Source of the DNA: Escherichia phage vB_EcoM_PTE-Eco09
Direction: 5' to 3' (one strand)
Length of the DNA: 64,000 nucleotides
Sequence record: PQ306574.1
In this document: piece by piece, positions 1 through 64,000 of the stretch
How the letters are laid out: each line of letters begins with the position of its first letter
Position numbering within the stretch: the first letter of the stretch is position 1
Notes under the pieces: model-generated
The model's database searches: none
What the model was told of the DNA's origin: nothing
What the model saw: the letters and a program-made list of their open reading frames with translations, nothing else
Program-made: the position numbers and the translations under genes

Positions 1-1
1 A

Positions 2-499
2 AAGCTAGTTCTTGAAAAATATCACCGTGGATTTGTAACAGAAATGTTGAAGGATTCCGGTGTTAAGGCGTCTATCGTCAAGAAATATATTCCATATTTC
101 AATGATCGGATTGCGTATTATCTTGATATCATGGAAGCGGATTATATCTTTACGCTAGATGAAGAGTTTAACGAAACAATCAAATCACGGGGGCGTGAAT
201 CGTTTTCGTATACATCGTTCAGTCAAGGCGAAAAAGCACGTATTGACCTTGCGATGCTCTTTACATGGCGTGATGTTGCTGGTAAAGTATCTGGTACTAA
301 CATTTCTTTGTTGGTACTCGACGAAATTTATGATGGGGCTACGGACGTTCAAGGCGTAAAAGCACTTGATTCCATCATTGACAAGTTAGATGATAACGTG
401 TATATTATCAGCCATCGTGACCATAACCCTGATGATTTTAGCCGTCATCTCAAGATGGTTAAACGTGGGCGATTCACTGAAATGAATGTTAACATTTGA
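2..499 (+). CDS. 46: C-terminal part of recombination endonuclease subunit gp46 (5' end outside window)
   Basis: Frame open from the window edge; sits immediately upstream of 45-44-62-regA-43 as in T4. Assignment mainly by synteny. Confidence 0.5.
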   Translation, partial: KLVLEKYHRGFVTEMLKDSGVKASIVKKYIPYFNDRIAYYLDIMEADYIFTLDEEFNETIKSRGRESFSYTSFSQGEKARIDLAMLFTWRDVAGKVSGTNISLLVLDEIYDGATDVQGVKALDSIIDKLDDNVYIISHRDHNPDDFSRHLKMVKRGRFTEMNVNI

Positions 500-716
500 C
501 AGAGTAACGCAGCCGGAGTTAGAATTGTATACCTTAATCAATCTATATTCCGGTGAAGAATATGTAGTTAGTATGGGGGATATGAAAAACAGCATATACA
601 GCGATGAAGACATAACAAAAATGTTGTCTTGTCGTCATCATGAGTTTATGCTGGTCCCAAACTTTGATAAACTTGATTACCCTGATGCTGGGGTTGCAAC
701 AAACTTTAGAACGTGA
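486..716 (+). CDS. hypothetical small protein
   Basis: 76-aa ORF between 46 and 45, where T4 has small 45.2-type ORFs. Confidence 0.4.
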   Translation: MLTFDRVTQPELELYTLINLYSGEEYVVSMGDMKNSIYSDEDITKMLSCRHHEFMLVPNFDKLDYPDAGVATNFRT

Positions 717-731
717 TATACTGATTTTATT

Positions 732-1124
732 TTGGAGATTAATATTATGACTACTTCCGCAAACCTGGCTAAAATTACTGTAGCAGACATTCAGAACAAG
801 AAAACCAGTCTCGAATTTGACCGAGCAATGAACAAGATCCGTAAAGCGTGGGTACTACAAATGCCGGAAAGCGAGAAAGCTAAAATGAAGGTTATCCCGC
901 AGCAAGCACGCTTTGAACTGTACGCGCATATTGATGATATGGTGCAAAAAGAATGGATCGCGGCAATGCGCAAGTATTACGATGATTCAATTGCTAAAGG
1001 CGCTAAAACTATTCGAGGTAAAGATATTCTCGAAAAGGGTTATCAGATTGATACTGATGAACTGCTGATTGAAGCCGCTAGCGTAGTAGTAACTCGTCTA
1101 ATCGCAATTGCTGATGGGAAGTGA
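732..1124 (+). CDS. hypothetical protein (size and position consistent with RpbA)
   Basis: 130-aa ORF upstream of gene 45; T4 rpbA occupies this position. No motif recognised. Confidence 0.45.
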   Translation: MEINIMTTSANLAKITVADIQNKKTSLEFDRAMNKIRKAWVLQMPESEKAKMKVIPQQARFELYAHIDDMVQKEWIAAMRKYYDDSIAKGAKTIRGKDILEKGYQIDTDELLIEAASVVVTRLIAIADGK

Positions 1125-1128
1125 TAGA

Positions 1129-1506
1129 ATGAAACGTATGAGCTTAAAAGAACAAATGCTATTCATCCTACAAAATAGTAAATTATGTCATATTCCGTTT
1201 GACTATATCAAAGATAATGATGTAATGAACTACCGTCACGGGATAGAGTGTATTGAGTGGTATTTTGTTCTAGATAAATTTGTTGATGATGTGATTCGTC
1301 GTAAACTTGCGTTTGATGTTCGTGGTGATCTGGTATATCTCGACGGCAAAAAGACCGCAAAGAATCCTGTTACTGTCTATGCTCTGCAACAATACTTGAC
1401 AGCTTACATTGGATTGAAGTATACTCACTCATCCGACAAGGAAGCCGAGAAAAAATTTATCGAAAGAATGCTAAAGATTCAAAATGAGCACGAAGTAAAC
1501 CCGTAA
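1129..1506 (+). CDS. hypothetical protein
   Basis: ORF with ATG at 1129; the track ORF 1108-1506 begins at a non-ATG codon. Confidence 0.45.
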   Translation: MKRMSLKEQMLFILQNSKLCHIPFDYIKDNDVMNYRHGIECIEWYFVLDKFVDDVIRRKLAFDVRGDLVYLDGKKTAKNPVTVYALQQYLTAYIGLKYTHSSDKEAEKKFIERMLKIQNEHEVNP

Positions 1507-1536
1507 TTAATTGATTAACATGATAAAGGTGATTTG

Positions 1537-2223
1537 ATGAAACTGACTAAAGAAACCATTGCTACCCTGAAAAACTTTTCCGCTATTAACCCAGGTATCA
1601 TCCTGAAAAAAGGAAACGTCCTAATCACCAAAAACATGACAAACGTTGTATATGGTGAAGCGACTCTGAATCAAGAACTGGAACACGAAATCGGGATCTA
1701 TGATCTTAACTCTTTCTTGGGTATTCTGAATCTGGTAGGCGATGAAGCAGATATTACGGTTGATGACCGCACTGGTAACATTCGTGTGTCTAATGATCGT
1801 CTGAAAATTAATTACCCTGGTGCTAGTGCTGCTGCTATCGTATCACCGAAAGGCCGAGTTACTCCACCTGCAAGCGATGTAGATTACGAACTGAGCAACG
1901 ACGATCTGAAACAGCTTATGAAAATGAGCAATCAGCTTAAAGTGGATCGCCTTGAATTTCTTCCGATTGATGGTCGTCTGATGATCAAAGGTTGGGAAGA
2001 GATTGACAAAAATAATCCTAATGAGATGTTTTGTCTTGATATGGGCGAATATACCGGAACCGCAGACTTCCATTTCTTTATTCGTAAAGATAACATGAAA
2101 CTGGTTGCTACTGACTTCGGCGATTACAAACTGAGCTTCACTCGCCGTAAGGCTGTATGGCTGGCAAGTGAAACCGTATCTTATATGATCGCGTGTGACC
2201 TTGACTCCAGCTACACCGACTAA
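1537..2223 (+). CDS. 45: sliding clamp gp45
   Basis: 228 aa starting MKLTKETIATLKNF, close to T4 gp45 (MKLSKDTTALLKNF); correct size and position upstream of gene 44. Confidence 0.85.
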   Translation: MKLTKETIATLKNFSAINPGIILKKGNVLITKNMTNVVYGEATLNQELEHEIGIYDLNSFLGILNLVGDEADITVDDRTGNIRVSNDRLKINYPGASAAAIVSPKGRVTPPASDVDYELSNDDLKQLMKMSNQLKVDRLEFLPIDGRLMIKGWEEIDKNNPNEMFCLDMGEYTGTADFHFFIRKDNMKLVATDFGDYKLSFTRRKAVWLASETVSYMIACDLDSSYTD

Positions 2224-2235
2224 TATAATGTTTGT

Positions 2236-2260
2236 GGGGAGTATAAATACTCCCCGTTTT
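2236..2260 (+). terminator. intrinsic terminator after gene 45; loop contains TATAAATA
   Basis: GGGGAGTA-TAAA-TACTCCCC perfect hairpin followed by GTTTT. Confidence 0.55.
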
Positions 2261-2288
2261 AATGATGTAATTTGTGAGAGGTGATTAT

Positions 2289-3263
2289 ATGCTGAGTGTT
2301 AATGAAAATGAGTTTCAGTGGGAACAGAAATACCGTCCGAAATCAATTTCTGAATGTATTCTGCCGGAAGCAGATAAAAAGATCTTCGCGCAGATTGTTA
2401 AGCAAGGCCGAATCCCTTCAATGATTCTGCATAGCCCATCGCCGGGTACTGGTAAAACAACCGTTGCTAAGGCGCTTTGCGAAGATGTGGGTGTTGATTA
2501 TCTGTTTGTTAACGGCGCAGATTGTAAGATTGATTTTATCCGCGATGAGATTACACGCTTTGCGCAGAGTGTATCACTCGATGAAGAAAAAAGAGAAAAA
2601 GGCAAAGTTGTTATTATCGATGAGTATGACCGAGCGGGGTTGGCTGACGCTCAAAGACACTTGCGTAGTTTCTCTGAGGCATACTCAAACAATGTGACAT
2701 TCATTATCACAGCAAACGATCTAGAAGGTATTATCCCAGCGTTACGATCTCGATTTGACCCCATAACGTTTGGATCTCCGACTAAAGATGATCAGCTTCG
2801 CATGATGAAAGAAATGATCGTCCGGTGTAAAGCAATTCTTGATAAAGAAGGTGTGCCAGTAGAAGAAATGCGCGTATTAGCGGAACTGGTTAAACAGAAC
2901 TTCCCAGACTTCCGACGCGTAATGAAACTTTTGGACCGCTACGCTAAACATGGTAAAATTGATGCTGGCGTATTGAGCATGGTTATCGAAAGTAGCAATA
3001 CCGAAGTAACCGATGTGGTGGAAGCACTTAAAACTAAACAGTTTGCTAATGTGCGTAAACTTGCGCCGCGATATACCAATACATACGCTCAATTTGTCAA
3101 GAAACTTTATAATGAGTTGTATACTCAAGTTAAGCCAGCGTCTATTATTCGTCTGACCGAGATTATTGGTGAAAATAATCAGATGTTTGCACACGCGGCT
3201 GATAAAGAGATTCACATTGTCTTTTTGTTAATGCAATTAATGGTTGAATTGGAGTTCGTATAA
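2289..3263 (+). CDS. 44: clamp loader large subunit gp44 (AAA+)
   Basis: Walker A SPSPGTGKTT, DEYDR box, SRF motif; ATG at 2289 with RBS. The track ORF starts at an upstream GTG. Confidence 0.9.
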   Translation: MLSVNENEFQWEQKYRPKSISECILPEADKKIFAQIVKQGRIPSMILHSPSPGTGKTTVAKALCEDVGVDYLFVNGADCKIDFIRDEITRFAQSVSLDEEKREKGKVVIIDEYDRAGLADAQRHLRSFSEAYSNNVTFIITANDLEGIIPALRSRFDPITFGSPTKDDQLRMMKEMIVRCKAILDKEGVPVEEMRVLAELVKQNFPDFRRVMKLLDRYAKHGKIDAGVLSMVIESSNTEVTDVVEALKTKQFANVRKLAPRYTNTYAQFVKKLYNELYTQVKPASIIRLTEIIGENNQMFAHAADKEIHIVFLLMQLMVELEFV

Positions 3264-3841
3264 TGTTAGGTCAATTTTTCGGTGAAGATGATACACAATT
3301 AAACGAGCATGAAATTGCATGGCGCTCTCGTGATTGGGAAAAGGTGTCTGAATTAGCGGATACATTCACCGAGAAAACCGACAATGCATTATTTGCTCTG
3401 ATGGATCATATCACCTTAGATAAACAGCGCGTTAATGTGGGAAACAATTCTGCATATAACCAGAGATGGATTAACACCGCTCTTTCCCAGCACGCAGATT
3501 GCCTATATAGCGCGTATGTGATGAATTTAATCGGTCATGGCCTCCCAGATCAAATGCATTTTGATTATCTCTTACAGAGTATTTCTAAGGGGAAACGATA
3601 CGGTAAATGGGCTAAACTAACAGAAGAATTGGACCAAAAATTGGTTTTAATGGCAGTGGCGAAAGCATATTGTGTAAATATGGATGACGCCCGGTTTTAT
3701 CTCGATTTGGCTAATGAAAAGGGATATATGGACAAGTTATTGAAGCACATTAAACCGTATGCGACCGATGAACTTTTGGCGGGTGTTACTAAGAATCAGA
3801 CAGAAAGGAAACGACTTAAAAAGATTATAGAAAGGTGGTAA
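3263..3841 (+). CDS. 62: clamp loader small subunit gp62
   Basis: 192 aa; TAATG overlap with gene 44; QLNEHEIAW and GKRYGKWAKL match remembered T4 gp62. Confidence 0.85.
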   Translation: MLGQFFGEDDTQLNEHEIAWRSRDWEKVSELADTFTEKTDNALFALMDHITLDKQRVNVGNNSAYNQRWINTALSQHADCLYSAYVMNLIGHGLPDQMHFDYLLQSISKGKRYGKWAKLTEELDQKLVLMAVAKAYCVNMDDARFYLDLANEKGYMDKLLKHIKPYATDELLAGVTKNQTERKRLKKIIERW

Positions 3842-3842
3842 A

Positions 3843-4205
3843 ATGATTGAAATTAATTTGATTAGTCCTGAAAACTTCCTTAAAATTAAGGAAACTTTAA
3901 CCCGCTGCGGCATTGCCAACAATCGAGACAAGACGCTGTATCAGTCTTGTCATATTCTCCAGAAGAAAGGGCGCTATTACATCGTTCATTTCAAGGAGTT
4001 GTTGAAATTAGATGGTCGTAGTGTTAAAATGACGTGGGAAGATGAATTACGCCGTAATAACATTGCAAAACTTCTTGCGCAGTGGAATCTGTGTACCCTG
4101 ATTGATAGTGATTTTGAAACTACCGAAGTTAATAATTTCCGTGTACTGTCTTTCAAACAGAAAGAAGAGTGGACGCTGATCGAGAAATATCAGATCGGGC
4201 GATAA
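3843..4205 (+). CDS. regA: translational repressor RegA
   Basis: 120 aa; MIEINL...KETLTRCGIANNRDKTLYQSCHILQKKG closely matches T4 RegA. Confidence 0.9.
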   Translation: MIEINLISPENFLKIKETLTRCGIANNRDKTLYQSCHILQKKGRYYIVHFKELLKLDGRSVKMTWEDELRRNNIAKLLAQWNLCTLIDSDFETTEVNNFRVLSFKQKEEWTLIEKYQIGR

Positions 4206-4226
4206 GATACTGATGGGATAGGGGTA

Positions 4227-4255
4227 TTGACAAACTAAGTCGATTCCCCTATAAT
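4227..4255 (+). promoter_or_regulatory. sigma70-like early promoter upstream of gene 43
   Basis: TTGACA-17 nt-TATAAT; inverted repeat ATAGGGG...CCCCTAT spans the -35/-10 region. Confidence 0.5.
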
Positions 4256-4287
4256 GAGTGTCTTTCGTAAGTGAAGGAGTTTATATT

Positions 4288-5489
4288 ATGTATTTTCTGT
4301 CATGTGAGCGAGTGGGTGATAAGATCTACGAGCGTTATATTGATGATGCTGGACAAGAACAAGAGCGTTACGTTGAATATACGCCAACTTTATTTCATCA
4401 TGCCGCGCCTGGTATGGTTACGAATTATAAAGATATCTATGGCAAGCCTTGCATTGCTAAAAAATTCCCATCTATGAACGAGGCCAACAAATGGCGTAAA
4501 AAGATGGGAGAAATGGGGCAGGAGGCACTAGGGATGGATGATTTTATCATCTCCTATCTGTCTGATACGTATAAAGGCGAGATTCGATATGACCGAAATA
4601 AAATCCGTGTAGCATGGGTTGATATCGAGGTCACTGCCCCAGAATTTCCTAAACCAGAAGAAGCGAAATATCCTATCGATGCAATTACGCATTATGATTC
4701 CGTACATGATCGTTTCTTTGTATTTGACTTGAAAGGAAAAAACGGTGAAATCTGGGAAGCAAGCAAGTCTATTCTTCGACCTGATATTGTAGAGCGCGTT
4801 GTTTATAACGTCTATGACACAGAAGATGAATTGCTGTTAGAATACATCCGATTCTTTGAGGAAAACCGACCCGTTGGTTTCACTGGCTGGAACACAGAAA
4901 CATTCGATATTCCATATATCATTAAACGTATCAGTAATAAGTTCGGAAGTAGAACCGCTAACCGTCTAAGCCCGTGCGGTAAGATTAAATCCAGAATCTC
5001 ACAGGATGATTTTGGCAACGAGCGTGAAGCATTTACGATCATGGGGATCGAAAGCCTTGATTATATTGACCTGTACAAGAAATTTAGCTTTACGACTCAA
5101 CCAACATATGCGTTAGATTATGTTGCTGAATATGAGACAGGAATCGGTAAGGTTGATTATGATGGTCCGTTAAAGAAATTGCGTGATGACAACCATCAAC
5201 TTTACATCGATTATAACATCGGCGACGTTGATCGTGTGCTGGCGATTGATAAAAAGCGTGGATTTATCGATCTTGTGTATAGTCTATGTTTCTATGCAAA
5301 GATTAAATTTAACCATGTTTATAACCCGATGAAAGTATGGGATGCTATTATCTTCGGATCTCTGAAAGCTGAGGGTAAAGTAGTACCGGAAAATAAGATA
5401 CAGCCTAAGCAGACTTATCCTGGCGCATTTGTAAAAGAACCTGTGCCGAATGCTTACCGCTGGATGATGAGTTTTGACCTTACTTCCCT
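4288..5489 (+). CDS. 43: DNA polymerase gp43, exon 1 (N-terminal/exonuclease half, ends within the SLYPS motif)
   Basis: MYFLSCERVGDKIYERYID matches the T4 gp43 N-terminus; FDIEV exo motif. The frame hits a stop 7 nt after the proposed 5' splice site. Confidence 0.9.
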
Positions 5490-6602
5490 AAACTGATATG
5501 GGGCTTTCACTGGTGACAGTGATCGAATAACCTGCTTAATTGCTGGGAAATCTCTAAGGAGACAATCAGCAGCAGTTGCATTTTGAGCTAACGTGTCTTA
5601 TAATGTATATAAATATTGATATACATTGGAGGCGCGAGATGAAAGACATTTTAAGAAAGTACGAAATACATAACGAGGAAGCATTAAACGACTACATTAA
5701 ACTGGTGTCTAATCCGTATCAGGGTGAAGAATATTCCGAGGTGCATCATATATGCCCGAAGTCAATGTTCCCTGAATATCTGTTAGATAAATGGAATCTT
5801 GTTAGGCTTAAGTTTGAAGACCACGTAGAGGCGCATCGGTTATTGTGATTAATATTCAATAACGGTGAATGCAAGAGAGCATATGCTTTCATCTCTAGAG
5901 GATCTTATGACGATAAAGTGAAGGCGTTAACCAAAGATGCATTCGCTGGAGACAATAACCCAGCCAAGCGAGAGGAAGTTAGACTGAAAATATCCGAAAA
6001 CAAGACCGGAAAAGCCAGAACCGATATGAGCGGAAAGAAGTATTTCGGGGCTGATGAGGACATTATACGAAAAGGTCTTGATTCTATGGCAGAAAAGCTA
6101 AAGAATACTGTTATCGTTAAGGATAAGGAAGGAAATCGGTTTAGAGTTAGTTGTGATGATCCTAGATATGTTTCCGGTGAGTTAGTATCATTTAATGCTG
6201 GAGAGAAGCGCGAAAATTCAGCGTCTAAACGACCGGAAGTTATGAGTAAAATAATGTCAAAACGTAATGAAACTTATGCTAAATTTGCAAGTTTCACATT
6301 TGATGAAATGGTGAATTTTCTTGTTGAAGCACATAATTCAGGAAAAGAGATCTTTGGTAAGAAGAAACCTTTTGCCAAGAATTATAGCGGATACTGTAAG
6401 AGAACCCCGTTTGATCAAAATGAGCTTAAAGATGCAGTTGTTCAACGACTATCGAAAGGGTAACGAACCGAGTAGAGTAGAATCAAGCGATTCGAAATGG
6501 CAGGATTCTCTATGAGAATGTGATATAGTCTGATCTACATGGTGACATGTAGCAGTTCGCAAGAGAACGGGCGCGGGAGTAGCGAACCGCGCTGAACATA
6601 TG
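5490..6602 (+). mobile_element. putative group I self-splicing intron in gene 43
   Basis: U at 5489 can pair with G5500 (P1: CCCU/GGGG); terminal G at 6602; P10 pairing GAUAU (5495-5499) with exon 2 GUAUC (6603-6607). Core-like elements AAUUGCUGGGAAA, AAUCAGCAG and GAUAUAGUC; GNRA hairpins. Joining the exons restores TSL-YPSIIRQVNISPETI. Confidence 0.65.
5639..6463 (+). pseudogene. intron-encoded HNH homing endonuclease with NUMOD3-like C-terminal region, interrupted by an in-frame TGA (5846-5848)
   Basis: HNH-like motif EVHHICPKS...NLVRL...HVEAH in the first 69 codons; the same frame continues after the TGA into NUMOD3-like NPAKREEVRLKISENKTGK. RBS GGAGG before ATG 5639. Confidence 0.6.
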
Positions 6603-8079
6603 GTATCCATCAATCATCCGTCAGGTTAATATTTCGCCGGAAACAATCGCCGGATCTTTTGATGCTGCACCGATGCACGAGTATATCAATAAAACTGCCC
6701 CGCGTCCGAGTGATGAGTATTCTTGCTCTCCTAACGGATGGATGTATAGAAAAGATATTCACGGTATCGTACCGATTGAGATTAAAAAGGTATTCGATCA
6801 GCGTAAGCAGTACAAAAACATGATGTTGGCATGTGATCGCAATGCTGAACTCTGTAAAGCGATTCTACACGATGAAAATCATGTTTATGGGGGAACCATT
6901 AGCTATAGCGTTGAAGTACGTCACGACTTTGATGAAGCGTTTAAATCGATGCTTTCTGAATTAAGTAAAGATGCCTTAGAGAAATTGCTGGAAGAATGTA
7001 AAGACGAGTCGATCTTGTGCAATACAAACCAGCTTTCTCGAAAAGTTTTGATCAACTCCCTTTATGGTGCGTTGGGGAATCCTAAATTCCGTTTTTATGA
7101 TCTCCGTAACGCTAGTGCGATCACCTTGTTTGGTCAGCTTGCAATTCAGTGGATTGAGCGTAAGATTAACGAATACTTAAACGAGCTTTGCGGAACAACC
7201 GATTTTGCATATGTTCGTTATTGTGATACTGACTCCGTTTATGTGCTGGTTAACAATGTTGTTGATAAGGTTGGCGGGGAAGACCGTTTCGACGATACCG
7301 AAAAACTTGTTGACTTCCTTGATAATTTCGGTAAACATCGAATGGAACCTATTATCGACAAGGGATATCGCGAGTTATGCGAGTACATGAACAACTATGA
7401 GCACTTGATGTTTATGGACCGTGAGGCAATTGCTGGTCCTCCGTTGAAATCTGCGGGTATCGGTGGATTCTGGACTGGCAAAAAGCGTTATGCTCTTAAT
7501 GTTTGGGATATGGAAGGAACGCGCTTTGCTGAACCTAAGCTAAAAATCATGGGCTTGGAAACGCAACGTAGCTCCACCCCTAAAGCATGTCAGAAATCAC
7601 TGAAAGAATGTATTCGCCGTATGTTGCAGGAAGGTGAAGAGTCATTGCAGGAATACTACGGTATTTTTGAGCAAGAATTTAGAAAACTTGATTATCTTGA
7701 GGTTGCTGCGGTATCATCTGCAAACAACCTACAGAAATACAGCGATTCAAACGGGTATCCGATTAAGGGTTGTCCGTATGCGGTTAAGAGTGTATTGTGT
7801 TATAATCGTAATGCTCGAAAATTCGGACTAGATCCAATTCGTGAGGGCGAGAAGGTTATGATTGTACCGCTGAAAGATCGAAATCCGTTTGGAGAAATCT
7901 GTTTTGGTTGGTTGTCCGGTACTCGTATTCCTCCAGAAATTGAATCAGAGGTGTTAAAGTGGTTAGACTGGCCTTTGTTGTTTAATAAGACTTTCGTCAA
8001 ACCACTGGAGAACATTACCACGGCTGCAAAGCTGCAATATGAGAAAGTTGCTTCTCTGACTGACCTGTTTGACATTTAA
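6603..8079 (+). CDS. 43: DNA polymerase gp43, exon 2 (polymerase half)
   Basis: Frame is open from 6583 and encodes YPSIIRQVNISPETIAG upstream of the first Met (6673). Contains YGALG, DTDS motifs; C-terminal SLTDLFDI resembles the clamp-binding tail. Confidence 0.9.
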
Positions 8080-8140
8080 GATAAAGTGTGTATAATGGCG
8101 GGTGTTGGGTGACGATACCCGCCAACGTGAGAAATATACG

Positions 8141-8329
8141 ATGAGAGACATTGAAAAGATTAAACGTGAACGTGAGGAAGGCATAGAGCATTTCAAGAAA
8201 GTTCACGGAAATCACAGCAACGAAGTATTTGTGACGATCGATGTTGATGCGATGAAAAAGTTAATTCAAGAGCACTACAAAGATCGAATAACAATGAAGC
8301 AATTAAAGTATTACGGATTAACTGAATAG
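8141..8329 (+). CDS. hypothetical protein
   Basis: 62-aa ORF with ATG at 8141 between 43 and uvsX. Confidence 0.4.
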   Translation: MRDIEKIKREREEGIEHFKKVHGNHSNEVFVTIDVDAMKKLIQEHYKDRITMKQLKYYGLTE

Positions 8330-8340
8330 AGGTATTAATA

Positions 8341-9411
8341 ATGTCTGTACTGGAAAAACTGAAAAAGAACTCTACCCTGAAAACTACTGCGGTACTGTCT
8401 AAATCCAGCTTCTTTAACGAAAAAACAAATACTCGCACTAAGATCCCGATGCTGAATATTGCGTTTTCAGGTGATCTTAAAAAAGGCTTTCAATCTGGTC
8501 TGATTTTCTTTGCTGGTCCGTCTAAGCACTTTAAATCAAACATGGGATTAACTTGCGTTAGTGCATACATGAAACAGAATCCTGATGCGGCGTGCTTGTT
8601 CTTTGATTCTGAGTTTGGTATTACGTCCGTTTATCTTGAATCTATGGGTGTAGATCCTGATCGCGTGGTGCATGTTCCAATCAAGAACATCGAAGAACTG
8701 AAATTTGAAATCATGAACCAGCTTGAGCAAATTACCCGTGAAGATAAAGTGATCATCTTTATTGACTCAATCGGTAACTTAGCAAGCAAAAAAGAAGTTG
8801 AAGACGCGATTAATGAGAAATCAGCGCAGGATATGACGCGAGCTAAAGCACTTAAAGGCTTGTTCCGTATGGTTACGCCGTATCTGACTATGAATGATAT
8901 CCCGTGCATCGCTATTAACCACACTTACGAAACGCAAGAAATGTTTAGTAAGACCGTTATGTCCGGCGGTACGGGCGCGATGTATTCAGCCAATGAAGTT
9001 TTCATTATTGGTCGTCGTCAGCAGAAAGAAGGAACCGAAATTACTGGTTATGATTTTATCCTGAATGCGGAAAAATCACGAACCGTTAAAGAAAAATCTA
9101 AGTTCCCGATTAGCGTAACATTTAGCGGTGGTATCGATCCTTATTCCGGGTTGCTGGAATTGGCTGTAGAGTTAGGCTGGGTAGTGAAACCGTCAAACGG
9201 CTGGTATTCTCGTTCAATCCTAAATACCGAGACCGGAGAGATGGAAACCGAAGAACGCAAGTTCCGTGCTAAAGAAACCAATAGCATTGAGTTCTGGAAA
9301 CCACTTCTGACAAACGATAAGTTTAACGAAGCAATCAACGATCATTATAAGCTGGGGCAAGTGATCAGCGACGAAGCAGTTGACAAAGAAATCGAAGATA
9401 TGTTAGCATAA
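8341..9411 (+). CDS. uvsX: recombinase UvsX (RecA-like)
   Basis: 356 aa; long colinear match to remembered T4 UvsX (GPSKHFKSN, IAINHTYETQEMFSKTVM, GGIDPYSGLL). Confidence 0.95.
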   Translation: MSVLEKLKKNSTLKTTAVLSKSSFFNEKTNTRTKIPMLNIAFSGDLKKGFQSGLIFFAGPSKHFKSNMGLTCVSAYMKQNPDAACLFFDSEFGITSVYLESMGVDPDRVVHVPIKNIEELKFEIMNQLEQITREDKVIIFIDSIGNLASKKEVEDAINEKSAQDMTRAKALKGLFRMVTPYLTMNDIPCIAINHTYETQEMFSKTVMSGGTGAMYSANEVFIIGRRQQKEGTEITGYDFILNAEKSRTVKEKSKFPISVTFSGGIDPYSGLLELAVELGWVVKPSNGWYSRSILNTETGEMETEERKFRAKETNSIEFWKPLLTNDKFNEAINDHYKLGQVISDEAVDKEIEDMLA

Positions 9412-9421
9412 CAATGGTAGT

Positions 9422-9446
9422 AAAGGGGCTACGTGCCCCTTTTTCA
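9422..9446 (+). terminator. intrinsic terminator after uvsX
   Basis: AAAGGGGC-TACG-TGCCCCTTT hairpin followed by TTTTTC. Confidence 0.5.
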
Positions 9447-9466
9447 TATCTAGAGAGGATTATATT

Positions 9467-9784
9467 ATGGATAAGAAACCAACAAGTTTAGAAGAAGCAC
9501 ACGGCTTGATTCAAGAAGCAATGAAGACAGTTATTCAGGAACTGATAATTGTTGATGAAGAGGGAGAACATCATATTGTCTATATTCATAATGTTGAATA
9601 CGATACAGACACTAAAGGTATTGTGGTCGACTACTCCACGCCGTCAGATCGTGATGTGGTATATCCACACGTCATTAAGGCGTTAACCGCGCAGATCAAA
9701 GAAGCAGAAGAAAAGTTGAAAAAAGAAACTTTCTGGTATAAACTCAAGACCTTTGTTATGCGTGTAGTTGGGGGCTATGTATGA
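9467..9784 (+). CDS. hypothetical protein; position matches gene 40
   Basis: 105 aa with hydrophobic C-terminus, located between uvsX and 41. Confidence 0.4.
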   Translation: MDKKPTSLEEAHGLIQEAMKTVIQELIIVDEEGEHHIVYIHNVEYDTDTKGIVVDYSTPSDRDVVYPHVIKALTAQIKEAEEKLKKETFWYKLKTFVMRVVGGYV

Positions 9785-11193
9785 TTAAAACTATCTTTTC
9801 ACAGTTGATTTACAATGGCGCATTCTTTACGAATGTATGGCCTCACCTTAAAGCGGACTACTTCACCGAAGACGAAGAAAAACTGATTTATAAGCTGATT
9901 AAAAAGCACGTAGACGAATATTCCAACATTCCTACGCCAACTGCATTACAGATTGCTTTAGACAAGGAGAGAGGCAATCAGACAACATATGAAGGGGCTA
10001 AAACTCTTCTTGATTCGCTTGAGAATACACCGGAAGACCTTGATTGGTTAATGAAGGAAACCGAAAAATTTATTCGTGACCGTGCCATGTATAATGCAAT
10101 GTCACGGGCGCTAGAGATTCAGGCGAACGCACAACTACCAAAAGAGAAACAGAATAAGAAATTGCCGAGTGAGGGTGCTATTCCTGAGATCATGCAGGAA
10201 GCACTATCCATTACGTTTGATTCTGATGTAGGTCATGACTGGTTTAATGACTTTGAAAAACGATTCTTGCTATATCAGACTAAGGCGAATAAGATCCCGT
10301 TTAAGCTGCCGATGTTGAATAAAATCACGAAAGGAGGTGCGGAAAGAAAAACGCTAAATGTGTTGCTTGCTGGTGTAAATGTTGGTAAATCGCTTGGATT
10401 ATGTTCTCTTGCTGCGGATTATATGGAATGTGGTTATGATGTATTGTATATCTCAATGGAGATGGCAGAGCATGTCGTAGCCAAACGTATCGACGCAAAC
10501 TTGCTTGACATTACATTAGATGAATTGGATAATGGTAATGTTTCTTTTGCGGAATATTCCGCACGTATGAAGCGTGTTAAGAATAAGAAGATCGGAGATC
10601 GTCCGGTTGGAAAATTGATGATCAAGCAGTATCCGACTGGTGGCGCGAACTCCAATCACTTTGAGGCGTTAATGAATGAATTGCGACTCAAGAAACAGTT
10701 TAAACCTGATGTTGTGATTGTTGACTATCTGGGGATTTGCGCATCGTCTCGCTTGCGTGTATACTCTGAGAATAGCTACACTCTCGTTAAAGCGATTGCG
10801 GAAGAACTTCGCGGATTTTTTGTTAAGTGGGATGTTGTTGGTTGGACTGCGGCACAAACTACCCGTGCTGGTTGGGATGCTTCCGACCTTAACATGAGTG
10901 ATACCGCTGAATCAGCAGGTCTTCCGGCTACTGCCGACTTTATGTTGGGTGTTATCGAAACCGAAGACCTGGCTAAAATGGGCGTCCAACTCATGAAGCA
11001 GATCAAGTCTCGTTACGGTGATAAGAACTATTATTCACGGTTTAACGTTGGTGTGAAAAAAGGCAATCAGCGTTGGTATGAAGTCCCAAACCAGATCGCA
11101 GATCAGGAGAATGCACAAGTTAAACCACAAAGCGCACAGCAAGCCGAGAAACGAGAAAAACTCGACGAGCTAGCAAATAACATGACTTTCTAA
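9781..11193 (+). CDS. 41: replicative DNA helicase gp41 (DnaB-like)
   Basis: 470 aa; Walker A AGVNVGKSLGL; long match to remembered T4 gp41. Confidence 0.9.
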   Translation: MIKTIFSQLIYNGAFFTNVWPHLKADYFTEDEEKLIYKLIKKHVDEYSNIPTPTALQIALDKERGNQTTYEGAKTLLDSLENTPEDLDWLMKETEKFIRDRAMYNAMSRALEIQANAQLPKEKQNKKLPSEGAIPEIMQEALSITFDSDVGHDWFNDFEKRFLLYQTKANKIPFKLPMLNKITKGGAERKTLNVLLAGVNVGKSLGLCSLAADYMECGYDVLYISMEMAEHVVAKRIDANLLDITLDELDNGNVSFAEYSARMKRVKNKKIGDRPVGKLMIKQYPTGGANSNHFEALMNELRLKKQFKPDVVIVDYLGICASSRLRVYSENSYTLVKAIAEELRGFFVKWDVVGWTAAQTTRAGWDASDLNMSDTAESAGLPATADFMLGVIETEDLAKMGVQLMKQIKSRYGDKNYYSRFNVGVKKGNQRWYEVPNQIADQENAQVKPQSAQQAEKREKLDELANNMTF

Positions 11194-11243
11194 TAAAATG
11201 CGCCCTACGGGGCGCTGGTGAATGATTTGATAGGAGATATAAC

Positions 11244-11879
11244 ATGATCGCTAATGCTTTACCGCCAAAATGGATCGTAAGTCGCTTTTATACTCTCAAG
11301 GAAGGTAACGCACCTGATGGTCGTCCGATCCGAGATCTGTTTCTGGAGATGACTACAGCCGAAGCACAGTTTTATAATGATCTGACAGACGATAAGCCAT
11401 TTCTCGTAAATTCGGTGGACCTTGATGGCAATGTCACATCAATCATCACACATGGTGGGGGAGTGAAAAATATTACTTCTCTGCGTGATCACGGTTGGGA
11501 AATTGCTTGTGTATTTCCTGCGGATGTACGCGGATTCTTTGATGAGGTATCTGATATTAAAGTAAATGCACTGGAACCATATGACGAGATCCCACCACTG
11601 AAAGAAGAAAAAGAGTTGACACCGGAAGATGTAGATAGTACACTACACCCCGACCTATTTAAGAAGATTAGCGGTTTATGGACTGTTACCCTGTATCCAA
11701 CCGCATTAGGTCTAGAATTGGGTATGCCAACTTATTCTGATATTGATAACTGGAATAAGAGCATTGATAAAGAGGTTACAAGAGAGCGAAATAATGCTAA
11801 AATGCAACTTAAAGAGAAACGCAAAGATCTTGAACGACAACTGAAAGAAACAAAACGTTTGCTTTCTACATTCGCTTGA
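11244..11879 (+). CDS. hypothetical protein
   Basis: 211-aa ORF with RBS; no motif recognised. Confidence 0.5.
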   Translation: MIANALPPKWIVSRFYTLKEGNAPDGRPIRDLFLEMTTAEAQFYNDLTDDKPFLVNSVDLDGNVTSIITHGGGVKNITSLRDHGWEIACVFPADVRGFFDEVSDIKVNALEPYDEIPPLKEEKELTPEDVDSTLHPDLFKKISGLWTVTLYPTALGLELGMPTYSDIDNWNKSIDKEVTRERNNAKMQLKEKRKDLERQLKETKRLLSTFA

Positions 11880-11909
11880 TCTATAATGAAACTCTAAGGA
11901 GACGATATT

Positions 11910-12287
11910 ATGAAAAATATGATTACGCCGGAAGATGTAGCATTCAAAACCGCATTCAACGGAGATATTCTTATTTTTATCGACGGTAAACACGCCGGAA
12001 TGATTGAACCGGAAGGTCGCTGGGGTGTTGCTGAACTATATAACGTGGCGGGTGTAGAAGGTCATAAAACAGCACTTGTTTTCTTGTCAGATAAAGATCA
12101 AATGCGTCGAAAAATTGCTGCGCTCTATAATGAAGCAGTATATTTCTACGAACCGTTTCATCGTATTAAAACGATCTCCCGCGTGACTCGAAAAGATGTT
12201 AATGCTTGTGTTATCAAGATTGTAGAGAATCAGGATAAACTGACGAAAGACCAGATTGTTGACTTACTGAAAGAGATTATTCTATGA
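11910..12287 (+). CDS. hypothetical protein
   Basis: 125-aa ORF with RBS. Confidence 0.5.
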   Translation: MKNMITPEDVAFKTAFNGDILIFIDGKHAGMIEPEGRWGVAELYNVAGVEGHKTALVFLSDKDQMRRKIAALYNEAVYFYEPFHRIKTISRVTRKDVNACVIKIVENQDKLTKDQIVDLLKEIIL

Positions 12288-12460
12288 TTGGATTTAAACA
12301 GTTTGTTGAAGAAAATAAACTCAAAGAAGATATGACCGCTGGCGATGCTGGCGGCAATCCTGAGAAGATCGCAGCAGGGGAAACGAGCGGATCTATTACC
12401 AATCGTGGACCTAGTGTAGCGGGTAAAGAAAAACGCAAAAAGGAGAAAGACGGTGCTTAG
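12284..12460 (+). CDS. hypothetical small protein
   Basis: 58-aa ORF, ATGA overlap with the upstream gene. Confidence 0.35.
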   Translation: MIGFKQFVEENKLKEDMTAGDAGGNPEKIAAGETSGSITNRGPSVAGKEKRKKEKDGA

Positions 12461-12467
12461 TATCATC

Positions 12468-12611
12468 ATGTTTATCGTTGGCTTGCTGTCCGCTATTATC
12501 GGTGTTGTTGTTTTCGGATTATCTGGACACAAAACAAAAACAGAAAAGTTATCCGAGATCACAATGTATGTTGGTGTAGTTCTCATTCTGTTGTCGGTGG
12601 CGCTTAAATGA
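12468..12611 (+). CDS. small membrane protein (two predicted TM helices)
   Basis: 47-aa ORF MFIVGLLSAIIGVVVFGL...YVGVVLILLSVALK; the antisense track ORF 12230-12586 is judged spurious. Confidence 0.35.
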   Translation: MFIVGLLSAIIGVVVFGLSGHKTKTEKLSEITMYVGVVLILLSVALK

Positions 12612-12811
12612 TTACGATGAAATGTCTTAAAAGCACATATGCACTTTTTGAAGCCGGAAAAGAATATGAATTTACAGAACTTGATTCGGTAGGCCGTTTT
12701 CGTGTATTCTCTTACACATCGCCAGATGGTAGTGTATACAAATTTGGCTTAGATGAAAACGGAGAGAATGAAAATGAAAGTGTAGGAACTTTCATGAAAT
12801 TTGAGCTATAA
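12608..12811 (+). CDS. hypothetical protein
   Basis: 67-aa ORF. Confidence 0.4.
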   Translation: MITMKCLKSTYALFEAGKEYEFTELDSVGRFRVFSYTSPDGSVYKFGLDENGENENESVGTFMKFEL

Positions 12812-12820
12812 GAGGTTATT

Positions 12821-13849
12821 ATGATTTACTACGCAGATTATGAAATAGCGGAAAAAGCCATATACGGCGAACGAAATTTTAAACGGTTGCATACTAGCTC
12901 ATTTACGCTGGTCTGTAGTTGTCCGATCTGCGGTGACTCAAAGAAAAATCATACTCAAGCGCGATTCCGTATCTATACCTATAAAGATAGTTTGCGTTGC
13001 GGCTGTTTCAACTGTAACTACAATCAGCCGTTAGGTGAATTTCTCAAACAGTATAAGCCGGACCTATTCAGGGAATGGCTTATGGAACGACGGAAGGAAC
13101 AAGGCGACCACAAGAACACCACGTTCAAGCCACTGAAAAAGGTAGAAAAGCCGGAGATTAAGAAAGTGCAAACATTGCCTTTCTGCGAGAGATTAGATAC
13201 TCTTCCGGCTAATCATCCTATAATAAAGTATGTCAGTGATCGTTGCATTCCCCACGATAAATGGGATCTTCTGTATTTCACGAGAGAATGGCAAAAGGTA
13301 GCAAATCACATTAAGGCTGATACTTTCAAGAATCCACAACCTGAACCGCGTTTAGTTATTCCTATCTTTAACCGCGAGAACAAGATAGAATCCGTTCAGG
13401 GGCGAGCATTGAGAAAGGATTACGGAAAGACCAAATATATGACGATTAAAACTCACGAGTTAGCGAGTAAGGTCTATGGTCTTGAACGCGCCGATCCGAG
13501 TAAACCAGTGTATTTCTTAGAAGGTCCGATCGATTCATTGTTTATTGATAACGGGTGTGCAATTACTGGCGGTACGTTGGGATTAGATGAAATCCCTTTC
13601 CCAGACCAGCGAGTGTTTGTACTTGATGCGGAACCACGGTCTGCCGATACAATGCACCGACTGGAAAAGTTTATCAATGCAGGGGAAAAGATTGTTTTGT
13701 GGGATCGCTGCCCGTGGCATTCTAAAGACGTTAACGCCATGATTCAGGACGAGGGCGCTACACGCGACCAGATCATGGAATACATCAAAGAGAACACCGT
13801 ACAAGGTCTGATGGCTAAAATGCGGTTTATGAAATATTGTAAATTTTAA
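12821..13849 (+). CDS. 61: DNA primase gp61
   Basis: 342 aa; N-terminal zinc finger CSCPICGDSKKN...CGCFNC; TOPRIM-like acidic motifs. Confidence 0.85.
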   Translation: MIYYADYEIAEKAIYGERNFKRLHTSSFTLVCSCPICGDSKKNHTQARFRIYTYKDSLRCGCFNCNYNQPLGEFLKQYKPDLFREWLMERRKEQGDHKNTTFKPLKKVEKPEIKKVQTLPFCERLDTLPANHPIIKYVSDRCIPHDKWDLLYFTREWQKVANHIKADTFKNPQPEPRLVIPIFNRENKIESVQGRALRKDYGKTKYMTIKTHELASKVYGLERADPSKPVYFLEGPIDSLFIDNGCAITGGTLGLDEIPFPDQRVFVLDAEPRSADTMHRLEKFINAGEKIVLWDRCPWHSKDVNAMIQDEGATRDQIMEYIKENTVQGLMAKMRFMKYCKF

Positions 13850-13863
13850 TTAATGAGGTGAAT

Positions 13864-14382
13864 ATGTCAGAATTTAATTCTTGTGCTGGTCTGGTTAACG
13901 AAAAAGATATTAACGCGGCTATCGCCGCATATCATCACGCTATTGCAGAAGGTAAAGATCCGTTTCAGGTGATGCTCGAAATGCAAACTGGTTTGCAGGT
14001 TGCATTATCCGAAAAATTTGATTGGGTCCCAAATCCAACTAAGCTAGAGACTTGCGGTGAAATGCTGGATTGGATGCAACGGATGGATGACGCTATCGCA
14101 GACGAAACACGAGAGCTTTACACATCGCTGGGTGGAATGTCCAATGGTAAAGATGCAAGTGCAATCTGGAAAATGTGGAAAAAGAACCACGGAGAAGCGC
14201 GAGCGCGTAAATTCTCTGAACTGTCACCGGAAGATCAGCTTGAAGTGAAATTTGAATTTGTGGACGCGATCCACTTCATTCTGTCAAAGATGATCCCGCT
14301 GGGTATTGACGCTCAAGAACTCTTTATTCTGTACTATCTGAAAAATGCTGAAAACTTCGCCCGTCAAGAACGCGGCTACTAA
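13864..14382 (+). CDS. putative dNTP pyrophosphatase (gp56 dCTPase-like)
   Basis: About 172 aa at the position where T4 has gene 56; acidic helical protein. Assignment tentative. Confidence 0.4.
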   Translation: MSEFNSCAGLVNEKDINAAIAAYHHAIAEGKDPFQVMLEMQTGLQVALSEKFDWVPNPTKLETCGEMLDWMQRMDDAIADETRELYTSLGGMSNGKDASAIWKMWKKNHGEARARKFSELSPEDQLEVKFEFVDAIHFILSKMIPLGIDAQELFILYYLKNAENFARQERGY

Positions 14383-14418
14383 AAATTAGTTGACACTACT
14401 CTATAATGGTTTTATTAT

Positions 14419-14442
14419 GCCTCCCGTCGAAAGATTGGAGGC
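14419..14442 (+). promoter_or_regulatory. 5' leader hairpin immediately upstream of the ADP-ribosyltransferase-like gene
   Basis: GCCTCC-CGTCGAAAGATT-GGAGGC followed by TTTTTTATT and ATG 14452. Confidence 0.4.
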
Positions 14443-14451
14443 TTTTTTATT

Positions 14452-14955
14452 ATGCAATTTACACCAGAAGAACTTAACATCATTGATGAAGTGATGAACT
14501 CTAAAGAAAATATCGATATGTCGATCCTTAATGGATTGATTGAAAAGACTGAGCGGTTAGTGCATCATGAAGCCTTGTATCGCGGTGTGAGCAAAAGAGA
14601 AGGCCGTAAGCTGGATACCTTAATTGTGGGTGATTCTTTCGTTGTAGAGCGTCCTATGAGCTTTACGCCACTACAATCAACAGCAGAGGACTTTGCAACC
14701 GATGTTTATGCAACAGGAAAGATTATTGCAATAAAACCTACCAAGCCTTGCATGAATTATTACGAACATGCTATTGACCGAGTGGTGTCTAAAGAGTATG
14801 ACAATCCGACTACTCGACTGTCTTTGTATGCTATGTTGGCAGATGAGCGCGAGTGCATATACAAGACAGGGACGACCATGATCCTTGATGAGATCGAGGA
14901 AGTTTACGCGTGTAACGGCGATCTGATAGAGATTTACAAATTTTCTTTAATTTAA
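14452..14955 (+). CDS. putative ADP-ribosyltransferase (Mod/Alt-like, R-S-ExE type)
   Basis: Ordered motifs LYRG (Arg), SFT (STS-like) and ERE (ExE); located near dda where T4 has modA/modB. Confidence 0.5.
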   Translation: MQFTPEELNIIDEVMNSKENIDMSILNGLIEKTERLVHHEALYRGVSKREGRKLDTLIVGDSFVVERPMSFTPLQSTAEDFATDVYATGKIIAIKPTKPCMNYYEHAIDRVVSKEYDNPTTRLSLYAMLADERECIYKTGTTMILDEIEEVYACNGDLIEIYKFSLI

Positions 14956-14958
14956 GTG

Positions 14959-14987
14959 TTGACAGCACAAACCAGATAGACAATAAT
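14959..14987 (+). promoter_or_regulatory. sigma70-like early promoter
   Basis: TTGACA with an A/T-rich -10 17 nt downstream. Confidence 0.45.
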
Positions 14988-15016
14988 ACACACATACCAA
15001 CTAAGGAGAATCAATT

Positions 15017-15772
15017 ATGAAACTGTTTGCTTTTAAATCTAACGAAGAATTGGCGCTGGTTGTTTTCCGGCTGAACTCTATCATGGCTGGTGCTTCACGT
15101 CGCAACAAAGACTTCTCTATGAGCTTAGTCACTGTTCGTAACATTTACCGTCAGACTCATTGTGCCTATTCAGGTGAGGCTTTCGGTGAAGGTGATGACG
15201 GACTCTCCTTAGAGCGCATTGATTGCAATCTGGGATATGTTGATGGCAATGTAATTCCGGTTAAACTGAAATACAATTCTTTCCGTGGAAATCACACTAT
15301 CGAATCTCTTAAAGAGATCCAGGAACTGGGAACTAACGGTAAACTTTCTGATGATGAAATTGCCCTACGTGCGAAGTACATCGAGTGGATCGAACTTAAC
15401 GAGAATCGCATCAAAAATCAGGAAATGGCAATCGAAGAAAAGAAATTAGCAATCGAGCGCCACAAAAAGCACAACGAACCGGAGAAAGCAGAGGCAGCCG
15501 AGCGAGCGATTAAAAATACTCTCTTCCGTATGGAAGAACGTTATCAGAAAATTGCAGATCTCAAGCAAGCACTTAGCGAAATCAACAAGAAAGAAGAAAA
15601 ACTTAAGGCTATTGCAAACAATACCGAAATCGTGCTAAAATATACCAGCGTTTTGATTGAATCTCTTTCTAAGTATGAGAACTTAACGCCAGCACAAAAA
15701 GAACGCGTGAAATACGGGCTTCCGATTGATGCGTCGTGGATTGAATTGATGAAAGCGAAGGTAGGTTTATAA
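15017..15772 (+). CDS. hypothetical protein with degenerate HNH-like motif and long coiled-coil C-terminus
   Basis: HCAYSGEAF...LERIDCNLGYVDGNVIPV...NSFRGN resembles an HNH core with the catalytic His replaced; remainder charged and helical. Confidence 0.45.
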   Translation: MKLFAFKSNEELALVVFRLNSIMAGASRRNKDFSMSLVTVRNIYRQTHCAYSGEAFGEGDDGLSLERIDCNLGYVDGNVIPVKLKYNSFRGNHTIESLKEIQELGTNGKLSDDEIALRAKYIEWIELNENRIKNQEMAIEEKKLAIERHKKHNEPEKAEAAERAIKNTLFRMEERYQKIADLKQALSEINKKEEKLKAIANNTEIVLKYTSVLIESLSKYENLTPAQKERVKYGLPIDASWIELMKAKVGL

Positions 15773-16086
15773 TGCATGTATTTGCTGTATGTTATCGTGA
15801 TAAAGACGGATTCTTTCAATACTCAGTGGACGCGAAAGGTCGCGTCCTAACTTGCGAAACACATGATGCTGCGTTAGCGTCAATGTGTGATCAGATAGAT
15901 TATTGTGAGAGTCTATTGGCTGGTGAACCGAAATACAAGGTTGTACCTAAACGAAAATTTGGCATAATCCGGTCTTCTGAAATTGTTCGGGATGGTATCG
16001 AATATAAAATTCCTGAATATGAAAAAGAACGGGTACGGCGAGAACTCAATACTATCTGTGTTCGCAAGGTGAGGATTTTAGGATAA
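15772..16086 (+). CDS. hypothetical protein
   Basis: 104-aa ORF, ATGA overlap with neighbours. Confidence 0.45.
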   Translation: MHVFAVCYRDKDGFFQYSVDAKGRVLTCETHDAALASMCDQIDYCESLLAGEPKYKVVPKRKFGIIRSSEIVRDGIEYKIPEYEKERVRRELNTICVRKVRILG

Positions 16087-17477
16087 TGAGCAGAGTATTA
16101 ACTTTCGATATGTTAACAGACGGGCAAAAACATGCTTTTGATGTTCTAATGAAACGTATTGAACAAAAGAAGCATACAACTGTCCGTGGTGCGGCGGGTA
16201 CTGGTAAAACCGCAATGATGAAATTCATTGTTCAGGAAATGGTCCGCCGTGGTGTAACTGGTGTGGTTTTGGCAACGCCTACCCACCAGGCTAAAAAAGT
16301 TTTGAGTAAAGCGGTAGGTCGTCAAGCATTTACTTTACATGCACTACTGCGACTAAACCCGACCAACTATGAAGATACTCAAGTATTTGAGCAAAAAGAT
16401 ACTCCTAAGCTAGATGATGTTCAGATCATCATTGTTGATGAAGCGAGTATGGTCGATAAGAAACTATTTGATATTCTCATGAAGAGTATCAACGGTCGAA
16501 TTGTTATTATTGCCGTGGGTGATCTGTACCAGTTACGACCAGTTGATCCGAGCGGTGCAACGTCGATCTCTCCTTTCTTCACCGATGAAAGGTTTCAGAA
16601 TGTAGAACTTACAGAGATTAAACGATCTAATGCGCCAATAATTGATGTGGCGACCGCTGTCCGTAATGGTAAATGGGTATTCGAAAAGCAGTGCGGCAAC
16701 GAGGGTGTATTCCATAGCTCAACTCTGCCGGAGTTTATGAAGCATTATTTCGAAACCGTTAAAACGCCGGAAGACCTTCTAGAAAACCGTATTCTGGCCT
16801 ACACTAACAAGAGCGTCGAAAAACTCAATGAAATTGTGCGTAAGCGCGTTTATAACACCGATGAACCAGTGATTGTAGATGAAATTCTGGTTACTCAGGA
16901 ACCATTGATCGAATATCTGCGAGATGAACGCGGGAAGAAGATCCCCAATGTTATTTTTAACAATGGTGAGATGATCCGAGTTAAAGAGGTTATACCGCGC
17001 GAATTTACATTACGTTGCACGGGGGTAGATCCGCAACCAGTTTTAGGCTATACTCTGAAAGTGGAAAGCGTCGATGATGACGAAGACAAAGAAATCCTAA
17101 ATCAGAAAGTCGGTTTAGATACAGTCGGAATCACTACAGATAAACCGGATTTGGTAGAAATCAACATTCTGACAGAACAACGTCAGAAGAACATTTTCTC
17201 TATCTATCTGAATACGGTTGCCGGACAATATCGCGAAATGAAGAAAGAGAATCCAAAATTTAAACCAGATTGGGATTCATTCTGGACGATGAAGCGTATG
17301 TTCTTGAATGTAAAAGCATTACCAGCTTGCACCATTCATAAGTCACAAGGGATCAGCGTAGACCGCGTGTTCCTGTATACTCCTTGCATGTGTACAGACA
17401 ATGTTGACTTTGAATTGGCAATGCAGTTATTATATGTTGGTGTTACCCGTGCGAGGTATCGAGTAGACTATATTTGA
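16086..17477 (+). CDS. dda: DNA helicase Dda (SF1)
   Basis: 463 aa; Walker A GAAGTGKT, DEASM, QGISVDRVFLY; long match to remembered T4 Dda. Confidence 0.95.
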   Translation: MSRVLTFDMLTDGQKHAFDVLMKRIEQKKHTTVRGAAGTGKTAMMKFIVQEMVRRGVTGVVLATPTHQAKKVLSKAVGRQAFTLHALLRLNPTNYEDTQVFEQKDTPKLDDVQIIIVDEASMVDKKLFDILMKSINGRIVIIAVGDLYQLRPVDPSGATSISPFFTDERFQNVELTEIKRSNAPIIDVATAVRNGKWVFEKQCGNEGVFHSSTLPEFMKHYFETVKTPEDLLENRILAYTNKSVEKLNEIVRKRVYNTDEPVIVDEILVTQEPLIEYLRDERGKKIPNVIFNNGEMIRVKEVIPREFTLRCTGVDPQPVLGYTLKVESVDDDEDKEILNQKVGLDTVGITTDKPDLVEINILTEQRQKNIFSIYLNTVAGQYREMKKENPKFKPDWDSFWTMKRMFLNVKALPACTIHKSQGISVDRVFLYTPCMCTDNVDFELAMQLLYVGVTRARYRVDYI

Positions 17478-17487
17478 GGAAATTATT

Positions 17488-17655
17488 ATGATTATGCGAA
17501 GTATCCCCGAATTTGACGAAGTGACGGTACGCCGTCACAATGGAACTGTTACCATGTGTTTTAGTTGGGGTCATTATGGATGGAACGTATCCGGCGACAG
17601 TGAAGCTGAATGTATCAATAAAATGATCGAATATTTCACTAAGCGAGGGTTTTGA
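17488..17655 (+). CDS. hypothetical small protein
   Basis: 55 aa; C-terminus encoded by the repeat at 17611-17660. Confidence 0.35.
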   Translation: MIMRSIPEFDEVTVRRHNGTVTMCFSWGHYGWNVSGDSEAECINKMIEYFTKRGF

Positions 17656-17838
17656 TATGGCTAATGAAGCTAGAAGAAAGAAGAGTTTAGATACGCGGTG
17701 TAAGCCAACAATGACAAACGAACAGTTACAGGATTTTTTGGCCGTAGCTCTTAATTCGTCAAAAAAATCTCGTGACTACCAAGCTGTATGTATCAATAAA
17801 ATGTCAGAACATTCCACTAAGCGAGGGTTTTGATATGG
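17611..17838 (+). repeat. two copies of an approx. 50-bp direct repeat (17611-17660 and 17789-17838)
   Basis: TGTATCAATAAAATG...CACTAAGCGAGGGTTTTGATATGG repeated with about 5 mismatches. Confidence 0.7.
17657..17833 (+). CDS. hypothetical small protein
   Basis: 58 aa; C-terminus ...CINKMSEHSTKRGF parallels the preceding ORF. Confidence 0.35.
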   Translation: MANEARRKKSLDTRCKPTMTNEQLQDFLAVALNSSKKSRDYQAVCINKMSEHSTKRGF

Positions 17839-18077
17839 TTGTTATTAATAATGTGGCTAATGTAATACATCTACAATCAATTGTCGCGTGGAACCGTCAA
17901 AAGATTCATTGTGACTATGCACAACATGTAATGAATTTTAACAACAAAGTACGCGCATACATGGCAACGGAACGACTGTTAACCGATAATTACGGTAACG
18001 GGATTATTGATTGTAGCGGTTTCATTCTGGATAAAAACGATCTGGAGTTGTTCCGGCATATCGCGGAGGATATTTAA
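17835..18077 (+). CDS. hypothetical protein
   Basis: 80-aa ORF from the ATG at 17835. Confidence 0.4.
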   Translation: MVVINNVANVIHLQSIVAWNRQKIHCDYAQHVMNFNNKVRAYMATERLLTDNYGNGIIDCSGFILDKNDLELFRHIAEDI

Positions 18078-18078
18078 A

Positions 18079-18747
18079 ATGCTTCCAGTGGATTTAATGA
18101 TTGACTTTGAAAGTTTAGGTTATCCGCCTGATGGGGCGGTTATCAATATGGCGGCAATCGGATTTAAAGAAGATCCGCACAACCCACCTACATTTAAAGA
18201 ACTGGTTGACAATTCCTTTCTGGTAAAATTTGATATTCCTTCCCAGAAAGGTGTAAGGGTGTTTGATCATGGTGTGGTTGAATGGTGGAAGAGTACCGCC
18301 TCAGAAGGCATGAGAAAGCAATTAATCACAAATGGTACGGAAGTATCAACTAAAGAAGGTTTAGCGCGTTTTAACGCATTCTGTGAAGCCGTAGGGGTAG
18401 ATCCGGTTAAATCCGTATTGTGGTCACGCGGTAATGCGTTTGATATTCCGTTACTAGTTGATATGATCCGCCGTGCACACAATACACGAGAGACGTTCAA
18501 TCTTGAACCTGTGCGATTCTGGAATATCCGAGATGTTCGCACCGCCATTGAGCGTACATTGATGCATCGCGGGATGTGTGAGTGTCCGTTACCAATGGGT
18601 ACGCTAGATGGTTTTATCGCACATGATGCAATTCATGATTGCGCTCGCGATATTCTTATGCTAATCTATGCACAACGTTATGCTATGGGTCTGGAAGACC
18701 TACCAGAAAATCCAGATCCAAATTCAGTTAAGAAACAAAGGGGATAA
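18079..18747 (+). CDS. dexA: exonuclease A (DexA, DEDD-type 3'-5' exonuclease)
   Basis: 222 aa; IDFES, GTLDGFIAHDAIHDCARDILM, YAMGLED closely match remembered T4 DexA; adjacent to dda. Confidence 0.85.
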   Translation: MLPVDLMIDFESLGYPPDGAVINMAAIGFKEDPHNPPTFKELVDNSFLVKFDIPSQKGVRVFDHGVVEWWKSTASEGMRKQLITNGTEVSTKEGLARFNAFCEAVGVDPVKSVLWSRGNAFDIPLLVDMIRRAHNTRETFNLEPVRFWNIRDVRTAIERTLMHRGMCECPLPMGTLDGFIAHDAIHDCARDILMLIYAQRYAMGLEDLPENPDPNSVKKQRG

Positions 18748-18748
18748 T

Positions 18749-18922
18749 ATGCCATTATACGATTATTCTTGTGAAGAACACGGTCAATTTCAGAAAATCC
18801 GCAAAATTTTCGAGCGTGAAAAGGCAGAATGCCCTGAATGTGGGAAAGAATGTAAACAGGGATTAACTGCCCCGCGCGGGATTAATGGCGGGTATTACGA
18901 TAAAAATGTGCGCGTGTCATGA
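18749..18922 (+). CDS. small zinc-ribbon protein (FmdB-like CxxC...CxxC)
   Basis: MPLYDYSCEEHG...CPECGKEC. Confidence 0.5.
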   Translation: MPLYDYSCEEHGQFQKIRKIFEREKAECPECGKECKQGLTAPRGINGGYYDKNVRVS

Positions 18923-18954
18923 GTCATATACTTGACAATCACTCAATTTTTAAT

Positions 18955-19029
18955 ATGATTGTTGCAGCCGTCTTTGTGGCGGTTGCAGTAAGTTATGGTT
19001 ATGTTATGAAGAGGTTTAATAATGAGTGA
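18955..19029 (+). CDS. tiny hydrophobic leader ORF overlapping the gene 39 start
   Basis: 24 codons (MIVAAVFVAVAVSYGYVMKRFNNE); its stop overlaps ATG 19022. Confidence 0.25.
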   Translation: MIVAAVFVAVAVSYGYVMKRFNNE

Positions 19030-20845
19030 GTTTCGCATTTTATCTGATCGTGAACATGTCCTTAAGCGTGCAGGAATGTATATAGGATCAACAACTTACG
19101 AAGAACACCAACGTTTCCTGTTCGGTAAATGGACAAAAATTTCATATGTTCCAGGACTGGTTAAAATCATTGATGAGATCATCGACAACTCTGTAGACGA
19201 GGCGATTCGCACTAATTTTGAATTTGCCAATGTGATTAGCGTCGATATCCAAAACAATATTGTTACGGTAACAGACAACGGTCGCGGTATTCCTCAACAT
19301 ATGGTTACTACCCCAGAGGGCACGCAGATTCCGCAACCTGTAGCCGCATGGACACGAACAAAAGCAGGGTCTAACTTTGATGATACCAATCGATTAACGC
19401 AAGGGATGAACGGTGTGGGGTCGTCGTTGTCAAATTTCTTTAGCGATTGGTTTACTGGTGTGACCTGTGACGGAGAAACAGAAATGACCGTTCAATGTAC
19501 AAACGGTGCTGAAAATATCACATGGTCATCGAAACCATCAAAATTGAAGGGAACAAAGGTTACATTTTGTCCAGACTTCGACCACTTCGAAGGTTATATG
19601 ATGGACAACTCTGTTTTAGATATTGTTCATGATCGTCTGCAATCATTGAGCGTAATCTTTCCTAAGATCACGTTTAAGTTTAATGGTAAACGTATTGTTA
19701 GTAAGTTCAAGGATTATGCTAAACTATACAATGATGATCCGTTTGTCATTGAAGATAAAAACTTTTCACTTGCCCTAGTTCCTGCGGTCGAGGGAGAAGG
19801 TTTTAAATCAGTATCCTTTGCTAATGGTCTGTTTACCAAAAACGGGGGAACACACGTAGACTACGTGACAGATGATCTTTGTGAAGAGATTGTAAAACGA
19901 ATCAAGAAAGAACATAAGGTTGATGTTACTAAAGCTGCGGTTAAGTCTGGATTGACCTGTATTCTTATTGTTCGTGAATTGCCTAACCTTCGTTTTGATT
20001 CACAGACAAAAGAACGATTGACTAATCCAACTGGTGATATCAAGCGTCATATTGATCTTGATTTTAAAAAGCTGGCTAAAGTCATTGCGAAGAAAGAAAA
20101 CATTATCATGCCTATTATTGCTGTAGTCCTGGCACGCAAAGAGGCAGCAGATAAAGCGGCAGCGACTAAGGCAGCCAAAGCAGCGAAACGGGCTAAGGTA
20201 GCAAAACACGTTAAAGCTAACCTTATTGGAACTGACGCAGAAACTACCCTGTTTTTGACGGAAGGTGATTCCGCGATCAACTATCTGGTCTCTGTACGTG
20301 ATCCAGATTTACATGGAGGTTTCCCGTTGCGAGGCAAAACTCTTACAACGTGGGAACAACCGGAGGCAAAGATCGTTAAGAACGCCGAAATTTTTAACAT
20401 CATGGCGATCACTGGTTTGCAATTTGGTGTTGATGCATTGGAAGTTATGCAATACAAAAATATTGCGATTATGACAGACGCTGATACTGACGGGATCGGG
20501 TCTATTAAACCTAGTCTGATCTCTTTCTTTGCACGTTGGCCTGAATTGTTCGAAGATGGACGAATCCGGTTTATCAAAACACCTATTATCATTGCGGAAC
20601 CAAAGAAAGGTGATGATGTTCGATGGTATTATGACCTAGAAGATTTCGAGAACGACCGAGATAATATCAAAGGTTATAGCATTCGATATATCAAAGGGTT
20701 AGCATCTCTTACAGAATCAGATTATCATCGCGTGATCAACGATCCTGTAATGGAAATCATCACGTTACCGGAAAACTATAAAGAGCTATTCGATTTGCTC
20801 TATAGCGAAGATTCAGACCGCCGCAAAATTTGGATGCAATCATAA
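19022..20845 (+). CDS. 39: topoisomerase II large subunit (GyrB-like), fused gp39/gp60-type
   Basis: 607 aa; GHKL ATPase motifs (IDNSVDE, DNGRGIP); Toprim region continuous with no gap. Confidence 0.85.
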   Translation: MSEFRILSDREHVLKRAGMYIGSTTYEEHQRFLFGKWTKISYVPGLVKIIDEIIDNSVDEAIRTNFEFANVISVDIQNNIVTVTDNGRGIPQHMVTTPEGTQIPQPVAAWTRTKAGSNFDDTNRLTQGMNGVGSSLSNFFSDWFTGVTCDGETEMTVQCTNGAENITWSSKPSKLKGTKVTFCPDFDHFEGYMMDNSVLDIVHDRLQSLSVIFPKITFKFNGKRIVSKFKDYAKLYNDDPFVIEDKNFSLALVPAVEGEGFKSVSFANGLFTKNGGTHVDYVTDDLCEEIVKRIKKEHKVDVTKAAVKSGLTCILIVRELPNLRFDSQTKERLTNPTGDIKRHIDLDFKKLAKVIAKKENIIMPIIAVVLARKEAADKAAATKAAKAAKRAKVAKHVKANLIGTDAETTLFLTEGDSAINYLVSVRDPDLHGGFPLRGKTLTTWEQPEAKIVKNAEIFNIMAITGLQFGVDALEVMQYKNIAIMTDADTDGIGSIKPSLISFFARWPELFEDGRIRFIKTPIIIAEPKKGDDVRWYYDLEDFENDRDNIKGYSIRYIKGLASLTESDYHRVINDPVMEIITLPENYKELFDLLYSEDSDRRKIWMQS

Positions 20846-20848
20846 CAC

Positions 20849-20891
20849 TTGACATACAAGGGAGATTCTCTATAATGGGAGTCTCCCTTTT
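20849..20891 (+). promoter_or_regulatory. sigma70-like promoter with the -10 element inside a GC-rich inverted repeat
   Basis: TTGACA-16 nt-TATAAT; GGGAGA...TCTCCC flank the -10, followed by TTTT. Confidence 0.5.
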
Positions 20892-20910
20892 CGTTTATGA
20901 GGATTTAATA

Positions 20911-21210
20911 ATGAGCAAAAAGAATAACATGATGATGAGTATGACAAAGTTCATGGAAGTAGACCTGATCAAAAATACAGTACAACATGAACGCCAGCGA
21001 GAAGCCGCAGTGATTGCAGAACAAGGTTTTCAGGTTATCCACAATCCACCTAAAGACACGGTTAAATCGAAATACAGAGACGATCTGAAAGACCATGAAG
21101 TACGGGAACTGGTTAATGATCTGCGTGACATTGCCATCAAATATCATGGTTATCAGTGCTTACGAGAACTGATCGCAGAGCGAGTAATGGATGCATTGAA
21201 AAAAGATTAA
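20911..21210 (+). CDS. hypothetical protein
   Basis: 99-aa ORF with RBS GAGGA. Confidence 0.45.
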   Translation: MSKKNNMMMSMTKFMEVDLIKNTVQHERQREAAVIAEQGFQVIHNPPKDTVKSKYRDDLKDHEVRELVNDLRDIAIKYHGYQCLRELIAERVMDALKKD

Positions 21211-21217
21211 AAATCTG

Positions 21218-21246
21218 TTGACACTGGATCGGGGATATATCATAAT
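21218..21246 (+). promoter_or_regulatory. sigma70-like early promoter
   Basis: TTGACA-17 nt-CATAAT; GGGGA...TCCCC flank the -10; CATCGAAAAC leader. Confidence 0.5.
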
Positions 21247-21267
21247 GTCCCCATCGAAAACAAAAGG

Positions 21268-21471
21268 TTGACTTATATGAAACCGTTTAAGAATGAAGAA
21301 ACTCAAAAATTTTGTGAAAAAATTGCAGAAATCTACTTGACAGGGGAGAAGGAAAAAGCTAATATTATGTTCAAAGAGTCAGTTTCCATGATGAAAGTAG
21401 CACGCTGGGAACTGATCGCAATGCAAGACCAAATTCGTTATCTAGTAACAAAGGAGAATCAAAATGCGTAA
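21268..21471 (+). CDS. hypothetical small protein
   Basis: 67-aa ORF. Confidence 0.4.
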   Translation: MTYMKPFKNEETQKFCEKIAEIYLTGEKEKANIMFKESVSMMKVARWELIAMQDQIRYLVTKENQNA

Positions 21472-21658
21472 CCATTACATCGAATTGGCAAGCCGTAAAG
21501 TTTCAGACCTGAAAGGCGTAATTGCTTACTATGAAGAAGTCCTGAAAAACGAAATTGCCGAGTGGGAACGTAAAGAATACAGCAAGTGCTTAGAGAAAAG
21601 CCGCGCTGAACTGGTTGACGCAGAAGCCCATCTGCAATGGGTAATTGAAAATGTATAA
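21464..21658 (+). CDS. hypothetical small protein
   Basis: 64-aa ORF. Confidence 0.4.
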   Translation: MRNHYIELASRKVSDLKGVIAYYEEVLKNEIAEWERKEYSKCLEKSRAELVDAEAHLQWVIENV

Positions 21659-21669
21659 GGAGTAGAAAA

Positions 21670-21927
21670 ATGAGTCGAAGTTTTGATTTTATGATCGCCA
21701 AGTGTCATCGAGAAAAGAAATCGATGGACCTGTTTATGAAATGTCTGAGATATGAATATGCGCACCTTCGTAAACACAAAATTGACCCGCAAGTTTCCTA
21801 CGAAAACATCAAGAAATATGCGAAAGAAGTGATTGACAACGATTGCACCGTGACATATAATGCGTTTATTGATTTATGGGCGTGGGATGTAATCTACGCA
21901 GAGATGGACAAAGAAGATTTTAATTAA
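21670..21927 (+). CDS. hypothetical small protein
   Basis: 85-aa ORF. Confidence 0.4.
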   Translation: MSRSFDFMIAKCHREKKSMDLFMKCLRYEYAHLRKHKIDPQVSYENIKKYAKEVIDNDCTVTYNAFIDLWAWDVIYAEMDKEDFN

Positions 21928-21941
21928 GTGAGGATTATATT

Positions 21942-24056
21942 ATGAAAATGCATATTGATAATGAAGAAGTATTTGGCAGTGACCTGAGCGGTGCGGTTGA
22001 TTTTTCACTGAAAGCAAGTAGCAAGGCTTTTATGGTGCTTTCTAAGAACACTTATCAATATTGTGAGCGTGCTTGCGTCCGTGAGTATTCGTGCAATGCT
22101 ACCGACACTCACAAAGAAGCCGGAACCTTAGATCGTCCGTTTGATATTCATTTACCGACTGCAATCGAACCGTATTTCTCTGTGCGTGATTATGGTACTG
22201 GTATTCCGTCTAAGAAAGAATTAGAACAACTGTTTACGGTTTACTTTGAATCAACAAAAGACCAGACTAATGACTATATCGGGTCTTTTGGTTTAGGTGC
22301 GAAATCTGCTTATAGCTACACTGACACCTTTACAATCGTAAACTATTACAATGGTCGCGCTTATGGCTTTACGGCATTTGTGCAAAACTCTATGCCGAAA
22401 ATGGTGCAGATTTTCGACGAACCGACCTATGAAGACAATGGTCTGAAAATCACTATTCCGGTGAAAGAAAAAGATATTCAGACATGGCATCGAGAAGCGC
22501 AATTTGTACTGCGTCATTTTGGGGAACACAAACCTAATATCAATGCAATCGAAATTAATTATTTCCCTAGCTTTGATAATTATTATGTTTGTAATGGGCG
22601 TGATAACGATTCCTATGTAGTATATGCAATCATGGGTAAGATCCAGTATCCGATCCCGTATGAATATGTTCGCGGAACATGGTTAGAAGCTGTAAACCGC
22701 CAGCACCAGACCATTTACATTAATTTTGAGTTGGGTGATCTGGACCTGATGCCATCGCGTGAAGAAGTTCACTTGTCAATTGAGACTAAAGCGAACATCG
22801 AAAAACGCATTGCAGAAATCAATGAAATGATGTTGGAAAAGGTCAAAGAGAAGATCGCCAACATTAAAACAGAGCGTAAACTTGCGCAATTTATGAGCGA
22901 GTATTCATCGACTCAACGCAATATTATTAGCAAGATGGGTAAGATCGGGCAGTGGGATGATCCGGTAGCAATCTATAATAAGTTTGTGAATGCGGGTAAA
23001 GATTCGCCTAATGACGTAGAAGGTCAGGTGTATACTCTGTATCGTACTCGTCACACAATCAGTAAATTGCGCCCTGCTTTCGTTAGCAGTCAATACAACA
23101 TTACGCATTTTGTATGGATGCATAAAGAAGATATTATGTGTCTTATTGATGATACCGATAAACCGAAACTACGCGCACTGACTCTTAACGGTATGGTCCA
23201 GGAATACGGCATCAATAAAAAGGTACTGGTGTTCCGTCAGCGCAACGAAAAACATATGGAAACTTTCGAGTACATCAAACAGTATTATGATGATTCTGAA
23301 ATGACCGTGATTAAAGTTTCTGAGGCCGATGATCTGCGTGCTAAAGCAGTTAAACCGGAGAAGACCGAGCGTACACGTACACAACGTGAAGCGACTCCTA
23401 AGCTGCCTAACGTGTATATCATGGAAAAGATTGGTGACAGTTGGCATAAAACCAGCCATCACATGAAAGCGGCAGAGATTCGCGAGTTATCAGGCTTGCA
23501 CATGTTCCGCGTAGGTGATGCATTCGAAAGCCGTAGTCGTAAATCGATCCATAGTGAAAATACATTACACACGGCGCTTGACTACTTCGGGGTAACAAAG
23601 TATATTATTACTCGAAACGAGACACAAAAATATCTCGTTGACGAACAATTGGAATGTGCGCTAGAATTTGTTCGCGGTAAGCTGGCTGGTCTGGCTAAGA
23701 AGGTTAAGACCAATCATCTGGGGTATGGCGAATATCTGGGTGTGATCACTATGTTGTTTCATGACGATGAACTAGAAAGCTGTGTTCCAGAATTTATTGA
23801 CAGACTGTACGGTCGTCATTATAATAAAGAGGTTTCCAAGTTACTCCTTCGTACTCGTTGGATTATGGACGAAGAAACTAAAAAGATTTGTGATGAAAAA
23901 TTCACGGTAGCAAACGAACGAATTAAAGCAGTTTGTGCGAAGTTTAAAGAGAATAGCCCGTTACTGTATGATATTGTAGATAACTGGTATCGTATTCTGC
24001 ATAATGACAAACGCGCACAAGACTTTATGAAACTGGTTAAGAATGTTAAATTTTAA
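21942..24056 (+). CDS. rIIA: rIIA-like protein with N-terminal GHKL-type ATPase fold
   Basis: 704 aa; Bergerat-fold motifs (DYGTGIP, GSFGLGAKSAYSY); position 39 -> rIIA -> rIIB as in T4. Confidence 0.7.
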   Translation: MKMHIDNEEVFGSDLSGAVDFSLKASSKAFMVLSKNTYQYCERACVREYSCNATDTHKEAGTLDRPFDIHLPTAIEPYFSVRDYGTGIPSKKELEQLFTVYFESTKDQTNDYIGSFGLGAKSAYSYTDTFTIVNYYNGRAYGFTAFVQNSMPKMVQIFDEPTYEDNGLKITIPVKEKDIQTWHREAQFVLRHFGEHKPNINAIEINYFPSFDNYYVCNGRDNDSYVVYAIMGKIQYPIPYEYVRGTWLEAVNRQHQTIYINFELGDLDLMPSREEVHLSIETKANIEKRIAEINEMMLEKVKEKIANIKTERKLAQFMSEYSSTQRNIISKMGKIGQWDDPVAIYNKFVNAGKDSPNDVEGQVYTLYRTRHTISKLRPAFVSSQYNITHFVWMHKEDIMCLIDDTDKPKLRALTLNGMVQEYGINKKVLVFRQRNEKHMETFEYIKQYYDDSEMTVIKVSEADDLRAKAVKPEKTERTRTQREATPKLPNVYIMEKIGDSWHKTSHHMKAAEIRELSGLHMFRVGDAFESRSRKSIHSENTLHTALDYFGVTKYIITRNETQKYLVDEQLECALEFVRGKLAGLAKKVKTNHLGYGEYLGVITMLFHDDELESCVPEFIDRLYGRHYNKEVSKLLLRTRWIMDEETKKICDEKFTVANERIKAVCAKFKENSPLLYDIVDNWYRILHNDKRAQDFMKLVKNVKF

Positions 24057-24067
24057 GAGGTGATATT

Positions 24068-24199
24068 ATGACTAAACTGACCGCTATCCAGAAAGAAACA
24101 ATCCGTAAACAATACGCTCGCGGCTTGACTAAAGGCGAACTGGCACGAATCTATAATGTATCAGACCGCACAATCCGCAAGGTTGTAGAAGCAAAATAA
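24068..24199 (+). CDS. stand-alone helix-turn-helix mini-protein, paralogous to the rIIB N-terminus
   Basis: 43 aa LTAIQKETIRKQYARGLTKGELARIYNVSDRTIRKVVEAK; similar to residues about 20-60 of the downstream ORF. Confidence 0.5.
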   Translation: MTKLTAIQKETIRKQYARGLTKGELARIYNVSDRTIRKVVEAK

Positions 24200-24252
24200 T
24201 TCTGGTATACTGATGTGAATCGGGCGGCGAGAGTCGCCCAACTAATAGAGGA

Positions 24253-25254
24253 ATGAATACTATGACTAAAGCAAAAATCACCGTCTCTGACCGTAACGTT
24301 CAATGCCTGGATTCTGAAAAACAAATCAAACTGGCTAAACAGTGGGGCGAAGGTAAGTTTACTACCCGCGAAGCACTTGCGGCAGCATTTGGGGTATCTC
24401 GTCGTACTGCCTCCCGTGTATTACTGATTCAGAAAGACGCAGTAGCGGAAGGTCGCAAGGCACTAGAAAAACGTAAAGCACGCCGTAAAACCAGTAAAGG
24501 AAAAGGCGGTGAACGCGCAAAAAAGCCCGTAACTACTTCCTCAAAAATCGTAGCCATAGCCTCAACTAAGTTTATTACTATTACATGTGGTGACATTGTT
24601 TATACTGCTGATCCATCACATGTTAACTTTAAGGAAGCACTGGAAGCGATTAAACATAATGATTTCATCAAAGCTATTACGCTGATTGACATTAAGAAAG
24701 CGGTTGAAGTATATTATCACGGCGCTTTCCGTATCGAAAATGGTATTGTGTATTATCATAATATTGTTCTTGATAATAATCTGACTCGTCGAGTTGTGGA
24801 GTCGATTAAAGAGAATAAGCCATATACGCACTATCTTAACTTCTTTGAGAAGTGCAAGAAAAACCCTAGCCGTAAGGCCGTAGATCGTCTATTTGACTTC
24901 TTAGAGCACAACGACATTGAGATCGTGGAAGATGGTTGTTTCTATGCATGGAAACGTGTTGATGTTGATTATAAAGATTTCTTTACGCATACGTTTGATA
25001 ATAGCCCAGGTCGCACGGTTAAAATGAAGCGTAAAGACGTGGACCCAGATGATGATCGCACTTGCTCTAATGGCCTCCACGTTGCAGCTAAACACTATAT
25101 TCCGCACTATGGCGGTGGACGAGGCCGAATCATTAAATGTAAAGTTGATCCGCGTCACGTTGTAAGTATCCCGAAAGATTATGCGAATGCCAAAATGCGC
25201 TGTCATCGTTACTATGTGGTTGAAGATGTAACCGAAGGTTTTAGACATTACTAA
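24253..25254 (+). CDS. rIIB: rIIB protein
   Basis: 333 aa; PSRKAVDRLFDFLEHNDIEIVEDGCFYAWKRV...FDNSPGRTVKMKRKDVDPDDDRTCSNGLH matches remembered T4 rIIB. Confidence 0.8.
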   Translation: MNTMTKAKITVSDRNVQCLDSEKQIKLAKQWGEGKFTTREALAAAFGVSRRTASRVLLIQKDAVAEGRKALEKRKARRKTSKGKGGERAKKPVTTSSKIVAIASTKFITITCGDIVYTADPSHVNFKEALEAIKHNDFIKAITLIDIKKAVEVYYHGAFRIENGIVYYHNIVLDNNLTRRVVESIKENKPYTHYLNFFEKCKKNPSRKAVDRLFDFLEHNDIEIVEDGCFYAWKRVDVDYKDFFTHTFDNSPGRTVKMKRKDVDPDDDRTCSNGLHVAAKHYIPHYGGGRGRIIKCKVDPRHVVSIPKDYANAKMRCHRYYVVEDVTEGFRHY

Positions 25255-25268
25255 CAGAGGAATTAATT

Positions 25269-25595
25269 ATGGTTGATATGAAAGTTACTTGCGAAAGTGC
25301 ACATGTTGAAGTTGAAAGTAGCCAATATTCATTGCGTCCGTCCGGTCGCGTTACTGTGACTATGGATGATGTTGATTTGGTTAATAATGTTAGTGTTGAA
25401 GATATCGTTAATGAGTATGATCATAGCGAACTACTAGACGCAATTCCTGAACATGTTGTGATCCAGCACGTAGTAAGCAATAATGATCCATCGACTTTCA
25501 TCAAAGAATATGGCTCTGATGAAATGCTCGATGAAATTGGCGAAAAGATTGTTATTGCATGGCTTGAAAACAACGGTTATACTGTAGAACAATAA
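25269..25595 (+). CDS. strongly acidic small protein (DNA-mimic candidate)
   Basis: 108 aa with about 24 Asp/Glu versus 5 Lys/Arg. Confidence 0.5.
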   Translation: MVDMKVTCESAHVEVESSQYSLRPSGRVTVTMDDVDLVNNVSVEDIVNEYDHSELLDAIPEHVVIQHVVSNNDPSTFIKEYGSDEMLDEIGEKIVIAWLENNGYTVEQ

Positions 25596-25640
25596 TCAAC
25601 ATAGGCCGCTTTGCGCGGCCTTTCTTAGAGGGAATACATT

Positions 25641-25934
25641 ATGACGGTCACGGTTATTACCAAATACGACGACGAAAATGTGATTTACGGTGACGTGGTT
25701 GTTGTTCACGGTCGTAGCATGAAAGTTACTGGTAATTGTAAAGATGGTGCTATTATTTGCGGTGAATTGGTGAGAACAGTCAATCCTATCACCGACGAAC
25801 AAAAGCGAGTCATTATCAGAAAACTTAAAGACAGTGGATATTGTAACGTCGTGGTGATTCAAGAAAAAATTGAAGTAGGCCACTTATACACAAATCAGAA
25901 AACAATTCCTGTATCAATGGTTAAAGGCGGTTAA
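25641..25934 (+). CDS. hypothetical protein
   Basis: 97-aa ORF following a hairpin. Confidence 0.45.
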   Translation: MTVTVITKYDDENVIYGDVVVVHGRSMKVTGNCKDGAIICGELVRTVNPITDEQKRVIIRKLKDSGYCNVVVIQEKIEVGHLYTNQKTIPVSMVKGG

Positions 25935-25936
25935 TA

Positions 25937-26299
25937 ATGCTAGGTCATTCTAAAATAGAAGATTGCTCATTCAGAGCAATGAAAGATGATTTTTCGGTCC
26001 TGTACGCGTCTATCCGAGAGTTGTTTGTAGATTTTAAGCAATTCAGAGAATACAAAGGCGTTAAGATGCGGGAGTGGGTATTCTGGCCTTTCTATATCAT
26101 TACTCTGTTTTCTATGGTATTTTGTTTTGTCGGGATCACTATCGCTAGTTTTGTCACTTGCGTTTTCCTGATTATCAGGTGTATCATGTTTGCTTTGATT
26201 GCTGCCCCGTTTATTGTGTCAATCCTTCCGTTAAAATGGCTATTGGATTGGGCTGATAAATCTGATAAAGTAAAGAATGTGATTTGTAAGCGTGTATGA
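25937..26299 (+). CDS. integral membrane protein (2-3 predicted TM helices)
   Basis: Hydrophobic stretches WVFWPFYIITLFSMVFCFVGITIASFVTCVFLII and MFALIAAPFIVSILPL. Confidence 0.5.
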   Translation: MLGHSKIEDCSFRAMKDDFSVLYASIRELFVDFKQFREYKGVKMREWVFWPFYIITLFSMVFCFVGITIASFVTCVFLIIRCIMFALIAAPFIVSILPLKWLLDWADKSDKVKNVICKRV

Positions 26300-26306
26300 G
26301 GTGAAG

Positions 26307-27653
26307 ATGAATAAATCAGTTACTTACCGCAGCCTTGAAAGCATTGTACATAATGAAGCTAAGGAATATGCGATCTATTCTGCCGAGGAACGCGGGATTC
26401 CTCAATTAGTGGATGGGCTTAAACCAGTGCAACGCTTTGTTATGGAATGTGCTTTGCAAAAGAGTAAAGGCGACCGTAAGAAATTCCGTAAGATGGCAGA
26501 TATTGGATCTGGTGTCGCTGAGTTGGGGTATCACCACGGCGAAACTAATGCCGTAGAAGCCGGATCACTCATGGCGAATACATGGAGCAATAATACTCCA
26601 CTGCTTGACGGTCAAGGTAACTTCGGATCGCGTTTAGTCCAGAAAGCAGGAGCGGCACGTTATATCTTTGCTCGTGTGCATGAAAACTTCTTTAAAATCT
26701 ATAAAGATATGAATTGCGCACCTAAGCACGAAGATCTGGAACACATCCCGCCAGCGTTCTACTTGCCAGTTGTGCCAATGGTATTGGCTAATGGTATTAG
26801 TGGTATTGCTTCAGGGTATAAAACTGACATTTTACCGCATTCACTGGAAAGCCTTATTGAATGCACAGAGCTAGCACTTGCCGGAAAACTGGATAAAGAA
26901 CCTAATGTTCAATTCCCGAAATTCACGGGTAAAGTTATCCCGCGAGATGATCGCGATGGTGTGATTCTTGAGGGTACATATGAACTAAACGGCAAGACTA
27001 AACTGACAATATCAGAAGTTCCTTATAAGTTCGACCGTGAAGAATATGTAGCGGTACTGGATGCACTGGAAGAAAAAGATCTGATTGTATCGTATAATGA
27101 CCGTTGCTCTAAGGACGGATTCAGATTTGAAGTAACACTGAAACGCGATTATTTCAAAAGCGAAGATGAATCCGCTCGACATGAGCAAATCATGAAGGAT
27201 TTTAAACTAACACAGTTAGTAGCCCAGAATATCGTAGTGGTTAATGAACGTGGTTTAGTAGAAGTATTCGAGAAAGCGAGCGATCTGATCCGTCGATTCG
27301 TCGAAATCCGATTAGGGTATGTCGATAAACGCATTGAATTGATGCAAGCGGAAACGCTGGAAGCATACAATTATGCAATGGCTAAAGCCGAATTTATCGA
27401 CCGCGTAATTAAGGGCGAAATCGAGCTACAGGGCAAGAAAAAGGCCGAGGTAATGCAATCCATCAATGGACATGAAAAACTGCGTCCATACGCCGATAAG
27501 CTAGTTTCTATGCCATTGTATAGCGTTACTCAAGAAGAGTATGATCGACTGGTCAAAGATGCCGATAAACATCATAGTGAATATGAGTATTGGACAAAGA
27601 CGACCGCAATGAAGGAATATAAGAAAGATCTTAAAGAACTTAAGAAGGGTTGA
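26307..27653 (+). CDS. 52: topoisomerase II medium subunit gp52 (GyrA-like)
   Basis: GLKPVQRF, ANTWSNNTPLLDGQGNFGSR, ARYIFARV; ATG 26307 with RBS. The track ORF begins at an upstream GTG. Confidence 0.9.
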   Translation: MNKSVTYRSLESIVHNEAKEYAIYSAEERGIPQLVDGLKPVQRFVMECALQKSKGDRKKFRKMADIGSGVAELGYHHGETNAVEAGSLMANTWSNNTPLLDGQGNFGSRLVQKAGAARYIFARVHENFFKIYKDMNCAPKHEDLEHIPPAFYLPVVPMVLANGISGIASGYKTDILPHSLESLIECTELALAGKLDKEPNVQFPKFTGKVIPRDDRDGVILEGTYELNGKTKLTISEVPYKFDREEYVAVLDALEEKDLIVSYNDRCSKDGFRFEVTLKRDYFKSEDESARHEQIMKDFKLTQLVAQNIVVVNERGLVEVFEKASDLIRRFVEIRLGYVDKRIELMQAETLEAYNYAMAKAEFIDRVIKGEIELQGKKKAEVMQSINGHEKLRPYADKLVSMPLYSVTQEEYDRLVKDADKHHSEYEYWTKTTAMKEYKKDLKELKKG

Positions 27654-27853
27654 TTATGAAAGAATATCCAGAAGGCGGTTATATTGCATTTGTGTACAAC
27701 AATAAAAAGATTGTGCCAATGGTCGTTGAGACTATGGAAGAAGCCAACCGGATCACTATTGAATCTCTGAGCAAATTAGCAGAGATGACAAACACACCAG
27801 AACACAGAGCAAAGATCGACAGCTTGATGAAAGAATTTTCAGAGAGGAAATAA
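27650..27853 (+). CDS. hypothetical small protein
   Basis: 67-aa ORF, ATGA overlap with gene 52. Confidence 0.4.
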   Translation: MIMKEYPEGGYIAFVYNNKKIVPMVVETMEEANRITIESLSKLAEMTNTPEHRAKIDSLMKEFSERK

Positions 27854-27856
27854 ATT

Positions 27857-28252
27857 ATGACTGAACGACGCATCACTTCAAATGGTTTGGGTACTCATCA
27901 TGCATGGATGGTTGACCCAGACAAAAATCCTTATAAACTTTACGACACAACGATTAAACCGTGGAATAATGGTGTATGGAAAACACCACCAACAACAGCA
28001 CCTATTATGACTGATCCGAAACCGATTAGCCCGATGGCTGAACCAGTACAGATCAAGCCGTTGCCTTACCAGATAACGACGAATAGCATCGCCAACAAAC
28101 AAGAAAATGATATTGATATGATCTACGAGATGATTAAACTTTGGCGTGATGTTTATCTGGGTGTTCTCTGCAACACAGATAAAAGTGCACATGCGGCAGC
28201 GGTGCTGGCATCTCATGCAGTAGACGAAGCCAAAAAGAAATTTAGTAAGTAA
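27857..28252 (+). CDS. hypothetical protein
   Basis: 131-aa ORF. Confidence 0.45.
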   Translation: MTERRITSNGLGTHHAWMVDPDKNPYKLYDTTIKPWNNGVWKTPPTTAPIMTDPKPISPMAEPVQIKPLPYQITTNSIANKQENDIDMIYEMIKLWRDVYLGVLCNTDKSAHAAAVLASHAVDEAKKKFSK

Positions 28253-28263
28253 CTGATTATTAA

Positions 28264-28290
28264 GCCGATCCTTGTGGTCGGCTTTTTTAT
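28264..28290 (+). terminator. intrinsic terminator
   Basis: GCCGATCC-TTG-TGGTCGGC hairpin followed by TTTTTTATTTT. Confidence 0.7.
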
Positions 28291-28302
28291 TTTAAAAAGT
28301 TG

Positions 28303-28331
28303 TTGACTTACAGAATCCAACATTGCATAAT
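28303..28331 (+). promoter_or_regulatory. sigma70-like early promoter
   Basis: TTGACT-17 nt-CATAAT; conserved leader CCAAACAAAAGGAGAATCA before the ATG. Confidence 0.55.
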
Positions 28332-28362
28332 ACACCCATACCAAACAAAAGGAGAATCAAAG

Positions 28363-28635
28363 ATGAACAACGAAAACAGCAAAGTGTTGGCAATTGCAGA
28401 TAAAGTATGTTACTGGAAATGCTGGGATGATATGGAGAAATTAGGCGGTCGCTATCTCGATAACTTAGAGTTGCATTATTGCCAAGCGCGTAATACAGAA
28501 GTTGCGGGAGTAGCAATTGAAGATATCCCGTCTAAGGTCTTCGGATTCTCTAAAGATGATACTTTAGAATATGTTTTCAAGGCTGTTATGGATCAAGCAT
28601 GGGAAGACGCAGAGACACGCGCTCTTGACTGGTGA
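28363..28635 (+). CDS. hypothetical protein
   Basis: 90-aa ORF with RBS AGGAG. Confidence 0.45.
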   Translation: MNNENSKVLAIADKVCYWKCWDDMEKLGGRYLDNLELHYCQARNTEVAGVAIEDIPSKVFGFSKDDTLEYVFKAVMDQAWEDAETRALDW

Positions 28636-28639
28636 TATT

Positions 28640-28810
28640 ATGAACTGGTATAAAATTTGGAAAAATCAGGTTGAGGCTTATCTAGGGTATAAGCCCACCG
28701 ACAAAGAATTACTTGATGCAATGTACGAAGACGGACTAAATCCGAAAGTAGCCGCACAAGAATACGCGGAATGGGTGAAGGTCGAAGATAACCTAAAGGG
28801 GAAACTATGA
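28640..28810 (+). CDS. hypothetical small protein
   Basis: 56-aa ORF from the ATG at 28640. Confidence 0.35.
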   Translation: MNWYKIWKNQVEAYLGYKPTDKELLDAMYEDGLNPKVAAQEYAEWVKVEDNLKGKL

Positions 28811-29031
28811 AGAAAATGATTGCGATTGCTTTGCTGGCTAGTGCATGTACGGTAAATGCTAATACCGCAGCGATGGTCGCGGCTGTAACTGCTGCAAATG
28901 CGTCTGTTATGGCATCTCAAGAGGCAGCACGCCAGCAAGCACAACAAGAAGCCCAGCGAAAAGCACATGAGGCGACGAAAAATTTTCACGAAAATAACAA
29001 AAAACTAGTTGACGCCAAAGGTCATCGGTAG
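28807..29031 (+). CDS. small secreted/periplasmic protein (signal peptide)
   Basis: MKKMIAIALLASACTVNA signal-like N-terminus, then an Ala/Gln-rich helix. Confidence 0.45.
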   Translation: MKKMIAIALLASACTVNANTAAMVAAVTAANASVMASQEAARQQAQQEAQRKAHEATKNFHENNKKLVDAKGHR

Positions 29032-29037
29032 TATTAT
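29009..29037 (+). promoter_or_regulatory. sigma70-like early promoter
   Basis: TTGACG-17 nt-TATTAT, then ACTCCCATACCGAAACGAA leader. Confidence 0.5.
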
Positions 29038-29071
29038 ACTCCCATACCGAAACGAACTGGAGGAAATAAAA

Positions 29072-29218
29072 ATGGTTAAAGTTAATGTTATCGAAGTTGC
29101 ACTGTACGACGCTGGAATCTTCCTGAATGAAAAAGAAGCTGCTGTGCTCGACGAACTGAAAACTGTTTTTGTTCCTGTAGTAGAAGACGTTGAAGCAATC
29201 AAAAATCGCTTCTCGTAA
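29072..29218 (+). CDS. hypothetical small protein
   Basis: 48-aa ORF with RBS GGAGG. Confidence 0.35.
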   Translation: MVKVNVIEVALYDAGIFLNEKEAAVLDELKTVFVPVVEDVEAIKNRFS

Positions 29219-29321
29219 ACTGTCCCGCGAAGCATTCGATATGATTGACCCGGTTTTCAAAGTTATGCACGAATGCGCGGTGATGATGACCGAAGAAGAA
29301 GCGAAAAATTTCTAAAACTGG

Positions 29322-29356
29322 TTGATGTAAAGAAATGGGAGTATTAACATACTCCC
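29322..29356 (+). promoter_or_regulatory. sigma70-like early promoter with palindrome around the -10
   Basis: TTGATG-17 nt-TAACAT; perfect inverted repeat GGGAGTA-N6-TACTCCC (29337-29356). Confidence 0.5.
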
Positions 29357-29383
29357 ACACAGAAACGAAAGAAGGAGAATCAC

Positions 29384-29596
29384 ATGAAATCTATTGAGCA
29401 AGTAGTGACCGAATTTATGAGCTACGAAGGAAACCGCATCTTTGGACGTTCTCAAGTTCGCGAGATCGTAGAAGAAGTTGCGGGAGAGTTTGCGGAATCT
29501 GGTCACGTTATCACGCAAGAACGTAAAGAAGAAGCTGTAAGCCAGATCATGGCTATGCAGAAAATGCGTATTAATGCACGAGCGGGTAAAAATTAA
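29384..29596 (+). CDS. hypothetical small protein
   Basis: 70-aa ORF with RBS. Confidence 0.45.
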   Translation: MKSIEQVVTEFMSYEGNRIFGRSQVREIVEEVAGEFAESGHVITQERKEEAVSQIMAMQKMRINARAGKN

Positions 29597-29603
29597 AAAG
29601 TAG

Positions 29604-29638
29604 TTGACACCGGATTAAGGGAGTAGTAAGATACTCCC
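29604..29638 (+). promoter_or_regulatory. sigma70-like early promoter with palindrome around the -10
   Basis: TTGACA-17 nt-TAAGAT; GGGAGTA-GTAAGA-TACTCCC (29619-29638). Confidence 0.55.
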
Positions 29639-29666
29639 ATCAAGACAAAACATTGAGGAATATATT

Positions 29667-30425
29667 ATGAAAAACATTATCGCTGCTATCGTTCTTTCCG
29701 CTACTGCTTTCGGTGCTAATGCTGCGTCCTTTGATTGCGCTAAAGCCACTACCAAATCAGAGAAGTTTATTTGTGCTAATGAGTCAATCTCCGCACTGGA
29801 TTCGAAACTTCATGAAGTATATGTTAAGGCTGTTAAGATTGATCCGTCTCTTAAACAAGAGCAACGTAACTGGAATAAAACTGTTCGTGATACAATGATC
29901 AATATCGGGCAGATTCAGCCACTGGAGGCTGTATATAACGCTCAAATCCAAAACTTGATGAATGTATTACCTAAAGAAGAAACCGCGTCAGAAAGCGATT
30001 CAGAGACTTCTGTGAAGGTTGAAGAAGAACAACCGAAACAGGAAGCAAAAGTGGTAGAAGAACCGAAGGTCGAAACTTTTACCTATCAATGCACCGTTCG
30101 TTATGAGTGGAGTATGAAAGATGGAATTTCTACCAAAATTAAAGAAGCGCCACTGTATGCCAAATATGGAAATCAACCAGGAGATCTTAAAGTAACCATT
30201 AAAAATGGGAAGATGGTTGATTTTGTATACATTGATGAATACAACGTACACAAAGCAAACGTACAAGAAACCGTTATGACTAAAGGCGGGTTTTATAAGA
30301 ATGTTGGCAAGAAAGATCTATATGAATACTCCGTTTTCGAACCAAACGACGGAACTATTCGATTTGAAAAACGTCATCCGACATTCGGTGGAGCAATTGA
30401 TGTAGATCAATACGTTTGCAAGTAA
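29667..30425 (+). CDS. secreted protein with DUF1311/LprI-like N-terminal domain
   Basis: Signal peptide MKNIIAAIVLSATAFGANA; then FDCAKATTKSEKFICANESISALDSKLHEVY, matching the DUF1311 pattern as remembered. Confidence 0.5.
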   Translation: MKNIIAAIVLSATAFGANAASFDCAKATTKSEKFICANESISALDSKLHEVYVKAVKIDPSLKQEQRNWNKTVRDTMINIGQIQPLEAVYNAQIQNLMNVLPKEETASESDSETSVKVEEEQPKQEAKVVEEPKVETFTYQCTVRYEWSMKDGISTKIKEAPLYAKYGNQPGDLKVTIKNGKMVDFVYIDEYNVHKANVQETVMTKGGFYKNVGKKDLYEYSVFEPNDGTIRFEKRHPTFGGAIDVDQYVCK

Positions 30426-30436
30426 GAGGTTAAATT

Positions 30437-30724
30437 ATGCAATTCAATAACATGAAGGTCACAAAAGATTGGTGGGATGCAATGCGAGATACTCCAGAAA
30501 CCAAATTGAATGAGACCACAACCACAATACAAGTTGATTACGAAGATCCTAAAGACATATACAGAGAGATTTTAATCAGAGAGCTTATAAAAGCTGGAAA
30601 CTATCAAACACCAGATGGCCTTATTGACATGATGGTTAAAGGTCTGTATAGTGGTAAAAATCCAGATATTTTACCGTGGTACGAGGGATATTTTAAAACA
30701 TATCGTGATCACAACCGAAAATAA
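30437..30724 (+). CDS. hypothetical protein
   Basis: 95-aa ORF. Confidence 0.45.
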   Translation: MQFNNMKVTKDWWDAMRDTPETKLNETTTTIQVDYEDPKDIYREILIRELIKAGNYQTPDGLIDMMVKGLYSGKNPDILPWYEGYFKTYRDHNRK

Positions 30725-30747
30725 GTTGTTGACGTGAGGATTATATT

Positions 30748-30939
30748 ATGGTAATTTTTAATCGTGATGGTATCATAGTTCGACAGCATCCATTCCTTGA
30801 ATACTATCAGGTTGAACAATGGGGATATGGAGATTGCAACCGCTCATACGGTCAAAGCTGGGGATACCGTACAGTTTTTGAATCAACTAATATTGACAAA
30901 GTACGACAGAAAGTTTTAGAACTTATTAACGATAAGTGA
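30748..30939 (+). CDS. hypothetical small protein
   Basis: 63-aa ORF. Confidence 0.4.
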   Translation: MVIFNRDGIIVRQHPFLEYYQVEQWGYGDCNRSYGQSWGYRTVFESTNIDKVRQKVLELINDK

Positions 30940-30949
30940 GGATTATATC

Positions 30950-31318
30950 ATGGAAATTCAAAACAATTACGAAAAATGTGTTATTATCAATGATCTGCAA
31001 CGTCAATTGCACAACTACGAAACCGATTATAAAACAGCAACCAAAACCGGAAAGTTGAAAGTGTGGGAAGTCTGGTATAACCGGAACTATCTAGGAAGCA
31101 TCCACAAACTTGATCGCAGTGATGTTTATACAATGCATGTAGGCGCGTGTGGTGAATCGGATGTAGCATCTAATTTCATGGAAGCACTTGCATTCTATGT
31201 AGAATATCTGGTAGACTATATCGAGTTGGAAGAGGAAGTGGTAGAATTGCTTCCTCCACCGGAAGAAGCGCCGGAAGCAACGATCTTGAAAGCATTAAAG
31301 AAAATCTTTGTTAAGTGA
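30950..31318 (+). CDS. hypothetical protein
   Basis: 122-aa ORF. Confidence 0.45.
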   Translation: MEIQNNYEKCVIINDLQRQLHNYETDYKTATKTGKLKVWEVWYNRNYLGSIHKLDRSDVYTMHVGACGESDVASNFMEALAFYVEYLVDYIELEEEVVELLPPPEEAPEATILKALKKIFVK

Positions 31319-31326
31319 GGTGAACT

Positions 31327-31659
31327 ATGAAAAATGTACTGATTGTGTGGGAACTGATTCCAGAAACTACTGAATTATACATGGTACAGGTTGACAATAA
31401 AGAATTTGAAATTCTGAAACGCGTCAACTGCAAATATATTAACATTGATGACATGACCCCAGAAATGGACTATGTAAACTATGCTCTCATGCAGCCTAGT
31501 TGGATTATGGATGAAACTAAAGCAGACGCCGAATCGCTGGGTGTACCGGAAGAAGTATTAGCGAAATGGCATCAATTCAAAGTTGAAATAAAAGAGGGCG
31601 AACCGTTTATTCCTAGCGGTATGATCGATGCGGTGATCGTAACAGGTTTTCATCTGTAA
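31327..31659 (+). CDS. hypothetical protein
   Basis: 110-aa ORF. Confidence 0.45.
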   Translation: MKNVLIVWELIPETTELYMVQVDNKEFEILKRVNCKYINIDDMTPEMDYVNYALMQPSWIMDETKADAESLGVPEEVLAKWHQFKVEIKEGEPFIPSGMIDAVIVTGFHL

Positions 31660-31671
31660 GGAGATTATACA

Positions 31672-32004
31672 ATGTTTAACTATGACAAATATGAATCATG
31701 GAAAGCGACTGAATTGAAAGAGGCAGCGCGGTTAATCACACCGCGTCTTTATCCGGTGTTGTTTAGCGCCGATAAAGTAACAAGGGAAGTAAACGAGGCG
31801 CTATCGGCTTTAGGCTATCTGATCGATAAAGTCGAGAAAACATCGGTATTCACAAATAGCGTAGAATATACCCGGTATCGAGTGTTTTTAGATTCCTTGC
31901 TCGTTGTTATTAAAGCACTAAATGATCATAACTACACCATGAACATGACGAAAATAATCGACGAAGCAAGAATTATGACAGAGAATATTTTCGGTAAATT
32001 TTGA
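31672..32004 (+). CDS. hypothetical protein (paralog of 32113-32442)
   Basis: 110 aa; shares size and the C-terminal motif EN(I/V)(F/Y)GKF with the next ORF. Confidence 0.45.
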   Translation: MFNYDKYESWKATELKEAARLITPRLYPVLFSADKVTREVNEALSALGYLIDKVEKTSVFTNSVEYTRYRVFLDSLLVVIKALNDHNYTMNMTKIIDEARIMTENIFGKF

Positions 32005-32112
32005 TTATGAAAGATGATGAATCATTGAAAATTGCACTGGTTATGCTATTACAAGGTATAGAATTAGCAAACCACGAAAAAATGTTGAAACAACAGCGTG
32101 AAATTATGAGAG

Positions 32113-32442
32113 GTGATTATGATCGAGTTTGAAATTGACAACTTTCACGAAAAAGCAGAAGACCTAACCAAAATTTTGATTAGTCGAGGTGCATATAATA
32201 CGAAAGATATTATAAAAGAAGTTAATGTAGCGATGGACGCGATCCGAAAGGAATTTAAACATATTTCAGCAATTGGAGAAAATGGTCATCTTGAAGATGT
32301 TGAGCTGGTAGCACTGCGACGCTATTACTTCTTTGTTGATTGCATCATTGATCTAGCTAAAAATTATAGTCATTACATGAAAGATATTGTAAAAGATGCA
32401 CGTAAGCTGGCAGAGAATGTTTACGGGAAGTTTCCAGAATGA
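32113..32442 (+). CDS. hypothetical protein (paralog of 31672-32004)
   Basis: 109 aa; see above. Confidence 0.45.
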   Translation: MIMIEFEIDNFHEKAEDLTKILISRGAYNTKDIIKEVNVAMDAIRKEFKHISAIGENGHLEDVELVALRRYYFFVDCIIDLAKNYSHYMKDIVKDARKLAENVYGKFPE

Positions 32443-32687
32443 AATTAGAACAAGCGATTGTTTATTTTGAGATGGGCTATGATATTGCTCGTGTAGAGTG
32501 GGAAGATGGTGATTTTGTCCGATTGATTGATCTTCCCGAAACAGCTATTGCACTGGTCAAAGTAGAAAACGGCATACAACGCAATTACGCGTTTTCTGAC
32601 GAAGACAAACAAGCCGATGACTGGTACGCTACCTGTTTTCATCATACAGCGTCAAAATGTGATTCAGGGGCTTCTATGCGCCAATAA
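32439..32687 (+). CDS. hypothetical protein
   Basis: 82-aa ORF, the last + strand gene before the convergent holin. Confidence 0.4.
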   Translation: MKLEQAIVYFEMGYDIARVEWEDGDFVRLIDLPETAIALVKVENGIQRNYAFSDEDKQADDWYATCFHHTASKCDSGASMRQ

Positions 32688-32720
32688 AAAAGAAGGGGAG
32701 GCCGAAAGGCTTCCCCTTTA
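32687..32720. terminator. bidirectional terminator between convergent genes
   Basis: AAAAAGAAGGGGAGGCC-GAAA-GGCTTCCCCTTTA hairpin with A-run and T-run on either side. Confidence 0.6.
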
Positions 32721-32722
32721 AG

Positions 32723-33379
32723 TTATCTAATCCTTCCGAGGATTCTGGCAGATTGATTGCAAAGAGTATCTAAATTCTCAATGTCAATATCCGGTTTATT
32801 CTTCCATGCAATGGCGATACTACCAGAATAGACATTATCGAGATTGAATATAGGGCAAGAATACATAAACCCTATATCGATACTCTCTAATTTCTTTTCT
32901 CTTGATGGAATATACTGGAAATCTTTATCGGTAAAATAGGATTTACCTAAAAGATGCCTACGATATTCTTCACTCGTTTTATTGATAGGGAATCCGCCTA
33001 AATTCTTTTCGTCGATTGTATGAGGTAACTTTCCTTCATATGCCACCAAATCAACAAAATAGTTTAGGTTTTTCGGACGAAAACTAAAAACAGCAGAAAA
33101 ATCGGCATCAGCCGACACATGAACTATCTGTAACTGCTCCTGTGCTGCATTATCAAAATTGCGGTCTTTCTCTACCTGGAGAACGTGAGCATAAGTCTCA
33201 TAACGAGTCTCTTTATAAAGCGCAAATAACTCGTTTTTACTATAAACGACAAATGCTAATATGGACAACACGACGGCAGCAAAAACACGAAGTACGAGCA
33301 ACTCCGTGCTTTTAGTTGTGAAAATAGCGCGCAGGACATTTGAGATAGCAAAGTCTTTCCCTTTTTCAGAAACTTGCAT
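32723..33379 (-). CDS. t: holin T (T4 t-type, single N-terminal TM plus periplasmic domain)
   Basis: 218 aa; EQLQIVHVSADADFSAVFSFRPKNLNYFVDLVAYEGKLP...ARILGRIR matches remembered T4 gp t. Confidence 0.9.
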   Translation of the reverse strand: MQVSEKGKDFAISNVLRAIFTTKSTELLVLRVFAAVVLSILAFVVYSKNELFALYKETRYETYAHVLQVEKDRNFDNAAQEQLQIVHVSADADFSAVFSFRPKNLNYFVDLVAYEGKLPHTIDEKNLGGFPINKTSEEYRRHLLGKSYFTDKDFQYIPSREKKLESIDIGFMYSCPIFNLDNVYSGSIAIAWKNKPDIDIENLDTLCNQSARILGRIR

Positions 33380-33412
33380 ATAATGCCCTAAGATAACTAT
33401 GACAGTGTACTC

Positions 33413-33652
33413 TTATTTAGGTAGTTGACTATCACTAGGGTTATCTTGCTCGTTACTATCTTCTGACTGATCTTTATTAAACTCCTTATAAAGTTCTTCC
33501 ACAAAACGATCATCAATTGGCGTATTGGTATAAGCCGCAAGACGACGAGCGCAATAGAAGAAAATTTTAGTGAGCATCTTTTCACTAATTAGCTTTGACA
33601 ATAATTTCATTCCGAAATTAGACAAAGCACCAATGACGATATTATAGACCAT
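33413..33652 (-). CDS. hypothetical small protein between fibre gene 37 and holin
   Basis: 79 aa; amphipathic N-terminus and acidic C-terminus; occupies the slot where T4 has gene 38. Confidence 0.4.
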   Translation of the reverse strand: MVYNIVIGALSNFGMKLLSKLISEKMLTKIFFYCARRLAAYTNTPIDDRFVEELYKEFNKDQSEDSNEQDNPSDSQLPK

Positions 33653-33692
33653 AGCCGTTTCTCCTTAGTAGTTCCCTTCCCTGGGAGTTTCC

Positions 33693-36635
33693 TTAATTCT
33701 TTTTAAGTTCCGCTAGTTCAGCTTTAACGGCTTTCAATTCTTCGCTCATTTCCTGAAACGCCTTAATTAAAAGAGCGTTGACAGCGGAGTTAGAAATTGT
33801 TAAGATCTCTTCTGGATTATCTGGATCGCCGATCTTAGAAGTTGTTACGGCTTCCGGCAATTCTTTTTCAAGATCCTGAGCAATAATACCAACTTCATGA
33901 GCAATGACAGTACGGTCGGTTAAAGATTTAACCTTGTCATAGGTGTATACCGTCAAGCGATTAACTTTATCGGTTGCATTCTCTTTATACTCTTCCTTGT
34001 TGATTTTAAGGCGAGCATCAGAACGAATATACACATCGTTAAAGTTACCATTGCGACCAGCTTGGAAATCACCGGAGGCGTTAAAGTCAAAGTTTGTGGT
34101 ATGAATATGAAGACGTGCCATAGCATTAGTAATAACACCACTAGGAACGTGTACACCCATTGCTGCGATGTGGTCGAAACCCCATTTGGTCGCTTTCCAT
34201 ACGTTATATGCGGAAGTTTGAGCATTAGGACAATCAACCAATAAGCCAGCAGCGCGAGTTTTCCATTCTGACCATGCACCACCTTGTACTTCTCCGCGAA
34301 TCAGGCCATTACCATCACCGGATACAGTGCCAGATTCCAACTGGATCATTTTATCCGCAAATTTCCACGCCTGGGCTTGTTTCTGACCACGGAAGCGAAT
34401 AACACCAGCATCATCGCAGTACATCAAGCCTAACTCTAAACCGTTTGGATCTCTAAACCAGATGTGCTTATTGCCAGTGCGTTTAAACTCAATATCAGCA
34501 CCGTTCAGGGTAATATTACCGCCAGTGTGAATTGCTTTAGGCTTAACAGTACCATTAATGCCAAACTCGATTAATTCAGTACCCGGACCACCCGCACGTT
34601 GAGTATACCAATGCCAGCCGCTTTCATCAGCACATTCAAATACTTGTTTACGAGCATCAGCGCCCCATGCACGAATATTGAAACTAGAAGTAGCTGTACC
34701 CTTACCCCAGCGAATCAGACCAGCAGATTCCAAATCACCGAAGAATTTAGTTTTAATCGCACCAGTTGCTAAAGTACGTTCAGTGGTGAAGTGAGCACCT
34801 TTACTATCTTCAAGCTGTATAACGTTATCACGAGCGTTATTGCTATCGCCCCAATGACTCAAACGGAAATAGTCGCGGGATTGTCCAGCACCAGCATCAA
34901 ATGTTAAATATTGGCCTTTAATGTATGTGTTTCCAGCAAAACGAGCAGCACGACTTGCACGTTCTAAGACTAATGCACCTTCTTTACCATCACCACCCAA
35001 AGTAACATTACCGCTACCCAGATTGTAAGTGAATGGACGATAGCCGTTCCAACCACCAAATTTATCATTTTCGGCAGTAGACAGAAGATATACGTTTTGA
35101 CCATCATTACGCCAGAATGCACCATAGTTACCGTAAATCATACGGAATGCATCACTGTTAGCAGCTACATATTGACCATTGGTGTATACAATTTTTGTTT
35201 TTCCTGTAGTCAAATTTACTTGTCCACTACCTTCCAAATCAAATGAGTTAGCACCAACATCATTACGCCACACAAAACCATCACTAGTACCATCCGCATG
35301 ACCGATATAACCACTACGTTGGTTTTTACCATCACGACGATCCCACCACGCCATATATGCAGCTTGACCAGTCTGTCGATGTAAAGTCATCGCATTACCA
35401 CCACCGTGCAATTCCATTTTACCAGTAATTACATATCCTTTATAATTACCCGGTATTGCACTATTAGAATCAATTCTAATAACTTCTGTAGAATCTGTAG
35501 CACCAGTAGCAAGACGATATACAGCACCCTGAACGGTTTCATGCCAGGTCATTTCATTATAGTTACTACGGAATTTACGAATATATTTTCGTCCAGTACC
35601 CCTATCATTACTCAAGTGAACAATATCATAACTGTTTTGTGTGTTATCGTCAAAACTCAACACACCTCGTTTGTTTTCGGTGTTGAAAAGAGTTACAGCA
35701 CGACCGCCAATAACATTATCACCAGCAGGACGTTCAGCAACAAAATCTGGAACGTCATGAACTACCAGATTAACACCAACACTTTTACCAAATTCAACAA
35801 TAACGTTATCAGTGTAACGCTGATATTTCACATAGATATCATAGTTATCACCAGAAGTATTAACAGCCAAAACATCAAATGATTTGTTTGTATTTCGGCG
35901 ATATGCAATAACGTTAACACCTTTAGGGCGACCATTTCCACTGCGAATAACAATTTCTACAATATCAACTTGATCGTATGCAGTAACGTTATATCCGTTA
36001 CCGCCATGAATACGGAAAAATACGCTAAGACCGTTTTGTGGAATCATTGCAGTTGCTAATTTAAAATAGCCTTCAACGATATCACTAGGAGATGTAGCAA
36101 GTTTAACGTTCTTAACAAACATACGGTCAACTTCTTGTTTGCTATAGACGTTCAATTCTCCTGGAGTTGGTTTATCACCTTCGTGATACATTTTATAGCT
36201 AAATGCTTTTTGACCTTCTCTATTATAGCCATAGGTTTCAACACGAGATCCAGCAGACGCATAACGGAAAGTAAATCCGCGACCGTGCGCTTTACCGGCA
36301 GAATGAGGAACGTTAAGAGTTAGATCCCTGAGTCCATCTTGACCATTGGTACGGAAAGCACCAAAGTAGTTAAGATCTCTCGCTGTCTGGTCTTCCAAAT
36401 AGTTAGCTGTTTTACTTAAGATATAATTATTACCTTTAACCTTACCCGCCATTGTAACATCGCGGTCATACACCGGAGGACAACTTAAATTGATAATATC
36501 ACCGGAATCATTTTTAGTAAGAAGATATTGATCCGCAAGGTTGATTGCCAATTCCCCCGGATTCATCGTACTAGCATCCGGTTTACGACCTTTAGTGCTA
36601 GTGCGTTTAAATTGGATTCTGCTTAAATCTGCCAT
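33693..36635 (-). CDS. 37: long tail fibre distal subunit gp37 with C-terminal intramolecular chaperone domain
   Basis: 980 aa; N-terminus MADLSRIQFKRTSTKGRKPDAS...GELAINLAD matches the T4 gp37 N-terminus; C-terminal SDARLKINKEEY plus coiled coil is typical of autoproteolytic chaperone domains. Confidence 0.8.
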   Translation of the reverse strand: MADLSRIQFKRTSTKGRKPDASTMNPGELAINLADQYLLTKNDSGDIINLSCPPVYDRDVTMAGKVKGNNYILSKTANYLEDQTARDLNYFGAFRTNGQDGLRDLTLNVPHSAGKAHGRGFTFRYASAGSRVETYGYNREGQKAFSYKMYHEGDKPTPGELNVYSKQEVDRMFVKNVKLATSPSDIVEGYFKLATAMIPQNGLSVFFRIHGGNGYNVTAYDQVDIVEIVIRSGNGRPKGVNVIAYRRNTNKSFDVLAVNTSGDNYDIYVKYQRYTDNVIVEFGKSVGVNLVVHDVPDFVAERPAGDNVIGGRAVTLFNTENKRGVLSFDDNTQNSYDIVHLSNDRGTGRKYIRKFRSNYNEMTWHETVQGAVYRLATGATDSTEVIRIDSNSAIPGNYKGYVITGKMELHGGGNAMTLHRQTGQAAYMAWWDRRDGKNQRSGYIGHADGTSDGFVWRNDVGANSFDLEGSGQVNLTTGKTKIVYTNGQYVAANSDAFRMIYGNYGAFWRNDGQNVYLLSTAENDKFGGWNGYRPFTYNLGSGNVTLGGDGKEGALVLERASRAARFAGNTYIKGQYLTFDAGAGQSRDYFRLSHWGDSNNARDNVIQLEDSKGAHFTTERTLATGAIKTKFFGDLESAGLIRWGKGTATSSFNIRAWGADARKQVFECADESGWHWYTQRAGGPGTELIEFGINGTVKPKAIHTGGNITLNGADIEFKRTGNKHIWFRDPNGLELGLMYCDDAGVIRFRGQKQAQAWKFADKMIQLESGTVSGDGNGLIRGEVQGGAWSEWKTRAAGLLVDCPNAQTSAYNVWKATKWGFDHIAAMGVHVPSGVITNAMARLHIHTTNFDFNASGDFQAGRNGNFNDVYIRSDARLKINKEEYKENATDKVNRLTVYTYDKVKSLTDRTVIAHEVGIIAQDLEKELPEAVTTSKIGDPDNPEEILTISNSAVNALLIKAFQEMSEELKAVKAELAELKKN

Positions 36636-36669
36636 TTTATAAAATCCTTAAACGGTTATTAGAATAATA

Positions 36670-36700
36670 TTATTTAGAAAAGCGGGGAGATAATCCCCGC
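36670..36700 (-). terminator. hairpin terminator between genes 36 and 37, with a late-promoter-like element for gene 37 nearby
   Basis: Minus strand GCGGGGATTATCTCCCCGC followed by TTTTCTAAATAAT. Confidence 0.45.
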
Positions 36701-36705
36701 TAAAA

Positions 36706-38196
36706 TTAGAAAGTACCAAAATCAATCACCGCATTAAGTGGAACCGCTCCAACATCAGCCGGAGTAGGTTTATTACCTTCATGATAAAGCTGATAGCGGT
36801 CCACGGTTTGAGTATTGTTTCGAGAACGGAAAAACACGACCTTTGAGTCGTGGGTGATCCCCAGCTTTTCGGTCCCTTTAATATCACTAATGCGGTGAAT
36901 CATAGCAGTACCATCAGCACCGCTTAACGCCGCATAACAGTTATCCCCGTTATAGTTAGTTTTAGCTGTTCTAACGCCATTTGCAGCCGGAACAGTTAAC
37001 GGTCCTGTCATGGTATCGCCAGTTACGTTAACATAGCGAATATCGGCTAATTTACGGTGATCTACATAGTTCCATGCAGTCCAGGATTCATTAGAACACG
37101 AACGCCAGCACATCGGATGGTCAATAGATTCAGGATAATACACCTGAACAATTCGACGAGTACCGACCGCATCTTCTGGTCGATATACCATCAAAACGCC
37201 GTTATAATAGCTATCAGACGGTTTATTAGTACCTGACCCAGCATTTTCCACACGATAGATACCGCGATTAATAAGAGTGTTCCAATCAACGTTTCCAATG
37301 ATGGTTGGATTTGCTACCATTGATTTTCGCTCAAAGTAGCTCAAACGAACCAATTCATTAGGACCAGCGGGATCGTTTGTCGCCAACATTCTAGGCGCTT
37401 GCAAGTTACCTTCCATAATATCACCAGCACGTTTAACCTGTGCATCATTGGTGACATTGCCTAGCCCAACATCGGCTTTAGTTGGTTTATTGTTGGTGTG
37501 ATAAAAACGACCTTCTCTGCCATTAACAAAAATGGTAGGCTCATCTTTACTTCGGAAGACCAACGTATCAAGAACGTTACCATAATAGATCTTAGTCGCA
37601 TCAAAATTAATTAAATCACGTTCCCTTGCAATTAATTTCGAATCAACCGATAGTTTAACAGTGACAGTGTTTAAATTATACGTTCCTGAGAGAGTATCAC
37701 CGCGACGGGAAACTAAATCCAAATCATTATTCGTTGGTTTATTAACAGGGCTATAGACACGTTGACCTGTGTCTTTAATGGTTGTCCCTTCGATAGTCCC
37801 TTTAGACTTAAATTCGCCCGTTGTGGTGTCAATATACGCCATAATAACGCCATCACGGGCATTAACAAAGCCGATTGACTTCCATGAATGCAAACCCCAG
37901 CTTACGCCGTCAAAATTAGCAGCGTCGCTCTGACCTTTAAAGATACCATTCTTTTTGGTTTCTCCAGCCGATGCGCTACCTACGCTTAAACCTTCCTCGA
38001 AATGAACTTGCTTTTGAAATGTGCCACCTTCGGATGCACTAACAGCATCAAAATCGGTAGCCGAAGGTCTATCAAAAGCGGTATAGATTTTATGACCTTT
38101 GTAGAAAAGCTGATCCCCCGCTGGCTGGATCGTCAAGTTTCCTTGCGTCCAAATGGGAGATCCACCTACAGTAGATCCATATTTCAAATCTGCCAT
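36706..38196 (-). CDS. 36: long tail fibre hinge/distal connector gp36 (enlarged)
   Basis: N-terminus MADLKYGSTVGGSPIWTQGNL matches T4 gp36 (MADLKVGSTTGGSVIWHQGNF), but 496 aa versus about 221 aa in T4. Confidence 0.75.
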   Translation of the reverse strand: MADLKYGSTVGGSPIWTQGNLTIQPAGDQLFYKGHKIYTAFDRPSATDFDAVSASEGGTFQKQVHFEEGLSVGSASAGETKKNGIFKGQSDAANFDGVSWGLHSWKSIGFVNARDGVIMAYIDTTTGEFKSKGTIEGTTIKDTGQRVYSPVNKPTNNDLDLVSRRGDTLSGTYNLNTVTVKLSVDSKLIARERDLINFDATKIYYGNVLDTLVFRSKDEPTIFVNGREGRFYHTNNKPTKADVGLGNVTNDAQVKRAGDIMEGNLQAPRMLATNDPAGPNELVRLSYFERKSMVANPTIIGNVDWNTLINRGIYRVENAGSGTNKPSDSYYNGVLMVYRPEDAVGTRRIVQVYYPESIDHPMCWRSCSNESWTAWNYVDHRKLADIRYVNVTGDTMTGPLTVPAANGVRTAKTNYNGDNCYAALSGADGTAMIHRISDIKGTEKLGITHDSKVVFFRSRNNTQTVDRYQLYHEGNKPTPADVGAVPLNAVIDFGTF

Positions 38197-38227
38197 AAAG
38201 TAACCTCAAAAATTAGTTATAGTTCCG

Positions 38228-38250
38228 AGTATTTATAGAATGTTAACAAA
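38228..38250 (-). promoter_or_regulatory. T4-type late promoter (TATAAATA) upstream of gene 36
   Basis: Minus strand reads CTATAAATACTC about 40 nt upstream of ATG 38196. Confidence 0.5.
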
Positions 38251-38355
38251 ATATCGCTTCGCGACGTGCCGTAGGCACTGGCTATTTTTTAACCGAAACA
38301 AATTTTCTATTATTCTAAAGATCTTTCTTCGTTTTGGTTACAATTTAACCAACTG

Positions 38356-38386
38356 TATAAAAATAAAGCCGACCACATGGATCGGC
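38356..38386 (-). terminator. intrinsic terminator after gene 35
   Basis: Minus strand GCCGATCC-ATG-TGGTCGGC followed by TTTATTTTTATA; same hairpin as the + strand terminator at 28264. Confidence 0.65.
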
Positions 38387-38398
38387 TTGTTAAAAATG

Positions 38399-39538
38399 TT
38401 AATCAACATCGAACTCTTTAAAGTTGTTGGATGTGATGTGTTTATTATCTCTGGGTAGTTTAAGAAGACTCATTACAGGGTTAGTAAAATCACCGTTATC
38501 CTGAATATGAGTTGTTCTAACACCATTAACACCAAATGAAGTAGGACCAGTAGTTTTGACGACTCCACTGATCGGCGTTATTAGTATGTTTCTAATTTTA
38601 ACCATACCTTCATTGGAGTTGGTTGGATATCTGATACAACCAGTTACTACACTATCAACTCCTTCCGGTACGGTATAGACGGCTTCAAACTTTTCCCATT
38701 GGTCTTTTTTGCTGGCATTGTATCGAACACCAGTTTGATATTGTCCATCGGTGAAGTAGTTGTGATAGAAACGCGCTGTTACGTTGGCTGCGGCTGCGGC
38801 ACTATCACGGAACAATTCAAAGGATATTGATAGTTTGTCACCTGCCTTTATGTTAAAATCCTCAAGTGGGGCGCTGGTCTCATCATGAGGCCATTGTATT
38901 AGCTCGAAATGTTCGGCATCTTCGCTAACATACTCAACCGGATAATCTAAAAATCGTTGTGGTGTTCCTGTTATAGCAAGATCATCTATAGTATCATAGA
39001 CTTTCTCAATTTGTATAGATGAATCTTGTCCTTCCCCGTGAGTTGCTTGCATCCCTTCGCACACAATTTTACCCATTTTAGTAGAATAAATTGCTGCATA
39101 TGATACACGAGGCATTTGCTGTAGCAAAATGTGATTCGGGAATGATACAGATCCCAGCTTAGAGAATACACCATCACTGATCGGATCTGCAAACAATTCT
39201 CCATGCGTTGCCATCGCAATGATATAGTCACCTTTCAGCAAAGAAAGATAATCACGCATTGCCAAAACAGCACCGCGACCATAGAATACCTTTTCTTCGT
39301 GTAGTTGTCCAGTTGGAGTAAGAACTTTAAAATTTAGGCCATTTTCATAGCCAGTGCCAACGATCTCCACTCCATTAAATCTAATCCTTGCTGGTTTGGT
39401 AGAATCCGCATTAGATCCGCGCACTTCCAGCTTATACATCACAGAGTTATTTTCTGAAATGCTGGTAAATGTCGCAGAGTCTTCGTCGAAATGCGCAAAC
39501 CTAATTCCAGTATTGCGTAATTCTATATCTTGTGTCAT
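38399..39538 (-). CDS. 35: long tail fibre hinge protein gp35
   Basis: 379 aa (T4 gp35 is about 372 aa); position between 34 and 36. Confidence 0.6.
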   Translation of the reverse strand: MTQDIELRNTGIRFAHFDEDSATFTSISENNSVMYKLEVRGSNADSTKPARIRFNGVEIVGTGYENGLNFKVLTPTGQLHEEKVFYGRGAVLAMRDYLSLLKGDYIIAMATHGELFADPISDGVFSKLGSVSFPNHILLQQMPRVSYAAIYSTKMGKIVCEGMQATHGEGQDSSIQIEKVYDTIDDLAITGTPQRFLDYPVEYVSEDAEHFELIQWPHDETSAPLEDFNIKAGDKLSISFELFRDSAAAAANVTARFYHNYFTDGQYQTGVRYNASKKDQWEKFEAVYTVPEGVDSVVTGCIRYPTNSNEGMVKIRNILITPISGVVKTTGPTSFGVNGVRTTHIQDNGDFTNPVMSLLKLPRDNKHITSNNFKEFDVD

Positions 39539-39571
39539 AATAACCCCATAGGGGGCTTTCGCCCCCTTTAA

Positions 39572-42500
39572 TTAGTCTTCCCAGATAAAGTCTACGGTAC
39601 GAGTCAGATTATTGGCGATGATTTTAACATTACCAACCTTGATCCAGTCACGAACCGTCATAGAGTTCATTAAACCACCTTCTGCAACAACTGCCCCGAT
39701 TTCCTGAGCGGTAGGCTTATTCTGTTTGGTGTAAATTTCACCCCATGCGGTCCATTGACCACCAGTACCGGAACGGATATAATGTTTATGAGTACCATCA
39801 GGGGACCAAAGCTGGGTAAGCCCGTCCGCGTCAGTACCCCATTGCATCAGAGTACCGTTTTTCTTCTCTGGATAAGTTTCTTTGATGTTCTGGGTAGTAA
39901 CTCGCATATTCCAGAAACCGATGTTACCGATTGCCGGAGCGGTTGCCGCGCTAGCTTCATGCTTAACAGAAACAATAGGCGCATTATCCATAGTCAGCTT
40001 GCCGACCATTGTATCGCCAGCATTCTTAACAAACCGACGGTTAAGAACTTCGTCGGCGTTTCCTGCGTGTACGATCTGATATTTCTGTCCGGCGATCTCT
40101 GTAGTTAACGTTTGAGAACCTGCCTTGATGTTAACACTTCCACCGTGACCGATATTCAGCGTACCATCTGGGGAACGAGTCATTGCCGGATTAGACTGGT
40201 CAACAATGTATAAACCGCCTTGTTTCGCATACAGGTTACGACCTGCAATAAAGTCTCTATATGCTGTCGCGTCGCCATTGTGTTTCATAGCAAAGGCGTA
40301 ATGCTCAACGACTCCACCATCATTGATTTTACCGAAAGAGATAGCATCACTATCAACAACTTGCGCTGTTCCAGTACCACCAACGATAATAGACCAAGAG
40401 TTTTTCATTCCTTCCGATGCGGTTGTGCCATGCAGAGTAATTCCGGTGTGACCGTCAACTCCACGATCACCCAACACCAGATGACCATTACTCGGAACAT
40501 CGGTCGAGTTCTTAGTCACAGACAGAGTTTCAAAGGAACCTGATTTTAAGCACTCTAAATCGCCCTTCACGTTAACGTTTTTATTAAACGTGTAATTGCT
40601 CTCTATGGTCTGATCAATGTCTCTACGCGCCCATTTAGAGGCCTCTACGTTACCCAATTTCAAACTATTCTGAGCGGTTGCCATCTTAGGTAAGAAATTA
40701 GCAAGTGCGTAGTTTAATCCTTTAGGGGTAACAGCAATTCCGTCATGCTGGTAGTTTCCTAGTTCTTGAGTAGAACCTTGCAGATTATCACCAACAAAAC
40801 AGTTTTCCTGAGTAGCAACTTTCAAGAATCCACGACGCGCTTCGGTTGCTTTCCATGTATCCTCTGTCTGAACAACATATTTGAAGTTCTTCGGAGAAAT
40901 TGCTACATTGTCCATAATACCAGCCACGGTTTCGGCGTGAGTACCAACTCGGATAATACCTTCTTTACCTTCGGTGGCCTTTTTGCCTTGCAGCTTTTTA
41001 GGCGTGATGATTGTAGTATCATCTTGACCAGCGTCAGTAAGCTGAGTAGTCGCAACTTTAGCGACACCTTTTGTATCTTCGGTTGCATCCAGACCGCTGA
41101 TCATGATACCTTGCCACAAATCACCAGTAAGGTTAAGCCCCTGAGTCGGATCTACTTTCAAACGCTGTGCATTCTCAAAGAAGGTTTTAATCTTCAATGG
41201 GGTAGAAATGCGATCATCGTCACGACCTGCGTCAAATTCCGGCTGAGTTGCAATTTCTGCTAAACCGTGTAAAGTTTCCGTTGCGCGGCGAGTATGCAAC
41301 TTTTTAGGCGTGATGATATGGTTATCACTTTGACCTAAGTTTGTTTCTTCCTGAGTTGCAATTTCAGCGATACCAGTGCGCGATTCGGTAGCAGTACGTT
41401 TCGTTAGCGTGCGAGTCGTGATTAGTAAAGCATCTTGCGGGGTTGATTCTGTAGCCCCTTGCACTTCCGCGTCAGTTGCCAGATAGCCAACACCACGGGA
41501 AGTTTCGGTCGCCTTGACTTCGTTGATGTTTTGTGGCGTAACAATTTTAGCATGGTCGTTGATGTTATAGATCCCTGTACCAGCTTCGCCACGTCGAGCG
41601 GCAGCACTACCGCCAACCTGAACAATTTCAGCAATACCAGCGAGATCTTCGGAAGCGCGACGTTCTTCTAATTTCTTAGGAGTTATTGCGCGAGTATCGT
41701 CTAAACCTTCATTGGTTTCGTGCTGGGTTGCAATTTCCATCACACCACGACGGGCTTCGGTAGCAACACAGTCATTTAACTTTTTGGGTGTAACGATAAC
41801 ATCATCCAGGAAGTTGGAACCAGTATCTTGATGCGTTTCCGCTTGAGTCGCAATGCGAGCAATACCGCGTCGAGTTTCGTTGGCTGTTTTATTAGACAGC
41901 ATTTTTGGTGTTACAGCAACTTCGTCGCTAGGATTCTCTTCATGGTTTTTATTCGTTTCAGTCTGGGTAGCCAGTGCAATTACACCAACACGATCTTTAC
42001 GAGTCGGATCTACTCGTTCTACAATCGGGTGAGCATGTGCCACCAACCAGTATTTCTTACCATCATCACCTTCTGAATAAGAGAACTCCAGATAAGGTAC
42101 ATAATCATTTGCAGCGTTGAAAGACAATTCAGACACTCCAGTCCATGTATCGGTCCCATTGAATGGGTACTCGCTACGCTTAGGAAACTGAACCATGTTT
42201 TTCTGCATAAGGATTTTTGTATCCTCTTCTGAGGTAATGATTCGGCAAGTCTGGTTTCCGTGCATATACTGCATAGAAACTTGAATACGATCACCCGGCT
42301 CGACATTGGTCGGCAGCGTCAGAGTAACATCACGACCACCAAATACAGCAACATAGCTATTAGGTTGCAAGCGAGTGTCATTGATGATCGGTTTAAGACG
42401 AACAGACTGATCACCATCCCACAAACGCCATAAGTTTTCCGTCTTGTCAAAGATGAATACACCATGACCGCTACGCTTACCGATAATCTCTTTTAGACCG

Positions 42501-43312
42501 GACGTGCCAATTGATTGTTCTTCTGCGTGCTCATGAACTTTAACCGTAACGTGGTTGGTTGCGGTTAATCCGTCAAGGTCTGTAGTCTGGATCATGTCGC
42601 CATTGTTGGCAAACTTAGGAAGCACTAAGGTAATATTACCCAACGAACTACGACGAAATACCTGATCACCATTCTGCATTTGAATAGCATCAATCGCTGG
42701 CTGTGCGTACACACCGCGTGGCTCTGTTCCTGTCTGATAAACATGCCAACGATTACGAACAAAGATGAAATAGTTCATTGCATACGGGGTAGTGCAATAC
42801 CATTTTCGGTTGTACACATTACCGTTATGGTAAAACTCATGTCCTGTACTCAAAAACGATAATTCGTTAACACCACACTTGCCACCGATATCTTTTACTG
42901 TTATAGTGTCTCCCTCTGCTGGTTTAGTTGGCATAGAGAAAGTCAAGTTTGCAAATTGACCATCTGCTGCGATATAATCACCAGACTGTAAAGGAGTATC
43001 ACCGGAAGTTGCTGCAATATAATCCCAACGTGGGTCCGTGCGCAGTGCTTGCCATTTAGTCGGGTCAAAATCACCTGCTGGCTTTGTGATATCTTCTTTT
43101 GCATAATACGGACGGTTTTGATAGATTGTAGTTCCGTATTGATCATAACCGCGAGTTGTGTCATACTGAGTAATGCCATTATGGTAATTGAAAAATTCAA
43201 CGTTGACCGCATCCGTTGATGTGTTTTTATCTGCGTATGCTACATTGACGACCTTTTCATTACCAGCGTCAAAGCCAAATGTGGCCTTGAAATGTTGAGA
43301 AAAATCTGCCAT
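39572..43312 (-). CDS. 34: long tail fibre proximal subunit gp34
   Basis: 1246 aa; repeated ATE(T/A)RRG(V/I)AEIATQ units; C-terminus GNVKIIANNLTRTVDFIWED matches the T4 gp34 C-terminus. Confidence 0.9.
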   Translation of the reverse strand: MADFSQHFKATFGFDAGNEKVVNVAYADKNTSTDAVNVEFFNYHNGITQYDTTRGYDQYGTTIYQNRPYYAKEDITKPAGDFDPTKWQALRTDPRWDYIAATSGDTPLQSGDYIAADGQFANLTFSMPTKPAEGDTITVKDIGGKCGVNELSFLSTGHEFYHNGNVYNRKWYCTTPYAMNYFIFVRNRWHVYQTGTEPRGVYAQPAIDAIQMQNGDQVFRRSSLGNITLVLPKFANNGDMIQTTDLDGLTATNHVTVKVHEHAEEQSIGTSGLKEIIGKRSGHGVFIFDKTENLWRLWDGDQSVRLKPIINDTRLQPNSYVAVFGGRDVTLTLPTNVEPGDRIQVSMQYMHGNQTCRIITSEEDTKILMQKNMVQFPKRSEYPFNGTDTWTGVSELSFNAANDYVPYLEFSYSEGDDGKKYWLVAHAHPIVERVDPTRKDRVGVIALATQTETNKNHEENPSDEVAVTPKMLSNKTANETRRGIARIATQAETHQDTGSNFLDDVIVTPKKLNDCVATEARRGVMEIATQHETNEGLDDTRAITPKKLEERRASEDLAGIAEIVQVGGSAAARRGEAGTGIYNINDHAKIVTPQNINEVKATETSRGVGYLATDAEVQGATESTPQDALLITTRTLTKRTATESRTGIAEIATQEETNLGQSDNHIITPKKLHTRRATETLHGLAEIATQPEFDAGRDDDRISTPLKIKTFFENAQRLKVDPTQGLNLTGDLWQGIMISGLDATEDTKGVAKVATTQLTDAGQDDTTIITPKKLQGKKATEGKEGIIRVGTHAETVAGIMDNVAISPKNFKYVVQTEDTWKATEARRGFLKVATQENCFVGDNLQGSTQELGNYQHDGIAVTPKGLNYALANFLPKMATAQNSLKLGNVEASKWARRDIDQTIESNYTFNKNVNVKGDLECLKSGSFETLSVTKNSTDVPSNGHLVLGDRGVDGHTGITLHGTTASEGMKNSWSIIVGGTGTAQVVDSDAISFGKINDGGVVEHYAFAMKHNGDATAYRDFIAGRNLYAKQGGLYIVDQSNPAMTRSPDGTLNIGHGGSVNIKAGSQTLTTEIAGQKYQIVHAGNADEVLNRRFVKNAGDTMVGKLTMDNAPIVSVKHEASAATAPAIGNIGFWNMRVTTQNIKETYPEKKNGTLMQWGTDADGLTQLWSPDGTHKHYIRSGTGGQWTAWGEIYTKQNKPTAQEIGAVVAEGGLMNSMTVRDWIKVGNVKIIANNLTRTVDFIWED

Positions 43313-43346
43313 TATTGGGTCTCCTGTTATAATATGAAATTATTTA

Positions 43347-43928
43347 TTGTGTGAGGTGTTTGTTGTGGCAAAAACAAAATTTTGGGATATCGAGACACAG
43401 AAAGCGATAAAAGGTAGATTCTATCATGTCGATGGAATATTATACCATTTAAAGGATTCTGTAGCTGCTGGATTCCGAAAAGAAGGGTCCATATACAAAA
43501 AAGGTGATGTGGTAAGGGTATGTCTCCATAAAGAAGGATATTTATACTTTACATTTTACAACAATGGTCATAAACTTAATCTGTTTGTACATAGAGTTGT
43601 CTGGTTTTTAGAGTATGGTACTCAGGTTGAACGAATAGATCACATAGACCAAGACAAAACTAACAATAGACCGTCAAACATGAGAGAAGCAACCGAACAG
43701 CAAAATCAGTTTAACGTCTCAAAGAAAAAGGCTTGCCATAGCAAATATAAAGGTGTATCATTATCACCAAGCAAGAAAAAGCCGTGGAAGGCGTATATTG
43801 TTATCAATCGAAAGAATATACATCTAGGATACTTTGAGACAGAAGTTGAGGCGGCTAAGGCTTATGACCGTGCAGCACATGAAATAGTTGGCGAGTATGC
43901 TTATTTAAATTTTCCAAAAAGAGGATGA
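43347..43928 (+). CDS. free-standing HNH homing endonuclease with C-terminal AP2-type DNA-binding domain
   Basis: HNH_3-like HRVVWFLEYG...ERIDHIDQDKTNNRPSNM; AP2-like YKGVSLSPSKKKPWKAYIVINRKNIHLGYFETEVEAAKAYDRAA. No in-frame ATG; start is TTG 43347 or GTG 43356/43365. Confidence 0.7.
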   Translation: MCEVFVVAKTKFWDIETQKAIKGRFYHVDGILYHLKDSVAAGFRKEGSIYKKGDVVRVCLHKEGYLYFTFYNNGHKLNLFVHRVVWFLEYGTQVERIDHIDQDKTNNRPSNMREATEQQNQFNVSKKKACHSKYKGVSLSPSKKKPWKAYIVINRKNIHLGYFETEVEAAKAYDRAAHEIVGEYAYLNFPKRG

Positions 43929-43934
43929 TATATT

Positions 43935-44120
43935 ATGGTTAAAGTTGATTTGTCAGAAGGTGCAAAATGGGTAGTTGACAGAATCCCTGATAAGGATTAC
44001 AATTATTTCCGCGCCGAATTAAACAATGCAATTCTGCGAGTTATGGAGAAGTACGGGTATGACCGTGAAGTATCTAACTCGTTTGGCGAATATGTTGTTG
44101 TGAGAGTGGAGAGAACTTAA
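43935..44120 (+). CDS. hypothetical small protein
   Basis: 61-aa ORF. Confidence 0.4.
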   Translation: MVKVDLSEGAKWVVDRIPDKDYNYFRAELNNAILRVMEKYGYDREVSNSFGEYVVVRVERT

Positions 44121-44122
44121 TT

Positions 44123-45070
44123 ATGACGTATAACCCATTTACAAAAACGACCGCTACACTTAATGATTTCTTCGATGATCCAGAAGATAAACTGCCGGAA
44201 GGTGTGCATTTGATTGATATGTCGCAGCTTATGATTGCTACTATCTCACATACCTTTAAACCGGAAGATCCTATTAATGAAGGTATGATCCGTCATCTTA
44301 TCCTTGACACCATGCGTTATAATATGACAAAATTCAAAGAGCAATACCCAATTACGGTACTTGCCTTTGATTCAAGCAAAGGTTACTGGCGACGTGATAT
44401 CGCCCCTTACTATAAACGCAACCGTAAGGAAAAACGAGACGCAGATCCGCGTGATTGGGAGATGATCTTTGCTGCGATCAATAAGATCACCGAAGAGTTT
44501 AAAGAGAACATGCCTTATCACGTTATTAAGGTTGACAAAGTTGAAGCGGATGATATAATCGCTGTATTAACTAAAAAGTTTTCTGTAGAAGGTCGCCAGG
44601 TGCTAATCAACTCCGGCGATGGTGACTACACACAGTTGCACAAATACAAAAATGTGAAACAGTGGGCACCAGTACAGAAAGCGTGGAAGAAATGCAAATA
44701 TGGTAGCCCTTACAAAGACCTTATGGTAAAATGTGTTAAGGGTGACGCAAAAGACGGTGTAGCTTCTATCAAGTGCCGTAGTGATTTCATTATCTCACGA
44801 CTGGAAGGAGAACGAGCTAAACCAATTGCAACCAAATGGTTAGAGCAAATTTTCGATGCCGAAGATCCAAAGTCTTTGATGACAGAGGAAGAAGCACGAC
44901 GCTTTGACGAAAACCGCGAACTTATTGATTTTGAATTTATTCCTGATAACATCGAATATGAAATTTTGTTAGCATGGGAAAAATCTAAACCAGCACCACG
45001 CGGTAAAATTTATAACTATTTTGTAACAAATGCGTTAGTTAAAATGTTGCAGAAAATTGGTGAGTTCTAA
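44123..45070 (+). CDS. rnh: RNase H / 5'-3' exonuclease (FEN-1 family)
   Basis: 315 aa; GYWRRD, ADDIIAVL, SGDGDYTQLHKY, RGKIYNYF match remembered T4 RNase H. Confidence 0.9.
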   Translation: MTYNPFTKTTATLNDFFDDPEDKLPEGVHLIDMSQLMIATISHTFKPEDPINEGMIRHLILDTMRYNMTKFKEQYPITVLAFDSSKGYWRRDIAPYYKRNRKEKRDADPRDWEMIFAAINKITEEFKENMPYHVIKVDKVEADDIIAVLTKKFSVEGRQVLINSGDGDYTQLHKYKNVKQWAPVQKAWKKCKYGSPYKDLMVKCVKGDAKDGVASIKCRSDFIISRLEGERAKPIATKWLEQIFDAEDPKSLMTEEEARRFDENRELIDFEFIPDNIEYEILLAWEKSKPAPRGKIYNYFVTNALVKMLQKIGEF

Positions 45071-45080
45071 GGGTTGACAC

Positions 45081-45680
45081 ATGAAAGAACTTGAATTAAA
45101 ATACTATGCACACTCACAAATTGGCGTCGAAACCATCTGTGATTTGTGGGTGGCAATGTATGACGGGTACAATCTCTTAGACCGAGATAACATATTAAAA
45201 CACGAATTTTATTATGATACCGAAGATCATGCGCTACGTCAAAAAGGAATTTATGCACGACTTGACTGTAGAAAATCAGAGATCATGGTCAAAATGGGTG
45301 ATAATGAATCTGGACTATTCAACCGCGAGGAAATGACATTTTCAAATTGGGATGAGTTCGTCCATTTTATTGATAGTCTAGGGGTAAACTCCGACTATAT
45401 CACTGCAATAATGCAAGTAATGACATATCGCAAGTCATTGACTCTAGATATGGGTTGTGGTATAGTGGAAATGTGCAAAGACACTTTCTATTATGGCAAA
45501 GTAGGCGAAGGATTGGGAAACACTGCTCATTATGAACTTGAGTTCGAGTTAAAATCAGGTGATGAAAAAGCACTTGACATTATCCGAGAAATGATGCTAG
45601 AATATGTTGGTGACGATTTAAGTCCTAGCGAAATTTCAAAAGCTGAACGTGGTTTTCAATTAATGACGAAAGAGGGTTAA
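45081..45680 (+). CDS. CYTH-like (triphosphate tunnel metalloenzyme) domain protein
   Basis: N-terminal ExExK (MKELELKYY) and C-terminal ExExExK (HYELEFELK) signatures; 199 aa. Confidence 0.5.
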   Translation: MKELELKYYAHSQIGVETICDLWVAMYDGYNLLDRDNILKHEFYYDTEDHALRQKGIYARLDCRKSEIMVKMGDNESGLFNREEMTFSNWDEFVHFIDSLGVNSDYITAIMQVMTYRKSLTLDMGCGIVEMCKDTFYYGKVGEGLGNTAHYELEFELKSGDEKALDIIREMMLEYVGDDLSPSEISKAERGFQLMTKEG

Positions 45681-45685
45681 ATATT

Positions 45686-45961
45686 ATGACTGAACAGAAA
45701 AAAGAAAAAGTAGTATTCGATGAAAATGTACACGGAAATACCCTGGCACAACTGATTAAAGAAGCCAGCGATCAGAAAACCATTCAAGAAGCATATGGCG
45801 ATAAGATCAAAGAGATCAAACAGCGTGCTAAAGAAGAATTAGGCGTAGATGGTAAAATGTGGGGCATTCTGTTTAAACTGTATCACCAGCAACAGCGCGA
45901 AACCTTCGAAGCAGAACGCGACGAAGCGGTAGAACTCTATGATCGGGTGTTCAATGCTTAA
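45686..45961 (+). CDS. hypothetical protein (dsbA/33-region)
   Basis: 91-aa charged helical ORF. Confidence 0.4.
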   Translation: MTEQKKEKVVFDENVHGNTLAQLIKEASDQKTIQEAYGDKIKEIKQRAKEELGVDGKMWGILFKLYHQQQRETFEAERDEAVELYDRVFNA

Positions 45962-46208
45962 TGAACATGCGGTAAAAGCCGCGAATAAAACAGCAAACGG
46001 TCTTGCAATCGAAAAACTGGTTGTTGAAGAGGGATTGACTTATCTTGAAGCGACAACGCAGTTTGTAGAGGAAAACTCTATCGAATATGGTCACTATCAG
46101 AAGTATATTCCGGTGTCCATTATTGACAAGATCACACAAGAATGTATAGTAAATAGAACACTCAGGAAGGGAGTGATCGACGAACCAACCAACACTCTCG
46201 ATATTTAA
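45939..46208 (+). CDS. hypothetical protein (possible gp33-like late transcription co-activator)
   Basis: 89 aa; C-terminal ...EPTNTLDI resembles clamp-binding tails; position between rnh and 59. Tentative. Confidence 0.35.
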   Translation: MIGCSMLNEHAVKAANKTANGLAIEKLVVEEGLTYLEATTQFVEENSIEYGHYQKYIPVSIIDKITQECIVNRTLRKGVIDEPTNTLDI

Positions 46209-46217
46209 GGGGTATGT

Positions 46218-46898
46218 ATGATCAGAAACCGTCTTCCTCCAGATCCAGATATGCGAATTAATGCTAAATCTGTGTATATGTTATATTGCATGATGAAAGC
46301 TCATATGAACGGGCGTTATGATTGCGTAAAATACAATTGGAGGATGCGGTTGTCTGATGCCGCATTCAATAAACGCAGAGATAAGTATTATTTCGCAAAA
46401 TTAGCGGAAAAGTACAATCTAAGAGAATTATACTTCCTATTCCTAAGCAATCTGGTAGCTAATACCGATGCATGGGTAGGTGAAATCACCGATGTTGACG
46501 CATACGGGTTTTACATGGAGTACATCGGTAAAATCACTGATGCGGCAACACGATTTGACGATGACATTAAAAGTCTTGTATACTTCTCAGAGAAACGCGG
46601 GGTTACTCTTAAAGAGCTAATTACATATAATCCCGCAACCGAAACTAGCGGTATCTTTAAACTACTGCAAAATCGGATTATATCGTTTGAGTCGTTTATG
46701 TTGTTAGATAGCTTTCTAAATATAATCGACGAACACGACAAGGTAGCCAAAGACTTGATTTGGCAAACTTATAGTGTTAAAATGAAGGCGTACAAGAAAC
46801 TACTTGTTATTGACGCCGCAAAAGCAAGAGCATTATTTGTTAAAGTAGTTAAAGAGTGTAAAGAAATATCTCAATTAAAAGCCGAAACAAATAGTTGA
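46218..46898 (+). CDS. 59: helicase loader gp59
   Basis: 226 aa; SVYMLYCMMKAHMNGRYDCVKYNWRMRLSDAAFNKRRDKYYF and FLSNLVAN match remembered T4 gp59. Confidence 0.9.
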   Translation: MIRNRLPPDPDMRINAKSVYMLYCMMKAHMNGRYDCVKYNWRMRLSDAAFNKRRDKYYFAKLAEKYNLRELYFLFLSNLVANTDAWVGEITDVDAYGFYMEYIGKITDAATRFDDDIKSLVYFSEKRGVTLKELITYNPATETSGIFKLLQNRIISFESFMLLDSFLNIIDEHDKVAKDLIWQTYSVKMKAYKKLLVIDAAKARALFVKVVKECKEISQLKAETNS

Positions 46899-46958
46899 CA
46901 AGTAAATTTAAATCTGTATAATAGTCTAGTAAATTAATCAAAAGAAGGAATAGTGAAT

Positions 46959-47927
46959 ATGTTTAAACGCCAAGATTCTTCCAAACTGCAAGCTCAACTG
47001 GCCGCACTGAAAGGTGGCAACGGTTTCTCCAAAGAAGATCCGAAAGAGTGGAAGATTAAGACTGATGCAGCAGGTAACGGTGAAGCCCTGATTCGCTTCC
47101 TGCCGTCTAAGACAGAAGACGGTCTGCCGATTGTGAAACTGGTAAACCATTCCTTCAAAGTTAATGGCAAATGGTATTGGGAAAACTGCTCCAGCACCCA
47201 CGGTGATTTTGATTCTTGCCCTGTGTGCAAATATATTAACGAAAAAGACTTGTACAATACCGATAAAACCGAATGGCAACTGATTAAGCGTAAAGCGTCT
47301 TACTACGCAAACATTCTGGTACTGAAAGATCCTCAAGCACCAGAAAATGAAGGTAAGGTATTCAAATTCCGCTTCGGTCAGAAAATTTATGATAAGATCG
47401 TTGCAATGGTGAACGTGAATACCGATATGGGCGAAGTTCCGGTCGATGTAACTTGTGTGTTCTCTGGTGCTAACTTCCTCCTGAAAGCTAAGAAGGTTGA
47501 TAAACACCAGAACTATGATGATTCTCGTTTCATGCAGCAATCACAGCTTCCGAAAATTGAAGACGAAGCATATCAGAAATATCTGATGGAAAACATGGTT
47601 GATCTGAGTGAGATTGTAGCGCCTAGCCAGTTTAAACCGTTCGATGAACTGGAAACCAAATTTAAGAAAACTATGGGCGTTTCTATGGTAGCTGGTGCTG
47701 CGGCTTCCAGTGCTGCGGCAGCGATTAACAGCCAGCTTGACGATTTTGACGCACAGATGAATGCATTCGATTCTGGTATGACCGCAGCTAACACTGTAGT
47801 TGGTATTAACGCAGCTAGCACGGCGTTAGATTCTTCCGCTGATGACCTGATGGCATCTCTGGACCTGGGTGGCGGTACTTCCTCCGCTTCTGATCTGGAT
47901 GATCTTGACGCTCTGTTAGGGATGTAA
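46959..47927 (+). CDS. 32: single-stranded DNA-binding protein gp32
   Basis: MFKRQ...IRFLPSK...[17 protein letters not shown]...[12 protein letters not shown]; acidic C-terminal tail; long match to remembered T4 gp32. Confidence 0.95.
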
Positions 47928-47936
47928 TGAATTTTA

Positions 47937-47965
47937 CAGCCTCCCTCCGGGAGGCTTTTTTATTG
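47937..47965 (+). terminator. intrinsic terminator after gene 32
   Basis: AGCCTCCC-TCCG-GGAGGCT followed by TTTTTTATT. Confidence 0.7.
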
Positions 47966-47987
47966 CCTAAAATTTTATGAAAAGGTG

Positions 47988-48015
47988 TTGACATGCTTAT
48001 GTGGTAATGTATAAT
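47988..48015 (+). promoter_or_regulatory. sigma70-like early promoter
   Basis: TTGACA-16 nt-TATAAT, then CATCGAAACAATGGAGGA leader. Confidence 0.55.
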
Positions 48016-48045
48016 GCACACATCGAAACAATGGAGGATAAAAAT

Positions 48046-49260
48046 ATGTTAGTACGTCAAGCGCATGAAATTGAATGGACTAAGGAGAAACATAATTGTA
48101 GAGCGAAAAGCCCAACAGATTTTTATGGTAAAATTTTAGAAATATGTAAAACAGAAAATTTAGTTTTTGTCGGCTTTGTTGGGGAATGGGAAGGAAACAA
48201 AACAAAAATAAAACTTATCTGCGAACATGGTCATGAATGGATATGTTCGATAGATAAATTTGTAAGTAAAGGAACAAGATGTTCTCATAAACAATGTAAA
48301 GGTAAACGAATATCTAAAAAATTGTCTATATCCGAAACGGAATACAAAACGAGAATTTTAGAAATATGTGAAACTGAAAATCTAATTTTCTTAGGTTTTG
48401 TTGGTGAATGGAAAGGGTGTGATACTAAAATTCGCATAAAATGCAAATACGGTCATGAATGGGATGTATCTATATATAGCTTCACAAAAATGAATACCAG
48501 ATGCCCTACATGCGCAGGACAGAACAGGACAAAAGACGAATACAAAACGAGAATTTTAGAAATATGTGAAACTGAAAATATAATTTTCTTAGGTTTTGTT
48601 GGTGAATGGAAAGGATGCCGCACAAAAATAAAACTTAGCTGCAAACACGGTCATGAATGGATATCTTCCATATTATGTTTTGTGTATCAAAATACTCGCT
48701 GTCCTGTATGTGTTGGTAGATTGTCTATCGACGATAGAATGATACAGATTAATCAAGTTTGCAATTCTTTAGGTTATGTAATAATTAAGATCCACGAAGA
48801 ATGGAAAAACACAGAAACTAAAATTGATGTTAAATGTTTATGTGATTATATATGGACAACAACAATACATAGAGTCATACATGGGACTACAGGTTGCAGA
48901 AAGTGTGCTACACATGGATACAATACAAAAAAATCGGGGACTCTTTATATACAGAAATTAACCAACGATGATTCCTTTGTTGGTGTGAAATTTGGAATAA
49001 CAAACAGAGACACGAATGAACGAATGAAAAACCAATCATCAAAGTCTAAATTCGACCATGAGATCTTTTATGAATTGACTTTACAAGACGGTCAAAAGAT
49101 CTTAGAATTAGAGAACAAGATCAAGAAAGCGATGAAAGGTAAAACTTCCTATATCTCAAAAGAAGATATGCCGGATGGCTGGACCGAAACAGTAGCGCCG
49201 TCTGAATTGAGCACTATCATGTATATCGTAAAAACTTTTGAAAAAGAGTTGACAGCGTAA
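48046..49260 (+). CDS. protein with three tandem zinc-ribbon repeats and a C-terminal T5orf172/GIY-YIG-like domain
   Basis: Repeats FxGFVGEW.G..TKI...C..GHEW......F......RCP.C; C-terminal GTLYIQKLTNDDSFVGVKFGITNRDTNERM. Confidence 0.55.
   Translation: MLVRQAHEIEWTKEKHNCRAKSPTDFYGKILEICKTENLVFVGFVGEWEGNKTKIKLICEHGHEWICSIDKFVSKGTRCSHKQCKGKRISKKLSISETEYKTRILEICETENLIFLGFVGEWKGCDTKIRIKCKYGHEWDVSIYSFTKMNTRCPTCAGQNRTKDEYKTRILEICETENIIFLGFVGEWKGCRTKIKLSCKHGHEWISSILCFVYQNTRCPVCVGRLSIDDRMIQINQVCNSLGYVIIKIHEEWKNTETKIDVKCLCDYIWTTTIHRVIHGTTGCRKCATHGYNTKKSGTLYIQKLTNDDSFVGVKFGITNRDTNERMKNQSSKSKFDHEIFYELTLQDGQKILELENKIKKAMKGKTSYISKEDMPDGWTETVAPSELSTIMYIVKTFEKELTA
48340..48735 (+). repeat. 198-bp tandem duplication inside the 48046-49260 CDS
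   Basis: About 78 bp from 48340 and from 48538 are identical apart from one mismatch; a more diverged third unit lies upstream near 48121. Confidence 0.75.
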
Positions 49261-49276
49261 CGCAATAGTGTATAAT
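49249..49276 (+). promoter_or_regulatory. sigma70-like early promoter
   Basis: TTGACA-16 nt-TATAAT, then ATCGAAACAACGGAGGA. Confidence 0.55.
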
Positions 49277-49305
49277 GCACATATCGAAACAACGGAGGAT
49301 TAACA

Positions 49306-49635
49306 ATGTTTTTGAATGCCACCCTTTCCCAGAAAAGTGATAAAATCGAACTTCTGTATGTCATTGCTGATGTGGACGTACAACGAAGAAATATAGATTT
49401 AAAAATTCACAAATATTATACTATGAGCGAATATCATGAAATAGAGATCCCACATAGTGTGTATCCTGCATTATTGTTAGGAAAAGGAAATCTAAGTGAA
49501 TATTCTTTGAAAGTCATCAAAGATTCTAAATCAATGCTTGCTCATATGGAAAAAGATTTTCTTGATGAAGTTTCCGCGCTAGTTATTAAACTGAAAGAAG
49601 AAACAGCACCGCTTTTCATGGAACAAAAAGGTTGA
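49306..49635 (+). CDS. hypothetical protein
   Basis: 109-aa ORF. Confidence 0.45.
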   Translation: MFLNATLSQKSDKIELLYVIADVDVQRRNIDLKIHKYYTMSEYHEIEIPHSVYPALLLGKGNLSEYSLKVIKDSKSMLAHMEKDFLDEVSALVIKLKEETAPLFMEQKG

Positions 49636-49659
49636 CGCCGAACACAGATGATGTATAAT
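49632..49659 (+). promoter_or_regulatory. sigma70-like early promoter
   Basis: TTGACG-16 nt-TATAAT, then CATCGAAACAAAGAGAGGA. Confidence 0.55.
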
Positions 49660-49690
49660 ACAAACATCGAAACAAAGAGAGGACTATATT

Positions 49691-50020
49691 ATGTGGACAG
49701 TAGAAAAAATCGTTGACGAATCAACCGAAATTGTCTCGTGTGGCACTATTGAAGAATGTCTTAAAGCCGCTAACCGTGAATGTATTACGGTTTATGAATC
49801 CCGTCGCGGTGATGGTAGCTTGATTCAAAGTGATTATCGTTACACCGCACATAAAATTGTATTCCGTTTCTGGGAAAACGGTGTCAATGTCGGTGTCAGC
49901 TTACTGAAAATGTGGCGTGATTATTCCGAACGCTACTATGTTTCTCCTGATGATGGTAATGAATTTAAGACAGCAATCACAGAAGAAAATGTAAACGAAA
50001 ACTATTTCAAACTGATTTGA
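49691..50020 (+). CDS. hypothetical protein
   Basis: 109-aa ORF. Confidence 0.45.
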   Translation: MWTVEKIVDESTEIVSCGTIEECLKAANRECITVYESRRGDGSLIQSDYRYTAHKIVFRFWENGVNVGVSLLKMWRDYSERYYVSPDDGNEFKTAITEENVNENYFKLI

Positions 50021-50035
50021 TGGGAGATTTATATT

Positions 50036-50605
50036 ATGATTCAATGTGTATTTGCTATTGGTGACACTAAAATGTCAGATGAAAATTGGGCTTTTGGTTT
50101 TAAAGGCGGTTTACCGTGGGGGCGTCCAATTAAAAAGGACATGGAAAACTTTAAAATGCGCACTATGGGAGATGTTGATCTTGCGGCGGTTGTAATGGGA
50201 CGTAATACCTTTGAAAGTCTGCCTAAAGCACTGGAAGGTCGTCTTAATGTGGTTATTAGTACCGATGCCAGCAAGCCGACACCGAAAGCCAAAAACGGCG
50301 ACCAGCCTAATGTGTATACTGGAATTGAATTAAAGGATCTGTTAAAAGTCCTGGAGAAAACGCAAGGTTTGGTAAGTGTTATCGGTGGACCTTCCCTGAT
50401 TGAAAAAGCGGTTGACTTTGCGGATCGTATTGTGTTAACATATGTTCAACGAGCAGGAATTAATGATCCGTTCGAATATGATGTTGGTATCTCTAAGGAA
50501 ATGATTCAGGAATTATATTTTGACTTTGCAACAAAAGAAGAACATAATTACTTCCTTGATGATTACCTGATCAGCGAACAAATTTTAGAACGTAAGAAGG
50601 CGTAA
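50036..50605 (+). CDS. frd: dihydrofolate reductase
   Basis: 189 aa; GGLPWGRPIKKD, AVVMGRNTFESLP, VIGGPSLIEKA are DHFR motifs; position before td. Confidence 0.8.
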   Translation: MIQCVFAIGDTKMSDENWAFGFKGGLPWGRPIKKDMENFKMRTMGDVDLAAVVMGRNTFESLPKALEGRLNVVISTDASKPTPKAKNGDQPNVYTGIELKDLLKVLEKTQGLVSVIGGPSLIEKAVDFADRIVLTYVQRAGINDPFEYDVGISKEMIQELYFDFATKEEHNYFLDDYLISEQILERKKA

Positions 50606-50606
50606 C

Positions 50607-50699
50607 ATGAAAATTCTGACAGATTATGAGTGCAAACATTGTGGTGAATCTTTGATGTTTGCTGGTAGTCGGTGCTTACATTGCGGACGGGAACAATAA
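50607..50699 (+). CDS. tiny zinc-ribbon peptide
   Basis: 30 codons with CxxC...CxxC (YECKHCG...RCLHCG); TAATG overlaps on both sides. Confidence 0.3.
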   Translation: MKILTDYECKHCGESLMFAGSRCLHCGREQ

Positions 50700-50968
50700 T
50701 GAAAGTCGGTATTATTCAATTATGGACGGCTACCAGTGAAAACTACGCAGTAGCCGTAGATTATTACGGTTTACAATATCTCTATGATGAAGCGAGCGCA
50801 TCATGGCTTCCTGTGCAAGAAAATAGCGATATCTCAAGACCTGCTACTATATTCGACCGTGGCGTTGTCTTTATCGATATTGACGAGACAGTAGCAAAAC
50901 TGCGTAAGAAAGCAATCAACAAGAAAAAGGTGATGTGGGATGAAAGAATATTTGAAACTATTGCGTGA
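50699..50968 (+). CDS. hypothetical protein
   Basis: 89-aa ORF from ATG 50699; overlaps the td start. Confidence 0.4.
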   Translation: MKVGIIQLWTATSENYAVAVDYYGLQYLYDEASASWLPVQENSDISRPATIFDRGVVFIDIDETVAKLRKKAINKKKVMWDERIFETIA

Positions 50969-52160
50969 TGTTCTCGATAATGGCTGGCCTCGTGAAGATC
51001 GAACGGGGGTAGGTACGCTCTCTAAATTCGGCGCAGAGATGCGAATTGACTTAAGCAAGGGTTTCCCATTACTGACCACTAAAAAGATGGCTACAGCCTC
51101 TGTAATTGGCGAATTGCTATGGTTTATGGAGGGATCACTTGACCGCCGTCGCTTACAGGAAATTACACGCGGTAAGTTTGACGAAGAAGCCTTCGACATT
51201 TGGCGCGGCAACTGTCTTGATATGAAAGAAAAGAATCCTTTGCGATTCAATGGTTATAATGTCGGCAATATGTATGGTATGGCGTGGCGACGCAAACCGA
51301 TTCATCCACACGGTGAAATCAAAATTAAGCGCGTTAAGAGCAAATATACACATACATTTAAGCACCCGTGGGTAGAAGACTTTACGCCAACCAATGAAAC
51401 AGAAGACCGTTTATGTGCTATCTGGCGTGGTATGCGTTATGAAGAGTTTGATTATATTCTGGTAGCAGACCACTGGAAGACTCAATCTAATTTTGTTAAT
51501 GATGCATATTGCTTGTGGGGATTCCAGGAATGGGTAGATGATGGTTATTTCGGTTATCTGCTTGATAGTGATTATCTGGGTGGGGATATTATAGCACCGG
51601 ATACCACGATGTTTGTTAGTATGGACGTAGACACATCAAGCACTAAAGACGATGAAGAATATGTCTATCGCCCGAAGATTTGGGAAGACCAGTTACAAAA
51701 CGTGATCGAACAAATTAAAAACAATCCAACGGATCGCCGGATCATTATTGACTCATGGAACGTACAAGGAACACATAATGCTGTATTAGGTGTATGTCAT
51801 CCTTTCGTGCAATTCTACGTCAATGAAGGTAAACTGTCTTGTATGTGGTTTCAGCGAAGCGTAGACAGCTTTTTAGGCTTGCCCTTTAACGTCGCCAGCT
51901 ATGCGCTGTTAACTCACATCATAGCGAAAATGTGTGATCTTGAGGTAGGAGAACTGATTTTCTCTGGTGGAGATACTCACATTTACAAAAACCATTTTGA
52001 TCAAGTCATGGAACAGTTAAGCCGTGTTCCGTTTGATAAACCAACAATTGAGTTGCCGGAATTTAAATCTTTAGATGAGGTATTGACAAAGACTCCGAAA
52101 GACTTTAAAATTCACAACTATCAAAGCCATCCAGCGATCACCGCTCAAATGGCAGTATAA
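50940..52160 (+). CDS. td: thymidylate synthase with a large internal insertion
   Basis: TS motifs DRTGVGT, YGMAWRR, DRRIIIDSWN, LGVCHPFVQFYV, LSCMWFQRSVDSFLGLPFNVASYALLT; 406 aa with extra residues between WRR and DQL. Confidence 0.9.
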   Translation: MKEYLKLLRDVLDNGWPREDRTGVGTLSKFGAEMRIDLSKGFPLLTTKKMATASVIGELLWFMEGSLDRRRLQEITRGKFDEEAFDIWRGNCLDMKEKNPLRFNGYNVGNMYGMAWRRKPIHPHGEIKIKRVKSKYTHTFKHPWVEDFTPTNETEDRLCAIWRGMRYEEFDYILVADHWKTQSNFVNDAYCLWGFQEWVDDGYFGYLLDSDYLGGDIIAPDTTMFVSMDVDTSSTKDDEEYVYRPKIWEDQLQNVIEQIKNNPTDRRIIIDSWNVQGTHNAVLGVCHPFVQFYVNEGKLSCMWFQRSVDSFLGLPFNVASYALLTHIIAKMCDLEVGELIFSGGDTHIYKNHFDQVMEQLSRVPFDKPTIELPEFKSLDEVLTKTPKDFKIHNYQSHPAITAQMAV

Positions 52161-52165
52161 ACAAA

Positions 52166-52181
52166 GGGGGCGAAAGCCCCC
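52166..52181 (+). other. GNRA-loop hairpin after td
   Basis: GGGGGC-GAAA-GCCCCC with no U-tract; the same hairpin occurs at 39551-39566. Confidence 0.4.
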
Positions 52182-52228
52182 AATATGGAGGATAAACTTG
52201 TTCCTGCTAAAATATGAAGTGAGGTAAT

Positions 52229-54472
52229 ATGATTAAAAATGTTGTTAAGTCTTCCGGTCTGACTGTTCCGTTTGAAAAAGAAAAAGTAATGAAAATTCTG
52301 GAAGCGGCAGCCGAAGGTCATAACGTTGATCCATATGAATTGTTTGATATGGTTGAACCACTTCTGACAGAAGGTATGTCTACCAATGATATCCAGAAAG
52401 TATTGATTAAGGTCGCCGCAGATAACATCACGGTAGAAACACCCGATTATCAATATGTAGCAAGTAACCTTGCAATGTTCGCGCTTCGTAAATCAGTATA
52501 CGGTCAATTCCAACCTATTGATTTTTATAGCCATATTGAGCGTAATATTGCAACCGGAAAATATGATCGCGAAATTCTGCAAAAATATTCCCGTGAAGAA
52601 GTGGAATATCTGGAGAAATTCATCGACCATAAACTTGATTTTAAAATGACCTATGCTGGTGCGATGCAGTTAAAAGAGAAATATCTTGTTCAGGATCGCA
52701 GCACTAAGAAAATCATCGAAACACCGCAATTTGCGTATATGCTGATCGGTATGTGCTTGCATCAAGAAGAGACCGAAAATCGACTTGAACATGTGATTGA
52801 TTTTTATAATGCGGTTGCGAATAAGCAAATCTCTCTGCCTACTCCGATTATGGCAGGTGTGCGTACCCCAACACGCCAATTTAGTTCGTGTGTGGTGATT
52901 GAAAGTGATGACTCATTGCAGGGTATTAATGAAACCGCAAATGCAATCATCAAGTATATTAGCAAGCGTGCTGGTATCGGTATCAACGCTGGCATGATTC
53001 GCGCGGAAGGATCTAAGATCGGGCATGGTGAAGTTCGTCATACTGGAGTTATCCCATTCTGGAAACATTTTCAGACTGCCGTTAAGTCATGCTCACAAGG
53101 CGGTATTCGTGGCGGGGCGGCGACTCTCTATTACCCAATGTGGCATTTAGAGTTTGAAAGTCTGATTGTGTTAAAGAACAATAAGGGGGTGGAAGATAAC
53201 CGCATTCGTCATCTTGATTACGGCGTACAGATTAATAACCTGATGGTAGAGCGATTCCTTAAACGGGATTACATTACTCTGTTTAGTCCAGATGTTGCAG
53301 GTGGCTTGTTGTGGGATCTATACTTCCGAGATGAGGAAGGTTTCCGCCAGCTTTACGAAAAACTGGAAAAAGATCCGAGTGTTCGTAAAACTCGTGTTAA
53401 AGCCGAAGACCTGTTTTTAGCGGTGGCAATTGAACGTTTTAACACTGGTCGAATCTACCCAACGTTCACAGACAACATGAACAATCACGGGGCGTTTATT
53501 CGTAATGTAGCACCGATTAAACAATCTAACCTGTGTTGTGAAATTGCTCTGCCAACAAAACCGATGGGTCGTGATGATTCAGAGATCAGCCTATGCACTT
53601 TGGCAGCATATGTTTTAGGTAATTTCGATATCGAAAATATGGAAGAAGTAGAACGCATTGCTATGGTTATGGTGCGTGCACTTGACAACCTGTTAGATTA
53701 TCAGGATTATCCTGTAGAACAAGCTCTGACAGCCAAAAAACGTCGCTCTCTGGGTGTTGGTGTGACTAACTTTGCATCGTATCTAGCAGATAATTTCTTC
53801 ACATATGAAGACGCTAGCGAGTTTACGCATAAAACGTTTGAACGCTTGCAATATGCTCTGATTAAGGCTAGTGTGCGACTGGCTAAAGAGAAGGGTGCTT
53901 GCGAACTGATGCACGAAACACGCTATGGTCGCGGTGAACTTCCTATCGACTGGTACAAAAAGACAGTAGATGAACTGGTTGATCCGGTGTATGAGATGGA
54001 TTGGGAAGAACTGCGCGAAGACCTGAAAAAATATGGCATTCGTAACAGTACGCTTTCGGCGCTGATGCCCTGTGAGTCATCTTCTCAGGTGTCTAACAGC
54101 ACAAACGGTATTGAACCGCCTCGCGGGATTGTATCGGTTAAAGGATCGAAAGAAGGGCAATTTAATCAGGTTATTCCGAACGTAGAGAATAATGCTGATG
54201 TTATTGACCTGCTTTGGACACTGATCAAGAAAGGTAACAAGCCCTATCTGACACTGGCAGCGATCATGCAGAAGTTTGTAGATCAGGCGATTAGTTCCAA
54301 TACATCCTATGATCCAAGCACTTATAAGACTGGTAAAGTCGATATTGCTGATGTGTTAGATGATATGTTGTTCGCTCAACATTACGGTCTGAAAACCCTG
54401 TATTATGCGAACGTTCGCGACGGTGCAGATGGTACGGAAGACGCTAGCGAGTGCTCATCTTGCAAGCTGTAA
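52229..54472 (+). CDS. nrdA: ribonucleotide reductase large subunit NrdA
   Basis: 747 aa; N-terminal ATP-cone, class I RNR core; C-terminal CSSCKL-type tail. Confidence 0.9.
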   Translation: MIKNVVKSSGLTVPFEKEKVMKILEAAAEGHNVDPYELFDMVEPLLTEGMSTNDIQKVLIKVAADNITVETPDYQYVASNLAMFALRKSVYGQFQPIDFYSHIERNIATGKYDREILQKYSREEVEYLEKFIDHKLDFKMTYAGAMQLKEKYLVQDRSTKKIIETPQFAYMLIGMCLHQEETENRLEHVIDFYNAVANKQISLPTPIMAGVRTPTRQFSSCVVIESDDSLQGINETANAIIKYISKRAGIGINAGMIRAEGSKIGHGEVRHTGVIPFWKHFQTAVKSCSQGGIRGGAATLYYPMWHLEFESLIVLKNNKGVEDNRIRHLDYGVQINNLMVERFLKRDYITLFSPDVAGGLLWDLYFRDEEGFRQLYEKLEKDPSVRKTRVKAEDLFLAVAIERFNTGRIYPTFTDNMNNHGAFIRNVAPIKQSNLCCEIALPTKPMGRDDSEISLCTLAAYVLGNFDIENMEEVERIAMVMVRALDNLLDYQDYPVEQALTAKKRRSLGVGVTNFASYLADNFFTYEDASEFTHKTFERLQYALIKASVRLAKEKGACELMHETRYGRGELPIDWYKKTVDELVDPVYEMDWEELREDLKKYGIRNSTLSALMPCESSSQVSNSTNGIEPPRGIVSVKGSKEGQFNQVIPNVENNADVIDLLWTLIKKGNKPYLTLAAIMQKFVDQAISSNTSYDPSTYKTGKVDIADVLDDMLFAQHYGLKTLYYANVRDGADGTEDASECSSCKL

Positions 54473-54480
54473 AATAAGTG

Positions 54481-54509
54481 TTGACGCGGGGAGAAATCCC
54501 CGCTATAAT
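54481..54509 (+). promoter_or_regulatory. sigma70-like early promoter with hairpin in the spacer
   Basis: TTGACG-17 nt-TATAAT; GCGGGGA-GAAA-TCCCCGC lies between -35 and -10. Confidence 0.5.
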
Positions 54510-54540
54510 ACAACCATCAAAAACAAGTGAGGATTTTATT

Positions 54541-54708
54541 ATGACCAAATTAAAATGTGTTGCTGTAGATTTTGAGCTAGCTGATAGCTTTGTTGTTGGT
54601 GATGAATATGATGCTCGACATGATGGGACTTGCTACTACGTCGAGGATGAATACGGTGTAGAATGGGCGATTCTTCCTGATGATAAATGTTTTGAGGTTG
54701 TCGGATAA
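54541..54708 (+). CDS. hypothetical small protein
   Basis: 55-aa ORF. Confidence 0.35.
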   Translation: MTKLKCVAVDFELADSFVVGDEYDARHDGTCYYVEDEYGVEWAILPDDKCFEVVG

Positions 54709-54881
54709 TGGCTACTGTATGGTTATTGATTGCAATAAGCAATTCAATGTATAATTACGGAAATATGTCAAGCATTGAGTTTGCAACAAAGCAGGATTGC
54801 GTTAAAGCTCGCGAGATTATCCGCGAAGACAATAAACGCTTTATGAATCTATATTGCGTTGAAAAACAAAAGGTGAACTAA
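54708..54881 (+). CDS. small hydrophobic-N-terminus protein (tandem paralog 1)
   Basis: 57 aa MATVWLLIAISNSMYNYGNMSSIEF...; TAATG overlap. Confidence 0.4.
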   Translation: MATVWLLIAISNSMYNYGNMSSIEFATKQDCVKAREIIREDNKRFMNLYCVEKQKVN

Positions 54882-55048
54882 TGGCTACATTATGGTTATT
54901 GCTTTCCGTTAGCGTAGGCGTATATAATAAAGGAACTGTTACCAGCGTAGAGTTTTCATCATATCAAAATTGTTTTGAAGCTGTGCAGGAATTGCAGCAG
55001 GATAGCGAAATAAACAGAAATACTAAGTTCTTTTGTGTTAAAAAGTGA
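54881..55048 (+). CDS. small hydrophobic-N-terminus protein (tandem paralog 2)
   Basis: 55 aa MATLWLLLSVSVGVYNKGTVTSVEF...; similar to the preceding ORF. Confidence 0.4.
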   Translation: MATLWLLLSVSVGVYNKGTVTSVEFSSYQNCFEAVQELQQDSEINRNTKFFCVKK

Positions 55049-55057
55049 TAGTGAGGT

Positions 55058-55117
55058 GAATTAATCCTTCTTCTGGATACCTGATAAATAATGGTATACA
55101 GAAAAGAGGATTAATTC
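55058..55117 (+). promoter_or_regulatory. RBS-sequestering inverted repeat with late-promoter-like element upstream of the mobE-like gene
   Basis: Perfect 11-bp inverted repeat GAATTAATCCT (55058-55068) / AGGATTAATTC (55107-55117); the 3' arm covers the RBS; loop contains GATAAATAAT. Confidence 0.55.
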
Positions 55118-55765
55118 ATGAACTTACAAAAACTACATGACGCAATCATAGAAAAAGCAAAGACGAGAGGAACCGTTGAAGGGTATAAGGAAACACATCA
55201 TATTTTACCGCGATCTATGGGTGGCGGTGATGAAGTTGATAACCTGATTGAGTTGACAGCAAAAGAACATTTCGTGATTCATCATCTGCTAGCAAAAATT
55301 CATGGTGGACCTATGGCACAAGCATTTGGTATGATGTGTTTAGCAAAAAATGCGAAGACCAATAAAAGAGATTATATTGTTTCGTCTAGGGTATATGAAC
55401 AAGCTAGGGTACTTATCTCTGAACAAAGAAAGGGCAAACCTATGAAAGAAGAAACGCGAAGAAAGATTAGCGAATCTTCGAAAGGTGTGTTGAAATCAGA
55501 AGAGACAAAAGCTAAAATGCGTAAGCCAAAAACAAAGGAGCACGCGTTAAACATTTCAAAAGCTAGAATGGGCAGTAAAAATCCTATGTTTGGGAAACCA
55601 TCGCCAACTAAAGGAATACCACATAGTGAGGAAATGAGAAAGCTGATTGCACAAAGGACAAAGGAAGCAACAATGGCAGATCCTTGTCCGCATTGCGGTA
55701 AAATTACCAATAAAGGCAATTCTCTACGATGGCACTTTGATAACTGTAAAATGAGGAATATGTGA
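55118..55765 (+). CDS. mobE: HNH homing endonuclease with NUMOD3-like repeats (MobE-like)
   Basis: HNH motif HHILPRSMGGGDEVDNLIELTAKEHFVIHH; repeated ...R.KIS.S.KG... NUMOD3-like units; located between nrdA and nrdB like T4 mobE. Confidence 0.75.
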   Translation: MNLQKLHDAIIEKAKTRGTVEGYKETHHILPRSMGGGDEVDNLIELTAKEHFVIHHLLAKIHGGPMAQAFGMMCLAKNAKTNKRDYIVSSRVYEQARVLISEQRKGKPMKEETRRKISESSKGVLKSEETKAKMRKPKTKEHALNISKARMGSKNPMFGKPSPTKGIPHSEEMRKLIAQRTKEATMADPCPHCGKITNKGNSLRWHFDNCKMRNM

Positions 55766-56932
55766 ATGGGAAATACGGTATTTAATCGTGAACACGTTGA
55801 TATTATGAATGAACCGATGTTTCTGGGCAGCGGTTTAGGTATCGCTCGTTATGACATTCAGCGTCATCAAGTATTTGAAGAATTAATTGAAAAATCTCTG
55901 TCATTTTTTTGGCGCCCCGAAGAAATTTCACTTGCAACCGACCGCATTCAATATCTTAATATGGGTGACGTTGAAAAGCGTTTCTTTACTGAAAACTTGA
56001 AGTATCAGACATTACTTGATTCTATTCAAGGTCGCGCACCGTCCGCAGCATTTGGTCCAATTGTATCTGATCCAACTCTCGATACATGGTTGCAAACATG
56101 GACATTCAGCGAAACGATTCATAGCCGAAGCTATACACACATTATGCGTAACTGTTTCATTGATCCGGCTAGTGAGTTCGACCAGATCATCGATAACCCT
56201 GCTATCATGAAGCGAGCGGAATCTATCGGGAAATATTATGATGATGTTCTTTATTGGATTCGTAAGTATGAGAATGCAAAAGAAGATCTCCGCTATTGGG
56301 AAGAACGAGACGACCAGACAGCATTAGATGATGCAAGAAGATTTTTTGAAGATACAAAACGAGATCTGATGGCTTCGATTTATCTGTGTGCACACTGCGT
56401 AAATGCACTGGAAGCAATCCGTTTTTATGTGTCCTTTGCATGTACTTTCAGCTTTGCCGAACGTGGTTTACTGGAAGGTAACGCGAAGATCATGAAATTT
56501 ATTGCGCGTGATGAACAACTTCACTTAAAAGGAACACAATACATTATTCGTCAATGGCAAACGGGGGTTGATGGTGATGAGTGGAAACAGATTGCGGAAG
56601 AACTTGAAGGCGAAGCAACGAAAATCTTTCTGGATGTTGTCGAGCAAGAAAAAGAATGGGTAGACCACCTATTCGCAATGGGGGCAATTCCTAACCTGTC
56701 ACCGGAAATTCTGAAAACCTATGTAGAATACCTGGCAGATTCCCGTATGCGTGCTGCCGGACTGAAAAGCCCGTTTAGTGTTCGTCGTCATCCGTTACCG
56801 TGGATGCGTAAATGGTTGAACTCTGACGAAGTACAGAATGCAGCGCAGGAAGTAGAGATTATGTATCTGGTATCTCAGGTTAATACCGATTTAACAGACG
56901 ACGACTACAACCGATTCGGGAAATATCTATGA
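55766..56932 (+). CDS. nrdB: ribonucleotide reductase small subunit NrdB (uninterrupted)
   Basis: 388 aa; di-iron ligand regions (SETIHSRSYTHI, EAIRFYVSF, DEQLHLKG); continuous ORF. Confidence 0.85.
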   Translation: MGNTVFNREHVDIMNEPMFLGSGLGIARYDIQRHQVFEELIEKSLSFFWRPEEISLATDRIQYLNMGDVEKRFFTENLKYQTLLDSIQGRAPSAAFGPIVSDPTLDTWLQTWTFSETIHSRSYTHIMRNCFIDPASEFDQIIDNPAIMKRAESIGKYYDDVLYWIRKYENAKEDLRYWEERDDQTALDDARRFFEDTKRDLMASIYLCAHCVNALEAIRFYVSFACTFSFAERGLLEGNAKIMKFIARDEQLHLKGTQYIIRQWQTGVDGDEWKQIAEELEGEATKIFLDVVEQEKEWVDHLFAMGAIPNLSPEILKTYVEYLADSRMRAAGLKSPFSVRRHPLPWMRKWLNSDEVQNAAQEVEIMYLVSQVNTDLTDDDYNRFGKYL

Positions 56933-57405
56933 TATATTTTGTCGATTTAGATTTTACGATCACAGATCCAACGCATCGACTAGCAAAGATGCCAACCGAA
57001 AATCTTGATAAAGTCGAGTCATGGATCGAATATAACAAAGCATGTGGGGGAGATTCCCCCATTTACGATGTAATTCGTGTTATTAATGCTCTTTCCGACA
57101 ACGGGCATTTGATTTACATCCTCACAGGACGAAGTTCACATGCTTACATGGAAACAATTGATTGGTTAATTTCTAACGGGGTGTGTTTTGATAAAATCTT
57201 TATGAGAGGCCGTACCGATTCCCGTAAAGACTATCACATCAAATTAGAGGTAATTAAATCCTTTGATAAAGATGAAGTTGTCGGAGTCTTTGAGGATAAC
57301 CCAGAAGTGATTAAAGTTTTGCGTGAAAATGGTTATCGTGTCTTTGACGTAGGAAATCACAAAGATAAGACGCGAGCGGATATTGCAAATCACGGTCATG
57401 ATTAA
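56929..57405 (+). CDS. HAD-superfamily phosphatase/nucleotidase-like protein
   Basis: HAD motif I FVDLDFTIT; later DN-type acidic motif; ATGA overlap with nrdB. Confidence 0.5.
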   Translation: MIYFVDLDFTITDPTHRLAKMPTENLDKVESWIEYNKACGGDSPIYDVIRVINALSDNGHLIYILTGRSSHAYMETIDWLISNGVCFDKIFMRGRTDSRKDYHIKLEVIKSFDKDEVVGVFEDNPEVIKVLRENGYRVFDVGNHKDKTRADIANHGHD

Positions 57406-57417
57406 TGTTTGTTCAAA

Positions 57418-57441
57418 GTCGCCCATAGTGGCGACTTTTTT
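57418..57441 (+). terminator. intrinsic terminator
   Basis: GTCGCC-CATAGT-GGCGAC followed by TTTTTTG. Confidence 0.7.
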
Positions 57442-57452
57442 GTTATTGGGTG

Positions 57453-57481
57453 TTGACAATCGGATCGGGGTATAGCATAAT
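57453..57481 (+). promoter_or_regulatory. sigma70-like early promoter
   Basis: TTGACA-17 nt-CATAAT, then GCACCCATCGAAACGGAGGA. Confidence 0.55.
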
Positions 57482-57505
57482 GCACCCATCGAAACGGAGG
57501 AACAT

Positions 57506-57724
57506 ATGGAAACAGAAGAACAAGTCATTGCATATTTTCATCGTAAAAAGATGAAACTTAGAATCGAAAAGCAGTACATCAATCACTACATTGACCGAGT
57601 TCACTTAACAAGTACACCTTACCTATTCCGGTTGATAAACCCTAGAAAACGGTGGGAGAAGTTGGATAGAAACACAAAAATAATTGATAAGCTCACCCAG
57701 TGGTGGAATGAATACAACAAGTAA
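57506..57724 (+). CDS. hypothetical small protein
   Basis: 72-aa ORF. Confidence 0.45.
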   Translation: METEEQVIAYFHRKKMKLRIEKQYINHYIDRVHLTSTPYLFRLINPRKRWEKLDRNTKIIDKLTQWWNEYNK

Positions 57725-57731
57725 AAAGTAG

Positions 57732-57766
57732 TTGACACTGAATAACTGGGGTAGTAAGATACTCCC
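57732..57766 (+). promoter_or_regulatory. sigma70-like early promoter with palindrome around the -10
   Basis: TTGACA-17 nt-TAAGAT; GGGGTAG-TAAGA-TACTCCC; CATCGAAACGAAACAAAGGAGAATCA leader. Confidence 0.55.
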
Positions 57767-57793
57767 ATCGAAACGAAACAAAGGAGAATCAAA

Positions 57794-58012
57794 ATGAAAT
57801 TTACTTGCACCGACTCTATCAGCAAGCACTTTGTAGTAGGCGAAGTATACGAATCTACTACCATTCGCCAGCGTGACCTGATGGGTCGCCTTTACAATCA
57901 GCCAGTATTCATTATTGGCGAAGAATTGTTCTACATTGAAAACCGTCCGTGGGTTGCTTTCAATAAACGAGGACGCAAGGTAGCAAAATTCGAACTTGTC
58001 ATTAAAAAGTAG
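57794..58012 (+). CDS. hypothetical small protein
   Basis: 72-aa ORF. Confidence 0.45.
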   Translation: MKFTCTDSISKHFVVGEVYESTTIRQRDLMGRLYNQPVFIIGEELFYIENRPWVAFNKRGRKVAKFELVIKK

Positions 58013-58047
58013 TTGACAGCATGAAACGGGGGTAGTAATATACCCCC
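58013..58047 (+). promoter_or_regulatory. sigma70-like early promoter with palindrome around the -10
   Basis: TTGACA-17 nt-TAATAT; perfect inverted repeat GGGGGTA-GTAATA-TACCCCC; CATCGAAACGAAA leader. Confidence 0.55.
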
Positions 58048-58079
58048 ATCGAAACGAAATACACTTTAAGGAGAATCAA

Positions 58080-58229
58080 ATGAACAACTTTGACGCGGTA
58101 CTGAAAATGGCAATCGAAACTTACGCGGAGATCTCCGGCGAGAAAGTAGAGGACATTATCAAAGAATGTCAGAACTTTGAAAGCCAGACAGCCAAGAATG
58201 TTCAAATGTTGATGTTTGCGGTTGCATAA
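58080..58229 (+). CDS. hypothetical small protein
   Basis: 49-aa ORF with RBS AGGAG. Confidence 0.4.
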   Translation: MNNFDAVLKMAIETYAEISGEKVEDIIKECQNFESQTAKNVQMLMFAVA

Positions 58230-58237
58230 AAAAGCAG

Positions 58238-58272
58238 TTGACAGCATATCACGGGAGTAGTAAGATACTCCC
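58238..58272 (+). promoter_or_regulatory. sigma70-like early promoter with palindrome around the -10
   Basis: TTGACA-17 nt-TAAGAT; GGGAGTA-GTAAGA-TACTCCC. Confidence 0.55.
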
Positions 58273-58299
58273 ATCCCAAAACAACTAAGGAGTATCAAG

Positions 58300-58698
58300 A
58301 TGATTAAATTTCAAACTCGCAAAGACGTTCTGGACTTCGTTAAAGTTTTCGGTTACGCTGCATTGCAACATGCAATGGACAAAATGACCATCTCCCCAGA
58401 TCAGACTATGCTGATCCGTATGGTTAAAGCAACCGCCTACAAAAACGACATTACCCTCTCAGAAATCAACGACGGTAATACTGTCCGCGAGGTAATTGTT
58501 TCTTTCGAATCACCGAAAATTGGAGGTTTTCATACCACGATGTTAGGTGAAATCACTGTCACTGTATACGGGCAAGGTGGCGGAGTGTTTACCGTCAAAG
58601 AAGCAATGGAAAACGGAACACTGAACAAAGAAAAACTGGAATTTGTCCTGAAAATCATCAATGAGCGTAACGAAGCTCGCGATATTCTGGAAAGTTAA
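58300..58698 (+). CDS. hypothetical protein
   Basis: 132-aa ORF with RBS AGGAG. Confidence 0.5.
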   Translation: MIKFQTRKDVLDFVKVFGYAALQHAMDKMTISPDQTMLIRMVKATAYKNDITLSEINDGNTVREVIVSFESPKIGGFHTTMLGEITVTVYGQGGGVFTVKEAMENGTLNKEKLEFVLKIINERNEARDILES

Positions 58699-58705
58699 TA
58701 AGGTG

Positions 58706-58730
58706 GGCGGGAGAAATCCCGCCTTTGTTG
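58706..58730 (+). terminator. intrinsic terminator
   Basis: GGCGGGA-GAAA-TCCCGCC followed by TTTGTTG. Confidence 0.6.
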
Positions 58731-58748
58731 TGACGTGAGGAAAGGATA

Positions 58749-59210
58749 ATGATTAATGAGCTAATAGAAAACTATGGATTCGTTAAATATTCATGTTTAG
58801 AGTGTAAAGATGGTGACGTGATTCTACCGCCTCAGAAGAACCGTTTAAATGTTCTTTACGCTATTTCGGTTGATGATGAACTGGTATACATTGGTCAGAC
58901 TGTCAATCTCAGAAAGCGGATCAATTATTAACGGACTAGCATTAACAGACAAACACCAACAGCGGATACTCGCAAGAGTAAGAATATTCATAAGGCGCTA
59001 GAGGAAGGTAAGACAGTAACATTCTATTACCGCCAGTGCTTTGAGTTATATATTGAGAATCCAACGGGTAAAGATATTATAAGCACTGCCGATATCGAAG
59101 AACCTGTTTTGATCACCAAATTTAAACCAGAATGGAACACAAATTATGTCAACAAAAGAAAACAACAAAAAAGTTTTAGCATTGTTCAAAAATCTGATGG
59201 CACTATGTGA
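58749..59210 (+). pseudogene. GIY-YIG nuclease-like reading frame interrupted by an in-frame TAA (58929-58931)
   Basis: N-terminal VLYAISVDDELVYIGQTVNLRKRI (GIY...YIG...R); the same frame continues after the TAA through ...EEPVLITKFKPEWNTNY and overlaps the rnlA start. Confidence 0.5.
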
Positions 59211-60315
59211 CGGATCTGATACGTTCTATTACAAAGATGAAATTACGGCGATGCAAACCCGTATGCGCATTTTTAGCTATCTGTACTTGAGCAAACCTGA
59301 AATGTGGAATAAACCAGATGCGTTAGAGTGTCGCGGGATCATGTTTGAAATTGACGATAAAGGTCGTCCGGTCCGCATCGCATCTCGTCCTATGGAGAAG
59401 TTTTTTAATTTGGGTGAGAATGATCGCGCTCGCTTTAAGCCGGAAGATGTGGAAATGGTCATGGACAAAATGGACGGTAGTCTAGTAAGCACATACATTG
59501 ATAACGGCTATGTTCAGTTGAAGTCTAAAGCGGCCTTGTACTCAAGCCAGGCAGAGAGAGCAAACGGTCTTCTGTATTCAGAGAAGTATGCGGATCTACG
59601 CGCTAAGATTGCTGATATTGGGTCTGATTATACTTTCAACTTTGAATATACAGCGCCCAGCAACCGAATTGTTGTAGAATATTCTGAACCGTCGCTAACA
59701 CTTCTGAATGTACGCCATAACGTCACAGGAGAGTACGTACCGCATCAAATGCTATTTTCTGACGCAATCCTACGTCCTCATCTGGTAAATGCGTTACAGG
59801 TTGATTCAGCGCGTTTTAGCAATATTCTTGATGAAGTTCGGACCGCAGAAGGTATCGAAGGAATTGTTGCACGCACTAAAGACGGTCAAATGTTCAAAGT
59901 GAAGAGTGAATGGTATATTGGTGTGCATAACATTAAAAACACATCGATGTTTCCTAATAACCTGATCTACTATGTCGTAGAAAGCGAAACCGATGATTTG
60001 CGTGCTGCATATGAAGGCGAACCGGAAGCACTGGAACGAATCGAGCTATTCGAGGAAGCATTCAGGTCTATTCTTCGCAATGCCTTCACGACAGCAACAG
60101 AATTTTATAACGCACACGCGGGAGAAGACAGAAAGACATATGCATCAAATGCGACTATCGAATCACGTAAACATGGTGATGCACAAGCATATATTTTCAT
60201 GTGTCTGATGATTGCATTTGATGGTCTTGATTATGACCGTATTCTGGATTCAATGAAAACTTACTATCTACGGAATTATAAGAAACTTATTCCGGCTGAT
60301 AAGATTGATTGGTAA
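59146..60315 (+). CDS. rnlA: RNA ligase 1 (gene 63-type)
   Basis: 389 aa; LECRGIMFE, IASRPMEKFFNL, KMDGSLVS, FEYTAPSNRIV match remembered T4 Rnl1. Confidence 0.9.
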   Translation: MSTKENNKKVLALFKNLMALCDGSDTFYYKDEITAMQTRMRIFSYLYLSKPEMWNKPDALECRGIMFEIDDKGRPVRIASRPMEKFFNLGENDRARFKPEDVEMVMDKMDGSLVSTYIDNGYVQLKSKAALYSSQAERANGLLYSEKYADLRAKIADIGSDYTFNFEYTAPSNRIVVEYSEPSLTLLNVRHNVTGEYVPHQMLFSDAILRPHLVNALQVDSARFSNILDEVRTAEGIEGIVARTKDGQMFKVKSEWYIGVHNIKNTSMFPNNLIYYVVESETDDLRAAYEGEPEALERIELFEEAFRSILRNAFTTATEFYNAHAGEDRKTYASNATIESRKHGDAQAYIFMCLMIAFDGLDYDRILDSMKTYYLRNYKKLIPADKIDW

Positions 60316-60321
60316 TAATAA

Positions 60322-60344
60322 GCGGGGCTAGTTCCCCGCCTTTT
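60322..60344 (+). terminator. intrinsic terminator after rnlA
   Basis: GCGGGG-CTAGTT-CCCCGC followed by CTTTTG. Confidence 0.6.
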
Positions 60345-60359
60345 GTCGTTGGGGGTAAT

Positions 60360-60683
60360 ATGTCAAAGCTGATATACATTGTTATCATCTCTGTGTTGCT
60401 AGGGGTAGGTGGTAATATGTGGTGGGAAAATAAAAAGGAGGTAGATCGACTGAATCAGGAATTTACAGAGTATAAGAAAAAGACAGATGAAAAGATGAAG
60501 GTCGTAGACTCACTACAAAAGGAGATGTACGGAATAAGAACTAAGTTTGCAGAAGAACAAAACAAAGCAATGAAAGACGCTACACGAGGCTATGTAGTAG
60601 CACAAAAACCAAAGTTGGTAGAGAAACAGCTTAATGATTCATTTAAGGAGTTTACCGAAGAATTAAAGGAGGCTACTAAATGA
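60360..60683 (+). CDS. putative i-spanin (N-terminal TM plus coiled coil)
   Basis: 107 aa; TM LIYIVIISVLLGVGGNMWW then charged coiled coil; directly upstream of pseT, like T4 pseT.3. Confidence 0.55.
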   Translation: MSKLIYIVIISVLLGVGGNMWWENKKEVDRLNQEFTEYKKKTDEKMKVVDSLQKEMYGIRTKFAEEQNKAMKDATRGYVVAQKPKLVEKQLNDSFKEFTEELKEATK

Positions 60684-60799
60684 GCATAGAAATATTGCCT
60701 ACACAAGAGCAGATAAGCAATTTTAATCTGGTTGATTATCTGTGGATAGGTGCAAGCATTATTATCCTGATGGTGTTTTCAATTTTCGTGATACACTGG

Positions 60800-61132
60800 A
60801 TGTTTAAGAAAGCACATAAGAATTTTCAGACCTCCATAATCCATGTCTTCGCTTTGCCTATTGTATTTGCGCTTTCTTCGTGTACAATGGACCATTATTC
60901 ACAGGAACCGAAAGTACATCCTCCACTACCAGCACCAATAGAAAAAGTTGACATTGACCTGAAAGTGGATACAATAGACGGTAAACCTAGAGTTTCTATG
61001 TCGTGGGAGGACTCCCAAAAATTCAGAGTCTGGCTTGCGGATATTAAGAGATATACACTTGAAAGTAAGTTGATCATGTGTTATTATCGAAAAGAACTTA
61101 ATGAGGAACGGTGCAAACCGAAGGAGAAATAA
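60800..61132 (+). CDS. putative o-spanin lipoprotein (in-frame start within track ORF 60680-61132)
   Basis: MFKKAHKNFQTSIIHVFALPIVFALSSC looks like a lipoprotein signal with a lipobox; TAATG overlap with pseT. Confidence 0.45.
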   Translation: MFKKAHKNFQTSIIHVFALPIVFALSSCTMDHYSQEPKVHPPLPAPIEKVDIDLKVDTIDGKPRVSMSWEDSQKFRVWLADIKRYTLESKLIMCYYRKELNEERCKPKEK

Positions 61133-62010
61133 TGCCGAAATGTGAAGTGATTTTAACCGTTGGTTGTTCTGGGTCCGGTAAAACTACATGGGCGATGGAA
61201 ACATGTAAACGGTTTAGTAATTATCGTAATGTGAATCGTGATGATCTTCGTCTTATGTTGTTTGGTGTTGACTCACATTTGAAATACAAGTATACTAAGG
61301 AAAAAGAAAAGCTGGTAGAGTCTATTCAGAGAATGATTGCTCGTGAGACTCTATCACGCGGATTGAGTATCATTATCTCCGATACCAACCTGAAAGAAAA
61401 ACATCGTGTATTCTACAAAGAACTTGCAAAAGAATTTAACGCGGTGTATACTGAACAAGTGTTCAATGAATCATTTGAGACACTAAAGAAACGTAATTTC
61501 TATCGCGGTGAGAAAGCAATTCCACTTTCTCATTTGCGCAACCAATTTTATCTGATGCAGGAATATATGGGTCAAGAAGTATACAAACCGAATACCATGC
61601 TGCCAAAGGCAGTGATCTTTGATATTGATGGGACATTAGCGGATAAGGGCGGTCGTCATCCGTTTGACTGGACAAAGGTCAAAGAAGATAAACCTCGTCC
61701 GCAAGTGGTCGAAATGCTTAAACTGTATCGTGATAATGGTTATCGTATCATTACATGCTCAGGGCGTGAGGATGTTTGCGAAGAAGATACTCTGCAATGG
61801 TTGCGTGAACAGGGTATTGAACCGAGTGATCACTTTCAACGTGAAACTAATGATCGTCGTCCTGATCATGAAGTGAAGAAAGAGATCTTCTTCTCTGAAA
61901 TTGCACCGCGTTATCATGTTGTTTTGGCGGTAGATGACCGTGATCAAGTGGTTGACATGTATCGCTCAATTGGTGTAGAATGTTTTCAGGTTAACTACGG
62001 AGACTTTTAA
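61132..62010 (+). CDS. pseT: polynucleotide 5'-kinase/3'-phosphatase
   Basis: Walker A GCSGSGKTTWA; HAD phosphatase motif VIFDIDGTLA; C-terminus IGVECFQVNYGDF matches remembered T4 Pnk. Confidence 0.9.
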   Translation: MPKCEVILTVGCSGSGKTTWAMETCKRFSNYRNVNRDDLRLMLFGVDSHLKYKYTKEKEKLVESIQRMIARETLSRGLSIIISDTNLKEKHRVFYKELAKEFNAVYTEQVFNESFETLKKRNFYRGEKAIPLSHLRNQFYLMQEYMGQEVYKPNTMLPKAVIFDIDGTLADKGGRHPFDWTKVKEDKPRPQVVEMLKLYRDNGYRIITCSGREDVCEEDTLQWLREQGIEPSDHFQRETNDRRPDHEVKKEIFFSEIAPRYHVVLAVDDRDQVVDMYRSIGVECFQVNYGDF

Positions 62011-62213
62011 TGTTTACCGATAAACTCAAGCAATTAGGCGAAGCACTTGCTAAACGTGGTTTTAGTGTTGATATTGAACCAGCGCCAGTTATGCCGTTTA
62101 GCGATGAACGTCGCAGTGTATATGTCATCATGAGAAATAATCATGGTGTGAATACATTCAATGTAAAACAGTATAGCGACGGATCAGTAGAATACTTTCG
62201 CGTATACGGTTAA
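62010..62213 (+). CDS. hypothetical small protein
   Basis: 67-aa ORF, TAATG overlap with pseT. Confidence 0.4.
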   Translation: MFTDKLKQLGEALAKRGFSVDIEPAPVMPFSDERRSVYVIMRNNHGVNTFNVKQYSDGSVEYFRVYG

Positions 62214-62234
62214 TTAATATGTGAGGATTATATT

Positions 62235-62741
62235 ATGTTGTCACAAACTTACATGCAGATCGCCTATCTGATCGCAAAGAACTCTAAATGTGTTTCGTGG
62301 AAGGTAGGCGCACTGATCGAAAAAGACGGGCGAATCATTTCTACTGGATTTAACGGAACTCCAGCAGGGCAAGTAAATTGTAGCTGTCATGCACATAAAA
62401 ACGGTTGGCTGGATGATGACGGCAAAATGATCCCAGAAAAACGACCAGAGCATAGTGCATGGTCACAGAAAAACGAGATCCACGCTGAATTAAATGCTAT
62501 TTTGTTTGCTGCCCGTAGCGGTGTATCGATTGAAGGCGCTAGTATGTGGTGTACTGCTTCACCGTGTCCAGATTGCGCTAAAGCAATTGCAAACAGTGGA
62601 ATTAAATATCTATACTATTGCGACACATATGATCGAAATGGTGGGCGTGATTGGGCTGATATTCTGAATAATGCAGATATTACAATCACGCGTATTCCAA
62701 AAGCATTATTGACTGATTTGAAGGGTATTGATAATGACTGA
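62235..62741 (+). CDS. cd: dCMP deaminase
   Basis: Zinc-binding deaminase motifs HAELNAI and CTASPCPDCAKAI; 168 aa. Confidence 0.85.
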   Translation: MLSQTYMQIAYLIAKNSKCVSWKVGALIEKDGRIISTGFNGTPAGQVNCSCHAHKNGWLDDDGKMIPEKRPEHSAWSQKNEIHAELNAILFAARSGVSIEGASMWCTASPCPDCAKAIANSGIKYLYYCDTYDRNGGRDWADILNNADITITRIPKALLTDLKGIDND

Positions 62742-63048
62742 ACAAGTTGATAATATCGCACTTCGTGAAGCACTAAAGAAAATGTTTTCGGTCGGTACTC
62801 ACTCTTTTCAGTTTACTAAGAAAGATGGTACTGTCCGTGAGATGATCGCCACGCGAGATCCGGCACTGATGCCGTTTGAAACATACGAAAAGTGGTTAGT
62901 TCCGAATGTTGAAAAACCGCGTAAAGAATCAGAAACATCTTTGCCAGTATATGAAATTGCAGTTGAAGGTTTCCGTAGTTTTGGGCTTGATAGTCTGATT
63001 AATGTAGACGGGCTGACTCCAGCGCAGATCGTCGAAATTTATAAATAA
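62728..63048 (+). CDS. hypothetical protein
   Basis: 106-aa ORF. Confidence 0.45.
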   Translation: MIMTEQVDNIALREALKKMFSVGTHSFQFTKKDGTVREMIATRDPALMPFETYEKWLVPNVEKPRKESETSLPVYEIAVEGFRSFGLDSLINVDGLTPAQIVEIYK

Positions 63049-63089
63049 TTCATCATTAAACTGTATTGATTTGAAGAGGTAATAAAATT

Positions 63090-63413
63090 ATGACCGTTAA
63101 AACTCCTAAAGCACTTGGTGACTATGTGATCATTGAAGCTAAAGCAGAAAGCGCAGGGACAGAAGTAAAAAGCTCTATGGGGATCATTATTGAGCAAAAG
63201 CGCACTATGGGCGAGATTCCGCTGGTAGGTAAGATTATTGATATCGGTGAAACGGTAGATAAAGAATTGCTGGGTAAAACTGTTTTACTGCCACATGGCA
63301 AGATGAATAAAGTTCCTCATCCAGACGTTATTAACGGCGTTAAGAAGGAAGAAGAGATCGACCTGAAATGGACTGTAACACACAAACAGAATATTGTGGT
63401 AGTTTACGGTTAA
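63090..63413 (+). CDS. 31: GroES-like co-chaperonin (gp31-like)
   Basis: 107 aa; GDYVIIEA...GIII...VGKIIDIG...VLLPHGKMNKVPHPDV fits a GroES/gp31-like pattern; position after cd as in T4. Confidence 0.55.
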   Translation: MTVKTPKALGDYVIIEAKAESAGTEVKSSMGIIIEQKRTMGEIPLVGKIIDIGETVDKELLGKTVLLPHGKMNKVPHPDVINGVKKEEEIDLKWTVTHKQNIVVVYG

Positions 63414-63423
63414 TGATTTTAAA

Positions 63424-63449
63424 CGGCGGGAAATAATCCCGCCTATATT
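63424..63449 (+). terminator. intrinsic terminator
   Basis: GGCGGGA-AATAA-TCCCGCC followed by TATATTTT. Confidence 0.55.
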
Positions 63450-63495
63450 TTGGCTATATGATTTTGTAAGTTATTGATTATTAAGGAATTTTATT

Positions 63496-63660
63496 ATGAA
63501 AACTATGAATGTAAACATCCACGAAATCCATACCGAAGTATTCACCGAAGAAGACCAGTTTGGTGTATGGGTAAATCCTCATTCGATTACTATCGATATT
63601 CCTAATGACGATTATGATCCGTTCTCTCTGATTAGCGAGATTAGTTTTAATGACTTCTGA
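63496..63660 (+). CDS. hypothetical small acidic protein
   Basis: 54-aa ORF. Confidence 0.35.
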   Translation: MKTMNVNIHEIHTEVFTEEDQFGVWVNPHSITIDIPNDDYDPFSLISEISFNDF

Positions 63661-64000
63661 AATTGATATCTATGCGGGTGGACCTTATCCATCGGGTGAA
63701 TTGAGTAATTTCAATAAAAGACCATTCCGTCTATTTGGTTGCGATATTAACAGCACAGAAGGATTTTTACAGGGGCTAAGATTTAAGAACCCTCAGAGAC
63801 AAAGAGAAATCTTTTTGATGCACGGTGGCAAAGCAAAAAGAACCGGAAGAACTGAAAAGATTGAGAATCACCTGTTATATTTTCAGGGTCGCCAGATTCA
63901 TCGAATGAGTGAGCATTATTACAGACTGGTACATCTGGCATTTGTTACGATGGCACGGAATAACCCAGAATTTTGTAAAGCATTACTCGCTACCGGAAAT
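63650..64000 (+). CDS. NADAR/YbiA-like domain protein (3' end outside window)
   Basis: GGPYPSGELSNF, STEGFLQGLRF, KAKRTGR, ALLATGN resemble the NADAR pattern; ORF runs off the window end. Confidence 0.45.
   Translation, partial: MTSEIDIYAGGPYPSGELSNFNKRPFRLFGCDINSTEGFLQGLRFKNPQRQREIFLMHGGKAKRTGRTEKIENHLLYFQGRQIHRMSEHYYRLVHLAFVTMARNNPEFCKALLATGN

Follow-up and report, generated by a model that had tools for sequence, protein, structure and literature searches.

The closest described systems are the intron-borne homing endonuclease genes of phage T4 and its relatives. In the I-TevI type, the host gene is an early or middle gene of DNA metabolism with a phage group I intron, and the open reading frame (ORF) occupies a peripheral loop of that intron. 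A late promoter lies within a hairpin that sequesters the ribosome-binding site (RBS) on read-through transcripts, and the promoter is overlapped by a stretch similar to the homing site (PMC2988022). The same late-promoter and RBS-hairpin layout is found in I-TevI, I-TevII, I-TevIII, segB and mobE; at its 3' end, the I-TevI ORF likewise runs into the intron core (PMC2988022). The locus analysed here lies in a 64,000-nucleotide stretch of the genome of Escherichia phage vB_EcoM_PTE-Eco09 (PQ306574.1; the whole stretch is termed the window), and all of its features are on the plus strand. It is comparable to the I-TevI type in loop position, in the hairpin-embedded late promoter and possibly in the homing-site-like sequence, the last likeness being weak for the window taken by itself (p ~0.08). 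The host gene differs, being gene 43 and not td, nrdD or nrdB, as does the catalytic module, which is of the Mob-type HNH kind whereas I-TevI and I-TevII are GIY-YIG enzymes. The layout in the window was read from sequence and predicted folding.

Phage JSE has been reported to carry an intron in gene 43 whose endonuclease gene is truncated (Petrov et al. 2010, PMC2993671); the same paper lists no intron-encoded endonuclease for phage phi1. The JSE and window elements are the same intron at the same site, ~99% identical in their shared parts, and they agree in the hairpin, the RBS and the first 32 codons. In JSE, a 650-bp piece of the ORF, between window positions of ~5733 and 6383, is missing at an AAGAAT microhomology, and the promoter variant is TATAGATA; the window copy has its whole length and a single altered base breaks it. 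MobC and MobE are HNH homing endonucleases, as is predicted for the window protein, and the N-terminal ~130 residues are homologous (MobC of phage PST); the mobE gene of phage Aeh1 is likewise controlled by an RBS-sequestering hairpin (PMC2988022). The Mob genes are, however, free-standing rather than intron-borne, and the C-terminal halves differ, with weak I-HmuI-NUMOD-like and NUMOD1 signals in MobC and a weak NUMOD3 signal in the window protein. The HNH endonuclease I-TevIII is intact in RB3, whereas the T4 version is truncated and inactive (PMC2988022 Table 1; PMC2790892). It resembles the window gene in being an intron-encoded HNH endonuclease with active and defunct alleles in close phages. 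The T4 defect is a truncation by deletion and that of the window gene a point nonsense change.

The window element is a new instance of this known kind of homing element and leaves the current understanding of such elements unchanged. We consider it probable that an intact selfish gene in the gene 43 intron was knocked out by a single stop codon, with its late-promoter/hairpin switch retained. The window comes from an RB49-like (Krischvirus) phage of the T4 type whose essential gene 43 is split by a 1113-nt intron. From its N-terminus, the predicted product of the intact ORF has a catalytic module of the Mob-type HNH kind, a NUMOD3-like linker and helical DNA-binding domains. A preliminary description, made from the sequence, had read the locus as an intron ORF for an HNH-like protein behind a late-promoter hairpin; this overall reading was supported, with qualifications on some of its elements.

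Gene 43 encodes a PolB DNA polymerase. Its exon 1 (4288-5489), which aligns to ELT4 CDS 4323-5531, ends ...GAC CTT ACT TCC CT (D L T S L-), and exon 2 (6603-8079) starts G TAT CCA TCA ATC ATC (-L Y P S I I). The intervening 1113 nt (5490-6602) were assigned to a group I intron from RF00028 and splice-site features. By these comparisons, the intron interrupts the coding sequence of polymerase motif A (DLTSL|YPSII) and the endonuclease ORF is placed in the P6 loop of the intron. Over the 3' core, the RF00028 model matched the window at E=2.7e-6; the score, 33.2 bits against a gathering score of 50, is depressed by the 825-nt ORF in the P6 loop. The ORF-deleted JSE copy aligned with model positions 1-253, the full model, and at 42.9 bits (E=1.9e-9) also stayed under the gathering score; its Rfam alignment placed P1 at the same position and showed that the P6 loop is where the ORF is inserted. 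When ten homologous loci were scanned with Rfam, the intron model came up at E<0.01 in two of them, the others being missed because the ORF interrupts it.

The splice sites were consistent with this assignment. P1 (5486-5503) is formed by CCCU|A at 5486-5490 and UGGGG at 5499-5503 (duplex -6.4 kcal/mol); GGGG at 5500-5503 pairs with CCCU, and U5489, the last exon base, forms a U.G pair with G5500, which sets the 5' splice site after U5489. The terminal intron G is 6602, and a P10 helix was obtained by duplex folding between GAUAU at 5495-5499 and the exon 2 sequence GUAUC at 6603-6607 (-3.1 kcal/mol). The 5' strand of the long P6/P6a helix (5572-5589) pairs with 6423-6441 and closes the loop that holds the ORF (duplex -18.1 kcal/mol). 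The intron core GUUCAACGACUA (J6/7-P7, 6440-6451, located in the Rfam alignment) also codes for the ORF C-terminus VVQRLSK, which is conserved throughout the protein family, and a 40-nt stretch at the core is identical in unrelated phage introns. Splicing in silico gave an 892-aa gp43 with no internal stop, reading ...SFDLTSLYPSIIRQVNISPET... and equal in length to the gp43 of RB49 (gene of 2679 nt). The intron-less gene 43 of RB49 has gac tta aca agt ctg tat cca at the insertion point and carries ...GACTTAACAAGTCTGTATCCATCAATC... at this site. The U.G pair, the terminal G, P10 and the spliced product, together with the sub-threshold RF00028 match, support a group I intron around the ORF, which the preliminary description had called an intron ORF. 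The last six intron bases are CATATG (6597-6602), where all relatives, JSE included, have CATAATG; one nucleotide, 2-3 nt ahead of the terminal G, has thus been deleted in the window alone.

In other T4-like phages, homologues at 41-65% identity all separate the exonuclease part of gene 43 from its polymerase part, and wherever both exon ends were readable, the junction was the same, S-L|Y-P. Full-length homologues, 33-57% identical and all intact, were found in DNA polymerase genes of Pectobacterium phage POP12, Vibrio phage vB_VmeM-32, and LIMEstone-like Dickeya and Vi01-like Salmonella phages. The POP12 copy has the same S-L|Y-P gene 43 junction, with TATAAATA 24 nt before the ATG; the copies in Ackermannviridae have a polymerase gene context different from that of the window. 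For annotation, gene 43 should be joined across 5490-6602 and the window ORF marked as a pseudogene.

Direct reading and translation bore out a frame that is open from ATG 5639, meets one TGA at 5846-5848 and is then open to 6463. The frame starts at 5639-5641, comprises 274 codons and ends with TAA at 6461-6463; the TGA is codon 70 and its sole interruption. The N-terminal part (5639-5848) consists of 69 codons and the TGA, and includes the entire HNH motif (nt 5738-5836), as delimited by translation and family invariants. The C-terminal 204 codons and TAA (5849-6463) presumably encode the DNA-binding part, with the NUMOD3-like motif and C-terminal helical domains.

The codon was then read in related phages, a check proposed in the preliminary description. 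In alignments with nine close Krischvirus (RB49-like) relatives, 96.8-98.8% identical to the window over 5400-6700, the 274-aa ORF (825-nt CDS) was intact, and cysteine (TGC or TGT) stood at codon 70 in 9/9 of these near-identical intron copies. C70 was also present in 15/15 cluster members read. Since the nine relatives have TGC or TGT, the TGA appears to be a private single-base change. As far as sequence comparison can tell, the stop is absent from every sequenced relative and probably marks an ordinary, early stage of decay. Among decay, error and read-through, between which the preliminary description had not chosen, we favour real decay while leaving some weight on the other two; the stop most likely reflects a real and recent inactivation of the endonuclease gene.

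Under the explanation by a single knock-out, a C/T-to-A change would have converted Cys70 (TGC) to TGA directly after the last HNH histidine. The product would be a 69-residue catalytic stub lacking the DNA-binding half; the endonuclease would be dead, and the intron would still have to splice. In the relatives, the intact enzyme would cut intron-less gene 43 alleles (e.g., that of RB49) in mixed infection, and repair would copy the intron in. The window would then represent an early stage of the homing-element decay cycle and JSE, with its 650-bp ORF deletion, a later one. A natural series within one genus would run from the empty site (RB49 and most Krischvirus), through the intron with an active-looking gene (ECD7, MIZ4, JK32 and others) and the one-base knock-out of the window, to the mostly deleted gene of JSE, which is what the homing-cycle model predicts. 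The series is directly usable in mixed infections, with the window phage and ECD7 as near-isogenic donors that differ in the endonuclease.

The HNH-like character claimed for the N-terminal part was upheld by an invariant motif, the predicted fold and homology to MobC, and not by the Pfam HNH profiles. Among 43 homologues, E34, H36, H37, P40, H62 and H66 were invariant and N53 was at least 90% conserved, so that the N-terminal module carries the motif HH...N...H...H. An AlphaFold model of this part (pLDDT 95) showed strands at residues 33-37 and 54-58 and a helix at 59-68, in a beta-beta-alpha arrangement. The family profile aligned with MobC of phage PST over residues 12-138 (hhalign probability 99.0%, E=4.9e-18), tblastn against the same MobC gave E=1e-9, and PHROG 12434, annotated 'HNH endonuclease', was matched at E=5.7e-131. 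MobC is classed in the HNH family (PMC2988022 Table 1). No HNH profile of Pfam or NCBIfam matched the protein up to E=1 or any of the 43 homologues up to E=0.01. MobC of the T4 type itself had no Pfam HNH match either, so the Mob subgroup is not covered by these profiles. Sequence and profile searches of PDB chains returned chance-level matches only, whole-protein fold searches nothing significant, and a Foldseek search with the 69-residue stub placed HNH nucleases among the nearest structures, all at E>1. By homology, the module is assigned as a Mob-type HNH catalytic module with presumed nuclease activity.

Evidence for the NUMOD3-like repeats claimed for the C-terminal part was weak. PF07460 (NUMOD3) scored 11.5-12.4 bits against a cut-off of 20.4 (E=0.15-0.3, residues 112-125), and only 1/43 homologues reached E=2e-4. 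A motif at residues 104-125 (nt 5948-6013), with the pattern G-x2-N-P-x-K...K-I-S-x3-K-x-G, was conserved in the homologues. As the pattern is conserved and the profile score is sub-threshold, the label is limited to 'NUMOD3-like'.

Upstream of the ORF, the perfect 9-bp inverted repeat, AATGTATAT at 5602-5610 and ATATACATT at 5619-5627, was confirmed by direct reading. The T4-type late-promoter consensus TATAAATA is an exact match within the hairpin, occupying part of its 5' arm and loop 23 nt before the ATG; it lies at 5608-5615 and not at 5607-5614 as first given. The hairpin had been described as abutting the RBS. The adjacency is correct, but the stem extends further, with GUGUCUU at 5593-5599 pairing with GAGGCGC at 5629-5635. 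In minimum free energy (MFE) folds, the hairpin (5593-5635) has 17 bp (5593-5610 with 5619-5635), a bulged A5600 and an 8-nt loop at 5611-5618. The Shine-Dalgarno sequence GGAGG, read directly at 5628-5632, six bases before the ATG, is buried in the helix because the stem continues through 5629-5635.

The MFE of the 45-nt hairpin was -17.5 kcal/mol, a value reached by 0.25% of 45-nt windows on the same strand. The unpaired probability of the Shine-Dalgarno sequence was 0.06 in read-through RNA vs 0.43 with the upstream sequence shuffled, and 0.93 in an RNA starting 6 nt after TATAAATA. The consensus is not over-represented in the window (5 copies vs 5.4 expected); all five copies lie 23-226 nt upstream of a gene start in sense orientation. 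It is kept in 7/9 close relatives. The exact consensus appears dispensable, since the other two, ELT4 and JEP8, have an intact ORF behind TATAGATA. Among divergent homologues, an exact TATAAATA precedes the ATG by 17-35 nt in 6/10 (7/11 loci with the window) and three more have one-off variants, while the Shine-Dalgarno sequence is paired by a hairpin of different sequence in 9/11 loci, the window counted. The layout thus appears conserved across the gene 43 intron homologues. The T4-like switch of the preliminary description is backed more strongly than before, as the stem holds the RBS and the layout recurs with different sequences in divergent homologues.

Expression of the ORF would follow the T4 I-TevI scheme. 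While gene 43 is transcribed early and mid-infection as a long pre-mRNA, the 17-bp hairpin would hide the Shine-Dalgarno sequence; late in infection, transcription from TATAAATA within the hairpin would start near 5621, and the RBS would be free, since RNA from ~5621 is without the 5' arm. We infer both the late transcription start and the translational occlusion.

A further stretch, TTTTGAGCTAACGTGTCTTAT at 5581-5601, resembles the exon junction TTTTGACCTTACTTCCCT|GTAT and is a candidate operator that mimics the homing site. It agreed with the junction at 17/21 positions with one gap, which for the window alone corresponds to p ~0.08 against shuffles. A match at the same position was found in 9/10 divergent homologous introns (per-locus p 0.0005-0.13), the stretch also forming P6a and the hairpin 5' arm, which confounds the comparison. 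The similarity test covered 95 nt of upstream sequence and was not significant with a shorter upstream region (p=0.27). A homing-site-like operator possibly overlaps the promoter. The comparison extends the I-TevI regulatory design, a late promoter in an RBS-sequestering hairpin with possibly a homing-site-like operator, to an uncharacterised HNH family that resides in gene 43 introns of several T4-like genera.

The homing-site-like sequence over the promoter region would also suit a gene working in two pieces, in which the 69-aa HNH stub and a separately started C-terminal fragment reassemble, or the fragment alone represses the late promoter. The DNA-binding domain of I-TevI suffices alone for autorepression (PMC2988022), and an in-frame GTG at 5918 of the window opens a 181-codon ORF. 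This start, however, has no Shine-Dalgarno sequence at a workable distance (AGAGGA ends 15 nt upstream), and the fragment sequences were in no public protein set: an exact look-up of five possible fragment proteins in a set of 15 billion proteins found none present. As the split is confined to one genome, an arrangement of this kind has no evolutionary support, and we regard it as extremely unlikely.

The stop could instead be leaky, with the near-cognate tRNA-Trp inserting Trp70 and yielding a little full-length enzyme, so that a potentially toxic nuclease is attenuated. Basal UGA read-through is appreciable in E. coli K-12. Family members differ at position 70 (C, L, V, S, W, Y, A), and tryptophan should be tolerated, because it is found there in several homologues (e.g., P0027, P0035, P0039 and P0043). 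The stop is, however, present in one genome only, with a sense codon in all other family members, and the base after it is U; Poole, Brown and Tate (1995) reportedly found UGAU to be the strongest UGA termination context in E. coli. No tRNA gene, suppressor or other, was found in the window, and RB49-type genomes have 0 tRNA genes (PMC2993671). Leaky translation of this kind is therefore judged improbable. The more specific proposal, that low-rate read-through of UGA70 by tRNA-Trp supplies trace full-length endonuclease as a third brake beside the late promoter and the RBS hairpin, is very improbable; if true, the window would offer a naturally occurring case of a homing endonuclease attenuated by a stop codon.

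The TGA might also be a sequencing or assembly error or a mutation from laboratory propagation, the natural phage having Cys70 and a working endonuclease. The TGA allele was a singleton across all collections searched, with no independent copy. When JGI metagenomes, IMG/VR and GTDB genomes were searched with a DNA pattern across codon 70, only ECD7 (TGC) was matched, and the TGA allele had no match among E. coli genomes. The intron also holds a second private oddity, the 1-nt deletion just before the 3' splice site. In a comparison with ~70 ELT4 genes, genes with no match or a partial match being set aside, the only interrupted ones were the endonuclease ORF and one small hypothetical gene, which has a +1 indel in the window relative to ELT4. 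Against an error, the change at codon 70 is a substitution and not an indel of the type typical of consensus errors, and the rest of the assembly is clean in the same comparison. Loss of the endonuclease is, moreover, common in the family (by deletion in JSE, and with no in-frame start in L097), and the other changes of the lineage look evolutionary. An artefact is thus considered unlikely, and a genuine knock-out is retained as the preferred reading.

The intact copies differ among themselves by 22 synonymous and 7 non-synonymous changes, which points to purifying selection on the endonuclease ORF in these copies. The window branch has 3 non-synonymous changes (the stop included) and 3 synonymous ones; set against the intact copies, the difference was not significant (Fisher p=0.32), so that no relaxation of constraint is as yet visible statistically. 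The three synonymous changes are private to the window allele, and its T142I is shared with the independent metagenome alleles P0050 and P0056, both of which argue for a genuine separate lineage rather than a noisy copy.

By its sequence, the source phage is an RB49-like T4-type phage of the genus Krischvirus. In a search of the phage collection, 11 phage records aligned to window positions 5400-6700 over the full length, with 96.8-98.8% identity, and RB49-type genomes were approximately 96-97% identical to another 24-kb stretch of the window. The gene order (45, 44, 62, regA, 43 and a uvsX-like gene) matched that of annotated relatives. Gene 43 of RB49 is uninterrupted (...gac tta aca agt ctg tat cca tca..., encoding D L T S L Y P S). 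The window gene breaks after ...GAC CTT ACT TCC CT (exon 1, to 5489) and resumes with G TAT CCA TCA (exon 2, from 6603); when 4288-5489 is joined to 6603-8079, a stop-free frame of 892 amino acids results, equal in length to RB49 gp43. The last 11 nt of exon 1 include six bases unlike RB49, all synonymous, as P1 pairing and an adjacent homing-endonuclease site would lead one to expect.

The expected structural features of group I introns were present: the U that closes exon 1 can form P1 by pairing with G5500 (in GGGG 5500-5503), the intron terminates in G6602, and a P10 pairing is possible between GAUAU 5495-5499 and GUAUC of exon 2. With scores below its gathering score of 50, the Rfam group I model matched the window over the 3' core (33.2 bits, E=2.7e-6) and phage JSE, in which most of the intron ORF is deleted, over the whole model (42.9 bits, E=1.9e-9). 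The Rfam alignment placed a large insertion in the P6 loop, which in folding is closed by a long helix (5572-5589 / 6423-6441, -18.1 kcal/mol). A private 1-nt deletion was also identified at 6597-6602, changing CATAATG to CATATG 2-3 bases before the terminal G; CATAATG is kept by JSE and all nine of the relatives described below.

The preliminary description had reported an intron ORF broken by a single in-frame stop, which reading and translation bore out. The frame opens at ATG 5639, preceded by GGAGG at 5628-5632, meets its lone TGA at 5846-5848 (codon 70), and is then open to TAA 6461-6463. An intact 825-nt CDS is annotated at the same site in all nine relatives compared (MIZ4, ECD7, JK32, G5211, Cognac, G2494, kvi, ELT4 and JEP8). 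The comparison with related intron ORFs proposed in that description placed a cysteine codon, TGC or TGT, at position 70 in nine of nine, with position 5848 being C in eight and T in JK32; compared with these relatives, TGA was present in the window only. Cysteine was likewise found in all 15 members read of a 39-member 90% cluster. In a broader set of 43 family sequences, with identities as low as 25%, the position is variable (C, L, V, S, W, Y, A).

A sequencing or propagation artefact is a possible but less likely origin of the TGA. No second copy of the TGA allele or of candidate fragment proteins was found in the other collections (protein set, JGI metagenomes, IMG/VR, GTDB and E. coli genomes). 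Against an artefact, however, the change is a substitution, the assembly is clean and the stop-bearing allele has other genuine lineage markers. The intron changes private to the window were R48L, the C70 stop, three synonymous changes and the 1-nt deletion near the 3' end. A further change, T142I, is private among the nine phages yet common to the metagenome alleles P0050 and P0056, both of which keep C70; this makes the window allele a genuine lineage of its own. Among approximately 70 ELT4 genes compared with the window, excluding those with no match or a partial match only, the intron ORF and one small hypothetical gene were the only ones interrupted; the assembly is thus not error-ridden. 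The intact copies differed at 22 synonymous and 7 non-synonymous sites, which points to purifying selection, and the window branch (three of each) was not significantly different from them (p=0.32). On the most likely account, a Mob-type HNH homing endonuclease gene that is otherwise conserved has recently acquired a real nonsense mutation. The small hypothetical gene, at 29072-29315, carries a +1 insertion with a frameshift and two internal stops, and its ELT4 counterpart is intact (ELT4_106, 243 nt).

The encoded protein clearly appears to be an HNH enzyme, as had been proposed. It was assigned to phrog_12434 'HNH endonuclease' (PHROGs, E=5.7e-131). Residues E34, H36, H37, P40, H62 and H66 were invariant in the family alignment and N53 nearly so, giving an HH...N...H...H pattern, and AlphaFold predicted two strands (33-37 and 54-58) and then a helix, with a pLDDT of 95 when the 69-residue stub was modelled and 89 when the full-length protein was. 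The decisive link is homology to the T4-family Mob endonucleases, detected by tblastn (E=1e-9) and by aligning the family profile to phage PST MobC with hhalign (99.0% probability, E=4.9e-18, residues 12-138). MobC is listed in the HNH family by Edgell, Gibb and Belfort 2010 (PMC2988022). No HNH match came from sequence searches of Pfam, NCBIfam or PDB, a result explained by the Pfam HNH profiles missing MobC itself. The evidence for the NUMOD3-like repeats also proposed was weak: PF07460 scored 11.5-12.4 bits, below its cut-off of 20.4, and only one of 43 homologues had a match at E=2e-4.

As the stop lies four residues past H66, a truncated product would keep the predicted catalytic motif and lose all else. 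Neither read-through of the TGA, which would restore the full-length protein, nor function of the split ORF as two pieces had positive support, and a recent nonsense mutation is preferred. Conservation of the final seven residues of the ORF, VVQRLSK, stems from the fact that the ribozyme core GUUCAACGACUA (6440-6451) encodes them. No other C-terminal stretch is as well conserved across the protein family as the peptide of the last codons (VVQRLSKG, 6440-6463), from GUUCAACGACUA and its neighbours, and unrelated Acinetobacter, Providencia and Proteus phages have introns that are 100% identical to the window over approximately 40 nt in this region.

Across 66 matching phage records, the intron was present with an intact ORF in 11 (10 phages) and with a deleted ORF in the two JSE records; the remainder had exon matches only. 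The JSE deletion removes 650 bp between approximately 5733 and 6383 (window positions) at an AAGAAT microhomology; this intron and its truncated endonuclease gene were previously noted by Petrov et al. 2010 (PMC2993671). The element is of a well-described kind, and its value lies in providing a tidy natural series for homing-cycle experiments. Homologues of 41-65% identity were found in Pectobacterium phage POP12 and metagenome contigs, all with the exonuclease part of gene 43 on one side and the polymerase part on the other, and with the junction at the identical S-L|Y-P position wherever both exon ends were readable.

Upstream of the ORF, the 9-bp inverted repeat (5602-5610 / 5619-5627) was exact as described, and the T4-type late-promoter consensus TATAAATA lies at 5608-5615, one base from the 5607-5614 originally given. 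The hairpin does precede the ORF, but rather than merely abutting the RBS, its 17-bp stem contains the Shine-Dalgarno sequence, since folding extends the stem through GUGUCUU 5593-5599 / GAGGCGC 5629-5635 across one bulged A. Its 45-nt MFE of -17.5 kcal/mol is matched by 0.25% of 45-nt windows on the same strand. The Shine-Dalgarno unpaired probability was 0.06 in the window read-through RNA, 0.43 with the upstream sequence shuffled, and 0.93 in RNA beginning 6 nt past the motif, near 5621. TATAAATA is not enriched in the window (5 copies versus 5.4 expected); all five copies are sense-oriented and 23-226 nt upstream of a gene start, including tail-fibre genes, which fits functional late promoters. 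The other four (2242-2249; 38230-38237 and 43539-43546, both on the minus strand; 63040-63047), upstream of gene 44, two tail-fibre-region genes and a 107-aa ORF, are likely late promoters by this placement.

The layout recurs in homologues. When the window and ten divergent homologues were compared upstream of the ATG, exact TATAAATA was present at 17-35 nt in seven of the 11 loci and one-off variants (TGTAAATA, TATTAAATA, TCTAAATA) in three more. In nine, the MFE hairpin carried the motif in the 5' arm or loop and paired the Shine-Dalgarno purines in the 3' arm, with stem sequences varying from locus to locus. Among close relatives, Cognac A5602G retains the pair as G.U, ELT4 and JEP8 have TATAGATA in place of TATAAATA with the ORF intact, and JSE likewise has TATAGATA. 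These in silico results support the suggested resemblance to T4 late-promoter and RBS-occlusion control, the arrangement being that described for I-TevI, I-TevII, I-TevIII, segB and Aeh1 mobE, where the accepted rationale is that ribosomes are kept out of the intron core during splicing of the host-gene pre-mRNA (PMC2988022). Expression of the Mob-type HNH gene in the gene 43 group I intron is most likely controlled by a late promoter that lies within a hairpin sequestering the RBS, and the comparison lends support to the regulatory design of I-TevI in an uncharacterised family of endonucleases. A second, imperfect inverted repeat (5589-5599 / 5643-5653, TAACGTGTCTT / AAGACATTTTA, 82% complementary) could form an alternative structure between the base of the hairpin 5' arm and ORF codons 2-5.

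A candidate operator resembling the homing site was identified at 5581-5601 (TTTTGAGCTAACGTGTCTTAT), which matches the gene 43 exon junction (TTTTGACCTTACTTCCCT|GTAT) at 17 of 21 positions with one gap; we regard it as a lead rather than a result. I-TevI represses its late promoter by binding such a sequence across it, and the layout is that of the I-TevI operator (PMC2988022). The likeness in the window alone is weak (p about 0.08). In nine of the ten divergent homologues (loci L011, L013, L014, L016 and L097-L101), local comparison of each upstream region with the exon junction of that locus gives its best match at the equivalent place, with per-locus shuffle p-values of 0.0005-0.13. The match usually extends into TATAAATA, the Tyr codon TAT coinciding with the promoter TAT, and at L100 and L101, which have deviant exons, it tracks their own exons. 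As 5581-5601 also forms P6a and the hairpin 5' arm, the constraint could have another cause.

At L097 (1900-2010), no in-frame ATG, GTG or TTG was found at the expected start behind AGGAGA and TCTAAATA, and this intron ORF may be another independently inactivated copy. In the metagenome contigs L013 (3417-3752), L014 (3521-3751) and L016 (3804-4079), which carry homologous introns, gene 43 downstream of the intron was called only as ORFs of 76-111 amino acids, followed by unrelated small genes, which could reflect a further split, a second insertion or misassembly.

Follow-up and report, generated by a model that had tools for sequence, protein, structure and literature searches.

A 167-residue open reading frame (ORF) with motifs of an ADP-ribosyltransferase (ART) is preceded, between promoter and start codon, by a GC-rich hairpin and a run of T residues. 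The locus raises two questions: to which enzyme family does the protein belong, and what does a terminator-like structure do immediately ahead of its gene? The stretch that we analyzed, herein the window, comprises 64,000 nt of Escherichia phage vB_EcoM_PTE-Eco09 (PQ306574.1). Our preferred answer, to which we assign a probability of roughly 0.8, is that a promoter fused to a terminator hairpin, an arrangement termed PeSL (promoter-early stem-loop), drives and insulates a single Mod-family, arginine-type mono-ADP-ribosyltransferase, an early enzyme whose activity we infer; the probability refers to the promoter model and the enzyme identity jointly.

The mod gene and its product

Nucleotide comparison places the window in an RB49-like Krischvirus, a T4-type phage: over the 2 kb around the ORF, identity is 99.5% with Escherichia phage W115 and 99.1% with RB49, and 76 phage records, predominantly from Krischvirus, match this 2-kb region. 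The genes of this RB49 region run 41, dc2, dc1, 61.1, 61, 56, modB, srd, hypothetical protein, dda, dexA, and the ORF (14452 through 14955, plus strand; herein mod) corresponds to RB49p014, labeled “modB, RNA polymerase ADP-ribosylase”; other records call the same gene ADP-ribosylase or NAD--protein ADP-ribosyltransferase. In the window, mod lies downstream of gene 56 (dCTP pyrophosphatase; 13858 through 14382, plus strand; identified from the ORF list, Pfam dUTPase_2 and the RB49 annotation). On its other side are an early promoter for srd found by promoter scan (TTGACA-N17-AATAAT, 14959 through 14987, plus strand), srd itself (15017 through 15772, from the RB49 annotation), Y01A (dda.1) and, ∼1.1 kb 3′ of mod, dda (16086 through 17477); the mod-srd interval contains no hairpin. 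The initial annotation had located the ORF near dda, where T4 keeps modA and modB, and the window order 56, mod, srd, dda.1, dda is indeed T4-like (T4: dda, dda.1, srd, modA, modB), with the gene in the T4-type early region expected of a phage Mod. Krischvirus genomes carry one mod copy; many Tevenvirinae yield two matches. Directly 3′ of dda, two adjacent small ORFs on the plus strand (17488 through 17655 and 17657 through 17833) share C-terminal segments identical at 14 of 21 positions (...CINKM.E..TKRGF; E = 2e-8), which suggests that a small gene was duplicated in tandem.

The ORF contains LYRG (amino acids 42 through 45), SFT (70 through 72) and ERE (132 through 134), so that sequence and ORF list bear out the R-S-ExE order first read from this DNA. 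Across an alignment of 13 sequences that includes T4 ModA and ModB, residues R44, G45, S70, E132 and E134 are invariant. In the predicted structure, R44 (codon 14581 through 14583) lies in the strand formed by residues 42 through 45 and aligns with R73 of T4 ModB; S70 (codon 14659 through 14661), in a motif of the STS type, lies in the strand of residues 69 through 72; and the ExE motif E132-R133-E134 (codons 14845 through 14853) closes the helix of residues 119 through 132, just ahead of the strand of residues 135 through 137. The R73A substitution in T4 ModB abolishes both ADP-ribosylation and RNAylation (PMC10468400).

Profile searching against ART families, which the initial annotation had proposed as a check, matched PHROG 832 (“RNA polymerase ADP-ribosylase”) at E = 1e-20. 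The Pfam family PF26816 (Mod_ADP_RT) has precomputed matches on cluster P0001, which is 99% identical to the window protein, and on every relative found; in the Pfam-A copy that we scanned, the window protein gave no PF26816 match and only a sub-threshold match to DUF5507, and searches of NCBIfam and of PDB sequences with this protein returned no significant match. BLASTP aligned it with T4 ModB at 33% identity over 113 amino acids (E = 8e-11) and with T4 ModA at 23% identity over 159 amino acids (E = 2e-6), the latter alignment covering the ExE region; T4 ModA and ModB are themselves 30% identical. The profile and the matches to both T4 proteins thus assign the window protein to the phage Mod family (PF26816; PHROG 832). 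Judging from the sequences recovered, this family is small and divergent: word-indexed protein searches returned 3 and then 9 relatives, and an exhaustive representative search returned 10. In comparisons with orthologs at 63 to 75% protein identity, pN is 0.19 to 0.27 and pS is ∼0.70; pN well below pS indicates that mod is under purifying selection. In the representative search, five separate stretches of a 2067-aa protein (P0007) also matched Mod segment 67 through 105 (E = 2e-7); P0007 may be a large multidomain protein carrying repeated ART-like pieces.

An AlphaFold2 model built with 15 sequences has a pLDDT of 93.4 and a pTM of 0.86. Foldseek comparison of the model with the PDB gave 114 matches at E ≤ 1e-3, headed by Certhrax, VIP2, CDTa, C3 and iota Ia, and comparison with the predicted viral structures of BFVD gave TM-scores of 0.91 to 0.93 to phage ModB-type models (best non-self) and 0.83 to a ModA model. 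The predicted fold is the mixed α/β ART fold of the R-S-E (cholera-toxin-like, C3-type) class, in which strand 1 carries the Arg and strand 2 the Ser, and (Q/E)xE precedes strand 5. The lack of an ART fold had been named as an outcome that would count against the ART assignment; AlphaFold2 and Foldseek instead return that fold, and homology, invariant catalytic residues, predicted structure and synteny support the assignment. The sequence identity of Certhrax, CPILE-a, Vis, C3, iota Ia and VIP2 to the window protein is 8 to 21%, and unlike the C3-like and binary toxins it carries no secretion or translocation domains, being a minimal 167-aa intracellular phage enzyme.

In a neighbor-joining (NJ) tree, the short Mods (161 to 176 aa; the window protein and P0002 through P0006) form their own clade with 100% bootstrap, apart from the T4 ModA and ModB clades. 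This separate clade, together with the absence of ∼30 N-terminal residues present in T4 ModA and ModB (167 aa compared with 207 aa in ModB), could be taken to mean that the protein keeps an ART fold without being a protein-arginine transferase, and is instead a NADase, a nucleic-acid-modifying ART or an inactive binding protein. The full R-S-ExE set is, however, invariant and under strong purifying selection, and the nearest structures are protein-targeting ARTs. ExE, as opposed to QxE, marks the arginine-specific ARTs of the C2, iota and ART2 type. We regard a function other than arginine transfer as very improbable, and continue with a Mod-family arginine-type enzyme.

Which Mod it represents is less clear-cut. 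BLAST scores and TM-scores lean toward ModB over ModA, and ModB, its best-scoring T4 homolog, shares with it the R-S-ExE set (LYRG, SFT, ExE). The genes are alike as well: T4 modB is transcribed early from a sigma-70-type promoter of its own and has a GGAGGC Shine-Dalgarno (SD) sequence and an srd/dda.1/dda neighborhood. T4 has a modB-modA pair, whereas the window has one mod gene. The branching order of the short Mod, ModA and ModB groups receives bootstraps of only 5 to 38, and given this and the separate clade the “modB” label on Krischvirus genomes is nominal. T4 ModA, which ADP-ribosylates Arg265 on both RNA polymerase alpha subunits, is a member of this family too; beyond the low identity given above (23%), it has SAS in place of SFT, and comparison of sequence and structure with T4 ModA revealed no sign of alpha-subunit specificity in the window protein. 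The targets of T4 ModB are S1, EF-Tu and trigger factor; it also RNAylates S1 and L2, using NAD-capped RNA, and within the family these activities are known from T4 ModB only (PMC10468400, PMC3014915). By analogy with T4 ModA and ModB, the window protein would carry out NAD-dependent modification of host transcription and/or translation proteins. A tentative further possibility, which we would not put beyond a minority chance, is that the short Krischvirus-type Mod is a third, single-copy lineage equivalent to neither T4 protein: it could cover both roles (RNA polymerase alpha, translation factors and possibly RNAylation) or have other targets, and the leader described below would tie its translation to the promoter used. 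RB49 also has a diverged alt gene (PMC1524935).

Promoter, hairpin and ribosome site of the mod leader

The stop codon of gene 56 (TAA, 14380 through 14382) lies 7 nt ahead of a −35 hexamer, TTGACA (14390 through 14395, plus strand), which is followed 17 nt later by a −10 hexamer, TATTAT (14413 through 14418). The promoter scan scores TTGACA-N17-TATTAT at 11 of 12 matches to the sigma-70 consensus, and both boxes are conserved in relatives; the statement in the initial annotation that this is not a canonical sigma70 promoter is therefore not upheld. It had been based on TTGACA paired with a TATAAT at a spacing of 7 nt. Both hexamers exist, but TATAAT (14402 through 14407) lies 6 nt past TTGACA, inside the spacer, and the two do not constitute a promoter pair. 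When TATAAT is treated as a −10 box in its own right, the best −35 match is 3 of 6, and the position is not conserved; this candidate was rejected. A late promoter (TATAAATA) was also considered, and the mod leader contains none. Farther upstream, an A5 tract (14381 through 14385, about −44 to −40) is UP-element-like; an A-rich region at −40 to −44 is known for T4-type early promoters (PMC1524935).

RB49 early promoters have T at −7, the last base of the −10 hexamer, and prefer C at −3 to −1 (PMC1524935). With T14418 as −7 and the TCC preceding the start as −3 to −1, promoter geometry predicts +1 at C14425 or G14426, 7 to 8 nt past the −10 box and thus right after the 5′ arm of the hairpin (14419 through 14424).

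That hairpin (14419 through 14442, plus strand; GCCUCC.GUC-GAAA-GAU.GGAGGC) is a GC-rich stem-loop of 6 + 3 bp with a GAAA loop, its 5′ arm spanning −6 to −1 of the promoter. The folding energy is −15 kcal/mol (z = −3.4 relative to dinucleotide shuffles; 1 of 200 shuffles was as stable), and the stem-loop is followed by a U-run (TTTTTTATT; T6-A-TT, 14443 through 14451) that makes it terminator-like; the ATG is next, at 14452. The strong hairpin and U-run reported ahead of the start codon are accordingly present as described. A consensus terminator scan did not flag the hairpin, its rule being broken by the internal mismatch and the 12-nt outer loop, and we assessed it by direct folding instead. 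An Rfam search of 14200 through 15100 returned only a chance snoRNA match far under the gathering threshold, and no antiterminator or competing structure was seen in the leader folds.

The SD sequence of mod, GGAGG (14437 through 14441, 10 nt ahead of the ATG), lies within the 3′ arm of the hairpin, so the ribosome site would be masked in any read-through RNA. Opening the ribosome site (14437 through 14457) is computed to cost ∼13 kcal/mol in read-through RNA compared with 4 to 5.6 kcal/mol in RNA beginning at 14425/14426. In an equilibrium thermodynamic model, the probability that the SD is unpaired rises only from 0.00 to 0.14 in the own-promoter RNA, where partial pairing with downstream codons persists. 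The SD also holds a GGAG (14437 through 14440), and RB49 possesses a regB gene. In T4 early mRNAs, GGAG is the motif cut by the RegB endoribonuclease, and secondary structure protects it (PMC3014915). By analogy, the hairpin could also decide whether the mod GGAG site is cleavable by RegB.

These features match the PeSL elements of RB49 and phi1 (Arbiol et al. 2010; PMC2839356). By that definition, a PeSL occupies an intergenic space, combines an AT-rich part with a sigma-70 promoter of consensus type, carries a stem-loop that can take any of five places with respect to the promoter, and closes with the SD and start codon of the gene that follows. The mod leader occupies the intergenic region from the gene 56 stop to the mod ATG and has the A5 tract as its AT-rich part, the TTGACA-N17-TATTAT promoter, a hairpin that begins at the base after the −10 box (14419), and the GGAGG and ATG at its 3′ end. 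On sequence grounds it belongs to the subclass with the stem-loop just 3′ of the −10 box. As set out in the main text of that paper, PeSL promoters are very strong and a PeSL stem-loop put to the test matched rrnB T1 as a terminator, termination by the stem-loop being demonstrated there only for PeSL211/210; the 56/modB intergenic region is not among the examples that the main text names (PMC2839356). The mod cassette thus has in common with PeSLs the A-rich upstream part, the consensus promoter, the stem-loop, the 3′ SD and start codon, and the type of host phage. It differs in that its gene belongs to a known family and is not an ORFan, in that its stem is GCCUCC/GGAGGC where the typical PeSL stem has GGGG/CCCC tracts, and in that the 3′ arm of its hairpin doubles as the SD.

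About a dozen further PeSL-like cassettes occur on the plus strand of the window (for example at 2201, 8069, 18932, 20849, 21218, 29604, 54481, 57453, 57732, 58013 and 58238). These sites have strong sigma-70 promoters and a GC-rich stem-loop flanking, overlapping or directly following the −10 box; several share GGGAGTAG-TAAGAT-ACTCCC, with the stem mostly upstream of or across the predicted start.

Conservation of the leader among relatives

We compared the leader with those of six further loci (L004, L005, L008, L012, L013 and L014) and of phage JSE (L003), whose Mod proteins are 40 to 75% identical to that of the window; L008 was the sole new diverged locus found by scanning viral and metagenome contigs. 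One layout is common to all seven: a −35 box, a 16- to 17-nt spacer, a −10 box, a hairpin beginning 0 to 2 nt past the −10 box, 5 to 7 T residues and the start codon. The −35 hexamer TTGACA is invariant in the window, L004, L005, JSE, L008, L012 and L013, and reads TTGATT in L014; the −10 box is retained in all diverged relatives as TATTAT, TATGAT, TATAAT or TATACT. The spacer TATAAT is replaced in JSE (ATCAAT), L005 (AACAAT) and L013 (ATCTAC). A TATAAT-like hexamer 6 nt past the −35 box recurs in the window, L004, L008, L012 and L014 (TATAAT in four, AATAAT in one). The canonical promoter can do without this hexamer; common descent could explain its recurrence, as could use as a weak second −10 box, in which case the RNA would hold the full terminator.

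The hairpin stems vary in sequence while pairing is kept: GCCUCC/GGAGGC, GCCCCC/GGGGGC, GCCCUC../..GGGGGC, GCCCCAAG/CUUGGGGC and GCCACCAA/UUGGUGGC. At stem pair 4, U-A is found in three loci, C-G in three and A-U in one. The 69-nt leader is 99% (L004), 93% (L008) and 75% (L005) identical to that of the window, whereas third codon positions of mod are 49 to 50% identical in the same pairs. Leader identity so far above third-position identity means that the noncoding leader is more constrained than the gene, and we conclude from these comparisons that the leader is real and clearly under selection. The U-run is kept in all seven loci, including L013, where the SD sits 3′ of the T-run; that placement makes promoter plus terminator the conserved unit, with SD masking an extra of the RB49 branch.

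The gene upstream of the leader and mod varies. It is mostly gene 56; L013 has an N6/N4 methyltransferase gene in this place and L014 a Mom-like gene. JSE carries an oppositely oriented homing endonuclease gene (L003 1524 through 2444, minus strand in locus orientation) between gene 56 and the mod cassette. This gene overlaps the 3′ end of gene 56 by ∼77 nt, and the TTGACA of the mod promoter is the exact point at which similarity to the window sets in again. On the other side, srd is absent between mod and Y01A/dda.1 in L012 (3093), L013 (2986) and L014 (1360), where the Y01A/dda.1 gene directly follows mod. Such variable neighbors fit the idea that PeSLs act as module boundaries, without proving it.

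The same observations allow a different emphasis, in which the hairpin matters chiefly at the DNA level, as the recombination substrate of a mobile PeSL that shuffles genes among T4-type phages, with termination and SD masking secondary. PeSLs are described in Arbiol et al. as mediating deletions, insertions and the formation of mini-circles (PMC2839356), and differing neighbors around a conserved leader and mod, the missing srd in L012 through L014 and the abrupt start of JSE homology at TTGACA are what such a role would leave behind. A recombination site would, however, not need a U-run, which is conserved with the stem even in L013, and homologous recombination needs sequence identity, whereas the compensatory changes in the stem keep pairing and not sequence. 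A DNA-level role is moreover compatible with the promoter-terminator explanation; as the principal function of the hairpin we consider it unlikely, and we retain a promoter-terminator unit as the preferred reading.

Proposed action of the leader

Under that promoter-terminator reading, we infer that the leader acts through termination and differential translation, depending on where transcription starts. A polymerase arriving from genes 61 and 56 would transcribe the full hairpin and U-run and terminate; in any RNA that reads through, the mod SD would be locked in the stem and poorly translated. A polymerase initiating at mod's own promoter would start at about 14425, past the 5′ arm, so that the hairpin could not form; transcription would proceed, and the ribosome site of the resulting RNA would be comparatively open. 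Mod would then be made only from its own early promoter, insulated from upstream transcription.

The initial annotation had instead suggested attenuation or translational control. Because the predicted +1 lies past the 5′ arm, the mRNA that mod makes from its own promoter would lack the hairpin, which renders classical attenuation of that transcript unlikely; the translational part of the suggestion fares better, in that the SD is in the 3′ arm and would be masked in read-through RNA. The attenuation view in its full form holds that the promoter is non-canonical and that the hairpin and U-run, lying inside the mod 5′ leader, serve as an attenuator or translational repressor. It draws on the placement of hairpin and U-run, SD included, between the promoter hexamers and the ATG, and on the recurrence of the spacer TATAAT in several relatives, since with TATAAT as −10 box transcription would start at about 14414 and yield RNA with the complete hairpin. 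Against this, the canonical −35/N17/−10 promoter is present and conserved, TATAAT has the poor −35 match noted above and is lost in three of the relatives, the folds and the Rfam search revealed neither antiterminator pairing nor a known leader family, and the same combination of promoter and stem-loop recurs across the window as PeSLs. We judge an attenuator or repressor of this kind quite unlikely, and favor the insulated PeSL promoter.

The closest parallels in regulatory logic are the T4 genes e, soc, 49 and I-TevI: their long transcripts conceal the ribosome site in a hairpin, and RNA begun at a promoter within that structure exposes it (PMC3014915). As predicted for mod, the SD is paired in upstream RNA, and the own-promoter RNA is without the 5′ arm. 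In the T4 genes the internal promoter is late and the hairpin is no terminator, whereas in the mod cassette the promoter is early and the hairpin has a U-run. If the short Krischvirus-type Mod does represent a third lineage, its leader would be an early-gene version of the gene e/soc logic. The leader of T4 modB differs from that of the window: it has an early promoter (GTTTAC-N17-TATGAT) and a GGAGGC SD, and no terminator hairpin or U-run. An inverted repeat in the T4 modB leader (L002 4632 through 4700, minus strand; GATAGC...GCTATC) begins where the −10 box ends and stops shortly 5′ of the ATG; its loop contains the SD GGAGG, and a T-run is lacking. The repeat may weakly parallel the RB49 arrangement or have arisen by chance.

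The gene has been annotated modB since deposition of the RB49 genome, a Pfam family exists for its product, and the cassette type was published in 2010; with ORF, family and cassette type all already known, the finding is real but ordinary. Its modest value lies in a clean instance of a PeSL, conserved and covarying, that precedes a gene whose function is known. With the 3′ arm of the terminator serving as the ribosome-binding site, the mod leader would be a compact system in which to test how T4-type phages insulate a gene and tie its expression to one promoter.

Follow-up and report, generated by a model that had tools for sequence, protein, structure and literature searches.

The open reading frame at 15017..15772 of the window (the whole 64,000-nucleotide stretch of DNA analysed here) is the Krischvirus orthologue of T4 srd, a known, annotated and ordinary T4-type early gene. 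We find that its protein starts with a predicted ββα-metal finger of the kind seen in the restriction enzyme PacI. The best explanation overall, and one that we consider probable, is an RNase E-stimulating Srd orthologue in which this PacI-type finger is the functional head, with a helical hairpin and a C-terminal motif providing contact, spacing or oligomerisation. The gene, its name and the phenotype of the T4 orthologue are already known. With respect to the literature searched, the assignment of the Srd head to the PacI clade appears to be new, as do the retention of PacI catalytic-type residues alongside the loss of both zinc sites, and the size of the related, largely zinc-less family that has no Pfam model. 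In that literature no paper was found that joins Srd, phage T4 and HNH; no fold or domain had been assigned to Srd, and its mechanism had not been worked out.

The srd gene and its locus

The sequence-only reading had quoted residues from this open reading frame, and both the residues and the gene are real: a 251-aa protein is encoded, preceded by a promoter-like site and a ribosome-binding site. The gene and its surroundings are as follows.

13858..14382, plus strand: MazG/dUTPase_2-like NTP pyrophosphohydrolase, 174 aa (PHROG 173, 5e-37; Pfam dUTPase_2, 3e-05)
14452..14955, plus strand: Mod-like ADP-ribosyltransferase, 167 aa, upstream neighbour (PHROG 832, 1e-20)
14959..14987, plus strand: sigma70-like promoter candidate TTGACA-17-AATAAT upstream of srd (consensus scan, 11/12 matches)
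15003..15008, plus strand: Shine-Dalgarno AAGGAG, 8 nt 5' of the srd ATG (read from the sequence)
15017..15772, stop codon included, plus strand: srd orthologue, ATG start, 251 aa (list of open reading frames)
15772..16086, plus strand: dda.1 (Y01A family), 104 aa, downstream neighbour (Pfam Phage_Y01A, 7.4e-21)
16086..17477, plus strand: dda helicase, 463 aa (Pfam AAA_30, 2e-29, and Dda SH3, 5e-15; PHROG 325, 2e-154)

The order in the window, from primase through the MazG-like NTP pyrophosphohydrolase, the Mod-like ADP-ribosyltransferase, srd and dda.1 to dda, is the order of T4. The MazG-like gene is placed between the primase and the mod-like gene, and T4 has gene 56 (dCTPase) in the corresponding region. 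The mod-like gene takes the same relative position as T4 modA/modB. Its product is recognised by PHROG 832 only, with no Pfam ADP-ribosyltransferase match, and is short compared with the about 200 aa of T4 ModA/ModB; the gene has a sigma70-like promoter candidate of its own at 14390..14418. The promoter candidate of srd falls within the 61-nt gap between the mod-like gene and srd. By analogy with T4 the srd orthologue would be expressed early, the promoter itself being a consensus match alone. The srd stop and the dda.1 start overlap (TAATG, window 15770..15774, as read from the sequence) and the end of dda.1 overlaps the start of dda at window position 16086, which suggests that srd, dda.1 and dda are translationally coupled. 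Just 3' of dda are two adjacent open reading frames of 55 and 58 aa (17488..17655 and 17657..17833, plus strand). Their C-termini are near-identical (…ECINKMIEYFTKRGF and …AVCINKMSEHSTKRGF) and the pair resembles a tandem duplication of a small gene.

At the DNA level the window shares 99% identity with Krischvirus (RB49-like, T4-type) coliphages; the protein has the same sequence (100% identity) as the Srd annotated 'anti-sigma factor' in Escherichia phage GoldenSnicker (Krischvirus). Residues 8-248 match PHROG 1400 'Srd anti-sigma factor' (6.4e-74), and BLASTP against T4 Srd (NP_049634, 'Similarity with rpoD') gives 32% identity over residues 8-247 (E 1e-28). The two proteins are full-length homologues (248 aa in T4) with an equal locus position, and they have in common the motifs CAYSG, SLER(I/F)D, GY, GNVI and YN..R as well as the C-terminal NLS..DK.KLK.G.P. 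In contrast, the alignment is poor and rich in gaps over the central helices, and residue 48 is His in the Krischvirus protein against Val in T4 Srd. Residues E66, R67, Y74 and N87 are equivalent to E64, R65, Y72 and N85 of T4 Srd.

A srd homologue is present in 1173 phage records (tblastn). The order mod–srd–dda.1–dda is found in T4, GoldenSnicker, CHI14, Acj133, PKO111, JS10, phiR1-RT and CF-SP2; besides T4 itself, seven of the nine T4-like genomes inspected, from several genera, have srd between mod and dda.1. The exceptions are an Acinetobacter Lazarusvirus, with extra open reading frames between srd and dda, and Vibrio phage D479, in which the neighbours of srd differ. In this 258 kb phage the gene of a short Srd-like protein (191 aa, 2390..2965) follows that of a cytidyltransferase; neither mod nor dda lies close by, and the protein is without most of the C-terminal GLPL motif.

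T4-like genomes contain many HNH and GIY-YIG homing endonucleases, and the protein has secondary PHROG matches to 'HNH endonuclease' families (2.7e-12 and 1.2e-10). A free-standing homing or selfish HNH endonuclease that lies near dda by chance is nevertheless very improbable given the fixed locus, the large number of records with a homologue and the coupling to dda.1 suggested by the overlap. Moreover, the conserved coiled coil and C-terminal motif are unrelated to homing enzymes. Since a sporadic, insertion-like distribution was not seen in the genomes inspected, we rejected the homing endonuclease on synteny.

The N-terminal finger domain and its relatives

To describe the protein we used an AlphaFold2 (AF2) model built on an alignment of 59 Srd family sequences, which is confident (pLDDT 93.2, pTM 0.75). 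Three features concern the N-terminal part.

15041..15337, plus strand: predicted N-terminal PacI-type His-Me finger domain, residues ~9-107 (helices, vestigial zinc knuckle, ββα core)
15158..15175, plus strand: HCAYSG, residues 48-53, remnant of the first CxxC knuckle (alignment to PacI and zinc-containing relatives)
15203..15286, plus strand: predicted ββα core, residues 63-90 (DSSP on the models; gapless PacI register)

In the model the finger consists of helices 9-28 and 37-45, strands 63-67 and 79-83, and helices 84-90 and 95-107; the remainder of the protein forms helices 112-151, 155-221, 225-232 and 241-250. The finger domain is thus made up of two N-terminal helices, the vestigial zinc knuckle, the ββα core and a closing helix (95-107). 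Within the core we distinguish the strand LSLER, the loop IDCNLGYVDGN, the strand VIPVK and the helix LKYNSFR. The antiparallel strands, loop and helix that characterise the His-Me finger (HNH) superfamily are therefore all present, together with a helical (HTH-like) region N-terminal to the finger that is homologous to that of PacI. An HNH-like ββα core had been proposed from the letters and the predicted structure bears this out, so that the outcome named there as refuting it, a prediction without such a fold, did not arise; the long helical region said to follow the finger also exists, as helices 112-151 and 155-221.

Direct sequence searches of the PDB were weak. The single protein returned coiled-coil noise only, and the profile of the N-terminal domain gave a single weak match, to the HNH endonuclease 4H9D (E 1.7). 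The alignment is sensible: R67 is aligned with the His of the 4H9D 'DH' motif, and likewise with PacI R93. Pfam scans of the whole protein, the N-terminal domain, 13 family members and 10 distant relatives revealed neither HNH nor any other significant family (best match a faint HNH_5, 0.034, on a dinoflagellate protein), and the NCBIfam scan gave no match. The link between Srd and PacI needed zinc-containing intermediates.

Such relatives were obtained with profiles. A single-sequence word-index search retrieved 7 homologues and a profile of diverse phage Srd proteins 65, while the exhaustive HMMER search with the profile of the Srd N-terminal domain yielded 23,053 cluster representatives at E<=0.001 (1,934 at E<=1e-10). 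Some of the best 150 of these, such as P0177 and P0184 (~1e-18), retain the full cysteine set, as does P0065 from an earlier search. Their common pattern is C-x-Y-C-G … G-(L/I/V)-D-R-(I/L)-D-x3-G-Y-x3-N-x4-C-x2-C-N-x2-(K/R). Comparing the Srd profile with the profile of the zinc-type relatives gives a probability of 99.4% (E 2.9e-21, 81 columns). The zinc-type profile, prepared without any Srd sequence, in turn matches PacI residues 30-125 at 4e-7, with ordinary HNH domains ranking next; P0065 alone matches PacI at 0.004, and the Srd profile is aligned to a PacI fragment at 3e-5. When the six frames of the window are scanned with the zinc-type profile, our open reading frame is the sole match (4.6e-11) and no second copy of the Srd/PacI-like domain is seen.

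The resulting register is gapless. The Srd core reads E66 R67 I D69 C N L G73 Y74 V D G N78 V I P V K L K Y N87 S F R90 and the PacI core D92 R93 S D95 S F E G99 Y100 S P Q N104 A R L A C F I C N113 R I K116, so that the Srd/PacI pairs are E66/D92, R67/R93, G73/G99, Y74/Y100, N78/N104, N87/N113 and R90/K116. We regard E66, R67, Y74, N78, N87 and R90 as the putative active-site residues of Srd. Conservation was counted in the 59-sequence Srd alignment (mean identity 25%), in which E66, R67, Y74, N78 and N87 are invariant; N78, at the start of strand 2, corresponds to the structural Asn of PacI, and N87, in the helix, to its metal-binding Asn. A wider set of 264 domain copies from 193 proteins, including both Srd and non-Srd proteins, shows nearly the same picture: the Arg of R67 is found in 262 copies, Asn78 in 263, the Tyr of Y74 in 256, Asn87 in 254, and Glu or Asp at the E66 position in 257.

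The position at the end of strand 1 where the canonical catalytic His is expected is thus occupied by Arg67 in all 59 Srd sequences, in agreement with the altered His (ERID) pointed out by the sequence-only reading. By alignment, the metal-ligand positions of the superfamily (an acidic residue before the His position and an Asn in the helix) correspond to E66 and N87. Srd also has the combination that marks the PacI clade, 'DR' in place of 'DH' plus a loop Tyr, in the form E66-R67…G73-Y74 with a conservative change of Asp to Glu. Given the near-invariance of the Arg over the 264 copies, the replacement of His is ancestral and clade-defining. Judged from these alignments, it is a mark of the PacI clade, and not a sign of recent inactivation or of decay specific to Srd. 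The earlier term 'inactivated nuclease' is consequently unsupported as it stood, the Arg being a signature of a clade in which PacI is active by means of its loop Tyr.

By the same comparisons, the part of Srd that has degenerated is the zinc scaffold, with both Cys4 sites lost. HCAYSG matches H62-C-G-Y-C-G67 of PacI with the second Cys changed to Ser, and C49, A50, Y51, S52 and G53 are invariant in the 59 Srd sequences. The two zinc sites would require four cysteines each; in Srd the corresponding stretches read C49-x-x-S52 and K83-x-x-Y86-N87 and no further Cys is conserved, whereas the relatives P0065, P0177 and P0184 retain CxxC…CCxxCN. H48, beside the first Cys and corresponding to PacI H62, is His in 53 of the 59 Srd sequences and Val in T4. 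The additional active-site His of PacI, which we take to be H42, falls near R29/K31 of Srd, in a helix where the alignment is uncertain.

Activity, RNase E and the anti-sigma label

Papers that cite Qi et al. 2015 describe T4 Srd as a partner of RNase E which associates with its catalytic N-terminal half and stimulates the degradation of host mRNA; Srd has also been discussed there as a possible RapZ-like activator of RNase E. A 2026 preprint describes Srd solely by its RNase E association and host mRNA degradation, and counts the srd and dda.1 transcripts among the most abundant NAD-capped T4 RNAs. Of the NAD-capped phage RNAs in T4, the dda.1 transcript is reportedly the most abundant. For the Krischvirus protein we expect the same function, RNase E stimulation, by orthology at 32% identity, the binding having been reported for T4 alone. 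No other phage factor is known to stimulate RNase E.

This bears on the databases' 'anti-sigma factor' label and on the suggestion, made from the letters, of a repurposed domain with RNA polymerase subunits as partner. A dead HNH domain could serve as a pure protein- or DNA-binding module on RNA polymerase, either as an anti-sigma factor or as a decoy for sigma. In favour of this are the missing canonical His, the loss of the zinc ligands and the existence of inactive His-Me fingers that only bind (SMAD MH1); in addition, residues 89-118 of T4 Srd share 13 of 30 residues with E. coli RpoD 569-598 in sigma70 region 4.2 (pairwise E 0.008). This resemblance is presumably the origin of the names 'Similarity with rpoD' and 'anti-sigma factor'. 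The 30-residue stretch is, however, not conserved in the Krischvirus protein or across the family: hhalign finds no detectable similarity between the 59-sequence Srd profile and RpoD (probability 0.2%), and 13 Srd members have no Sigma70 Pfam domain at E up to 10. On these grounds a sigma70 decoy was rejected as a family property. For the T4 orthologue, the partner demonstrated according to the citing papers is RNase E, and invariance at exactly the catalytic positions of PacI would be unexpected in a pure docking module. In the literature searched we found no experiment on Srd binding to RNA polymerase core or a sigma factor. Altogether we judge the dead module on RNA polymerase quite unlikely and its subunits probably the wrong target.

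More weight should be given to the question whether the finger still cuts. Reviews describe PacI as being without the usual catalytic His, with an inter-strand loop tyrosine acting as general base or nucleophile and a single metal held by one Asp and one Asn. A later paper gives the catalytic residues of PacI as 'H, DR and CxxCN' plus the tyrosine after the DR motif, and states that cysteine-bound zinc is required for PacI cleavage. In the classification of Jablonska et al. 2017, PacI belongs to 'group 20' of the His-Me superfamily, a small group made up mostly of giant-virus proteins, and the truly inactive groups (SMAD MH1, ENPP) are without both His and Tyr.

Srd could be a His-Me nuclease or nickase that is active on RNA or DNA without zinc and by means of its tyrosine; the dependence of its effect on RNase E would then come from later processing of the cleaved products or from a coupled complex. 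We consider this rather unlikely. Most PacI catalytic positions are invariant in Srd and nearly so in the 264 related copies, and the Tyr, which like the His is absent from the inactive fingers (SMAD MH1 and the ENPP nuclease-like domain), is kept. Many His-Me nucleases function without structural zinc, and HNH cleavage leaves 5'-phosphates, which are stimulators of RNase E. Set against this are the zinc requirement described for PacI, given that Srd has no zinc sites, the Glu in place of the metal-binding Asp, and the extra catalytic His of PacI, which has no secured equivalent in Srd and of which the neighbouring candidate, residue 48, is Val in T4. Furthermore, cells defective in RNase E reportedly show no Srd-stimulated decay, and RppH is said to have still been needed for a triphosphorylated substrate; these two dependences argue against Srd making the entry cuts itself. 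Catalytic competence of Srd, taken by itself, we likewise hold to be rather unlikely.

The boldest form of the idea would place Srd, as a functioning enzyme and no passive activator, in a zinc-less branch of the PacI-type tyrosine-dependent nucleases that is very large and has gone unrecognised, its E66/R67/Y74/N87 site cutting or covalently engaging RNA (or DNA) in a complex with RNase E. We hold this to be improbable too, at a similar level; if true, it would account for the immediate collapse of host mRNA that T4-like phages bring about.

The preferred reading, an RNase E stimulator with a PacI-type head, gives the finger a part in binding. It would be the working head of the protein, one that binds phosphate, metal or nucleic acid (RNA being most plausible) at or next to RNase E. 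The finger domain of Krischvirus Srd is not basic (pI 6.7), which counts against this reading in that it gives little support to nucleic-acid binding. Also to be set against it are the distance of 32% identity to the T4 orthologue, the zinc described as necessary for PacI cleavage, for which Srd has no sites, and the additional His of PacI, for which no counterpart could be placed securely. The hairpin and the C-terminal motif may supply RNase E contact, spacing or oligomerisation, by which Srd would be an activator or adaptor of RNase E in host takeover. What the analysis itself establishes is the identity of the gene, its orthology, the fold, and the correspondence of residues with their conservation; RNase E binding and mRNA destabilisation are known from reports on the T4 orthologue, and we infer both the part of Srd that is in contact with RNase E and a role of the finger in binding instead of cutting. 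The remainder of the protein comprises two features.

15350..15679, plus strand: predicted helical hairpin / coiled coil, helices 112-151 and 155-221 (AF2 secondary structure)
15671..15760, plus strand: conserved C-terminal motif, residues 219-248 (column counts, 59-sequence alignment)

Residues 112-221 are 39% charged, and family members (218 to 344 aa) have their indels in this region as well as spurious coiled-coil Pfam matches. By their length and Foldseek neighbours, the two long helices are predicted to form an antiparallel hairpin. A full-length Foldseek search of the PDB lists, after PacI, XaxA, AhlC, p85 iSH2, HP0958 and Rad50; these are generic helical hairpins and none is significant, so neither the hairpin nor the C-terminal motif can be assigned to a family of folds. 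The motif reads (K/R)FENLS..DK.KLK.G-L-P-L..S…L.K.K, with G234 invariant, and is predicted to form helices 225-232 and 241-250. As the return helix is longer than the outgoing helix, this hairpin topology would probably bring the motif near the finger domain.

The destruction of host mRNA by T4-type phages within minutes is an old question. Our finding overturns nothing in it, but it makes the mechanism of Srd directly testable: E66, R67, Y74 and N87 are precise mutation targets for separating RNase E binding, nucleic-acid binding and catalysis. The 'anti-sigma factor' label still used by the databases presumably rests on a 30-residue resemblance that the family does not conserve.

Comparison with known systems

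The related family includes many uncharacterised phage and giant-virus proteins. Among its members are long proteins (P0066, P0098, P0106, P0116 and P0121) with 2-4 tandem zinc-less copies of the Srd/PacI-like domain; ahead of each copy is a CxxC…CxxC module whose Stc1-like Pfam matches are weak and below threshold. The protein with 4 copies (P0066) is from the dinoflagellate Polarella glacialis. Among the members scanned, neither Pfam nor NCBIfam has a family that covers the repeated domain. The PacI chemistry of Arg for His plus a loop Tyr would thus not be confined to one restriction enzyme and a few giant-virus proteins; PacI appears as the edge of a very large family, of which a major branch has dispensed with zinc.

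Compared with RapZ, the likeness lies in what is reported of T4 Srd: according to the citing papers it binds, like RapZ, the N-terminal half of RNase E and stimulates cleavage. No sequence or fold relationship between RapZ and Srd emerged in any search made, and whereas RapZ presents one specific sRNA, Srd is reported by those papers to act broadly on host mRNAs. The SMAD MH1 and ENPP1-3 nuclease-like domains resemble Srd in having a ββα-metal fold without the canonical His, used in roles other than DNA cleavage. They differ in that they are without both His and Tyr, while in Srd the Tyr and both metal-ligand positions are retained and invariant. PacI itself (PDB 3LDY/3M7K) is a 142-aa homodimeric DNA restriction enzyme with two Cys4 zinc sites against none in Srd, where one of the eight Cys positions is kept, and with Asp at the position of the Srd Glu. 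In Srd, a nuclease only putatively, the predicted fold adds to the shared finger a helical hairpin of ~110 aa and a C-terminal motif, and the known biology of the protein is that of RNase E and mRNA.

Follow-up and report, generated by a model that had tools for sequence, protein, structure and literature searches.

A Directly Repeated Gene Junction around a Small, Probably Captured Coding Module in a Krischvirus Coliphage

Introduction

In RB49 and phi1, the presence or absence of single ORFans is associated with the shuffling of promoter-early stem-loop (PeSL) cassettes (PMC2839356; Comeau et al., 2014, PMC4122927), a process involving flanking direct repeats able to recombine, those repeats being intergenic promoter-plus-terminator cassettes of ~100 bp dispersed in the hyperplastic regions. 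The locus described here occurs in the same phages and likewise comprises a single ORFan, present or absent, between direct repeats with a capacity to recombine; but its 58-nt repeat is coding and contains a predicted ribosome-binding site, exists in two copies, is located in a conserved block of replication genes, and renders the inserted gene chimeric. The modular evolution through "linkers" put forward by Botstein and Campbell (discussed in PMC2839356) offers a further parallel, in that short conserved module ends serve to place and express a module, with which scheme the cassette of the metagenomic contig L046 is in agreement; here, however, the linker would be a duplicated junction of the resident genes situated inside the reading frames, and an exchange would also set the C-terminus of the product. 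The accretion of morons and ORFans (Hendrix et al., 2000, cited in PMC2839356; reviewed in PMC2993671) similarly adds a single foreign gene without a dedicated recombinase. A moron usually comes with a promoter and a terminator of its own, and its entry leaves no recognizable scar, whereas the present locus displays the resident initiation region together with a 58-bp duplication. The junctions of imported DNA in the T4 relatives are, moreover, typically devoid of signatures (T4-family review, PMC2993671).

With the T4-type deletion and conversion mediated by repeats, the locus has in common one-copy alleles that correspond to the loss of one exact period and, in the Makalu phages and L046, a second repeat copy with the appearance of a conversion patch; yet the perfect homology available amounts to only 16 and 24 nt. 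As in the target-site duplication of transposons, the target sequence is directly duplicated on both sides of the insert; the duplication is nevertheless 58 bp long, is accompanied by neither terminal inverted repeats nor a transposase, and encloses an in-frame coding insert.

The gene between the repeats was recorded by Arbiol et al. (2010, PMC2839356) as ORFan009.1, one of seven genes that phi1 has and RB49 lacks, with the remark that its position is outside the hyperplastic regions; that paper makes no mention of the flanking repeat, neither "direct repeat" nor "duplication" appearing in its text, and a keyword search of the literature for precedents returned nothing specific. As a phi1-specific ORFan the indel is accordingly already known; the duplication of the junction, the chimeric make-up of the gene, and its conversion and decay are, as far as we have searched the literature, undescribed.

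Results

Anatomy of the Repeated Junction

The window, by which we mean the whole 64-kb stretch of DNA that was analyzed (record PQ306574.1), belongs to a Krischvirus, an RB49-like or "pseudo-T-even" coliphage, with positions 17300-18200 being 99.6% identical to kvi and 95–98% identical to ECD7, GEC-3S, Phi1, RB49, and JSE. The genes of the locus are all on the plus strand: the dda helicase (16086-17477) is followed by ORF010 (RB49ORF010c or phi1p010; phrog_16162; 55 aa; 17488..17655), ORF009.1 (the phi1 ORFan009.1; phrog_37371; 58 aa; 17657..17833), ORF009 (phrog_15021; 80 aa; 17835..18077), and the exonuclease dexA (18080-18747), 3' of which are listed gp39.2, ORF006.1, and the topoisomerase gp39. 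A Pfam search assigned no family to ORF010, ORF009.1, or ORF009; the last of these is under purifying selection (pN/pS 0.20).

A repeat search of the window delimited a direct repeat of 58 nt, at 17603-17660 and 17781-17838, the copies being identical at 52 of 58 positions (90%) and separated by 178 nt from start to start. An earlier note on this DNA had described a 50-bp repeat with about five mismatches, and the 50-nt core (17611-17660 versus 17789-17838) indeed contains exactly five, though the full extent is greater by 8 nt. The degenerate pattern of that core has no match in the 64-kb window other than those two sites, against an expectation of zero from 100 shuffles, and the pair—family D5 of the repeats—is the closest-spaced high-identity repeat of the window that is not a PeSL.

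The first copy, R1 (17603..17660, plus strand), extends from codon 39 of ORF010 through the ATG+G of ORF009.1 and thus carries the last 17 codons of ORF010 (39–55, the predicted C-terminal helix), the stop TGA (17653-17655), a predicted Shine–Dalgarno sequence GAGGG (17645-17649), and the beginning of the next gene (17657-17660, with the start codon at 17657-17659). The second, R2 (17781..17838, plus strand), covers in the same manner codons 42–58 of ORF009.1 through the ATG+G of ORF009, with the GAGGG at 17823-17827, the TGA at 17831-17833, and the ATG+G at 17835-17838 (start codon 17835-17837), so that the initiation region of ORF009 is likewise carried by the repeat. In both instances the GAGGG is within the repeat, 7 nt 5' of the ATG. 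The junction at both copies reads TGA-t-ATG, with a single spacer base, and the earlier statement that each stop overlaps the next start must accordingly be corrected. ORF010 ends in ...ECINKMIEYFTKRGF and ORF009.1 in ...VCINKMSEHSTKRGF, their respective C-termini being CINKMIEYFTKRGF and CINKMSEHSTKRGF, which translations agree with the common pattern CINKM.E..TKRGF that had been pointed out for the two small ORFs.

Between the copies is a unique cassette body of 120 nt (17661..17780, plus strand) encoding a module at residues ~5–39 of ORF009.1. That body plus R2 (17661..17838, plus strand; equivalently 17603-17780) constitutes a unit of 178 bp that is missing as a block in RB49, JSE, and ~30 other Krischvirus genomes, and the duplicated part makes up 58 of those 178 bp, the other 120 being the body with its protein module. 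The reading frame of that body begins at a copy of the ORF009 start site, runs into a copy of the ORF010 tail, and stops 1 nt before the start of ORF009. Since the body is placed between duplicated junctions, ORF009.1 and ORF009 retain identical initiation regions, and the TGA-t-ATG spacing is preserved.

ORF010 as the Owner of the Repeated Tail

The repeated tail is native to ORF010, as indicated by its retention in divergent alleles and in homologues, by the predicted structure, and by the selection acting on it. ORF010 matches the phrog_16162 profile over its full length (positions 1–55; E 9.6e-44); the ORF010 alleles of KFS-EC and AV108, though only ~70% identical, continue to end in CIN.MI.HFTKRG; and the alignment of ORF010 with small proteins from Kagunavirus siphophages is full-length, taking in ...SKADCINQLLQW... 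and the conserved A(E/D)CIN helix. An AF2 model from the single sequence gave, at a confident pLDDT of 79.9, a beta-beta-beta-alpha fold with a C-terminal helix at residues 39–52, which predicted helix begins where the repeat begins, at codon 39. A fold search of that model against the PDB produced no significant match, the best E value being 0.09, with only partial dsRBD-like and Sac7d-like resemblances. The pN/pS values of ORF010 (body, 0.20; tail, 0.23) denote purifying selection on both parts; the same tail codons in ORF009.1 gave a value of 1.06.

Composition of ORF009.1

ORF009.1, for its part, is a chimera in which a body of a foreign family (codons 1–41) is joined in frame to a copy of the ORF010 helix (codons 42–58), which conclusion we draw from the way the profile and HMM matches divide between body and tail. 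The gene matches the phrog_37371 profile over its full length (positions 1–58; E 5.8e-42), and ORF010 and ORF009.1 match each other's profile over the last 21 positions only, the match of ORF010 to phrog_37371 being confined to positions 38–58 (E 1e-5). Two other proteins match that profile over positions 6–37 alone, namely a Gamaleyavirus protein of phrog_7648 (E 6.8e-6) and a 38-aa ORF of Asteriusvirus (E 3.6e-4). In agreement with those matches, tblastn with ORF009.1 as the query returned weak but recurrent matches to residues 6–43 in the Asteriusvirus (~350-kb) and Gamaleyavirus (N4-like, ~72-kb) phages, at which sites the ORFs read MKRKQNLSKKLQPTMTKEQLSTFINAALDKSKSKNESK and ...RRAKQGITTRLIPVMTNEQLQEFIDTGLKQSKARIVTFNHPCIK, respectively; the CINKM tail was absent from the body homologues that we inspected in the two groups.

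We also constructed an HMM from five Gamaleyavirus and Asteriusvirus sequences and searched with it in the reciprocal direction: among the 1,758 six-frame ORFs of the window the sole match was ORF009.1 (39.8 bits; E = 3.7e-11; the runner-up at E = 2.6), and that match stops at about residue 39. The module common to the three groups, at residues ~5–39 of ORF009.1, may be written as R/K-rich...P.MTNEQLQ.F....L..SK. Third codon positions are the least conserved in the body module, and the relationship of the body to the Gamaleyavirus and Asteriusvirus ORFs is therefore an old one at the protein level. The N4-like phages have this module in the hypervariable central part of a small early gene, both ends of which are near-invariant. 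This homology across families is based on PHROG profiles and the purpose-built HMM, with their smaller search spaces; a single-sequence search with ORF009.1 among 1.84 billion representatives did not reach the Gamaleyavirus and Asteriusvirus families, and the large-database searches with the same query recovered, apart from a single repetitive protein (P0010) judged spurious, Krischvirus alleles only. Pattern scans of IMG/VR and metagenomes added few further loci, and no donor with high nucleotide identity to the cassette body was found. The AF2 model of ORF009.1, of low confidence (pLDDT 63.5) and consulted for secondary structure only, predicts helices.

One-Copy and Two-Copy Genomes

The comparison of one-copy and two-copy states that the earlier note had called for is possible, both states being present in related genomes. 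A query of 901 nt against the public phage genomes gave three classes of matches. The two-copy class was collinear over the full length in 17 records (14 without RefSeq duplicates), examples of which are kvi, ECD7, G37-3, Delraymugoa, FL38, Skers, GEC-3S, pEJ01, Phi1, 011D4, and three Makalu phages. The one-copy class, in which the match consisted of two pieces spanning ~723 nt (901 minus 178), was represented by 34 records, such as RB49, JSE, and Sf20, and divergent one-copy alleles by seven records from the KFS-EC clade and AV108. The doubt as to whether the repeat would persist upon resequencing is removed by those data, since the two-copy structure, found in 17 independently deposited phage records and in one metagenomic contig, is no artefact of sequencing.

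In the alignments of RB49 and JSE one whole period of 178 bp is missing, with a single clean junction left. From the ATG of ORF010 to dexA the locus measures either 592–594 or 412–418 nt, with no other size class, and the representative alleles of 593 and 415 nt differ by precisely 178 nt, the shorter one keeping one intact repeat. The two-copy state extends over several Krischvirus species, and in clusterings of either flank one-copy and two-copy genomes are interspersed—kvi and the window next to RB49 and Sf20, Phi1 and GEC-3S next to JSE, the Makalu phages next to SSG23, and G37-3 next to TB34—with the most divergent genomes, the outgroups, having one copy. The one-copy junctions carry a pure copy-1 tail, of the ORF010 type, in 11 of the 11 sampled and in all 33 one-copy tblastn records. 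Frequent deletions with crossovers at any point of the repeat would be expected to leave hybrids with copy-2 codons; that these are absent favors either ordinary recombination in the flanks (~95% identical) as the vehicle of the indel, or a selection for the native helix of ORF010. Such a selection on the helix could also hide deletion products with copy-2 codons.

Decay, Conversion, and Divergence of the Cassette

The body of ORF009.1 has a pN/pS of about 0.4–0.5, and the gene has undergone at least five independent frameshifts in homopolymers. In the T6 run at 17734..17739 (plus strand), pEJ01 has T5, with a product of 29 aa; in the A7 run at 17761..17767 (plus strand), ECD7 has A8 (39 aa) and the Makalu phages A6 (48 aa); and within copy 2 an A4 run has become A5 in 011D4 (54 aa) and A3 in L046 (50 aa). 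Some of those frameshifts could be sequencing errors; the Makalu form, however, is present on 10 contigs. Further forms include a stop-loss and a doubly frameshifted, compensated variant (P0005) in which the frame of the tail is restored. From those sequences ORF009.1 is weakly constrained and often broken, with its borrowed tail evolving free of protein constraint.

In the Makalu phages, copy 2 contains the diagnostic codons of copy 1 (ATC GAA TAT TTC) and is identical to the latter at 57 of 58 positions, a pattern that constitutes a gene-conversion tract. The L046 locus likewise has a copy 2 that resembles its own copy 1 (56 of 58 positions). The flanks of that locus are ordinary, the ORF010 body being 98.3% identical to Phi1/JSE and ORF009 plus dexA 93% identical to the window, and its cassette body shares only ~78% identity with any of the other alleles, from which it also differs by frame-preserving indels of +9 and −3 nt. 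The divergence of that allele, together with the distribution over several species, indicates that the cassette is old, its body having diverged in the manner of a coding sequence. Across genomes the two copies share polymorphism at three positions (6, 29, and 46) and have no fixed differences, so that, with the near-identity of the copies in Makalu and L046, exchange between the repeats is evident: either the repeats are homogenized within genomes or they serve as crossover points for swaps of cassette alleles. We detected no signal of genome-wide concerted evolution, the differences between copies within genomes equaling those between genomes (permutation P = 0.68), from which result conversion is occasional or episodic rather than continuous. 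A GGG/GGT variant that seemed to covary within genomes was dropped after that same permutation test.

The blocks of perfect identity between the copies measure 24 and 16 nt, which lengths are short for efficient homologous recombination of the T4 type. Singer et al. are said to have dealt, in 1982, with T4-type homologous recombination over short homologies.

Discussion

A Gene Junction Probably Duplicated at Capture

We consider it probable that the repeats represent a gene junction that was duplicated as an ancestor of the Krischvirus captured a small coding module, of foreign origin, between ORF010 and ORF009, and that they later provided the homology for exchange, conversion, and precise loss. 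The origin by duplication of the junction at capture is better supported than is the history within the crown Krischvirus. A single illegitimate recombination or a double template switch would suffice, leading from the phage to the donor and back to the phage with a rejoining 58 nt upstream: the foreign module would have been copied after ...GATATGG, and the phage template rejoined at ...AAGCTG.... The microhomologies at those junctions and the one-step mechanism are inferred, no high-identity donor having been found. Alternatively, an insertion might have been followed by a conversion patch from R1. By either route the new gene would gain the initiation region of ORF009 and the terminus of ORF010, and ORF009 would keep its own. 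The weak similarity in DNA between the bodies of ORF010 and ORF009.1 (50%) could hint at a longer original duplication.

The repeats would then act as short "linkers" of homology, a role for which the alleles described above provide partial evidence. Gene conversion would on occasion replace copy 2 with the sequence of copy 1, exchange would place divergent alleles of the cassette within ordinary flanks, and recombination between or around the repeats would produce the clean one-copy state; from the established biology of T4, the phage recombination machinery may be expected to use the 58-bp homology in all three of those processes. What is retained of copy 2 may be chiefly its last 24 nt, at the 3' end, which serve ORF009. 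As to the earlier characterization of the locus as a recent duplication, a duplication of a gene junction is supported, but neither simplicity nor recency is, in that the duplication accounts for no more than 58 of the 178 bp, the body has homologues elsewhere, and one allele is but 78% identical to the rest. The two ORFs with similar C-termini are better understood as a native gene, ORF010, and a chimeric one that has taken over the C-terminal helix of the former along with the initiation region of the gene that follows.

Alternative Explanations

The resemblance of the two small genes could be thought to result from a tandem duplication of the whole ORF010 gene, with ORF009.1 being a paralogue whose N-terminal body has diverged past recognition and whose C-terminus is still similar; in favor of this possibility the ORF010 unit of 169 nt is close to the repeat period of 178 nt, and a gapped global alignment of the two bodies gives 63 identities in 125 positions, a value that exceeds those of 210 among the 211 other 5' gene ends of the window (the top ~0.5–1%). 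We nevertheless regard the possibility as improbable: a body similarity of 50% is at the level of saturation, the alignment is obtained only with five gaps that change the frame, and in its best block the reading frames of the two genes do not correspond, while instead of an in-frame similarity over the whole unit ORF010 and ORF009.1 match in the last 21 residues. The ORF009.1 body has, besides, a far stronger match at the protein level with the module in unrelated phages (the E of 3.7e-11 above); and a tail of 90% beside a body of 50% could not be explained by selection on the tail, whose pN/pS in ORF009.1 is ~1. The predicted folds also differ, with a beta-sheet body in ORF010 and helices, at low confidence, in ORF009.1. 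That same pN/pS weighs against a functional C-terminal motif having been kept alike by selection—through convergence or the sharing of a domain—with the repeat in the DNA as a by-product. Both tails are predicted to be helical, and the P0005 variant regains the tail frame by its two compensating frameshifts; but the identity is at the level of DNA and continues past the stop, the spacer, and the next start, and pEJ01, ECD7, Makalu, 011D4, and L046 either lack the tail or have it out of frame, which considerations together make such an explanation very improbable. Least credible of all would be an assignment of the repeat to a known regulatory or mobile type, be it a PeSL, the target duplication of a transposon or homing endonuclease, or a site for site-specific recombination. 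Although the gain and loss of ORFans in these very phages have been attributed to ORFan cassettes flanked by PeSLs (PMC2839356), and PeSL-like sites with promoter and stem-loop are present 1–3 kb away (18932-18991 and 20849-20889), the repeat is within the coding sequence of ORF010 and ORF009.1 rather than intergenic, occurs twice in 64 kb when up to three mismatches are allowed, and is unrelated in sequence to the PeSL families D2 and D4 of the window, which contain TTGACA...TA(A/T)(G/A)AT. A consensus scan of 14500-21500 revealed neither a sigma-70-like promoter nor a terminator in either copy. The RNA of the repeats folded no better than dinucleotide shuffles (MFE z +0.11, −0.56, +0.22, and −1.26), on which basis a coupling hairpin within the repeat, considered as a candidate, was also rejected. 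The ends of the insert bear no inverted repeats, and the cassette, with a body of only 41 codons, has no gene for a recombinase, transposase, or endonuclease; a length of 58 bp is, furthermore, far beyond the 2–15 bp usual in transposon target duplications.

A different question concerns the history of the cassette after its capture, namely whether the two-copy state was ancestral for RB49, Phi1, and JSE, with the one-copy genomes having arisen by repeated independent deletions through recombination or slippage between the repeats, a version of the repeat-mediated recombination that the earlier note had put forward. The exactness with which one period is lost and the interspersion of both states among close relatives agree with that history, as does the age of the cassette to be read from the divergent L046 allele; the junction of TB34, moreover, with a left part of the JSE type plus the GGG variant, is the crossover product to be expected from a parent of the G37-3 type. 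Crossovers in the left 23 nt, however, would be expected to yield one-copy junctions with copy-2 codons, and none was seen; the outgroups have one copy; the perfect blocks are of only 24 and 16 nt; and recombination upon co-infection in the 95%-identical flanks already accounts for the interspersed states. Taken by themselves, the interspersed states fit recombinational spread and recurrent deletion equally well; considering all the evidence, we hold recurrent deletion to be possible, but doubtful as the principal history.

Implications

Returning to the capture of a module with duplication of the junction, we may extend the reasoning from this locus to others, though only speculatively: the body peptide of ~32 residues might be a mobile coding module, passed in frame from one small early gene to another between unrelated coliphages and making use in each of the resident start and stop signals, with conserved ends or duplicated junctions functioning as general linkers in a micro-domain exchange akin to exon shuffling, a generalization that we rate as rather unlikely. 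Such an exchange in the early regions of phages, if it takes place, could be driven by an arms race against the defenses of the host.

The cassette belongs to the familiar class of phage mosaicism and illustrates, clearly but without being out of the ordinary, the gain, swap, and loss of a tiny gene. The genomes of T4-type phages are rich in tiny genes annotated without a function, and the junctions by which these entered are usually traceless, whereas here the trace is intact. For annotation the case suggests a caution, since proteins of the ORF009.1 type are chimeric, so that their C-terminal likeness to ORF010 is uninformative with respect to function. The coexistence of one-copy, two-copy, converted, and frameshifted alleles constitutes a natural system for the study of recombination over short homologies and of translational coupling. 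For those ORFans of the RB49 group that are outside the hyperplastic regions, the duplication of a junction offers a testable alternative to PeSL shuffling. The locus indicates that a foreign module may be installed in a tightly coupled operon through the duplication of 58 bp of a resident junction, which duplication would supply a predicted ribosome-binding site, a start codon, and a C-terminus already complete with stop codon, and would later become a handle for exchange, conversion, and removal.

Variation in ORF009.1 and relatives of its body

ORF009.1 (17657-17833), the chimeric gene of the 178-bp cassette, recurs as a divergent allele in a 169.6-kb Krischvirus contig (ENA ERZ28636463 scaffold_43; L046, 1332-1926), where the body contains in-frame indels and is 78% identical, the flanks being 93-98% identical. 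Repeat copy 2 of that contig is nearly identical to the contig's own copy 1, and a 1-nt deletion in copy 2 causes ORF009.1 to end at ...ACINK. Two further variants, P0005 and P0003, were observed in Logan assemblies: one of the pair carries two compensating frameshifts that bring the tail into frame again (…SSKNLVTTKLNVSIKMPEHSTKRGF), and the other is a stop-loss form of 63 aa ending in …TKRGFCYGCY, which would read on into the start of ORF009.

A gapped global DNA alignment of the ORF010 body (17488-17602) with the ORF009.1 body (17657-17780) gave an identity of 50%. Of the 211 further gene 5' ends that the window contains, 210 aligned less well; the reading frames of the two bodies, however, are not consistent in this alignment. 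Such an identity could be the product of chance, the remnant of a longer duplication that has decayed, or a homeology that guided the insertion.

Homology to the ORF009.1 body was also detected in a 38-aa ORF (MKRKQNLSKKLQPTMTKEQLSTFINAALDKSKSKNESK) located at 1198-1314 in the Asteriusvirus phages G17 and TH47 (L008 and L007), with a tRNA-Thr gene directly downstream; this ORF overlaps an annotated 37-aa CDS and is itself unannotated in G17. The N4-like or Gamaleyavirus contigs, for their part, carry a small early gene (L009, 1153-1332; L034-L045, from position 401) whose 5' end, MRKSLIMGTKEDV, is nearly invariant, with a column conservation of ~97% versus ~65% in the flanks, and whose 3' end, IVTFNHPCIK, is likewise nearly invariant. 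The middles, of 15-40 residues, are wholly unrelated between members, and the module MTNEQLQEFID.GLKQSK, which ORF009.1 also has, is present in only 3 of 13 members, which architecture looks like an in-frame exchange of cassettes between conserved gene ends.

The ORF010 family and allelic replacement

Distant homologues of ORF010 (17488-17655), of the same length and ~34% identical, were found in Kagunavirus genomes (L033, 607-756; L032, ~595-741), where they come last in the nin-like early region, with NinH and a gene for an antiterminator as neighbours and the terminase following directly. ORF010 thus belongs to a family of small proteins that occurs in both siphoviruses and myoviruses of enterobacteria. 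A clade of 6-7 phages, KFS-EC and AV108 included, carries alleles of ~70% identity in place of both ORF010 and ORF009 (L003 and L004, about 1690-2100, versus window 17488-18077); inside ORF010's first ~55 nt and ORF009's last ~60 nt, the sequences are again about 100% identical. The pattern is that of an allelic replacement with sharp edges at this locus.

In PHB13, whose record is labelled a partial genome, ORF010 is annotated at 51 aa only (L028, 1689-1844), and its locus exceeds that of the other one-copy phages by 1 nt, which suggests either a frameshift in the ORF010 tail or a sequencing error.

Elements elsewhere in the window

Three 123-nt repeats, 70-87% identical and spaced at 222 and 198 nt, lie at 48118-48660; as all are in one reading frame and encode repeated ...RILEICETENLIFLGFVGEWKG...K..HGHEW... 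modules, they constitute an intragenic domain triplication.

Downstream of the cassette, at 1.1 and 3 kb, two elements resembling the promoter-early stem-loop (PeSL) repeat combine a near-consensus sigma-70 promoter with a stem-loop (18932-18991, TTGACA-16-TATGAT, contained in a small ORF at 18919-19029; and 20849-20889, TTGACA-16-TATAAT), the predicted promoters overlapping stem-loops of 13-14 bp.

Skers, PHB13 and G5211 have a putative endonuclease gene (L018, L028 and L031, about 3050-3900, against window ~19022) at the position at which topoisomerase gp39 begins in the window, RB49 and Phi1. Lying about 1.2 kb from the cassette, this gene may represent the insertion of a homing endonuclease, and such an insertion could drive the co-conversion of nearby markers.
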